From NCBI RefSeq assembly GCF_009914755.1, contig NC_060931.1: 64,000 nt of DNA; one strand, written 5' to 3'. The stretch comes from the human T2T-CHM13v2.0 reference genome, Homo sapiens. The notes under the pieces were generated by a model that was given only the letters and a program-made list of their open reading frames with translations, was not told where the DNA came from and did no database searches. Every line of letters starts with the position of its first letter. Positions within the stretch are counted from its first letter, which is position 1. Shown here piece by piece: positions 1 through 64,000 of the stretch. The translations under genes were made by a program, and so were the position numbers.

Positions 1-186
1 CATTTATACGAGGTACTTAGAGTAGTCACAATCATATAGACAGAAAGTTGATTGGTAGTTTCCAGGGACAGGGGAGACAGGAAAATGGGGAATTATTGTT
101 TAATGTATATAAAATTTAAGTTTCTAAAGATGAAAAGAATTATGGAAGTGGGTGGTGATAAAGGTTGTACATTATAAGTGTATTTA

Positions 187-959
<773 letters not shown>

Positions 960-1594
960 GATGGTAAATTTTATGTTGTATTTTAGCACAATTTAAAAAA
1001 AAGAAAAAAAAATATAGCCAGATGAAAGAGCCCAGGAAAAATCAGCAAAGTAAACTTGCACCGAATGCACAGAATTGTAATTGGTTTAAAGCACTAATGT
1101 TTGGGTGGCTTGTTACGTAGCAAAGGCTAGGGACACAACACCAGAGGAAGACTTAGAGGAACCAGGAACAAAGGAATAAACTAGCAGCTGAGGCAGGAGA
1201 TTCCTTGAACCCGGGAGGCAGAAGTTGCAGTGAACTGAGAGGGCACTCCAGTCTGGGAGACACAGGGAGACTCAGTCAAAAAAAAAGAACTCATGGTTCT
1301 GCAGCCTGGCTCAGGTATAAAGGGAAAATATGACCAACCCAGCACATGCTGAGGATCCCTGCCTGGGTCCTGAACTGAGCAAGCATTCCGGGGCCAAACT
1401 GTCTTTCCACAACCTACTCCTGTCAACCTGATTGTTTAGTAAAGTGTCATCCTATGCCTGCGTTCACACTTTGATTTAGGCCTCAGTACGTCCCACCACT
1501 GGATTCTGTTCCTGCCTCTAACTGGGCCCTTTAATGTCCACCCATTCCTGCCTTACCAATGTGTATTCAGACTTGGGCTTTTTAATTAAATATT

Positions 1595-1965
1595 TGGCTG
1601 GGCACAGTGGCTCACACCTGTAATCACAACACTTTGGGAGACTGAGGCAGGAGGATTGCCTGAGGCCAGGAGTTTGAGACCAGCTGGGGCAACATAGTAA
1701 GATCCTCAGGTCTACAAAAAATAAAAATACTAGCTGGGTGTGGTGGTGCATGCCTGTATTCCCAGCTACTTGGGAGGGTGAGGCTGGAGGATGGCTTGAG
1801 TCCAGGAATTCCAGGCTGCAGTGAGCCAGCAGTGAGCCATGCAGCCTGGAACTCCTGGGATCAAACCATCCTCCAGCCTCAGCCTCCCAAGTAGCACTTG
1901 TACCACTGTGCACCAGCCTGGGCAACAGAGCAAGACCCTGTCTCAAAAAATAACATAAAATAAAA
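1595..1965 (+). mobile_element. AluJ-like with an internal inverted duplication
   Basis: Alu dimer; 1840-1895 is the reverse complement of 1765-1820. Confidence 0.88.
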
Positions 1966-2244
1966 ATATTAAATATTCACCCTCCTGCATCATCTTTTGC
2001 TGTTCCCTGCTGATCTCCTAAATCTGACCTGGCTCACCACCTCCTCTTTCTGGTCCTGGGTTTCACCTTCTTACTCCACCCATGTCAGGTGCCCCGGCAA
2101 ACCTGGCATCAAGAAATTGGTATGACAGCTGAACCTTGGGGCTGGAACCCAGCCTTGGTTGTCTTTCATTGTTTCCTTCTCAACATTGCACTCCCTTCTG
2201 CCACCTGAAGGCTGTCTTCTTCTTCTTCCTCTTCCTCTTCTTCT

Positions 2245-2544
2245 TCTTTTTTTTTTGAGATGAAGTTTTTGCTCTGTTGCCCAGGCTGGAATGTAATGGC
2301 ATGATCTCAGCTCACTGCAACCTCCCCACCTCCTGGGTTCAAGCAATTCTTATGCCTCAGCCTCCTAAGTAGCTGGGATTACAGGTGCCTGCCACCATGC
2401 CCACCTAATTTTTTTTGTATTTTTAGTAGAGACGTGGTTTCACCATGTTGGCCAGGCTGATCTTGAACTCTTGACCTTAGGTGATCCACCCACCTCTGCC
2501 TCCCACAGTGCTAGGATTACTGACATGAGCCACCTCGCCCGGCC
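2245..2544 (-). mobile_element. AluS
   Basis: Antisense dimer; TSD ctgaaggct(g/t)tcttct. Confidence 0.9.
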
Positions 2545-2740
2545 CTGAAGGCTTTCTTCTAAGGCCCTCCTGAATCCCCCACTGTTTGTCCCTGTGTTCT
2601 CACGGCTAACCTGCTTTCCAGAACATCAAGATGTCACTTACTGAGAATTTCAGCTTCTGCCAGCCAGTGTCAGGCAGCCTGATGCAATCACCTCTCTCCG
2701 CCTGACCCTACAGAAGGGCAGCATTTCCGACGCCAGTGGC

Positions 2741-3842
2741 TGTTGCAGGAAGTCAGGGACCCCAAATGGAGGGACCGGCTGAAGCCATGGTGGAAGAACA
2801 TAAATTGTGAAGATTTCACAGACATTTATTAGTTCCCCAAATTAGCACTTTCGTAATTTCTTATGCCTGTCTTCACTGTAATCTCTAAACATAAATTGTG
2901 AAGATTTCATGGACACTTATCACTTCCCCAATCAATACCCTTGTGATTTCCTATGCCTGTCTTTACTTTAATCTCTTAATCCTGTCATCTTGTAAACTGA
3001 GGAGGATGTATGTCACCTCAGGACCCTGTGATGATTGCGTTAACTGCACAAATTGTAGAGCATGTGTGTTTGAACAATATGAAATCTGGGCACCTTGAAA
3101 AAAGAACAGGATAACAGCAATGTTCAGGGAATAAGAGAGATAACCTTAAACTCTGACCGCCGGTGAGCCGGGCGGAACAGAGCCATATTTCTCTTCTTTC
3201 AAAAGCAAATGGGAGAAATAGCGCTGAATTCTTTTTCTCAGCAAGGAACATCGCTGAGAAAGAGAATGTGCCCCTGAGGGTAGGCCTCTAAAATGGCCCC
3301 TTTGGGTGTGGCCGTCTTCTATGGTCGAAACTGTAGGGATGAAATAAGCCCTGGTCTCCCGTAGCGCTCCCAGGCTTATTAGGATGAGGAAATTCCTGCC
3401 TAACAAATTTTGGTCAGACCAGTTGCTCTCAAACCCTGTCTCCTGATAAGATGTTATCAATGACAATGGTGCCTGAAACTTCATTAGCCATTTTAATTTC
3501 GCCCTGATCCTGTGGTCCTGTGATCTCGCCCTGCCTCCATTTGCCTTGTGATATTCTATCACCTTGTGAAGCACATGATTTCTGTGACCCACACCCTATT
3601 CGTACACTCCCTCCCCTTTGAAAATCACTAATAAAAACTTGCTGGTTTTGCGGCTTGTGGGGCATCATGGAAGCTACCGACATGTGATGTCTCCCCCGGA
3701 CGCCCAGCTTTAAAATTTCTCTCTTTTGTACTCTGTCCCTTTATTTCTCAAACTGGCCAACGCTTAGGGAAAATAGAAAAGAACCTACGTGAAATATCGG
3801 GGGGTGAATTTTGCCCGATATCTGGCTGAATTTCCCCCGATA
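2741..3842 (+). mobile_element. MER11-type solo LTR (HERV-K HML-8)
   Basis: Starts tgttgcaggaagtcagggacccc and ends tttcccccgata. Perfect 6-bp TSD agtggc 2735-2740 / 3843-3848. Internal ~75-bp duplicated unit (cataaattgtgaagatttca). 1102 bp. Confidence 0.9.
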
Positions 3843-3921
3843 AGTGGCTGCTTCCTCCAAAGGGTTACTCAGGACTTTCCTGGCAAGGGCGGATGATTAG
3901 GCCTGCCACAAAACTTATTAA

Positions 3922-4102
<181 letters not shown>

Positions 4103-4239
4103 TGAATCTTTGGTGGAGGGCTTGCACCTGAAGCTGTTTTCAAGTAGCAAGAATGCACTTGATTCATGGAGAGAGACATTTTTTATTTGAGAAAAAAAAG
4201 ATAAATCCCTTTTCTGAACTCTAGTAAATGAAAAAATCC

Positions 4240-4420
4240 ATACTATTAAATAGCATATTTATATATATTATATATATACTTTATTTATTATATATATATT
4301 TATATATATAAACAGCATATTTATATATATAAACAGCATATTTATATATAAACAGCATATTTATATATAAATAGCATATTTATATATATAAATAGCATAT
4401 TTATATATACTATTAAATAG
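4240..4420. repeat. AT-rich minisatellite, ~20-bp unit (tatatataaa[c/t]agcatatt)
   Basis: At least 5 visible copies, flanked by atactattaaatag on both sides. Confidence 0.85.
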
Positions 4421-4514
4421 ATTAAAAACTAGCTCTTAGAGGACTAATGAATACTTTCAAATCATGGTGAAACAAAGGCATACAGAGGGCAATGTCACCA
4501 ATATAAGATACTCT

Positions 4515-5350
4515 TTTTTATTTTTTGAAACAGGGTCCTGCTCTGTCATTCAGGCTTGGTCCGATGATAGCTCACTGCAGCCTCCAACTCCTGAGCTCAA
4601 GCAATCCTCCTGTATTAGCCTCCTGAGTAGCTGGGATTACAGGTGCACACCACCACGCCTGGCTAACTTTTGAATTTTTTGTAGTGATGGGATTTTGCCA
4701 TGTTGGCTAGGCTGGTCTCCAACTCCTGACCACAAGTGATCTGCCCACCTTGGCCTCCCAAAGTGCTGGGATTACAGGCATGAAGCACTGTGCCCAGCCC
4801 ATAACACTTTTTGATCCTAAAAATCCTAAAAACCCTATAGGCACAAGCCACCAAGCCTAGCTAACTTTTTGTTTGTTTGTTTGATAGTAGAGACGGGTTT
4901 TCACTATGTTGGCCAGGCTGGTCTCGAACTTCTGACCTTAAGTGATCCACCTACCTCGGCCTCCCAAAGTGCTGGGACTACATGCGTGAGCCACTGCACC
5001 TGGCCCCTAGAGATTCTAAGTAACAGGAAAGCTATTACTGCTTGCCTTGATGCATATCACTATATCACTTTTTTTTTTTTTGAGGCAGAACTTCACTCTG
5101 TCGCCCAAGCTGGAGTGCAGTGGTGCAATCTTGGCTCACTGCAACCTCCACCTCCTGTGTTTAAGCGATTCTTCTTCCTCAGCCTCCTGAGTGGCTGGGT
5201 TTACAGGCATGGACAACTATGTCCAGCTAATTTTTGTATTTTTTGTTTGCCATGTTGGCCAGGCTGGTCTCAAACTCCAGACCTCGAGTGATCCGCCTGC
5301 CTTGGCCTCTAAAGTGCTGGGATTACAGGCATGAGCCACAGTGCCCGGCC
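4515..5350 (-). mobile_element. Three antisense Alus (4515-4798 AluJ; 4838-5004 partial; 5068-5350 AluS)
   Basis: Alu consensus blocks with T-tails. Confidence 0.88.
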
Positions 5351-5592
5351 AAACTTGCCTAGTGCTCTTTAATGAAGGTCTGTTATCTGTCAGAAGTTTT
5401 ATGCTGTGACTGCTGCTTCAGCAGTGCGGTGGGGGCAGGAGGCGTTTGAATTCTCCATGAGCAGCCACTAACATGGGAATTCATACATCATCGTAGGTGA
5501 GCTAGACAACCACATGTGTAATGCAAAATATACACGTTCTAGATTGTGCTATGTATCCTGGATGTTTCAGGACAGTCTCATCGTCAATTACA

Positions 5593-6097
5593 TTTTCTTT
5601 CTTTTCTTTCTCTTCCTTTTCTTTTCTTCCTTCCTTTGTTCCTTCCTTTCCTCCTCCTCCTCTTTCTTCTTCTTTTCCTCTTCTCCTCCCCTTCCTTCCT
5701 TCCTTCCCTTCCTTCCTCCCTTCCTCCCCCTCTTTCTTTCTCCCTCTGTCTCTGTCTCTGTCTCTCTCTTCCTCTTTCTCTCTCTTTTTCTCTCTTTCTT
5801 CCCTTCTTTGCAACAAGGGTCTTACTGTCTCTCAGGCTGGAGAGCAGTAGTATGATCATAGCTCACTGGAGCCTTGAACTCCTGGGCTCAAGCAATCCTC
5901 CTGCCTCAGCCTCCCAAGTAGCTGGGACCAGAGGCCTGCACCACATGCATGGCTTGTTTTTATTTTTTAATTTTGTATAGAGATGAGGGGTATCATTATG
6001 TTACCCCAGCTGGTCTCAAACTTCTGACCTCAAATGATTCCTCTGCCTTGGGATTCCAAAGTGTAGGGTTTATAGGCATGAGCCACTGCACTCAACC
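5593..6097 (-). mobile_element. AluJ (5810-6097) with tail expanded into a CT-rich tract (5593-5810)
   Basis: (CCTT/CT)n followed by antisense Alu; TSD tacattttctt. Confidence 0.85.
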
Positions 6098-6354
6098 TAC
6101 ATTTTCTTATATACTGCTACTATGTTAGAAATTCTGTATTTCTGAAAATAATGACTTAGTCAATCTAGTCTACAAGCTAACAAGTGAACAAGCTGAGATT
6201 TTCCAAAAAAAGACTGTAATGGTGCCTCCTATCCTCTGTAGATGTGAATGATGAAAGGGACCATGTATTTTATTTACATGTACAGCAAATTTGACTTTTT
6301 TTCATGTAATTTTGTATAAAAGATAATTAATTTAATAGATAACATAAAAAGAAT

Positions 6355-6645
6355 TTTTTTTTAAGATGGAGTCTTGCTCTGTTGCCCAGGCTGGAGTACA
6401 GTGGTATGATTTTAGCTGACTGCAACCTCTGTCTCCCGGGCTCAAGGAAATCTCCTGTCTCAGCCTCCTGAGTAGCTGGGACTACAGGCAACCATCAACA
6501 TGCCCAGTTAATGTTTGTATTTTTACTAGAGACGGGGGTTTCACCACATTGGTCAGGCTGGTCTCGATCTCCTGACTTCAGGTGATCCGCTCACCTTGGC
6601 CTCCCAAAGTGCTGGGATTACAGGCGTGAGCCACCGCGTCCAGGC
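6355..6645 (-). mobile_element. AluS
   Basis: Antisense dimer. Confidence 0.9.
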
Positions 6646-6831
6646 AAAAAGAAATTTTATGTTTACATCTAAGACTTTGGAATAATTTAAGAATGCTTTT
6701 GACTACATGTAACATGAAATCAGACTAATGGTAGCCAAAGCAAGAAAGCCATGACAATTTTCATGTACCAAAAAGTTGTAGGTAGATTCTTCCAGGGCGG
6801 GTTCATCAGCTCAGTGGCATCAGGGTGCTGG

Positions 6832-7305
6832 CCTTTCTTCCTTCCTTTCCTCCCTCCCTCCCTCTGTCCCTTCCTTGCTTCTTTGCTTCCTTCCTTCCTC
6901 CCTCCCTTCCTCCCTGCTTTCTTTCTCTCTCTCTTTCTTTATTTTTTCTTCCTTCCTCCTTCCTTCCTTCTTCCTCCCTCCCTCCCTCTTTCTCTTTCCC
7001 TCCCTCCTTTCCTCCTTCCCACCTCCCCTCCTTCCTTCCTCCCCTCCTTCCTTCCTCCCCTCCTCCCCTCCTCCTCTCCTTCCTTCCTCCTCTCCTTCCT
7101 TCCTCCCCTCCTCCGCTCATCCCCTTCTCCCCTCTTCCCCTCCTTCCTTCCTCCCTTCCTCCTTTCCTCCCTTCCTCCCTTCCTCCCTTCTTTCCTTCCT
7201 TGGTCTTGCTCTACTGCCCAGGCTACAGTGCATTGGTACAATCATAGCTCATTGCAGACTTGTATTCTTGGGCTCAAGCGATCCTCCTGCCTTAGCCTCC
7301 GGAAC
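6832..7305 (-). repeat. ~370-bp polypyrimidine tract followed by an Alu fragment
   Basis: (CCT/CCTT)n at 6832-7200; Alu right-arm piece at 7200-7305. Confidence 0.85.
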
Positions 7306-7574
7306 AACCAGGACTTCTCTGCTTTCTCTTGGCTTTTCCTCACAGTCACAAGACAGTTGCTGCAGCTCCAGGCATCAACATCACACACAGGAATCTTAAA
7401 TTGAAAGAAAGTATCAAAAGCAAAACTAAATTTTCTTCAGCAGGTTCCTTTTACACACTTCTTCCTTGTAAGACAGAGAAGGAAACATTTTCAAGTTTTC
7501 CTTTCTGACTTCATTTGGTAGATCCGTGTCACATGTCCATGTGACAAGGGAAAGTTAGAAAGTTAGAATCTAGC

Positions 7575-7931
7575 TGTATTTTCACATTTCTATAAAGAAC
7601 TACCTGAAACTGGGTAATTTATAAAGGAAAGAGTTTTAATTGACTCACAGTTCTGCATGGCTGGGGATGCCTCAGGAAACTTAACAATCATGGTGGAAAG
7701 TGAAGGGGAAGCAAGGCACATCTTACATGGTGGCAGGAGAAAGAGAGAGTGAAAGGGGAAGTGCCACTTTTAAACCATCAGATCTTGTGAGAACTCACTC
7801 ACTGTCACAAGACCAGGATGGGGGAAACCACCTCCATGATCCAATCACCTCCCACCAGATCCCTCCTTCTACACATGGGGATTACAATTCAAGATGAGAT
7901 TTTGGTGGAGACACAGAGCTAAATAATATCA
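7575..7931. mobile_element. MaLR LTR (THE1D/MSTA-type)
   Basis: actgggtaatttataaaggaaagag..aattcaagatgagatttt; TSD ctagc 7570-7574 / 7932-7936. Confidence 0.85.
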
Positions 7932-8061
7932 CTAGCAAAGAGAAATTCCATATATACATGTTGATTGTGTCAAGCTGCTATCAAAAGGACTCCAACGTAA
8001 AGTATCCTAAATAATCTAGAGTTTTCCTTATTAAATACACACAAATGTTTTCTTCTTCTTC

Positions 8062-8700
<639 letters not shown>

Positions 8701-9183
8701 TCAGGAATTCAGGCTGATGGCTTCAAAAGTTACTGAGTGTCACCTTTCCTGCCAGTGGGAAGATGGAAAGTATGGAAGTTTAAACCCCCGAATTTCCTTT
8801 TCAGTAAATGAGGCAGAAATTGCACATATTACTTTATTTCCAGTTCCACCAGCAGGTCACCCTAGTCAAACAGGGCTGGAAAATGCAGTCCCAAGTTGGA
8901 CACAGGTTTGCTACAACTATAGCAATAGATGTGTAGAACAGAGTTCGGTTGCAGCTTGCATCTCTACCACACCATGACTGGCACAGACAAATTATGATTC
9001 ATACCACATTGTGGGTGAGGGACATTCCTTCTTGAGATCAAAGGATGAGATCCTACTACCTGCACTCAACATGGAGATTTCATTAGGAAAAAAAGTGAGG
9101 ACTGGCTATAGGTAAGGTAATTAATAGTGTCGACTGTAGAGTTTCATATAAATAAACTGACAGTTGGGAAAACATAAATTTAG

Positions 9184-9509
<326 letters not shown>

Positions 9510-10710
9510 TCTGCTTTGGTTTCATTACTGTGTCTGACATGTTTAATTCTATGTGAGTCTTCAGGACCAGACTCTGTCCTCTGAGGACAAGAACTTTGTT
9601 GGTGACATCCCTTTGCCCTCCACCTCTCCCTGTGGCTCCATGCTTGAAACGCTGGAGGTGTTCCATGTTTGCTAATGGCCAGAACGTACAAGGTTGAGGT
9701 TTCCTGACCATAGCCCTGGGCTCTGTATCTACCCACACCAAGGAAAACAAGGAGTTGGAGATCAGGATGCTCCATGGTTTTAACCATTGGGCCAACTTAG
9801 ACCAATGGTTAAGGACAGAAACGGAGTGATAATAAAGTGAGCACACGTGGCTATAGTCATTGCAACATTGAGTTGGTATCAACATCCTCGACCTCTGTGT
9901 TGTGGGTCAATTCTATGCCTATGTATTGAAATTTTCTCTGCTTCCCACTCTCCTGTGGTGTATACACTTGGTACTTGCTTTGTATAACTCAGTCATGTTG
10001 TCAGAATAACTAGCTGTGTATATATCACCTCTCTTTCCTTGAGAATTTAGGATCCTCAACATCAAGGGACATTTATTAATCTTATTTTGTTCCAGCATCT
10101 TTTATAATGCCTAGGAGGAAGGGTTTTTTTTTTAATGTTGAGAAAACTAAATGAAAAAATAGTTTGCTTATGTTGACTTAATACGTCTTTCAAAACTCCT
10201 GACATGATTGGCTAATTATATAAATATTACTCACCATGACTTCTGGGCAATAAGCAACACTGTTGAATTTATAGATTAAACACATATTTATTGAGCATCT
10301 ATTATGCACAATAAAGTCATCTACTACACAGCAGGGAGTAGTTCAAATGCAAAGTGACTCCATGCAGCGAAGGCATTATCTAACACTCCTAATTATAGGA
10401 ATATGGACCCTTTTTCTATTTAAAGTTGAATTTAGGGATTAGTGAGATGTTATGGGGATTTCTACGAAATAGTCAGCTTTCTATAATTAGCCATATCCAA
10501 GTAGATGGTGAATGATCACCTGAACAGAATATTACTCAAGGGAGGTAAAGTCAGTTTCTGGAAAAGCCTCTTCGAAAACAAAGTTTCCATAATTATAAGG
10601 GGCAAAGGGTCATTCTTTGGCTACATTCTATAGGAACTAAACTTACACTACCTTGTTCAACCATTGGTAAAGACTTTGACCATTCCTAATGAGTTGAAAT
10701 ACCAACATAA

Positions 10711-11018
<308 letters not shown>

Positions 11019-11096
11019 TAATGTGATAATGGTAATGTGGTGTTTAGGGCCTAAGAATGTTCTAATTTTGTCCAATGCCCTAATCACTCATCATGG

Positions 11097-11601
<505 letters not shown>

Positions 11602-11907
11602 ATGGTGAGTTTCAGAAGGAGATGTCCTCACTTTAGGGGCATAGACAAAAAATATATTAAAAAAAAAAAAAGAAAAAAGAAAAAGAAAAAAAAAAGGAAG
11701 AAGAAATAAAAAAGCAACATGACTAAGAATAGCTGGGCCTGGGTCCCAGACCCCAATTCAGAGCTCAGATAAGCTCTACTGGACAACAAGTTAAAACATT
11801 TTTCCTAAATTCTTAGGTATTAGCTTCTTCACATTAGAGCCCAATTTCCTATACCTGTCAGACCCAGTGGAGAATCAGAGGACATACTCATTAAGATTGT
11901 CAGTGCT

Positions 11908-12868
<961 letters not shown>

Positions 12869-13318
12869 CAAGAGATGGACCACATAAAGCAGCTTTCTTC
12901 TTCAGCAAACGTGGCTGGTCAGTGGGTTGCAATGTAATTCCCCGAGATTCTTCCCCTGCTCTGGATGTGGAAGGGTATAAAGGGTTATGAAATAGTGTCC
13001 CTCTAGCCTGAGCTCATGGGCCAAGCCTGATGATATGGAATGTAGTAGATATAAATGCAAACTTCTTCACTTTAGTTCTAAAAACAATTGCATAAATATC
13101 AAACAGGGAACTCAGCTTTGACTCATTGGTTTTGACTGGCTCAACAAAGGGTTTTTATTCTGATGTTTAGTTGTACAGAGACCTGCCTTATTGTCCGTGG
13201 GCCAGACAAGTTCAGATTTAAATGCTATATTTAAAAGGAACACGGCAGCCTACATATTGTTTAGAGGACATTAATAAATGGTATAGGAAATTGAACTGGC
13301 AAGTGACTAGTTTCTTTA

Positions 13319-13696
<378 letters not shown>

Positions 13697-13953
13697 GGGG
13701 CTTGGGGTTGTTGAATTCCTACTATATTCTAAGTACTATGGTATATGATGCTGTGGCTAAGTTCTCCAGTTTGATCATTCTGGTCATTGTTCCCATTTCA
13801 CAGATGAGGAAACCAGGGCTTTGAAAGGCTAGGCAGTTTTCCTACTCACCCAGCTAATGAACAGCATACCTTCTTTCTGTTCAATTCAATTCCACAACAT
13901 CAAGCATGTCACATTCTGTGATTCTAAGATTCTTTGCTTTAATGGTCCTATAA

Positions 13954-14260
<307 letters not shown>

Positions 14261-14429
14261 CCTATGAATGATTCTAACGTTGCAGTGTTCAGAGACTGTG
14301 CAGAATGGCTGTGCAGGAATAGAAAGGTTGCAAAGGGGGACAGAAAGTATGAGGTGGTAGAAGGAACAGAACAATTACAAAAGTGGTCATTCATTGGGTC
14401 CCCTGCCCCCCAAATAAAACATTCCTGTT

Positions 14430-14747
14430 TATTTCTTTCTTTCTTTTCTCTCTCTTTTTTTTTTTTTTGAGACAGTCTTGTTCTGTCACCCAGGCTGGAG
14501 TACAGTGACACGATTTTGACTCACTGCAACTTCTGCCTCCCAGGTTGCAGTGATTCTCTTGCCTCAGCCTCCTGAGTAGCTGGAATTACTGGCATGCACC
14601 ACCACTTCCAGCTAATTTTTGTGTTTTTAGTAGAGACAGGGTTTCACCATGTTGGCCAGGCTGCTCTCAAACTCCTGACCTCAGGCTATCCACCCACCTG
14701 GGCCTCCCAAAGTGCTGGGATTACAGGCGTGAGCCACTGCACCTGGC
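14430..14747 (-). mobile_element. AluS
   Basis: Antisense dimer. Confidence 0.9.
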
Positions 14748-15009
14748 TATTTATCTGCATTTCTGCCAGGCAGCCATGTGACCTGAGAAGAGCTCCCTTG
14801 TGAGACAGGATTTTTCTCATTTCCTGGCTCCTAATCTAAGAGAAATGTCTAAATTAGTTGGCTGGCTCTGCCTGAAGTGGGTGGAGGGGGGACGAAAAGG
14901 TAGAATCAATCACTCCATTTGAAACTGCATCTGCTGAAAAGATGTCATGAAGAGGCGGGTAATTCTGTTTCCTCAAGCACTTCTCCTAGGAACCACTAGC
15001 CCGTTTTTT

Positions 15010-15203
15010 TTTCTTGGCTGCAACCTGTTAAAGATGCCCAGCAGGGCCTTCCAGAGCCCGGCCAGGGCACTGAGTCCCTGCCAGCTGTCTGTGGATTCTT
15101 CTCCTTTTACATTAGAATGCGTTTTACAACTTGATTAAGTGCCTGCCTGTTGCCAACCCTAGGCTGAGTTTCCAGGTTGCAGCCTCTGAAAGTCTCCTTA
15201 TTA
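15010..15203 (-). repeat. Arm B of the 194-bp inverted repeat
   Basis: Reverse complement of 12675-12868. Confidence 0.92.
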
Positions 15204-15369
15204 AAGGCATTTACAAAATAATATCCTAGTGGAGAGCTGCCAGGAGTTATCTGAAACTCCACTTATTCCCATGGAACAGTCAATGTAAGTTTTCCCCAGT
15301 TAGAATTCATTTGGCTGGAAGACAGAGTCCTTGATACACACTTGTAAAAGTAATTTAATATTTGTGGGT

Positions 15370-15610
15370 TTTTTTTAACTTTTTATTAAATTTTTTTTAT
15401 TTGTACAGATTCATGGAGTACAAGTGTGATTTTGTTACCTGCATAGATTGCATAGTACGGTCAGAGCTTTTTGGGTATCCATCACTCAAATAACATACAT
15501 TGTATCCATTAAGTAATCTCTCATTATCTGCCCTCCCTCTCACCCTCTCACCCTTCTTAGTCTCTATGTTCTATCATTACACACTCTACGTCCATGTTTA
15601 CATATTTATA
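15370..15610 (-). mobile_element. L1MA-type 3' end fragment
   Basis: Antisense L1MA tail: gtacaagtgtgattttgttacctgcatagattgcatagt..atccatcactcaaataacatacattgta. Confidence 0.65.
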
Positions 15611-15792
15611 ATTAAAGGAACTGCAATTGTGATTCAGCTGTGACGTGTGTGGCAGAGACCTTACCATGTCCTAACTACAAATGAAAGCTGCAGAATCTAT
15701 CAGTTCTTGGTCATTTGCAGTGCTAGATCTCAGGAGGCAGATGAGTTCTGCAATGAGCTCACACTTCCTTGGATGTTTAAGATCATTGCATA

Positions 15793-16503
<711 letters not shown>

Positions 16504-17601
16504 TTGCCAGTAAAATGAAGTGTTAAATAACAATTTTGCTTAAATAGATGCTACCCTGTTGCTCAAAGTTTTGGCAGAGATCACAAAGGCCAAGACAGGT
16601 ATGAAATGTGTCAAGGACACAAACATCCTTAACTAAGGGCCTAGACCATGCTCAGGACATGCTAAGAGAGGCCAAACCGCTTCAGCCAGCATTGGTCCTG
16701 TGACAGGCTGCTTATATAGGAATGGATTAAGAAGGGTATAGAGGATTTCTCTGGAGAGACTTGTTAGTATACTATATATCCGCTCCCTATGGGAGACTCA
16801 GGGCAAAAGAGGGGGCTGGAAGAAAGCCATCTGGGGGTATTCTGTGTGGCTCTGGGGTTGGAACATCATAGGGAACTGGGCATCTGACTCGCTTGTGACT
16901 GAGCTGCAGAAAAGGGCTTGCAGTCTCACACCTGGCTGTCACTCAGAGAAGGAACTGTACCAGAATGGCCTGTATGTCTAGAGTGGGCAGGGCAAAGTAT
17001 AGTGAGGTGTCTATGTGCCACATATGGGCCTGCTAAAGGGACTCTTCCATCAGGGACAAGATGACCCCAACAGAAGGTGAACTTCAGGACAGGAGCTGAG
17101 CAGAGAGCTAAAAGCAGTGAGGGGAAGAGGCATTGCCCACTTCAAGGGAAGTTCAGGTGAGGGATTCCTGATGACAGGGAGGGGATGACCAAATAACCCT
17201 CCAGAGTCCCCCATGAGGAAGGTCCAATGGGACACACCCAGAAGGTCCAATGGGAAATCCAAAGGCATTAGTCAAGTGCACCTCTCCTCTCCCCTCTCAT
17301 CCTTTCCAACTCTGCAGGGACCCAAAGTACAGTCAGAGAGTGACGGAATGAAGCAGAGGGAAGGAGGCCACCATCATCCACTGCCCCCTCCCCACTGCAG
17401 GTTTCCTAGCCACAAAAAGGCTGAGCTAGGAGACTGAAGACATTTTAAGAGAATGATAGCTTAGGCTTTGATACAACACTAAACTGGGTTATTTTAAAAC
17501 ACCTAGAAAAATACATGATTTATAATATCTTTTGTTAAAACCTGAAAATAACTTAGGGGACATTTTTTTACCCATGAATGACCTTAAAAGCTGAAGGACC
17601 T

Positions 17602-17965
<364 letters not shown>

Positions 17966-18131
17966 TTAAAGTACAGTGACAGAATCATGCTACTGTTTGT
18001 CTACACCCAAGTCTAGTTTAATTACTTAACCATTGTCTAGAGTCTTCCTAAAAGACAGAAGACTCTGGAACCAAAACAACAACAAAATAAAAATATGTGC
18101 ATTAAAAAATAAAATTAAATTAAAAAATTAA

Positions 18132-18513
<382 letters not shown>

Positions 18514-19116
18514 TGAGTTTTTATATATGGGAAAAACTGTTAGCACAAACTGTCATGCCTCCCTCCTGCTGCCTAAAAACATTCTCATGAGTCACTGAAG
18601 GGATAAAATATTCTAACACTTAGGCCACCTTAGTCTCAATCTCACAATGTCCCTGTTGTACTCTTATAATGCTACATAACACTGGAAATGTTCTGTTCAG
18701 AGTGTTACATTAAATACCCTGTCATTGACTTCTTTAAGAAATATAATACAGTTTTATAGCTAGTGAAAGCATTGGTATGCAGAAAAACATACTGTAGCCA
18801 TATATTTTCTTTCTCATACCCTCAAATTTCTGGAGAAACATAGTCTGCCTATTTAATAAGGAATGCAGAATTCTCCATTTGGTTGAAATAAGCCACTTTT
18901 TCATGTCAAGAGATTTTATAATTCCTGAGTGTCATGTACAAATGGCAGAGAGTTACTCCCACAGCTCCCCTGCCAAGCCCTCTCCTGTAGTAGATGAGAC
19001 GTATCATTCCTTTTCTTATCTTGCATATAGGGTTGGCCACTGACAACTTATAATAGCTCCAGCTGACATGGGTTTCTCATATCTGGCCAGACATTTGTCC
19101 CTCTTTTCCTTTTTAT

Positions 19117-19600
19117 ATGTAGTGGTCTTAAGACATGTGTCCAAATTTGTTGACGTTTCTACCCATCAATTCTAATTCTCCTCCCCTGGAACATGAGCTG
19201 ATCTTAAGGAATCACTTCTCAAAAATAAAAAATGGCAGAAGTGATGCATGACATTCAGAACTAAATCATAAAAGACAATACAGCATCAGCTTGGAATCAT
19301 TTGTAACCCTTGCTTTCAGAACCCAGCCACCATGCTGGATCTCAGGCCATACAGAAAAAACTCATGTCAGTGATCCTGCCAAAGCATGGCTCAGACCCCA
19401 ACTCACAACCAGCATCACCCATCAGGCATGGGAGTAAGGAAGCCTCAGCTACGGTTTGACTACAACTCCATGCAGACCCTGAGTGAAAACCGCCCAGCTG
19501 AACCCAGCAACATGAGAGATTATGAAACATAATCACTGCTGTTTTATGCCACAAAGTGTATGGTGGTTTGTGATACAGCTGCAGGAAATCATCACACTAT
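19117..19600 (+). mobile_element. MLT1-family LTR
   Basis: cccagctgaacccagc..gctgttttatgccacaaagtgtatggtggtttgtgatacagc is an MLT1 3' end. Confidence 0.65.
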
Positions 19601-21020
19601 CAAGATGCACTATTAAAGATACTTTAAGCACGTTTGTACTCTTTGAACACTGTTTCTGTTCTGGTCATACATCTTATGATATAGAACCCAAAATGTGGAA
19701 AACATTGTTTCATAGAGATTTTTAACAGTAAAATATTGGAAAAAAAAAGTTTCTCTATATTTGGACTACAAACCCATTCCAAAGCCATATAATGAGCTAT
19801 GATGATGCCATTGAAATATATGTATATGCTCTCGGATTTCTGGTCTGGACAAATGATATATTCATAGCTTTCTGTTCCTCCCCATTAAATACAACTGTAA
19901 ACTCTGAAAATAATGTAACAGGCAACCAAAGAAAAACTCTGAAAGGTGGTAAGAGGAAAGCAAACTGATTTAGGATCCCAGCACTGAAGGTAAATCACAG
20001 TAGCAGAGTGTCTTATGTCCCCCAACCCAATACAAGGCAACTTAGACCTGCATTTCTCAACCTCCAACCAAACAACAGATGGCAGCCCAGGTAGACTGAT
20101 TCTTCCCTGGGATTGAACTGAAGTCCTACGGGCCACACCAGGTGAGGATGGTATGACTGCAGAGGGGCTGATCAAGTGACCTACTAATAAATGGCCAAGG
20201 AAAGAACTGACTTTTCCCTTGGGCTAGAGACTCCCCTTCCCCATTGAAAGATATTGGGACAGAGAGGTGGCACTGGAAGGGACCCTTCATAATAAACAGC
20301 CCAGCTCAGGAAGCCTCTTTGCCTTCTGGACATGAGACTGTCCTTCACCACCTAGAGACGTTGGGGGACTGTGGGGAACCAGAAGGAGGAATCTAACCAC
20401 AAGAAGTGCCTCTGGTCCGGGAAGCATTCTTGGACCCTCATGAGAAGGGGACATGCTACCAATGCAGTACTCAGCCAGGGAAGCTTCTTTATGCCCAAGG
20501 CCTGAGACTCCTCTACCAAGAGACACTGAGTAGTCCATCCTGAGGAAGCCCTTTTCATCTCCTCAGGCAACACTAGCAAGAACAAAAGAGGGATCCCAGC
20601 AGCCCCAGATAAAACAAAAAGAATAAAATAACACTGCAAAAGCTCTAAAACTCAAACTGTCATTGGAACCACAGCCCACAAAAGTAAGCCAGGACCCACG
20701 TCTAAACCTAAATAAGGTGATATCCTGCTAAAATGAAAGATTAAAACAAGACCCCAGAGTCTTCCGGTATAATAGACAAACTGGCTAATATATTACAGAA
20801 AATCACTCATTACATTAAGAATCATTTAAAAAATGCAATTTGAATGAGAAAATACAATCAACTGATAACAATAGTGATGTGAATCCAATGTTGGAATTAT
20901 CTGATAAGGATTCTACAGCTGTTGTCATAGAAATGCTTCAGTTACCAGTGACAACTTTTCTTGAAACAAATAAAGAAATATAAATTCTCAGCAAAGAAAT
21001 GCAAGTTATGAAAAGGAATC

Positions 21021-21385
21021 TGTATTAGTTCATTCTCATACTACTATAAAGAAATGCCTGAGACTGGGTAATTTATAAAGGAAAGAGGTTGAATGGACTC
21101 ACAGTTCCACATGGCTCTGGTGGGGGGCTTCACAATCATGGTGGAAGGCAAGGAGGAGAAAGGCATGTCTTACATGGCAGCAGGCAAGAGAGATCGTGCA
21201 GGGGAATTGCCCTTTATAAAATCATGAGCTCTTGTGAGACTTATTTACTATCACGAGAACAGCATGGGAAAAACCTGCCCCCATGATTCAATTTCTTCCC
21301 ACTGGGTCCCTCCCGTGACACATGGGGATTATGGGAGCTACAATTCAAGATGAGATTTAAGTGGGGACACAGCAAAACTATATCA
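21021..21385. mobile_element. THE1 LTR inserted in the old L1
   Basis: tgtattagt..gagactgggtaatttataaagg..aaaactatatca; TSD gaatc 21016-21020 / 21386-21390. Confidence 0.88.
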
Positions 21386-22383
21386 GAATCAAATGGTAAT
21401 TATAGAACTTAAAAATACAACAGAAAATAATTTGCTCAGTGGGCTCAATAGAGGAGTTGGTAAACCATGTAAGGTTGGATAAAGCATAGAATCATTGGGT
21501 TTAAGGATAAGTGAATGAAATTTGTTCAGTTTGAATAATATACAGAAAATAGATTGAAAAAAAGTGAAAAGAGCCAGGGCCTCAGAGACCTGTGGAACAC
21601 TAACACAAGATTTGTGACTCATACCATCAGAGTCTTAGAAAGAGAGGGAAAACACAGGAAGACTAAAGAAGCATTTGCAAAAACAATGAATAAAAACTTT
21701 CAAAATCTGGCACAAAGAAAAACTTACAGATTCATGGAAATGAGAAAACCCCAAACAGCATAAATACACACATACAAAAAATCATGCCAAGACACGTCAT
21801 AATTAATCTCTGCAAACTAAAGACAAAATATCTTGAAAAAAGCCTGATAGAAACAACACATTACCTATAAGGGAATGCCAACTATAATAACTGAATTTCA
21901 CATCAGAACCCCTGGAGGCCAGAAAAAAGTGGCAGAATATTTTTTGAGTGCTGAAAGAAAAGAAGTAACAGTCAAAAATTCTATATCCAGCAAAAGTATC
22001 CTTTGGCAAGGAAGGAGAAACAACATTCTCATAGTAAAGAAAACTTTTTAAAATAGTCCCTGACTTAAAGAACTGGTTAAAGAAGTTCTTCATACAAAAG
22101 AAAATGATAAAAGAAGAAATCTTAGAGCATCAGGATGGAAAAAAGAACAATGGAAAGAGCAAATCTGGGTACATACAATAGACTATTGTTTTCCTCATGA
22201 GTTTTGTAAGTCATATTTGATGACTGCAACAAAAATTATGAAAACATCTGATACTCAGGACTGACATGTTAAAAGGTAGAGAAGGTAAAGGGACCCAACT
22301 GGAAATGAGATTTTCATCCTTCACTCAAAGTAGTGAAATTCTGGTACCCTTAGACGATGATAAGTCACATTATATATATTTTA

Positions 22384-22709
<326 letters not shown>

Positions 22710-23815
22710 CACTATACAAAGAAATACAGTCAAAAACATTATAAATTAACTGAGATGGTATATTTAAAAAACATTCAAGTGGTCCTCAGGAAAGTAAGAC
22801 ACGAAAAGAAAAACAGAGGGGACAATCAGGGAAAAAAGATATATTTAAGCACTAATGAGTCAATAATTACTTTCACTGAAAGTGGTCTTAATATATCATC
22901 AACAAAAATGTAGACATTGGTAGGGTAGATAAAAACATTATGACACAACTATATGATGTTTACAAGAAACTCACATCAAATCCAGACATAGGTAGGTCAA
23001 AAGTAAAATGATGGAAAATATACACCAGGAATACTATAATAAAAGAAAATCAAGGGTGGCTATAATAATATCTGTTAAAGTAGACTCATAGCAAAGGAAA
23101 TTACTACAAAGAGAGACATACCATTATTATATATGATAAACACATCAATTCTCCAGAAAGACCTACTGATCCCAAATGTGTATGGACCAAAGAACACAGC
23201 ATCAAAATCCATGAAGCAAAAATCAATAGAGCGGTAAGGATAACTAGACAAATCCAAAATCAGGGTTCAAGAATTTAACAGTTCTCTCCCAACTACTAAT
23301 ATAACTACTAGGTAGAAACTGGTGAAGATACAGAAGATTGGAATCATATAATCAACCAACAGGTTCTAATTGACATACATAGAACACAGCAAACAACAGT
23401 AAAATAATACGCTATTTTTTCCCCAGTGCCCATGGAACATATTCTAAGATAGACTATATCCTGAACCACAAAATACACTTCAACAAATTTTTAAAAATTG
23501 AAATTATATACAGTGTGTGCTCTGGTCATGGATTCAAACTAGAAACCAATAAGACAAAAACAACAAAACTAAACTGGAAAAATTAAACGACACACTCCTA
23601 TATAGTCCACTGGCCAAATAGGAAGCTTCAAAACAAGTAAAAATGCATACAAGCAAACAAGAATAAAACATAACAAAATATTGGGATGTAGCTAAAGACA
23701 TTATGAGACGAAAATTTGTAAAACTAAATGCTTATATAAGGAAAAAGGAAAGATCTCAATAAGTAATCTAAGTTCCTATGCCTCAGGAAATCAAAAATAT
23801 AAAAATAAATCTGGC

Positions 23816-24443
<628 letters not shown>

Positions 24444-24590
24444 CTAAACCAAGCATAAGGAAGGAAATAATAAAAATTACACCAGGAATTAAATTAAGGA
24501 AAGAAAAACAATAGAGAAAAATCAATGAAATAAGAAGCTGGTTCTTCAAAATAGTACACTTGATAAACCTTTAGAAAACTGACAAAAATA

Positions 24591-25063
<473 letters not shown>

Positions 25064-26035
25064 TCAAAGCCACATACTGCCAAAACTCAACAAAAATGAA
25101 GTGGATCACCTGATCTGCCCCAAAATGATTCAAAAATTGAATTTGTAACTTAAAAGCCTCCCCAAATTAAACTACAATGAGATATTTCTACACACCTAGC
25201 AAAATAACCAAAACAAAAAATAGTAAGAACCCTAAATGCTAGTGAGGATATGCAGAAACTGAATCGCTCAGTCACTGTTGGCAGAAATGTAAAATGGCAC
25301 AGTCACTCTGTAAAACAGTTTGGCAGTTTCTTATAAAGTTAAATACACAATGTTACACAATCCAGAAATTGTGTACTTGATCATTTATCTCAGAGAAATG
25401 GGAAACTTATGTTCACTTAAAATTCTGAAAACAGTAGCTTTATTAGTAGCAGTCTGAAATTGGAAAAAGCCCAGTGTATTTCACCTGGTGAATGATTAAA
25501 CAAACTGTGGTACATGCATACCATGGGTACTATGCAGCAATAAAAAGAGAATAAATTATTGATTTTTTAAATAAAAAAACTTGGATGAGTCTCCAGGGAA
25601 TTTATCCTAAGTGAAAAAAGCCAGCCCCGAAGTGTTACATATTGCTATATGATTTTATTTATAGAATATTTTTGAAATAACAAAATTTTAGAAAAAACAA
25701 GATTACCAAAGGTTAGGGGTGGGAGCGAAAAGGAAGGTGGGTGCAGTTATGAAAGACTGACATGAGATGTCCTCCTGGCAATGGTGTTGTTCAATATCTT
25801 GATGGTGGTGGATAAAGAAAGCTTCAGATACGATATCTTTGTATAAAATTAAATGTACATGCACACGGACACAAATGAGTTATACATAAAATTGGGGAAA
25901 CCTGAAAAAGATCAACTGCTTATATCAATGTCATCCTGTGTGTAATATTGTACTGTAGTTTTTCAAGATGTCACCATTGGGAAAACTGAATATAGAGTGC
26001 TCTAATTTTTCTTAGAACTGCACGTGAATCTGTAA

Positions 26036-26344
<309 letters not shown>

Positions 26345-26370
26345 TAAAAAAAAAACAAAAACTTTTTTTT

Positions 26371-26700
26371 GGGCGCCGGCGCCCGCCCGCGCGGCACAGA
26401 CGCGGGGAGCGCGCTTGGCGCTGACACAGCGGCGACGGCGGCGGCGTTAGCCGGCGCTCGAGCTGTTTCCCTTCCTGGGGCGCCGACCCCGCCCGCTTGC
26501 TTGCTTGCCTGCCTGCCTGCCTGCCTGGCGCCATGCAAGAGAAGGTGCCAGGGGACGCGGAGCGACGAGAGGCGCGCGGTCCCGGACAGCTCCGTCTCTG
26601 GCGTTGGCGCTGCAGCCGTGACGGAGGACTACGGCGACGACTAGGGCCGCTCTCCCAGCTCTCTGCGTGCCGCGCCGCTGCGCTCTGCCGTCTGACCATC
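26371..26700. promoter_or_regulatory. CpG island derived from the retrocopied XPOT 5' UTR
   Basis: About 49 CpGs counted by eye in about 320 bp, very GC-rich, in an otherwise CpG-depleted window. Promoter activity is inferred only. Confidence 0.7.
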
Positions 26701-28180
26701 TGGAGTGCAGGCTGGGAGGCGGGATGGAGTGATAGGGAAGATGTTTATAAATTCCTCTGTGGGATCAGAGGGCACGCCAATTGTAACCAGAAAACTCCAA
26801 GTATGGCAGCAAGGATGGATGAACAGGCTGTATTAGGGCCAAAATCAAATGCTGATTCAGACTTTAGACAAAGGGCCCTGGCCTATTTTGAGCGGTTAAA
26901 GATTTCCCCAGATACCTGGCAGGTGTGTGCACAGAGGCTGTAGCCCAGAGGACATATAGTGATGAACATGTAAAGTTTTTCTGCTTTCAAGTGCTGGAAC
27001 ATTAAGTTAAATACAAATACTCAGAACTAACCACTGTTCAACAACAACTAATTAGGGAGACGCGCATATCATGGCTGCAAGCTCAGATGCTGAATCCCCA
27101 ACCAGAGAAGACCTTTATACGAAATAAAGCCGCCCAAGTCTTCGCCTTGCTTTTTGTTACAGAATATCTCACTAAGTGGCCCAAGTATTTTTGTTTACAT
27201 TCTCTCAGTAGTGGACCTAAATCCAAGGGGAGTAGATGTGTGCCTGCGAATCCTCATGGCTATCGATTCAGAGTTGGTGGATCGTGATGTGGTGCATACG
27301 TCAGAGGAGGCTCGTAGGAATACTCTCATTAAAGATACCATGAGGGAACAGTGCATTCCAAATCTGGTGGAATGATGGTACCAAATATTACAAAATTATC
27401 AGTATACTAATTCTGAAGTGACCGTCAGTGCTTTGAAGTAGTTGGGGCTTACGTCTCTTGGATAGACTTACCCCTTATAGCCAATGATAGGTTTATAAGT
27501 GTGCTGCTAGGTCATATGTCAATAGGAGTTCTACGGGAAGAAGCATGTGACTGTTTATTTGAAGTTGTAAATAAAGGAATGGACCCTGTCGATAAAATGA
27601 AACTAGTAGAATCTTTGTGCCAAGGATTACAGTCTGCTGGGTCTTTCAGCATTGACCAGGAAGAAGATGTTGACTTCCTGGCCAGATTTTCTAAGCTGGT
27701 AAATGGAATGGGACAGTCATTGATTGATAGTTGGAGTAAATTAATTAAGAATGCGGATATTAAGAATGCTCAAGAGGCACTACAAGCTATTGAAACAAAA
27801 GTGGCACTGATGTTGCAGCTACTAATTCATGAGGAAGATGATATTTCTCCTAATATTATAGGATTTTGTTATTATTATCTTCATATTTGGAAACAGCTTA
27901 CAGTGCTCTTGGATCAGCAAAAAGCTAATGTAGAGGCAATCATGTTGGCCGTTATGAAAAAATTGACTTACGATGAAGAATATAACTTCGAAAATGAGGG
28001 TGAAGATGAAGCCATGTTTGTAGAATATAGAAAACAACTGAAGTTACTGTTGGACAGGCTTGCTCAAGTTTCACCAGAGTTACTGGTGGCCTCTGTTCAC
28101 AGCGTTTTTAGTTCTACACTGCAGGATTGGCAGACTACATGGTTTATGGAAGTTGAAGTAGCAATAAGATTGCTGTATAT

Positions 28181-28516
<336 letters not shown>

Positions 28517-30587
28517 TCACGGTGTTCCATTTGCAGGTGATGTTTCAAAAGCCAGTGCTTTGCAGGATATGATGAGAATTCTGGTAACATCAAGAGTCAG
28601 TTCCTATCAGCATACATCTGTGACGTTGGAGTTCTTCAAAAATGTTGTTAGATATGAAAAGTTTTTCACAGTTGAACCTCAGCACATTCCACGTGTACTA
28701 ATGGCTTTCTTAGATCACAGAAGTCTGCGGCATTCCAGTGCAAAAGTTCGGAGCAGGATGGCTTACCTGTTTTCTAGATTTGTCAAATCTCTCAATAAGC
28801 AAATGAATCCTCTCACTGAGGATATTTTGAATAGAATACAAGATTTATTAGAGCTTTCTCCACCTGAGAATGGCCACCAGTCTTTACTGGGCAGCGATGA
28901 TCAACTTTTTATTTATGAGACAGCTGGAGTGCTGACTGTTAATAGTGAATACCTGGCAGAAAGGAAACAAGCCTTGGTGAGGAATCTGTTGACTCCACTA
29001 ATGGAGAAGTTTAAAATTCTGTTAGAATAGTTGATGCTGGCACAAGATGAAGATAGGCAAGCCTCTCTAGCAGACTGTCTCAACCATGCTGTTGGATTTG
29101 CAAGTCCAACCAGTAAAGCTTTCAGCAACAAGCAGACTATAAAACAATGTGGCTGTTCTGAAGTTTGTCTGGACTGTTTACAGACATTCTTGCCAGCCCT
29201 CAGTTGTCCCTTACAAAAGGATATTCTCAGAAGTGGAGTCCGTACTTTCCTTCATCGAATGGTTATTTGCCTGGGGGAAGAAGTTTTTCCGTTCATCCCA
29301 GCTGCTTCAGAACGTATGCTCAAAGACTGTGAAGCAGAAGACCTCCAGGAGTTCATTCTTCTTATCAACCAGATTACGGCCAAATTCAAGAGACAGGTAT
29401 CTCCGTTTTTACAACAGATGTTCATGCCCCTGCTTCATGCAATTTTTGAAGTGCTGCTCCAGCCAGCGGAAGAAAATGACTAGTCTGCTGCTTTAGAGAA
29501 GCAGATGTTGTGGAGGAGTTACTTTGCTTTCCTGCAAACAGTCACAGGCAGTGGGATGAGTGAAGTTATAGCAAATCAAGCTGCACAAAATGTAGAGTGC
29601 TGGTTACTGTTACCCAAGGAGCAGTTGAATATCCAGATCCAATTGCACAGAAAACATGTTTTATCATCCTCTCAAAGTTGGTGGAACTCTGGAGAGGTAA
29701 AGATGGACCAGTGGGATTTGCTGATTTTGTTTATAAGCACATTGTCCCCTCATGTTTCCTAGCACCTTTAAAACAAACCTTTGACCTGGCAGATGCACAA
29801 ACAGTATTGGCTTTATCTGAGTGTGCAGTGACACTGAAAACAATTCATCTCAAATGGGGCCCAGAATGTGTTCAGTATCTTCAACAAGAATACCTGCCCT
29901 CCTTGCAAGTAGCTCCAGAAATAATTCAGGAGTTTTGTCAAGCGCTTCAGCAGCCTGATGCTAAAGTTTTAAAAAATTACTTAAAGGTGTTCTTCCAGAG
30001 AGCAAAGCCCTATTGACTGGATTTCCCTGTGCCTACTTCATGATCAGGAATTCCAGTTAATTTATAAAGAAGCGATTTGTGTGTGCCATTCACACTGGTC
30101 TTTTTCACATTGTTTTGAGCTTATTGCAGTATATGTTTTGGGATTTTTATGTGAAATGGGTGTAATTTTCCTAATACAGGTATGTAACAACAAAAGATGT
30201 TGCCTGCATGCCGGTCCAAATTGTTCTGTATTAAGATGCTCTTAAAAGACACAGAGTTATCCTAGAACCTTAATTCTTTTTTATTTGAAGTTTTAAGTCA
30301 AGTCCTTTATAAAGACTATAGCAGTAGAAAACAGTACACTTTTTAAAAAATTGCTGAATATAAAATGTTTGAAAATTTTCTTTATGTGTGAAGACACATA
30401 AAGTATGGGGGGAATACAACAATCAAAACTAACTTTTTGTAGATAGCCATTTCATTTCTTTAAACTGTTTCAATGCCAATATGTATTCTACAAAAGAGAA
30501 TGGTTTTAGGCTCCAGTGTTATACTTTTTAAAATATATATATATAAATAAATTTTACATAGTGAAATCTAAAAAAAACAAAAACTAA

Positions 30588-30897
<310 letters not shown>

Positions 30898-31079
30898 AAA
30901 AAAACTTAACTAAACATTATGTTTATAAAGTGGTTGTGATAGTATGAGATAAATTGTTTGTTAAATAGCCGTAAGCTTAAAAAGCTAAAATATTCATGAA
31001 ATTTACCTACAGCATTATTATACTTACATTAAACGGATTCAAATAAAACAAAATAAAAAGGGTATAAAATGTAAAATTA

Positions 31080-31783
<704 letters not shown>

Positions 31784-32469
31784 TTAAAACTTTTATTTTT
31801 ATAATGAGCATATCAGACTTTCATAATAGGAAAAACTCAATTTGATTAAAATATATACTTTTATTCATTCTTATCCTTTCTGGGTTCCTGGAACTTGTAG
31901 CATTATCAGAATCACCTACTTTTCTCTTGCTTAAGGCTGCTTATATGGCTTCCTTGTAGATTTCTTCCCCATTCCTCTGTTAATGTACTTTGGGCTTGTC
32001 TTGAAATTATCCATCTGTGAAGACACAGAATTTCAGATTCGCTTGCTTACGCACAGACATCGCCACAGGAGGGAGGGTTCTCTATGGAGACGCTGAAAGC
32101 AAGTGGAGATGCTAGAGGAGTTTGGAGAAGATTGTTTTTTACATGGACAGTTTTGGGTGCAATTAAGTTGTACTCAAAACCAGATAGACTAGAAAATATT
32201 GGGGAGGTAAATGTGGTTCCATCCTTCATACAAAGAATAGTGTTTCATGTCTGGATAAAAGAAAACCATCAGTGAATTGCAAAATCATTAGAGGCAGAAG
32301 GCACCTGAGAGGCAGGTCACCATGTGGAACAATTCCAGGTGGCTCCATTCACATTTAGCCTATGTATGTGGTGGCTCCTGGGATTGGGCAATATGCACCT
32401 TATACAACTGTATGCAGGGATTCTGCTGAACCCAGCCATTACCACACTTGCCCTTCCTCACACACAGAT

Positions 32470-32890
32470 TTAGGATCCTTTTACAGAGGAGGAAAGTAAG
32501 GCCTAGAGGAGGAAAGCAAGTTGTTCAAAGCCACACAGCTAACCACAGAACCAGACTAACATCCAGATTCTTGAATTTCAGAACAATATTCTTTCCTCTC
32601 TACAATGATGACTGGAAAGGATATTGTCACTCAAAACAGCCACCTCCACCACAGCAACAAGTTCATTCTTAAAAGTATTTGTTTCAGATCCACATGACGT
32701 AGGCTAAACCAGGGCTGTTTTTATAGCATCCCAAATTCTAAATGGAGTGAAAATTCTAACCACACTTTTCTCACATATGAATTGACAACAATAATAGTAC
32801 CTACCTCTTAGGGTTCTTCTGGAGACAGATGAATTAATATTTGTAGAACACTTAGAAAGTACTATATGACAGGTGTTCTCATATAGAAAC
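32470..32890. mobile_element. Two MIR fragments (32470-32590 antisense; 32790-32890 sense)
   Basis: ttttacagaggaggaaagtaaggc..ccacacagcta; ataatagtacctacctcttagggtt. Confidence 0.6.
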
Positions 32891-33034
32891 CTGGTATTGG
32901 ATATTATTGTTATTATTTCTATTAGCATGTATTTCTCCCCCATTGATATGTGGGTTCTTCAAAGACCACATATGTTTTATCTGTGGTTCCATAGGACCCG
33001 GCGTGGCTTTGAAGAGTGATGTATTAATGTTTTT

Positions 33035-33445
33035 TGATGATGGTTGGATGGATGAATGGATGCATGGATGAATAGATGAATGGATGGATGGTTGAATGGA
33101 TGGATAGATGGACAGATGAATGGAGAGACAGATGGATAAAGGAGTATGAACGAATGAAGGAGGATGGATGAATGGATGACTGGTGGATGGATGGTTGAAG
33201 GAGGATGGATGAATGGATGGATGGTTGATGGATGGATTGTGGATGGATGGATGAAAGAGGATGGATGAATGGATGAGTGGTGGATGGATGAATGGATGAG
33301 TGGTGGATGGATGGTGGATAGATGAATGGATGGATAGTGGATGGATGGATGGTGAATGGATGGATGAAGGAGGATGGATGAATGGATGAATGGTGGATGG
33401 ATGAAGGAGGATGGATGAATGGATGTATGGTGGATGAATGATTGA
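33035..33445. repeat. Degenerate (TGGA/TGAA)n microsatellite
   Basis: About 410 bp of GGAT/GAAT units. Confidence 0.92.
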
Positions 33446-33655
33446 ATTCAAGCTCTTGGGAGTAACACCAGGGAATGAGTATTTCACTGGATTTTTTCAT
33501 GAAGAACAAAGATATGACACCACTCACAAGTGACACGTGAATGCTTTAGTTTCATTGAATTCTAGAACTGTCAAGGCCTTTGATGATTCATCTTACCCAA
33601 CTTTTGGCTCAATGCAGGAAATCACATGACCAGCAGGCTGAACACACAGCTCTAG

Positions 33656-35664
<2,009 letters not shown>

Positions 35665-36519
35665 GTACCCAATCATGATCACTGCTTCTAGGCTACTCCT
35701 TTTAGCCTCTCCATAAAGTCTCCATCTTTTGGGGAGCTTATTCTATAATACCACACCCTTGTTGTGACCATCTACAGCTCTGCAGGCTTCCCTCCTTCTT
35801 CGTTCTTGGAAGAGTTTAGTTTCTGGATTGACACCTTCCTCTCCACCAATATTCCCATTGCGTTTTTTGGTTATTTCTGCAACTATGCAAATGATCCTTC
35901 TAATCATCTGACCTTACAGTTCCTTGGGTTTCTCATCTCTGATGGTTGCTTTTGACCCACCTGTGCAACTCGCAGCCTCAGGCATAGCCAAGATGCCATT
36001 GTCACTCACTGTAATTCTCCAAAATCTGGGTCCGACAACCACATCCCACCTTTTTGCCCCATTCCTTCTAAAACCAGCCCTCCAAGAGTCCTTCTACTCC
36101 ACCCAGAAATCCAACCCACTGATCCTCACACACAGACCACTCTCCTTGTGTTCTCTGGCTCATCTTCAGAGACACTCTCTTGCTTGCACTCTCAACTTTC
36201 AGGCTCACGTGTTCCACCTTTTTGCTCTCCTTCCCTTTGTCACAATTGTCCAGCAAAACACCAACCCTGGTGAAAATCCAGCTCTGCATACTCCACTCTT
36301 GCCCCTGAAAAGCTGAATATAGAAAGAGTAAACAAAACCAATCTTGCTAGTTGGTCTCATTTTTTAAATTAATGACCACAAAAGTGAGTCCTCAACCCTG
36401 CTTAGCAATCCCATAACAATTCCCTAGTCATCCCACTCCTCCATGAGCTAGAGAAACTATTTCTTCTTGTATTTTCTCAAACCTCTGATTCCCTGCTCTC
36501 TCCCTCTTCACACTAATCC

Positions 36520-37016
36520 GGTGGTTCTCTAGCTTGAGCACATGTCATCATCACCTGGAAGGCTCATTCTTTTGTCTTTTTTTTTTTTTGGAGATGGAAT
36601 TTTGCTCTGTCTTCCCCAGGCTGGAGTGCAGTGGTGGGATCTCAGCTCACTTCAACCTCTGCCTCCCAGGTTCAAATGATTCTGTGTCTCTGGGAGCTGG
36701 CATTACAGGCGCCTGCCACCACACCTGGCTAATTTTGTATTTTTAGTAGACCGGGGGTTTCACCATGTTGGCTAGGCTGGTCTCCAACTCCTGTCCTCAG
36801 GTGATCCTCCCGCCCCAGCCTCCCAAAGTGCTGGGATTACAGGCGTGAGCCATGGCGCCTGGCCTTGGAAGGCTCATTCAAATGCCAATTGCTGGACCCC
36901 ATCTCCAGGTTGTGGTTGGGTATACCTGGGGTGGGGCCCAGGAATTTGTATTTCTAACAAATTCTCAGGTGATGCTGTTGCTGCTGGTCTGAGGACCACA
37001 CTTTGAGAACACTGCA
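36520..37016. mobile_element. MER5A-like hAT MITE interrupted by an Alu
   Basis: gtggttctc..atcacctgga | tggggcccaggaatttgtatttctaacaa..gaccacactttgagaacactg; Alu TSD ggaaggctcattc. Confidence 0.75.
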
Positions 37017-37942
37017 CTAACCTGACCTCACATTTCATTGGGGAATTAGAAACAAACTGAAAAGGACCACTTCATCTTCCTACTACCAAGTGTACTCATC
37101 ATCTTTATCCACCCACCTTCTCCCTTATTACAATGGTGGTGGATCTCTGCTCCAACTCACGGCCAATCTTCCAGTGCATTTGTCTTACCCCTTCTTGCCT
37201 ATAAGATAAGAACTGTGCTTTTGCGATTGCCCTTTTGTTTTTTTCTCCTAAACATGCTGGAATATATCCTCTTTGGGGAAACTCCTCACTTGATCTCACA
37301 TATTTATTTAGCTGCCAACTAATTTCTCTGCTTTTCCTTTAGAGCAAAATCCTCAATAACTTTCTGTGTACCTCCAATTAGTCTCCATATTAGTCTCTCT
37401 TGGACTCACCGTGCGGACTTTCTTCTCCACAACTGGAGCGAAACTTCTATTGTCAAGGTCAACAGTGGCTACACATTGCTAAATGTAATAGAATTCTCAG
37501 TTCTCATCTTATTTGACAATGTTTGATGTAGCTGATCCCTCTCTCTTTCTTAACTTTTCTCCCTTGGATTCCAGAATACCGCTTTCTCAGTTCTCCCCCT
37601 CCTACCTAATTCGGAGGCTACTCCTTCTTAGACTTTTTGTTACATTCTTGTAGTCTTCCTGATTTTCTTTTTTTTTTTGAGATAGGGTCTTGGTCTGTTG
37701 TCCAAGCTAGAATGACGTGGCACAATCTTGGCTTACTGCAGCCTCGACCTCCTAGGCTCAAGCGTCCCAAGTAGCTGGGACTACAGACGTGCACCACTGC
37801 ACCAGGCTAATTTTTATATTTTTTGTAGAGATGGGGTTTGCCATCTTGTCCAGGCTGGTCTCAAACTCCTGAGCCCAAGTGATACACCCACCTCAGCCTC
37901 CCAAAGTGCTAGGATTACAGGTGTGAGCCACCTTGCCTGGCC
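36568..37942 (-). mobile_element. Two antisense Alus in L2 (36568-36864 AluS; 37662-37942 AluJ)
   Basis: Antisense Alu blocks. Confidence 0.85.
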
Positions 37943-37966
37943 TCTTCAGATTTTTCAACACCATAG

Positions 37967-38437
<471 letters not shown>

Positions 38438-38529
38438 TGAAGAAAGCAAATCATTTCCAAAGGAAAACATTTTAAATTCCAAGTATTTAAGACTCAGCTT
38501 GCATTTTGTTGTGTTTGAAAAGAAAGTAG

Positions 38530-39146
<617 letters not shown>

Positions 39147-42100
39147 CTAAAGCGAAGTCCTCAAACCAAAAGTAACAGACATGTCATTCTCATTATACTT
39201 CAATCAAAAATCAGACAACAACCAGAAAACGCATTGGTAATATTTATATTTGAAAGTTCCCCATTTATACATGAGGTTTGGATTACAACTTATTTACAAT
39301 AAGTGATTTCAAAAAAAGTAAAGAAAGAGGAAGGGAAGAGGGAGGGAGGAAAAGAGAGGCTCAGAGAAAGAGAAAAAAGAGAAAGGTGGGAGAAGAAAGG
39401 AGGGAGGGACGGAAGAAAAGGAAACCTATATTCATAGACATCATAATATAGGATATTTATTTCCAAGAGAGATACTACTGCTGCTGTCATGCACAAGAAG
39501 CACTACAAATTCACATTCCGCTAGAACACAATTTGCTCAACTTTCTCTCAAGATGCACGATCCTTTTAGATTTTCAAAATTAAATATAGAGGAATATAAA
39601 ATGCAATGCCAATATGCCTACTACAAAAAATCCCTTGTGGCTCATTCCTTAACTCCACTCAGAGAAGCAGCTGAGCCAGAGTACAAAAATAAAAATATTG
39701 ATGTGCAAATAAAACATCAGTGATCATGTCTGGTGCCACCCTTTTGTTGCAGGTGACTGTCACCTTATGATAACATTGGTAAGAGCATCAAAAGAGAATC
39801 TCTTCATTTCCTGGGCAGGTCAGTGCATCCAATTAAAAGGAAAAAAGGAAAACAAGGAAAAAAACCCCAAACCCCAAAAAACTCTAAACACTTAAAAATT
39901 CCAATAACATCCATACATCACTTTCCCATCCCACCTTCATCCCCACAAAAAAATAAAAATGCTTTTAAAGCTCTAAATATAATATTTTTGTTTCTTTCCA
40001 CAGTGTGATTGAGCCTAAGGCTATACATTTAAGTATAGCAGGTGCAATTACAAGCAAGTCCTGGCTCTGCATCCTGGACTATCCCACACATAGGAGGTAC
40101 AAAATAAATTAAACCCTTTCATTTAGGCAAACAAGCCCAAGATCTACATAACCCTGCTTGTGAGTATCCAGCGGCATTGAGGGTATTATTTATTTCTTAT
40201 TTTTTCTTTTCTTTTATAAAGAACAGTCAAATATTAGGGAGAGCAACATATAATAAAATTTAAAAGGACAAAAACTCAACACTGAAGGAAAACAACTGGG
40301 GATACTTGCACAATGAAAAACAGGGACGCATGCTTGATTCCAAGTATGAGATGGGGGAATTCACTCACATAGCTGTTCTAGGCCCACAGCCTAAGGCCTC
40401 AGCATCATTCTAAACCACAGGGTTGTGTATATTTTTCTCTTCCAAAGACACTTTTAATCATATCCCTGAAATCAATATGGTAAGGATAAGGTTGGAGTCA
40501 TCATCACTTACTAACTACAATATTTGCTATTTAAAAAATATATTTATCTATAGTTCTGGAAATTATGAAGCAAACAAAATATAACACAAAGTTTCATTTG
40601 TCACAATTAACTCAAGTTGCAGCAACAGCAGAATTGTGGGAAGGGACAGGGACAGAGGGCTGCTGCAAATGCAGCAAGTATGTCCTGAAATATGTCACAC
40701 AGTGCAACAGTCAGATTACCTCAGTTACTCTCCGTCACCGCACACAACATGACTAATGTCACATTGTCACTTTCCATTAAAAAAGAAAAAGACAGCGTTT
40801 CTTCTCAGAAGTTGCCCTATGAATTTTAGACATATAGCTTTAATTGATACTTTAAATATGTCTAAAATGTGGCTTTATTCTTCTCAGTTTGGAATGATCA
40901 ACATACAAAATTGACATCAAGGAGGAGAGCTGTAAGTTTTCACCTTTACTCTTGAAGACAGGGTAAGGTGCGAAAAAGGATCCTGGCCTTGCTCGTTTCA
41001 AATGACTGCATTTCATTCCAATGGGCAGAGATTCTTCATAAACCTGTGATTTTAATATCCTCTACCTAAAAAGATGAATTAATGGAAAACAAAAGTTTAT
41101 ATCATCAAAAATAAATATAACGTAGAGTTGAAACTAAAGGGCTAAAATGACGAGGGCTAAAAAAGAGATTTGTAACAAATTTATTTTTATCACTTTGTTC
41201 CAGCATTTTTAAAGTCAGTTGTTTTGTCTTTGGCAGCCTCTACCAACTTTACAGTGAATCCTCATCAATGTTCTTTTTTTTAAAAAAAAAATACTATTAA
41301 TTCCATTAAACCATGTTGTGTCTGGTGTTGCATATGACTTTTTTTTTACTGCGGGTTTTTTTTTTAATTAACAATGCCAGTTTTGTTCTTGTTTTTTTAC
41401 AAAGTTACTGAGATAACAATATCCATAATTAGCTGACTCTTACATACACACTGTGACCTGATAATCCTGAAAAACTTCATGGAGGAGAAAGGTCAGCAGC
41501 TTTTTTTCCTTTTTCTTGAAAACAATAAAACTGTATATTCTACTTTATATTTAAATGTAAGGAAGAAAATATACAAGCCCGTATTTATATTGTATTTCTA
41601 TTAAGAGCAACAATAGTTCATATGTTCATGTTTGCTACTATCACAATTCAATGCATGAACACAGAATCAGCTCTATAGCACGAATACTGCTGGAAGTGAT
41701 GGTTTAGGATTACCAACTCACTGCTGCCATGTCCATAACAAGCAAAATCATCCTGGAAATAAACCCCCAAACACATATCTTTCAGTACATAATAATGCAA
41801 CTGCATTAGGTAAGTACATACTGTACACAAGTTTTATCAGCAGTTTACCTACCCAAGATGTAAGATTCTTCATTTAAATACAAAGCGAAGAGTCAATAAG
41901 ATATATATATATATACACACACATATATATACATATATATAATACAGCCCTAGATTTTGTTTTTTGTTTTTTTCTTAAACAATTTGATCACGATGCACCT
42001 TTGATATAAAACCATTTTTAAACTTTATTATTAATACTCAAGACATTAGGAATTTCCAGATTTTTTTCAGTAGCCTTTGTAGAACCACTTTTGGTAACCA

Positions 42101-44111
42101 ATACAGTAGTTAGGAATATGCATCCAATTCAAAATGCATAATAATACTTATCCTGAATCCTTTCCGGCAAAAAAGAGGGCTGGTGCTGTGATGAGATATA
42201 GAATGAGAATCTACAAAAAACACTGTAACATGTTTGTTTTTTCCCAGAGGCTACATCCTCTTTTGCTGGAATACTTTATAAATATACATTAAAAAGTAAG
42301 GCAACAACTCCAAACAGTCCAAGCTGTTTGCTCAACTCTTTTCCCAATTAGATTTATTTGCAATCCCGGCGATCAATTTCATGGTTGTATTGTTTAGTGT
42401 TTGTCTTTCTTATTTCAAATGGTCCAAAAGGATGTTTTTCTTGCATTTCTAAAACATCTGTGGTATGTGTGTTCAATGATATATGCAACTAATACTGGTC
42501 AGGTACTGAAGCCTGTGATGTCCCAGTGCCTGTTTTCAAAGGATTCAAGACATTGATTTGGATTCACCATAAACTGATGCATGAATCCAAAATTCCCTTC
42601 CTTACTATGTTTATCACCTGTTCTCTTTTAACTCCTAGTTTTAAAACTAAAGGAGTACCAGGACTACCTGGTTACTAGAAAGATGTTCATCCCAGTAAAC
42701 AGAACTTTTATCAGTTCTGTCATGACCCCATTCCACATGGACATTCAACTCAGGAAGATGTGCAAAAGAAAAGATGTCAAATTACAGTCAAGTTATCCAG
42801 AGGAGGATGTTACACAAACTTATAAGGAAATGAGTCTTTTTTTCTTCCTTTACTATAAATACATTTAACAGCTTAGCAGAAAGACAAGCTAAATTTAAGA
42901 TTGTTCACATTTGAAAATTGTATCATACTCTCTGCTAGTGATAAATAAGGAACTCCCGATAATGGAATTTTAACATAGCAATTTCATCAACAGAACTTTG
43001 AGGACTGATTTTTTTCAAAAAGAGGGTTAGAACAATGATTATGTTTGCAAAGTCCTGAGAAGTCCATCTGCTGTCCAAACTTTGGACTGAAGTCCTTATT
43101 TTTTTTCCTTTACTTAGAGACAGGTATATACAGTGCTGTTGTAATAATGAAACAAATGTGAAATCTACTGTAAAGCTGCACAATATGGAAAACTGTTGCT
43201 CCATCTTCTACTACATAAATGTGTGACTCCACAGGTTAGTAATGTTGTTGTCATTGTTTTTGTTAAGTTGGAATTATTCCATCACATCTAAGACCTCTCT
43301 TTAACTCCAGATCCTCCAATTTTTTCCAAATTCTTCACACTCCTTTTCTTTCTTTTTCTCATGCTGACGATCTGACTTGTGTGTGGCTGTCACCTCGTTA
43401 AACATGGTGCTGTTCATTTCTATAAATGCCTTCAACACGTTGTACACCAACGCCACAATAGCCGGATTCCAATGTTCTTTTGAAATCATATAAAGGCTGG
43501 AAAACTTGATGGGAAGGATGACGTTAGAGTTTTCTTCTATCAAACTCATGATGTATTCATTATTCCAATAATAGAGTGCTCTTTCTGCCACCTGAAAATG
43601 GGGGCTAGATACACACTTGGCGATTTGTTTAAACAAAGGTTCTTGGATTTTAACAAATTGTGAAGGTTCAATCACATCCAATATTTCTTCCAGTTCCCCA
43701 AGAAACGTGACCTCTTTTTGACTACATGTTTTAGGCCAAAATTTCATTAACCCCCTAATACTCGTTCTGTGAGTGAAGGATCTTTCTCCAGAAACTGTAC
43801 TGTACAATATGCCAGCTGTGCATGGAAAAGTGATAAGCTCCTGACAGTGTGTAAGGGGATCAATACCTTCACCAGAAAATGTGTTCTGCCTTAAGAGGTA
43901 AAGCAAAGCCATTGATAATACTTCCTAATGTTTCCAGAAGTTCAGCTACACCATTGAAGCGTTCTGTTTCATAAACAAACCTTAGAAAACTATTGTTAAT
44001 CTGTTTTTGGATAAATGCTCTAAGACCGAGAAACTTGCCATAAATTCTGTGTAAGACTGTTTTAAAGTAGTCCCGTTCCCGAGGGTCTTCGCTGTCAAAT
44101 AGCTCCAGAAG

Positions 44112-44320
44112 TGTGATCATCAGGCAATTTTCCAAGCAATCTCCATATTAATCCTCCTGATGAGGTAATTCTGTCCCCCTTTTACAGAAGAGGAAACTGC
44201 GGCACATAAGGGTTAAGTGACGTGCCCATGGTCTCACAGCTAATAGGTGGTAAAGCTAGAATTTGAACCCCAGCAGTTGAGGCCAAAAGTCCATGATCTC
44301 AACCACTGCACTATGCTACC
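44112..44320 (-). mobile_element. MIR carried inside the 5' end of the PPP2R5E retrocopy
   Basis: Minus strand tagcatagtgcagtggttgag..ggggttcaaattc..tagctgtgagaccatgggc..cacttaaccc..cagtttcctcttctgtaaaagggg..gcttggaaaattgcctg follows the MIR consensus. It lies between the retrocopy TSDs. Confidence 0.85.
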
Positions 44321-44739
44321 TACTGATATTCCAAACACCAGTGCTGTATTTTTAATAGAGATGGGGTTTCACTATGTTAGCCAGGCTGGTCTCGAACTCC
44401 TGACCTCGTGATCCGCCTGCCTCGGTCTCCCAAAGCACTGGGATTACAGGGGTGAGCCACTGCACCCGGCCCATTAACAGGTATCTTATGCCAAAAATAA
44501 ATTCTTGATTTCTTTCCCCAAACTGAACTCCTGCCCTAGTCTATCTTATCTTTAATGGCACCTCCAGCCTCAAAGTTTCTCAGACCAACCTTGGAGATGC
44601 TCTGAATTCTTCTGTCTCACTCTGTAGAACAAATGCATCAGCAAATCCCACCTATTATTACATGTGAAATGTATCCAGAATCCAACAATATCTCCCCATC
44701 CCATCTCAAGCAACCATCCTAGACCAAGCCATCAGCATC

Positions 44740-45039
44740 TTTTTTTTTTTTTTTTTTTTTGAGACAGAGTCTCACTCTGTCACCAGGCTGGAGTGCAGTG
44801 GCACTATCTCGGCTCACTGAAACCTCTGCCTCCTGGGTTCAAGTGATTCTCTGGCCTCAGCTTCCCAAGTAGCTGGGACTACAGGCACGTGCCACCACGC
44901 CCAGCTGATTTTTGTATTTTTAGCAGAGATGGGGTTTCACCATGTTGGCTGGGTTGTTCTCGATCTCTTGACCTCATAATCTACCTGCCTCAGCCTCCCA
45001 AAGTGCTGGGGTTATAGTTGTGAGCCACCGCACCCGGCC
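44740..45039 (-). mobile_element. AluS
   Basis: Antisense dimer. Confidence 0.9.
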
Positions 45040-45316
45040 TAGCACCTCTTTTAATTGGTCTTCCTGCTTTTACTCCTGTCTTCCCATAGTCTATCCCTCA
45101 TTGCATGATCTGGTCCCATCTATTCTCTAACTGCATCTGTCACTGCTGTCCTACTCTCTCACTCTGGTCCAGCTGCACTCATATCTTAATTGTTCCTGGG
45201 ACAAGCCAAGCATTCATCCACCTCGAGGTCTTTGAAATGCACCTCTCTATCTGAAATGCTGTCAAGTTTCAGGTGATCACTTCCACTTTCATGGTTCTCA
45301 CCTTACGGCTTCCTTG

Positions 45317-45517
45317 CCAAGCTTGTCCAACCCTCCTTATTTTGTTGTTGTCGTTCTGTTTTGTTTTGTTTTAGGCTTTTGGCAGCCTGAAGCCATGATT
45401 TTTAGTTTCTGTCTCTAGTGATAAGTGGAAAAAAGGGATAAGGAAGGGGCTTTAGTGACCCCACCAGAAACAGAAACTAAGAACCCATAACTGTATTCTC
45501 TCCCTTGGACACCCTTC
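45317..45517. mobile_element. MER107-like hAT MITE
   Basis: Terminal ..tgtccaa / ttggaca.. inverted motif; near-perfect 8-bp TSD cttcctt(g/c) 45309-45316 / 45518-45525. Confidence 0.6.
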
Positions 45518-45696
45518 CTTCCTTCTGCTGTAGTTGAGATAAGACAATTAATGGCAGACAGAATGCTGGGGCTCTCCTCCAAACATGGGGAGGTGCCAAA
45601 GACTGATGTTTCTGTCTCCCCAAAATTCATAGGTAGAAACCGAATCCCCAAGGGGATAATATTTGGAGGCAGGGCCTTTGGGAACTGATTAGGTCA

Positions 45697-46060
<364 letters not shown>

Positions 46061-46310
46061 AAAATGCTTGAAGGGATGAATACCCCGTTCTCCATGATGT
46101 AATTATTACAATTGCATGCCTGAATCAAAACATCTCATGTACCCCATAAATATATATACCTACTATGTACCTACAAAAATTAAAAATAAAAAGAAATTTT
46201 TAATAAAATGCGAAGTATCCCCTCATTCCTTCTGCCATGTGAGTACATAGCAAAAATACAGTTATCTATTAATATAAATCAGGAATGGGCTGTCACTAGA
46301 CACCAGATCT

Positions 46311-46520
46311 CACCTTACCACTTACATTAACAGGTATCTTATGCCAAAAGTAAATTCTTGATTTCTTTCCCCAAACTTAACTCCTTCCCTAGTCTACCCT
46401 ATCTCCAATGGCATCACCAGCCTCAAAGATCTCAGCACCACCAGATCTCACTCTTACCATATACTTTAACAGCTATGCCAAAAAGAAATTCTTGATTTCT
46501 TTTGAATAAATCAGAAGAGA
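46311..46520 (+). repeat. Locally templated duplication (one ~120-bp copy plus one degenerate partial copy) of the L2 site at 38118-38140 / 44472-44583
   Basis: ttaccacttacattaacaggtatcttatgccaaaagtaaattcttgatttctttccccaaact.. matches both flanks of the Alu/PPP2R5E insertion. Confidence 0.88.
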
Positions 46521-46755
46521 GGCCAGGCACCTTGATCTTGGACTTCAAGCTTCCAACACTGTAAGAAATAAATTTCCCTTGTTTGTAAACCACCCGGTCT
46601 ATGATACTTTGGTATAACAGTCAAATGGAATAAAACAGGGGTGACTGTGGAAGGCAACCCTGGTGGGGAGTCTGCCATCATGAGAATGAGGGCCATAACA
46701 CTATCCATTGAGGCATCTGGGGCCTAGAATACTATATAAGTCTATTTTGTCATGA

Positions 46756-47119
<364 letters not shown>

Positions 47120-47356
47120 CAGAAGTTTTTTATTTTTTTATTTTATTATTATTATACTTTAAGTTTTAAGGTACATGTGCACAACCTGCAGCTTTGTTAC
47201 ATATGTATACATGTGCCATGTTGGTGTGCTGCACCCATTAACTCATCATTTAACATTAGGTATATCTCCTAATGCTATCCCTCCCCCCTTCCCCCTACAC
47301 CACAACAGACCCTGGTGTGTGATGTTCCCCTTCCTGTGTCCATGTGTTCTCATTGT

Positions 47357-51171
<3,815 letters not shown>

Positions 51172-51234
51172 TATGATGTTAGCTGGTTATTTTGCTCATT
51201 AGTTGATGCAGTTTCTTCCTAGCCTCAGTGGTCT

Positions 51235-52250
51235 TTATAATTTGGCATGTTTTTGCAGTGACTGGTACCGGTTGTTCCTTTCCATGTTTAGTGCTTCCTT
51301 CAGGAGCTCTTTTAGGGCAGGCCTGGTGGTGACAAAATCTCTCAGCATTTGTTTGTCTGTAAAGGATTTTATTTCTCCTTCACTTATGAAGCTTAGTTTG
51401 ACTGGATATGAAATTCTGGGTTGAAAATTCTTTTCTTTAAGAATGTTGAATATTGGCCCCCACTCTCTTCTGGCTTGAAGAGTTTCTGCCGAGAGATCAC
51501 CTGTTAGTCTGATGGGCTTCCGTTTGTGGGTAACCCGACCTTTCTCTCTGGCTGCCCTTAACATTTTTTCCTTCATTTCAACTTTGGTGAATCTGACAAT
51601 TATGTGTCTTGGAGTTGCTGTTCTCTAGGAGTATCTTCATGGCGTTCTCTGTATTTCCTGAATCTGAATGTTGGCCTGCCTTGCTAGATTGGGGAAGTTC
51701 TCATGGATAATATCCTGTGGAGTGTTTTCCAACTTGGTTCCATTCTCCTGTCACTTTCAGGTACACCAGTCAGACATAGAATTGGTCTTTTCACATAGTC
51801 CCATATTTCTTGGAGGCTTTGTTCATTTCTTTTTATTCTTTTTTCTCTAAACTTCTCTTCTTGCTTCATTTCATTCATTTGATCTTCCATCACTGCTACC
51901 CTTTCTTCCAGTTGATCAAATCGGCTACTGAGGTTTGTGCATTCGTCACGTAGTTCTCGTGCCATGGTTTTCAGCTCCATCAGGTCCTTTAAGAACTTCT
52001 CTGCATTAGTTATTCTAGTTAGCCATTCGTCTAATTTTTTTTCAAGGTTTTAAACTTCTTTGCCATGGGTTCGAACTTCCTCCTTTAGCTCAGCGTAGTT
52101 TGATCATCTGAAGACTTCCTCTCTCAACTCATCAAAGTCATTCTCCATCCAGCTTTGTTGCATTGCTGGTGAGGAGCTGCATTCCTTTGGAGGAGGAGAG
52201 GCGCTCTGATTTTTAGAGTTTCCAGTTTTTCTGCTCTGTTTTTTCCCCAT
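51235..52250 (-). pseudogene. L1 ORF1p remnant (frameshifted)
   Basis: ATG 52250 (MGKKQSRK). Fragments MELKTMARELRDEC.. and MKEKMLRAAREKGRVTH..QKHAKL lie in different frames. Confidence 0.9.
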
Positions 52251-53275
52251 CTTTGTGGTTTTATCTACCTTTGGTCTTTGATGATGGTGACGTACAGATG
52301 GGGTGTTGGTGTGGATGTCCTTTCTGTTTGTTAGTTTTCCTTCTAACAGTCAGGACCCTCCACTGCAGCTCTGTTTGAGTTTGCTGGAGGTCCACTCCAG
52401 ACCCTGTTTGCCTGGGTATCAGCAGTGGTGGCTGCAGAACTGCGGATATTGGTGAACCACAAATGCTGCTGCCTGATCGTTCCTCTGGAAGTTTTGTCTC
52501 AGAGGAGTTCCCAGGCATGTGAGGTGTCAGTCTGCCCCTACTAGGGGTGCCTCCCAGTTAGGCTACTTGGGGGTCAGGGACCCACTTGAGGAGGCAGTCT
52601 GCCCATTCTCAGATCTCAAGCTGCGTGCTGGGAGAACCACTACTCTCTTTAAAGCTGTCAGACAGGTACATTTAAGTCTGCAGAGGTTACTGCTGCCTTT
52701 TGTTTGTCTGTGCCCTGTCCCCAGAGGTGGAGCCTACAGAGGCAGGCAGGCCTCCTTGAGCTGTGGTGGGCTCCACCCAGTTCGAGATTCCCGGTCGCTT
52801 TGTTTACCTACTCAAGCCTCAGCAATGGCGGGCACCCCTCCCCAAGCCTCGCTGCCGCCTTGCAGTTTGATCTCAGACTGCTGTGCTAGCAATGAGCGAG
52901 ACTGTGGGCATAGGACCAGATGCGGGATATAATCTCCTGGCGTGCTGTTTGTTAAGCCCGTTGGAAAAGCGCAGTATTAGGGTGGGAGTGACCCTATTTT
53001 CCAGGTGCTGTCTGTCACCCCTTTCTTTGAGTAGGAAAGGGAATTCCCTGACTCCTTGAGCTTCCCTGGTGAAGCGATGCCTCACCCTGCTTCAGCTCAC
53101 ACATGTTGCGCTGCACCCACTGTCCTGCACCCACTGTCCGGCACTCCCCAGTGAGATGAACCTGGTACCTCAGTTGGAAATGCAGAAATCACCTGTCTTG
53201 TGTGTCACTCATGCTGGGAACTGTAGACTGGAGCTGTTCCTATTTGGCCTTCTTGGCTCCTCCCCTGCTCCAGAA

Positions 53276-53614
53276 GTTTTTTTAAATTTATTTTACTCTA
53301 AGTTCTGGGATACATGTGTGGAACATGCAGGTGTGTTACATAGGTATACATGTGCCATGGTGGTTTGCTGCACCTATCAACCCATCATCTAGGTTTTAAG
53401 CCCTGCATGCATTAGGTATTTGTCCTAATGCTCTCCCTCACCTTGCCTCCCACCCCCCAACAGGCCCTGATGAATGATGTTCCTCTCCCTGTGTCCATGT
53501 GTTCTCATTGTTCAACTCCCACTTATGAGTAAGAACATGCAGTGTTTGGTTTTCTGAGTTCATGTCCTTTACAGGGACATGGATGAAGCTGGAAGCCATC
53601 ATTCTCAGCAAACT
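53276..53614 (-). mobile_element. Older 5'-truncated L1 (L1PA7/8-like 3' end) with a twin-primed 5' inversion
   Basis: Antisense L1 3' UTR 53276-53555, then a sense piece gagttcatgtcctttacagggacatggatgaagctgg..cagcaaact. TSD aaactta(a/t)cagaacttttt at ~46789-46807 and 53610-53628. Confidence 0.8.
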
Positions 53615-54067
53615 TATCAGAACTTTTTATCTCCTACCTCCTAGTTGCTGATATTTCTTGAGCTCTGAATCCCAAGCTGAAGAATCATTTCTTATTTTTA
53701 TTCTTTGTTATAGTTATTTGTGCACAAAGCTTATTTAACATTTTGGACTGTAAGCATCTCAAAGCTTAGATTTTATAGCTTTATCATCTCTTCTATTTCT
53801 ACCACAGAACAAGCTGCAGAGTAGGTCCAGGCTACTAGTTAACATTTAGGGAGCACTTCTTATGTGCTAATGTGCAAGTGGTTTGCAAACATGGTTGTGC
53901 TAATTTCCCTCCCTGTATGCATTTTCCTTTGCAGTATGAATCTACAGTGTTTTCCTCAAGTAATGGAGTCAGTTTCCCCAACCATGGCATCTAGGCTGGC
54001 CTTGTGGCTTAGTCTGACCAAGAGCATGTGACAGACATTATGCCTAGACCTCAAGAATCCTTGCATA

Positions 54068-54457
<390 letters not shown>

Positions 54458-54632
54458 TAGCCTGCTGGAGGATGAAAGAAACATGGAGCCTAGTCATGTC
54501 CTCCCAGCTGAGGTCATCTTAGATTAACCAAACCAGCTGGCCCAGCAGCTGACTTCAGACACATAAGCAAGCCTAGCTGAGCCTCATCCAAATTATAAAC
54601 CAACAAAAGGCAAATAAATAGTTGTTTTAAGT

Positions 54633-54852
54633 CAGGAGTTGGCAAACTACGGCCTGTGGACCAAATCTGGTCTGTCTCCTGTTTTGTGAATATTATTTTG
54701 TTGGAACACAGCCTCACTCCTTCCTTTATGTATTATCTATAGCTGCTTTCATATGATAACAGAGTTGAATAGTTGCAGCAAACACCGTATGGCCTGCAAA
54801 GCTTAAAATATTGCCTCTCTCTCTCTTCACAAAAACAACTTGCAAACCTTGC
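54633..54852. mobile_element. MER58A-like hAT MITE
   Basis: caggagttggcaaactacggcctgtggaccaaatctgg..tatggcctgcaaagcttaaaata..ttgcaaacct. Confidence 0.8.
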
Positions 54853-54893
54853 TTTAAGTCACTAAGTGTGGGAGTGGCTTGTAATATCCATGA

Positions 54894-55228
<335 letters not shown>

Positions 55229-55523
55229 TATTATCTGTTTTAATCATCAGTTTAACTCACTGAGGGTTGATCATGCCCATTTTACAGATAGAAAACTGAG
55301 GCATAGTGAAGGCAAAAAATTTTTATACAGTGGGATCAGGCGAAAACCCAAATACCCTGCTTACAGTCTTATGACATTGGTATTAATGCTGTGTTAAATA
55401 ATGTTTAGTAGATGAGTACCTGTCTGAGTGAATATAGAGCTGAATAACCACTCAGGTCAGGTCAGTTCTTATGAGGAAGGAACATGGATAGTAACAATCC
55501 TTGAGTCAGTGGCGTGTACTTCT

Positions 55524-56028
55524 GGATACAAGCCCCCCAAAATCTGGCCATAAACTGGCCCCAAAATTGGCCATAAACAAAATCTCTGCAGCACTGTGAC
55601 ATGTTCATGATGGCCATAAAGCCCATGCTGGAAGGTTGTGGGTTTACCGGAATGAGGGCAAGGAACACCTGGCCCATCAGGGCAGAAAGCCGCTTAAAGG
55701 TGTTCTTAAACCACAAACAATAGCATGAGTGATCTGTGCCTTAAGAGCATGTTCCTCTGCAGATAACTAGCCAGACCTACCCCTTTATTTCAGCCCATCC
55801 CTTTGTTTCTCATAAGGGATACTTTTAGTTAATCGAATATCTATAGAAACAATGCTAATGACTGGCTTGCTGTTCATAAATACGTGGGTAAATCTCTGTT
55901 CGGGGCTCTCAGCTCTGAAGGCTGTGAGACCCCTGATTTCCCACTTTACATCTCTATATTTCTGTGTGTGTCTTTAATTCCTCTAGTGCCGCTGGGTTAG
56001 GGTCTCCCCGACTGAGATGGTCTTGGCA
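55524..56028 (+). mobile_element. MER9 5' LTR
   Basis: Matches the 3' LTR and ends ..ggtcttggca. The first ~5 bp (TGTT) are lost at the host junction. Confidence 0.92.
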
Positions 56029-56030
56029 AG

Positions 56031-56049
56031 TGGCGTCCATCGTGGGGGC
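56031..56049 (+). other. Primer-binding site, tRNA-Lys(CUU) type
   Basis: tggcgtccatcgtgggggc versus Lys1,2 PBS TGGCGCCCAACGTGGGGC, 2 nt after the LTR end. Confidence 0.85.
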
Positions 56050-56178
56050 TCGAATCCAGGTTGAAGGGTCACCAGAGCAACAGTTGGAGAATGTGGAACT
56101 AGCTGGAGGACCCCCGAGTACTCTTAAAGCAATCCCTGTGGTGAGTAAGAAGGGGAGCTCGGAAGCATCAGGGTAACA

Positions 56179-56930
56179 ATGGGACAAGTGTGGGGTCTGG
56201 TTCGTTCCACGCTGGAACTTTTTCACACTGATGATGAGGAGGAAGGAGAGTATAATGAAGTAACAGAAGAGGTTACAGAGCAGGTTTATTTGCCATCTAA
56301 AGCTAAAGCGGCAAAGGGGGGAGAGGTTCATATCTACCCTTCTGCACCACCTCATTATTATTTTGAAGAAAAAGGCCCTCCAGATCTTTCTTTTCCGGAG
56401 GACGCTGGGCGAAAATAGTTGCCCCAGTGACTGACTGAGCAGCGCGTTGAGCGACCACTCTCAGTTCTATTCAGGCAGGAATTCAGCAAGCTAGATGAGA
56501 GAGTGATTTAGAGGCTTGGCAGTTCCCTGTTAAAATACGCCCCCCAGATCAACAGGGAAATATTATAGCTACATTTGAGCCTTTTCCTTTTAAATTTGAG
56601 AAAGCACATTTAGTTGATTATATCAAGGCCTGTGATGGTATCGGAGGTAATCTGCATAAAGCTACCTTGTTGGCACAGGCAATGGCAGGACTGAGAGTGG
56701 ATGAAGGAAATACTCCATTTCCTGGAGCTTGTTTTAACTGTGGGAAGCATGGTCATACTAAAAAAGAACGTAGAAAAAATCAGCGAGTCAGGCCACCAGA
56801 TAGGGGAAAAAAGAAAACTGCTGAGCCAGAAATATGTCCAAAATGTAAAAAAGGAAAACACTGAGCTAATCAATGCCACTCTAAGTTTGATAAAGATGGG
56901 AACCCCATTTCGAGAAATGCCATGAGGGGC
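56179..56930 (+). pseudogene. HML-3 gag remnant (5' part plus NC zinc knuckles; most of CA deleted)
   Basis: MGQVWGLVRSTLELF..; CFNCGKHGHTKKE and CPKCKKGKH knuckles; only ~750 bp. Confidence 0.85.
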
Positions 56931-56989
56931 CTGTCGTGGGCCCCATTCCAAACCGAGGCATTTCCGGCTCAGGCCGTTCCCTCACCCCT

Positions 56990-57830
56990 GTACAATGTCT
57001 GTCCTCTGCCACAGCCAGTAGTGCCACAGTAGATTTATGCTGCACAAAAGCTGTGAGCCTTCTGCCTGGGGAATCCCCACAAAAGGTCCCAACAGGAGTC
57101 TGTGGACCCTTGCCAGCAGGGACAATAGGATTACTTCTAGGAAGGTCTAGTTTAAATTTAAAAGGGGTGCAAATACATACAGGAGTCATTGATTCAGATT
57201 ACAATGGGGAAATTCAAATTGTTGTACCTAGTTCTGTTCCCTGGAAAGCAGAGCCAGGAGAGTGCATAGCACAGCTCCTGATTGTGCCGTATGTAGGAAT
57301 GGGAAAAAGTGAAATTAAACGAACAGGAGGATTTGGAAGCACAAATAAACAAGGCAAAGCAGCTTATTGAGTGAATCGAATTACTGATAAACGTCCTACC
57401 TGTGAAATAACTATTCAAGGAAAGAAATTTAAAGGTTTGGTGGATACAGGAGCGGACCTTTCAATCATTTCTCTACAGCACTGGTTGTCCACGTGGCCAA
57501 TTCAACCCACTCAATTTAACATAGTTGGAGTTGGTAAAGCCCCTGAAGTATATCAAAGTAGTTATATTTTGCATTGTGAAGGGCCCAATGGACAACCTGG
57601 GACTATTCAACCAATTATAACTTCTGTACCTATAAATTTATAGGGAAGAGATTTATTATAACAATGGAGAGCACAAGTTCTAATTCCAGAACAATTATAT
57701 AGCCCTCAAAGTCAACATACAATGCATGAAATGGGGTATGTCCCTGGTATGGGACTAGAAAAAAATTTCCAAGGTTAGAAAAAACCTCTTCAAGTGAAAA
57801 GACAAAGTTCCCGCCAAAGATTAGGATATG
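56990..57830 (+). pseudogene. HML-3 pro remnant: dUTPase + aspartyl protease + G-patch
   Basis: dUTPase motifs SATVDL, GRSS, GVIDSDYNGE, IAQL, RTGGFGST; protease LVDTGAD; stops at 57368 and 57641. Confidence 0.9.
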
Positions 57831-57834
57831 ATTT

Positions 57835-59762
57835 TTGATGGTGGTCATTGTTAAGCCTCCAGAACCTATACCTTTAAAATGGTTAACAGATAAGCCAATT
57901 TGGATAGAACAATGGCCACTAAGTAAAGAGAAACTGGAGGCTTTAGAGGAATTAGTTACTGAACAATTAGAAAATGGGCACATAACTCCAACATTTTCCC
58001 CTTGGAATTCTCCAGTTTTCATAATTAAGAAAAAATCAGGTAAATGGAGAACGTTAACTGACTTAAGAGCCATCAATTCAGTTATACAACCTATGGGAGC
58101 ATTACAGCCAGGATTACCTTCTGCTATAATTCCAAAAATTGGCCTTTAATAGTCATAGATTTAAAAGACTGTTTATTTACTATCCCTTTAGCTGAGTAAG
58201 ACTGTGAACGGTTTGCATTTACAATTCCTGCAGTAAATAACCTGCAGCCTACTAAGCATTATCACTGGAAAGTATTGCCACGAGGCATGTCAAACAGTCC
58301 AACAATTTGCCAGACATATGTAGGGCAAGCAATTGAACCTACTCATAAAAAATTTTCAGTGTTACATTATTCATTATATGGATGATATATTTTGTGTTGT
58401 CCCCACTCGAGAAATATTACTCCAATGTTATGATCACTTGCAAAATTCTATTTCTCATGCTGGTTTAATTGTAGCTCCTGACAAAATTCAGACTACTACT
58501 CCTTACTCTTACTTGGGGACCTTAGTAAATGACACTACCATTGTGCCACAGAAAGTAACCATATGTAGGGATCAATTGAAAACATTAAATGACTTTCAAA
58601 AATTACTAGGGGACATTAATTGGATATGATCTGCTCTAGGCATTCCTACCTATGCCATGAGTAATCTGTTTTCTATCCTTAGAGGAAATCCTAGTCTCAC
58701 TAGCCCTCAGCAATTAACAAAGGAGGCTGAGGCAGAGTTACAACTAATTGAGAAGCAAGTCCATAAAGCTCAGATAAATGGAATAGATCCAGAGAAGGCT
58801 CTAGATTTGCTAATTTTTTTCAACTCAGCATTCATCTACTGGTGTTATTGTCCAAGAACAGGACTTAGTAGAGTGGCTTTTTCTTCCATATAATAATTCA
58901 CGGACTCTAACTCCTTATTTAGATAAAATCGCTACTATGATAGGGATTGGGAGAACTCGGATTGTTAAATTACATGGATATGATCCTGGAAAAATTATTG
59001 TCCCTCTCACAAAGGCACAAATACAGCAAGCTTTTATAAGTAGTCTTATTTGGCAAACCCATTTAGCTGACTTTCTGGGTATTCTTGATAATCATTTTCC
59101 TAAAATGAAACTGTTTCAGTTTTTGAAATTAGCTAATTGGATTCTCCCTAAAATAACTAAATTTAAACCAATTGAAGGTGCTGAGAATGTTTTTACAGAT
59201 GGGTCTAGTAATGGTAAAGCTTCTTATTCTGGAACAAAAACTAAAGTTTTCCAGATGCCCTATACTTCAGCTCAAAAAGCGGAGCTTGTAGCTGTAATTG
59301 AGGTATTGACTGCTTTTAATATACCTATTAATGTGATTTCTGATTCTTCATATGTGGTTCATTCCACACAGTTAATTAAAAATGCTCAGTTACAATGTCA
59401 AACAGATGAATAACTGATGACAAAAACAAAAAAGGGGGAGAAACAGGGATTACAGGACAGCCCATACACAACTGAATCTAGCATTATTAACTTTAAATTT
59501 TTTGAGCCTGCCGAAAAGCCAGATGTTATCAGCAGCTGAACAGCATCTACAGAAACCAGCTGCAAAGACAGAAGCAGAACAACTGGTTTGGTGGAGAGAT
59601 CCGATAACAAAAAGTTGGGAAATAGGTAAAATAATAACTTGGGGTACAGGCTATGCTTTTGTTTCTCCAGGCCAGAACCAGCAGCTGATTTGGAGACCAT
59701 CAAGACACCTGAAACCTTATCATGAACCAGATGCCAAGGAAGAGATTCTGGAAGGATCCTGA
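57835..59762 (+). pseudogene. HML-3 pol remnant: RT, RNase H, integrase C-terminus (core deleted)
   Basis: [32 protein letters not shown]; HYMDDI; FTDGSSNG..SAQKAEL..SDSSY; VWWRDPITKSWEIGKIITWG. Frameshifted. Confidence 0.9.
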
Positions 59763-60840
59763 GGACCCCCGTGGTTGCAGCCATGTTAAGGCTGATGCTG
59801 AGGAGGACCCCAACTGTCACGAGCAACACCCAACAAACACAGCCACCCACCTGGGGACAGACCAAGAAGCTGCCACAGATGGCAGAAGAAAACCTGAAGA
59901 AAGCAGGACAACCAGTCACAATGAGTAATTTAATGGTAGCTATGATAGCGGTTATCACCACTGCTGTGAGTATTCCTTCAATAAGGGCTGACACAGGGAA
60001 CAATTATACTTATTGGGCATATTTATCAATCTTCGCTGGCAATAATGCCTGGATGTAATCACTCTATGATGCAGTTACACATGTTTTCTGATCTCAGTAT
60101 TTACCATAACAAATCTGCTCCTATAATTGAGGCATACCGCCCTCAAAAACCTATCCGTAAACAGAACTGGACCTGGCCAGAAAAAATGAACGTACTTGTT
60201 TAGGAAGATTGCATTGCAGAACATGCAGAGATGCTGCACAATGATTCCTATGGAATCATTATTAATTGATCCCCTAAGGGGATGTTTAGCTTAAATTGCA
60301 CCTCTCAGTCCATGTGCCACAGCCACACTATATTCAGCTGATCTGAACAAAATGATCAGATGGTAGATATAATAAGTATGGCAAGAGTTCCTATTATCTG
60401 GAACCGTGGCAGTATAGTGGCACCTCAACCTCAAATGATATGGCCCACTGTAGGAGCTAAACATTAAGGATTTGTGGAAACTATTAATAGCTCTTAATAA
60501 GATCAAAATTTGGGAAAGAATAAAAAAGCATCTAGAAAGACACTCTATGAATTTGTTTTTGGATATTGCAAAATTAAAAGAACAAATATTTAAAGCATCC
60601 CAGGCACACCTGACCTTAATGCCAGGAACTGGAGTGCTTAAAGGAGCTGCAGACAGATTAGCAGCTAGTAACCCATTAAAATGGATAAAAACACTTGGAA
60701 GCTCTGTGATTTCAATGATGATTGTGCTTTTAATCTGTGTTGTTTGTCTTTGTGTAGTCTGCAGATGTGGATCCTGACTCCTGAGAGAAGTAGCTCACCA
60801 TGACAAAGCTGCCTTTGCTTGTATTGATTTGCAAATCAAA
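59722..60840 (+). pseudogene. HML-3 env remnant (signal peptide, part of SU, TM C-terminus)
   Basis: PPTWGQTKKLPQMA..LMVAMIAVITTAVSIP (betaretroviral signal peptide); WERIKKHL..LDIAKLKEQIF..NPLKWIKTLG plus hydrophobic TM segment. Confidence 0.82.
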
Positions 60841-60851
60841 GAATGGGGACA

Positions 60852-61364
60852 TATTGGGAGCAGGCCCCCCAAAATCTGGCCATAAACTGGCCCCAAAACT
60901 GGCCATAAACAAAATCTCTGCAGCACTGTGACATGCTCATGATGGCCATAACGCCCATGCTGGAAGGTTGTGAGTTTACTGGAATGAAGGCAAGGAACAC
61001 CTGGCCTGCCCAGGACAGAAAACCACTTAAAGGCATTCTTAAACCATAAACAATAGCATGAGTGATCTGTGCCTTAAGGGCATGTTCCTGCTGCAGATAA
61101 CTAGCCAGACCCATCCCTTTATTTCGGGCCATCCCTTCATTTCCCATAAGGGATACTTTTAGTTAATTGAATATCTATAGAAACAATGCTAATGACTGGT
61201 TTGCTGTTAATAAATACATGGGTAAATCTCTGTTCGGGGCTCTCAGCTCTGAAGGCTGTGAGACCCCTGATTTCCCACTTTACACCTCTATATTTCTGTG
61301 TGTGTGTCTTTAATTCCTCTAGCACCACTCGGTTAGGGTCTCCCTGACTGAGCTGGTCTCGGCA
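60852..61364 (+). mobile_element. MER9 3' LTR
   Basis: tattgggagcaggcccccc..ggtctcggca; AATAAA 61209-61214. Confidence 0.92.
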
Positions 61365-61519
61365 CTTCTCTTTGCCTTGAAAGCAAGTACAGCGGACCTT
61401 CCTGGCATCAGAAAAAGGCCTCCAGAAAAAGAGACACAGGTACTAGCAATTGCAAATTATCCAGAGCCCTTCTAAGTTGTAAGATCTGAAGGAAATGTCT
61501 GCCATCTATATTCTCAGCC

Positions 61520-61880
61520 ACACTTAGTTTCTTAATCTGCAAGATAGAATTAATAATAGTACTTACTTTATGACGCTGTTGCAGAAATTCATTGAGTTGC
61601 TACACGCCAAACACTGAGAACCCAGCTGGGCATATAATAAGCATTCTATTGCATGGCATTATTGCCATCATTTTTACTTCTATTACTGCTACTGCTTGTA
61701 ACTGCTTGTGCTTTTTTGATATGAAAGTCCACCATCAGGGAGCACTGTAGTGGAAAATGTATTAGGCCAGGCATAGCCTTTAGTTGTCTGGCCTTGGGTC
61801 CTTCATCTGTGATATTCAGTTAACAATACCTAGCCAGTAGGGGTGTTAAAGATTAAATAAATGTGAGAATGTGCCTGTTG
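61520..61880 (+). mobile_element. Two MIR fragments
   Basis: agtttcttaatctgcaagatagaattaataatagtactta; tcatctgtga..aagattaaataaatg. Confidence 0.55.
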
Positions 61881-62111
61881 CTTAATCTTCCTCAAAGGGT
61901 TATGGACTCTCAGAGCCAGAAGAAGGTCCTCTCTCCTTTGCTCCTCGTATGCTGGGATCCGCCACATCAACGGCAACAGGTGGGCCTCCAGAATTTGCTC
62001 CAGGGTGTTTGGAAGTCCTGACACCCTCCTGATCTTCTCTGTAACATGCACACTTTGGCCTGTGTCAGTTTGCTGGAACCACATCAAGCCGGCCCTCTTC
62101 CTGGGACAAAA

Positions 62112-62138
62112 TTCTTTCTTTTTCTCTTTTTCTCTTTT

Positions 62139-62186
<48 letters not shown>

Positions 62187-62702
62187 TTTTCTTTCTTTCT
62201 TTTTCTCTCTCTTTCTCTTTCTCTCTTTTTTCTTTTTCTCTCTCTCTCTTTCTTTCTCTTTCTCTCTTTCTTTCATTTTTCTTTCTTCCCCTTCCTTCCT
62301 TTCCTTCTTTCCTTCCCTTCCTTCCTTCCTTCCCTTCCATCCTTCCTTCTTTCTTTCTTTCCTTCCTTCCTTCCTTCCTTCCTTCCTTCCTTCCTTCCTT
62401 CCTTCCTTCCTTCCTTCCTTCCTTCCTTCCTCTCACTCCAGTGTCCAGGCTGAAGTGCAGTGCACTGAACATGGCTCACTGCAGCCTTCACCTCTTCAGC
62501 TCAAGTGATCCTCCAAACTCAGCCTCCCAGTAGCTGGGACTACAGATGCATGCCACCATGCCCAGCTAATTTGTGTATTTTTTGTAGTAACAGGATTTCA
62601 CCACATTGCCTAGTCCGGTCTCAAACTCCTGGCCTAAAGTGAGCCTTACACCTTGGCCTCCCAAAGTGCTGGGATTACAGGCATGAGCCACCGCACCTGC
62701 CC
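62112..62702 (-). mobile_element. AluJ (62430-62702) with tail expanded into (CTTT)n/(CCTT)n (62112-62430)
   Basis: Polypyrimidine tract followed by antisense Alu. Confidence 0.88.
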
Positions 62703-63075
62703 AGGAACAGAATATTGACCGCCATTTTAAAAGAATTCAAGAAGTTTGCTTGAATTCATGATCAAGCAGCTCACCAGCTGGGAATAATATAATGCCAATT
62801 CTTAGAGTAATGGCTAAATAAATCAGGATATAGCCATAGAACAGAATATGATGTAGAAAGCGAGGATGAAGTATTTCTTTATTTCTTCTTAAGAAAATAA
62901 CTCTAAGCATAACATTGAGAAAGAATGAGGTATTCCTTTATTTCCTATTAAAGAAAGAACTCTAATCATAACTTTGAGTGATAAAAGCAGGTCGTATGCT
63001 ATAATAACATTTAAATAATGCACACAAAATATAGCATATTTTAATTATATAGGAATGTTTATATGCATTCCATAT

Positions 63076-63430
63076 TGCGACAGTTAATTTTAAATACCGC
63101 ATGGCTAGGCATGGCCGAAGAGTATCTTAGATGTTTTTGTAAAGGTATTATTTAGGTAAGATTAACATTTAGATCAGTGTACTTTGAATAAAACAGATTA
63201 CTCTCCATAGCGGGATGGGCCTCACTTAATCAGTTGAAGGCCTTAAAAGAAATAAGGCTGACCTCCCCCAAGGAAGAAGGAATTACGCCTCCAGGCTTTC
63301 TTTGGACTCAGGGTGCAACATCACTTCTTCCCTGGGTCTCCACACTGATGGCTGGAGTTACCCTGTCTGCATATTTTGGACTTGCCAGCTTCCACAATTG
63401 TGTGACCCAATTCCTTATAATAAATCTCTC
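63076..63430 (+). mobile_element. MLT2 (ERVL) LTR running into a simple-repeat expansion
   Basis: gggcctcacttaatcagttgaaggcctt..ttttggacttgccagcttccacaattgtgtgacccaattcctt. Confidence 0.75.
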
Positions 63431-63445
63431 TTCTCTCTCTTTCTG

Positions 63446-63483
<38 letters not shown>

Positions 63484-64000
63484 CACACACACATAAATAT
63501 ATATAGATATATACACTTATGTATATATACATAAACCTATGTATACATACCTATTCCTTACCAATTCCTTACAATAAATCTCTATTCTCTCTCTTTCATT
63601 TTCTCTCTCTCTCTCTATATATATATGCATACACGTGTATAGATATATACGTGTATGTATATATACATAAATATATGTATACATAGATATGTGTACATAG
63701 ATATGTATGTGTACATAGATATGTGTATATAGATATATATTTGCACATATGTATATGCACACGTATCTATGCATACCTACATATATTTATGTACACATAT
63801 GCATGTGTATGTACACATATATGTATATATGCATATATACACAGATGCATGTACACATATATGTATATATGCATATATACACAGATGCATGTATACATGT
63901 GTACATATACATGCATATACACATGTATACATGTGTACATCATATATACACACATATACATATATGTGTATATATATGCACACACATATATATACACACA
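63430..64000. repeat. (CT)n then (TA/CA/TATG)n alternating purine-pyrimidine tract
   Basis: Directly visible. Confidence 0.92.

What the first reader, a model, noticed from the sequence alone, without database searches (positions are those of the whole stretch)
44101..44344. PPP2R5E retrocopy appears to record an unannotated MIR-exon isoform with its own in-frame ATG (N-truncated B56-epsilon)
Seen: between the retrocopy TSDs, the 5' end is not upstream PPP2R5E CDS. It is ~230 nt made of ~25 nt of unique sequence plus an almost full sense-strand MIR, joined to CTTCTGGAGCTATTTGAC (LLELFD). The join (..gcttggaaaattgcctgATGATCACA|CTTCTGG) falls where the MIR consensus reads GCTTAGAACAGTGCCTGGCACATA|GTAAG, at the MIR's GT donor. 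ATG 44120-44118 is in frame ([12 protein letters not shown]). Established: MIRs stopped moving long before AluS, so a MIR cannot have jumped into this Alu and must have arrived with the insertion. From memory, unverified: LLELFDSED starts a coding exon in B56 genes, and a retroelement-driven N-truncated B56-gamma has been described in mouse melanoma cells. Inference: a germline PPP2R5E transcript spliced an intronic MIR exon onto a mid-gene exon, possibly encoding a ~285-aa B56-epsilon lacking its N-terminal HEAT repeats. The Kozak context is weak.
Basis: partly seen in the sequence, partly recalled or inferred. Interest (0 to 1): 0.82.

Follow-up and report, generated by a model that had tools for sequence, protein, structure and literature searches.

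The report
Retrocopy preserves a MIR-exon PPP2R5E transcript
A dead, reverse-transcribed copy of the phosphatase-regulator gene PPP2R5E on chromosome 7 begins with an extra exon made from an ancient repeat inside the parent gene, so it preserves an old alternative transcript, but nothing shows that this transcript makes a protein.

Summary
Window 44335-44112 (- strand) is 94% identical to chr14 57604362-57604585. That stretch lies in sense inside PPP2R5E, 262 bp upstream of the exon that starts at Leu184 (LLELFD). The parent continues with GTAAGT exactly where the retrocopy switches to the LLELFD exon, and that exon follows AG. All nine downstream junctions are intron-free. The copy ends at the gene's AATAAA site and sits between 9-nt target-site duplications inside one Alu. 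A spliced transcript carrying a MIR-derived exon was therefore retrocopied, roughly 20-40 Myr ago by my estimate.

- **First exon or internal exon:** I cannot tell whether this exon was a first exon (intronic start site) or an internal "poison" exon in a 5'-truncated copy.
- **Coding potential:** The parental ORF (MIT + residues 184-467, 287 aa) is intact. It has a weak start context and two upstream ATGs.
- **"Unannotated":** This could not be tested here. A testis-specific first-exon-variant cDNA of PPP2R5E (FLJ53109) is in print (PMC2780955) and may be the same exon.

It is a solid but ordinary "genomic fossil".

The parts
44345..44472 (-). 5' part of the host Alu that the retrocopy split. 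The Alu's own target-site duplication (atacctgttaat) lies just outside at 44484-44473.
   Evidence: Read. The matching duplication and the rest of the Alu are at 38140-38129 and 38304-38141.
44345..44353 (-). 5' copy of the retrocopy's target-site duplication (aaaaataca), in the A-rich middle of the Alu
   Evidence: the same word with one mismatch follows the A-run at 38313-38305.
44336..44344 (-). Nine nt at the 5' junction that do not align cleanly to the parent. They are either diverged parental sequence or filler.
   Evidence: The 9-mer is absent from the held chr14 loci; its only hit is a chance one in L007.
44112..44335 (-). Copy of the alternative exon of PPP2R5E, mostly a sense MIR (named by recall). 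It ends where the parent has its GTAAGT donor.
   Evidence: 94.2% identity over 224 nt to G000:C14:57604362-57604585 (-). Donor seen. A probe across the donor matches the retrocopy only up to the donor.
44118..44120 (-). ATG in frame with the downstream B56-epsilon reading frame, 9 nt before the exon junction. An in-frame stop lies 10 codons upstream.
   Evidence: window. (parent: same ATG, TAA 10 codons upstream, context tgcctgATGA).
43981..44111 (-). Copy of the 131-nt exon that starts at Leu184 ([13 protein letters not shown]...)
   Evidence: 97% identity to C14:57603967-57604099. Exon limits from AG/GT. Residue numbering from 8uwb_B.
43263..43980 (-). Copies of the eight further coding exons, joined without introns, to the stop codon at 43265-43263. 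Broken by at least a 4-nt and a 1-nt deletion and by stop codons.
   Evidence: colinear exons, all AG..GT in the parent. (deletions). (stops inside the Pfam matches).
38318..43262 (-). Copy of the whole long 3'UTR of PPP2R5E. It is interrupted by a younger Alu at 38941-38627, which has its own 19-nt duplication (38960-38942 and 38626-38608).
   Evidence: 43361-38942 and 38626-38318 align to L021, with L021 3026-3044 matched twice. Sequence read.
38309..38338 (-). Polyadenylation signal AATAAA (38338-38333), end of parental homology (38319/38318) and a short A-run (38316-38309)
   Evidence: the parent continues with unrelated sequence after ...gaagag.
38305..38313 (-). 3' copy of the retrocopy's target-site duplication (aaaaatgca)
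   Evidence: compared.
38141..38304 (-). 3' part of the split host Alu with its A-tail, followed by the Alu's own duplication at 38140-38129

Best explanation
Window 38305-44353 (- strand) is an L1-type processed pseudogene of PPP2R5E. It was made from an alternative transcript.

Shown: the 5'-most retained exon of that transcript is a stretch of about 224-233 nt, largely a sense MIR. It lies at the 3' end of the ~18.4-kb intron that precedes the exon for Leu184. A GTAAGT inside the repeat served as the 5' splice site. It was joined, across a 262-nt intron, to the normal acceptor of the Leu184 exon. All later exons were spliced normally and the distal AATAAA site was used.

Inferred:
- The transcript was present in the germline of an ancestor roughly 20-40 Myr ago.
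- The exon was most likely an alternative first exon, from a weak start site inside the intron. The odds are only about even against the internal-exon variant listed as the first rival.
- The 287-aa reading frame that opens 9 nt before the junction is most likely incidental.

The chr7 copy itself is dead, with frameshifts and stops.
For: -: 233-nt probe; chr14 57604362-57604583 (-) at 94%, E 6.5e-91. The next best of 40 scored matches is 81%.
- the parent reads ...GATGATCACA|GTAAGTGCC, and ...TTACAACAG|CTTCTGGAG 262 nt further on.
- a 136-nt parental probe spanning the donor matches the retrocopy only over its first 80 nt, that is, up to the donor.
- nine downstream parental exons and the 3'UTR are colinear and intron-free in the window.
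- all nine parental introns have AG and GT.
- the alternative exon lies between the exons at 57622519-57622635 and 57603959-57604108, on the same strand.
- the upstream exon ends ...VLQ in phase 0.
- identity of the extra exon (94.2%) matches that of the main 3'UTR block (94.2%); one search gives 95.6% for the last exon plus 3'UTR after global alignment. So the exon arrived with the rest.
- target-site duplications, AATAAA, A-run and the split host Alu with its own duplication.
- For a first exon: PMC2780955 Table 3 (read) lists FLJ53109, an oligo-capped testis-specific first-exon-variant cDNA of PPP2R5E.
Against: - No RNA data were available, so the transcript is known only from this one fossil.
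- The 5' end cannot be shown to be a cap site. There is no CpG island (observed/expected 0.31 upstream) and no well-placed TATA-like word.
- Acceptor-like sites lie 278-520 nt upstream of the donor in an antisense Alu.
- Long retrocopies are often 5'-truncated (general knowledge).
- Whether FLJ53109 uses this exon is unknown. The paper's supplement could not be read.
- The dating rests on 13 differences in 224 nt and on recalled substitution rates.
Confidence: 0.88

Rival explanations
1. Same splicing event, but the MIR stretch was the 3' part of an internal exon, or of a partly retained intron, in an otherwise full-length PPP2R5E transcript. Reverse transcription stopped early, so the retrocopy's 5' end is a truncation point and not a start site. 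Such an exon would be a poison exon: all three frames contain stops.
For: -: acceptor-like AGs behind pyrimidine tracts lie 278, 356, 413/422 and 520 nt upstream of the donor, inside the antisense Alu.
- stops in all three frames of the exon; no CpG island.
- the 5'-most 9 nt do not align cleanly, as at many truncated L1-type 5' junctions.
- 5' truncation is common for retrocopies of ~6-7 kb mRNAs (general knowledge).
Against: - It requires an unusually long internal exon (at least 278 nt) or a retained ~18-kb intron remnant.
- A published testis-specific alternative first exon exists for this gene (PMC2780955), although it is not shown to be this one.
- No acceptor lies at or within the retained 233 nt except one 67 nt from the donor, which the copy reads through.
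Confidence: 0.4
2. One reading: the transcript is a working mRNA. Its ATG yields a 287-aa B56-epsilon lacking residues 1-183 (about the first third of the B56 domain), with a dominant-negative or decoy role.
For: -: the ORF is intact in the present-day parent, ATG plus 286 codons.
- the in-frame stop 10 codons upstream makes this ATG the only possible start of that frame.
- the ORF keeps residues 184-467, Pfam B56 positions ~142-413.
- By recall, the LxxIxE-pocket residues (HRIY...R) lie within the Leu184 exon and would be kept.
- A truncated B56 isoform with a cell-motility effect is in print (Ito et al. 2000; title seen).
Against: -: context tgcctgATGA (C at -3, A at +4) is weak.
- two upstream ATGs (a 19-codon uORF and ATG-TAG) precede it in a ~222-nt leader.
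- among the 120 best of 5550 matching proteins, the only ones with the MIT-LLELFD start (P0004, P0005, P0006) carry the retrocopy's own substitutions. None has the parental sequence.
- the junction peptide is in 0 papers.
- Loss of the first HEAT-like repeats would probably destabilise the fold (inference).
Confidence: 0.08
3. The 5' segment was not spliced on. It was added by template switching of the L1 reverse transcriptase to another RNA, by capture of DNA at the insertion site, or by a later precise deletion of an intron from an unspliced copy.
For: Chimeric retrocopies made by template switching are known (general knowledge). The 9 unaligned nt at 44344-44336 show that some untemplated or diverged sequence is present.
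Against: - The switch would have to fall exactly at an exon's first base on one side and exactly before GTAAGT on the other. It would also have to be in the same gene, same strand, 262 nt apart.
- Captured DNA is excluded because the flanks are the two halves of one Alu with its own duplication.
Confidence: 0.02

Closest known systems
Processed pseudogenes as records of past splice variants (Shemesh et al. [quoted passage not shown]
   Same: A retrocopy preserves an exon-exon junction of a transcript form that differs from the reference mRNA.
   Different: Here the recorded form carries a repeat-derived 5' exon of one specific gene. Whether that form is in today's annotation was not checked.
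Exonized MIR elements (Krull et al. 2007; Lin et al. 2009; titles seen; papers not held)
   Same: An intronic MIR supplies exon sequence and a splice site. Here the donor GTAAGT lies inside the repeat in the parent.
   Different: Published cases are mostly internal cassette exons supported by RNA data. Here the support is a single retrocopy, and the exon may be a first exon.
FLJ53109, a testis-specific first-exon-variant cDNA of PPP2R5E (Wakamatsu et al. 2009, PMC2780955; Table 3 and the passages defining first-exon variants read)
   Same: Same gene. An alternative first exon mapped in what had been taken as intron or upstream sequence. Germline tissue, as retroposition requires. The ORF differs from known cDNAs.
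   Different: The paper gives no coordinates or sequence, and the supplement was unreadable. Identity with the MIR exon is therefore open. By recall, it could instead be the exon behind the known 391-aa form.
N-truncated B56-gamma1 of mouse melanoma cells (Ito et al. 2000, EMBO J 19:562; title seen; paper not held)
   Same: A B56 regulatory subunit lacking its N-terminal part. By recall, it is driven by a retroelement.
   Different: That protein was demonstrated and has a phenotype. Here only an ORF exists. A search for the retroelement detail found no paper.

Membership tests
L1-mediated processed pseudogene (retrocopy) | All introns of the parent are missing at the exact exon junctions | tested here: met
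   ten parental exon blocks, including the alternative exon, are contiguous in the window. The parent has AG/GT at each of the nine downstream introns and GT after the alternative exon.
L1-mediated processed pseudogene (retrocopy) | The 3' end lies at a polyadenylation site and is followed by an A-tail | tested here: met
   AATAAA at 38338-38333, homology ends at 38319/38318, then 8 A. The tail is short.
L1-mediated processed pseudogene (retrocopy) | Target-site duplication flanks the insert, at an A/T-rich target | tested here: met
   aaaaataca / aaaaatgca (9 nt, one mismatch) in the A-rich linker of an Alu. The Alu's two halves and its own 12-nt duplication flank the insert.
Exonized MIR (repeat-derived exon) | The exon sequence derives from a MIR element | tested here: inconclusive
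   38 further genomic matches at 71-86% on both strands; a shared core with six such copies. The family name and orientation are recalled; no consensus library was available.
Exonized MIR (repeat-derived exon) | A splice site used by the exon lies within the element | tested here: met
   the GTAAGT donor directly follows the last retained base, and repeat-like sequence continues beyond it in the parent.
Exonized MIR (repeat-derived exon) | Inclusion in mature RNA shown by transcripts | not testable with these tools
   Only indirect evidence: the retrocopy itself. No RNA-seq, EST or CAGE data are held.
Alternative first exon / intragenic promoter | A capped 5' end (CAGE, oligo-capping) at the exon start | not testable with these tools
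   PMC2780955 reports such a variant for the gene in testis, but without coordinates.
Alternative first exon / intragenic promoter | Promoter-like sequence upstream | tested here: inconclusive
   CpG observed/expected 0.31 and GC 0.45 in the 700 nt upstream, which is mostly an antisense Alu. There is no core-promoter word at the usual distance (by eye).
Protein-coding N-truncated B56 isoform | Intact ORF in the parental transcript | tested here: met
   287 codons, MIT + residues 184-467 (numbering).
Protein-coding N-truncated B56 isoform | A start codon likely to be used (good context, no upstream ATG) | tested here: not met
   C at -3, A at +4; two upstream ATGs.
Protein-coding N-truncated B56 isoform | Protein or peptide on record | tested here: not met
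   no protein with parental sequence and this N-terminus among the 120 listed; 0 papers with the junction peptide. Isoforms could be hidden by clustering, so the absence is weak evidence.

The most novel reading that the evidence does not exclude
PPP2R5E has an old (at least 20 Myr), germline-active start site in the intron before the Leu184 exon. Its MIR-derived first exon supplies an ATG for a 287-aa B56-epsilon that lacks HEAT-like repeats 1-3 but keeps the SLiM-pocket residues and the C-terminal repeats. This protein would act in testis as a decoy or dominant-negative for PP2A-B56 targeting, and it is not in current gene models.
Probability: 0.06. Interest if true: 0.6.

Novelty: new member of a known kind. 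Interest (0 to 1): 0.36.

Why it matters
- It is a clean, checkable case of a retrocopy acting as a fossil of an alternative transcript. It pins one exon (CHM13 chr14:57604362-57604592, minus strand) and one junction that anyone can look up in testis long-read, CAGE and Ribo-seq data.
- If that exon is absent from gene models, it adds a repeat-derived 5' exon to a well-studied PP2A regulatory subunit gene.
- If the ORF were translated, it would give an N-truncated B56-epsilon of possible regulatory interest.
- It also shows that the RefSeq pseudogene row covers less than half of the real retrocopy.
- Otherwise it is ordinary. Retrocopies that record splice variants, and exons made from MIRs, are both established.

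Tried and rejected
- **Template switching, DNA capture, later intron deletion:** rejected because both sides of the break are exact splice-site positions in one gene, and because the flanks are one Alu.
- **Nine odd nt at 44344-44336 as the tail of the canonical upstream exon:** that exon ends ...TTACAG and the 9-mer is absent from the held chr14 loci.
- **GTAAG as native to the MIR family at this position:** tried by aligning six other copies (3' parts not alignable) and by a genome search with the donor-spanning 136 nt (2 of 2 candidates were the parent and the retrocopy). No result either way.
- **Whether the isoform is annotated or in print:**
  - Protein search: 5550 hits, 120 listed.
  - Junction peptide: 0 papers.
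  - RefSeq accessions and FLJ53109: 2 papers, neither giving exon structure.
  - PPP2R5E with 'alternative promoter': 3 papers.
  - Pseudogene names: 0 papers.
  - One search was badly framed, and none of its 20 listed papers held PPP2R5E.
  -, for a short B56-epsilon form, found nothing relevant.
- **Supplement of PMC2780955:** not readable.
- **Papers not held:** Ito 2000, Shemesh 2006, Krull 2007 and Lin 2009.
- **Not attempted:** no structure or complex prediction was run, because the parental isoform is not contiguous in any held DNA.
Full report
**What is in the window.** Read on the - strand, an Alu starts at 44472 and breaks off after ...ctctattaaaaataca at 44345. It resumes at 38304 with aaaattagcagggcgtggtgg... 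and ends in its A-tail at 38141. The same 12-nt word, atacctgttaat, lies just outside both ends (44484-44473 and 38140-38129). The two pieces are therefore one Alu with its own target-site duplication. Everything between them is an insertion, bounded by aaaaataca (44353-44345) and aaaaatgca (38313-38305).

**The insertion is a PPP2R5E retrocopy, and it is longer than annotated.** A BLAST of 44400-38250 against the parental pieces I fetched from the window's own genome shows ten colinear blocks:
- the extra 5' segment (44335-44112);
- the exon that begins LLELFD (from 44111);
- seven further coding exons;
- the last exon with the whole 3'UTR (43361-38942 and 38626-38318).

The gap at 38941-38627 is a younger Alu. 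It has its own 19-nt duplication and is absent from the parent: L021 3026-3044 is matched on both sides. Homology ends 14-15 nt after an AATAAA (38338-38333) and is followed by eight A. The RefSeq row (41509..44117) therefore covers less than half of the copy. The copy is dead: a 4-nt and a 1-nt deletion lie in coding exons, and stops lie inside the Pfam B56 matches.

The 233 nt at 44344-44112 were searched against the whole assembly.
- Of 106 first-look candidates, 40 were scored.
- Besides the window itself, one match stands out: chr14 57604362-57604583, minus strand, 94% identity over query 10-233, E 6.5e-91.
- The other 38 matches are 71-86% identical, cover only query positions 38-178, and lie on both strands of many chromosomes. 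That is the signature of an old interspersed repeat.
- By recall of the family this is a nearly full-length sense MIR. No consensus library was available, so the name is recalled and not tested. Six of these copies share the core in an alignment.

The coding part of the retrocopy maps to nine exon pieces on the same strand of chr14 between 57604099 and 57583375. Pfam B56 matches place the upstream exons at 57661078-57661284, 57629383-57629502 and 57622519-57622635. The extra segment thus lies in sense inside PPP2R5E. It sits 262 bp upstream of the LLELFD exon, at the 3' end of an intron of about 18.4 kb. The upstream exon ends ...VLQ|GTAAGC in phase 0.

**The junction.** The parent reads ...TGCCTGATGATCACA|GTAAGTGCCATATG..., and 262 nt later ...CATTTACAACAG|CTTCTGGAGCTATTTGAC. 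The retrocopy reads ...TGCCTGATGATCACA|CTTCTGGAGCTATTTGAC. A 136-nt parental probe laid across the donor matches the retrocopy over its first 80 nt only, stopping at the donor (2 of 2 candidates were the parent and the retrocopy). Both sides of the break are exact splice-site positions of one gene, on one strand, 262 nt apart. Template switching, DNA capture and a later deletion would each need this double coincidence, so I reject them.

The extra segment is as diverged from its parent (94.2% over 224 nt) as the main 3'UTR block (94.2%; 95.6% for the last exon plus 3'UTR after global alignment). It therefore arrived with the rest of the copy.

**Age (inference).** Thirteen differences in 224 nt of presumably neutral sequence, about 5.8%, is close to what I recall for human-macaque neutral divergence. 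That suggests roughly 20-40 Myr, with wide error. Three proteins in a public collection carry the MIT|LLELFD junction together with the retrocopy's own substitutions:
- a 260-aa UniRef model named for Pan troglodytes (P0006);
- two unnamed ORFs (P0004, P0005).

I read them as copies of this retrocopy, probably orthologues or other alleles. They are not the parental isoform.

**What kind of exon.** This is the open point.

For a first exon:
- The copy simply begins there.
- Wakamatsu et al. (PMC2780955; Table 3 and the defining passages read) list FLJ53109. It is an oligo-capped, testis-specific first-exon-variant cDNA of PPP2R5E whose ORF differs from known cDNAs. No coordinates are given, and the supplement could not be read.

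Against a first exon:
- There is no CpG island (observed/expected 0.31).
- The upstream 700 nt are mostly an antisense Alu.
- That Alu offers acceptor-like sites 278, 356, 413/422 and 520 nt from the donor.
- The 5'-most nine nt (44344-44336) do not align cleanly and do not come from the canonical upstream exon.
- Retrocopies of long mRNAs are often 5'-truncated (general knowledge).

If the stretch were internal it would be a poison exon, because all three frames hold stops. I put first exon against truncated internal exon at roughly even odds, slightly favouring the first.

**Coding potential.** In the present-day parent the ATG 9 nt before the donor is in frame and opens a 287-codon ORF: MIT plus residues 184-467 of the 467-aa protein (numbering from PDB 8uwb chain B). 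A TAA 10 codons upstream closes the frame, so this ATG would be the start.
- Its context is weak (C at -3, A at +4).
- Two ATGs precede it: a 19-codon uORF and ATG-TAG.
- The product would lack Pfam B56 positions 1 to about 141 of 413.
- By recall, the LxxIxE-pocket residues (the HRIY...R stretch) lie within the Leu184 exon and would be kept, while the first three HEAT-like repeats would be lost.
- No protein with the parental sequence and this N-terminus appears among the 120 best of 5550 matches. This is weak evidence, since clustering could hide an isoform.
- The junction peptide occurs in no searchable paper.

I rate translation into a working protein at under 10%.

**Comparison with what is known.** Retrocopies that preserve splice variants, and exons made from MIRs, are established. 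For Shemesh 2006, Krull 2007 and Lin 2009 I saw only titles in reference lists; the papers are not held. The truncated B56 isoform of Ito et al. 2000 is likewise known to me only by title and by recall. A search combining it with 'intracisternal A particle' found nothing. No paper mentions this pseudogene. Whether the exon is in GENCODE or RefSeq for chr14 could not be checked with the tools given. The word 'unannotated' in the finding's title remains untested.

**Verdict.** The thing is a well-preserved fossil of a MIR-exon PPP2R5E transcript: a new member of a known kind, of moderate interest. The protein reading is possible but weakly supported.

Noticed in passing
window 38318-41508 (- strand): The RefSeq pseudogene row LOC154937 (41509..44117) stops at an internal A-rich stretch. 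The colinear PPP2R5E 3'UTR continues for about 3.2 kb to the AATAAA at 38338-38333.
   Followed up: yes
window 38627-38941 (- strand): A full-length younger Alu lies inside the retrocopy's 3'UTR. It has a 19-nt target-site duplication (38960-38942 and 38626-38608) and is absent from the parent gene.
   Followed up: yes
proteins P0004, P0005, P0006: Public protein collections hold ORF models built on copies of this dead retrocopy. One is a 260-aa UniRef entry named for Pan troglodytes that skips the frameshifts. These are probably pseudogene-derived gene models.
   Followed up: partly
L012 about 200-1370 (G000:C14:57602667-57603837): A purine-rich (GGA/GAG)n tract of about 1.2 kb lies on the chr14 + strand. 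It is pyrimidine-rich in the sense of the gene. It sits in the PPP2R5E intron just downstream of the Leu184 exon.
   Followed up: no
G000:C3:52406620-52407852 and G000:C7:139332004-139333863: Two other intronless B56-like loci, with about 70% nucleotide identity to the PPP2R5E coding sequence. They cover Pfam B56 positions 1-413 and contain stops. They are presumably processed pseudogenes of other B56 paralogues.
   Followed up: no
L012 1700-1790 (inside the 262-nt intron of the parent): A second short stretch that, by recall, resembles the 3' end of a MIR-type repeat lies between the alternative exon's donor and the Leu184 exon.
   Followed up: no
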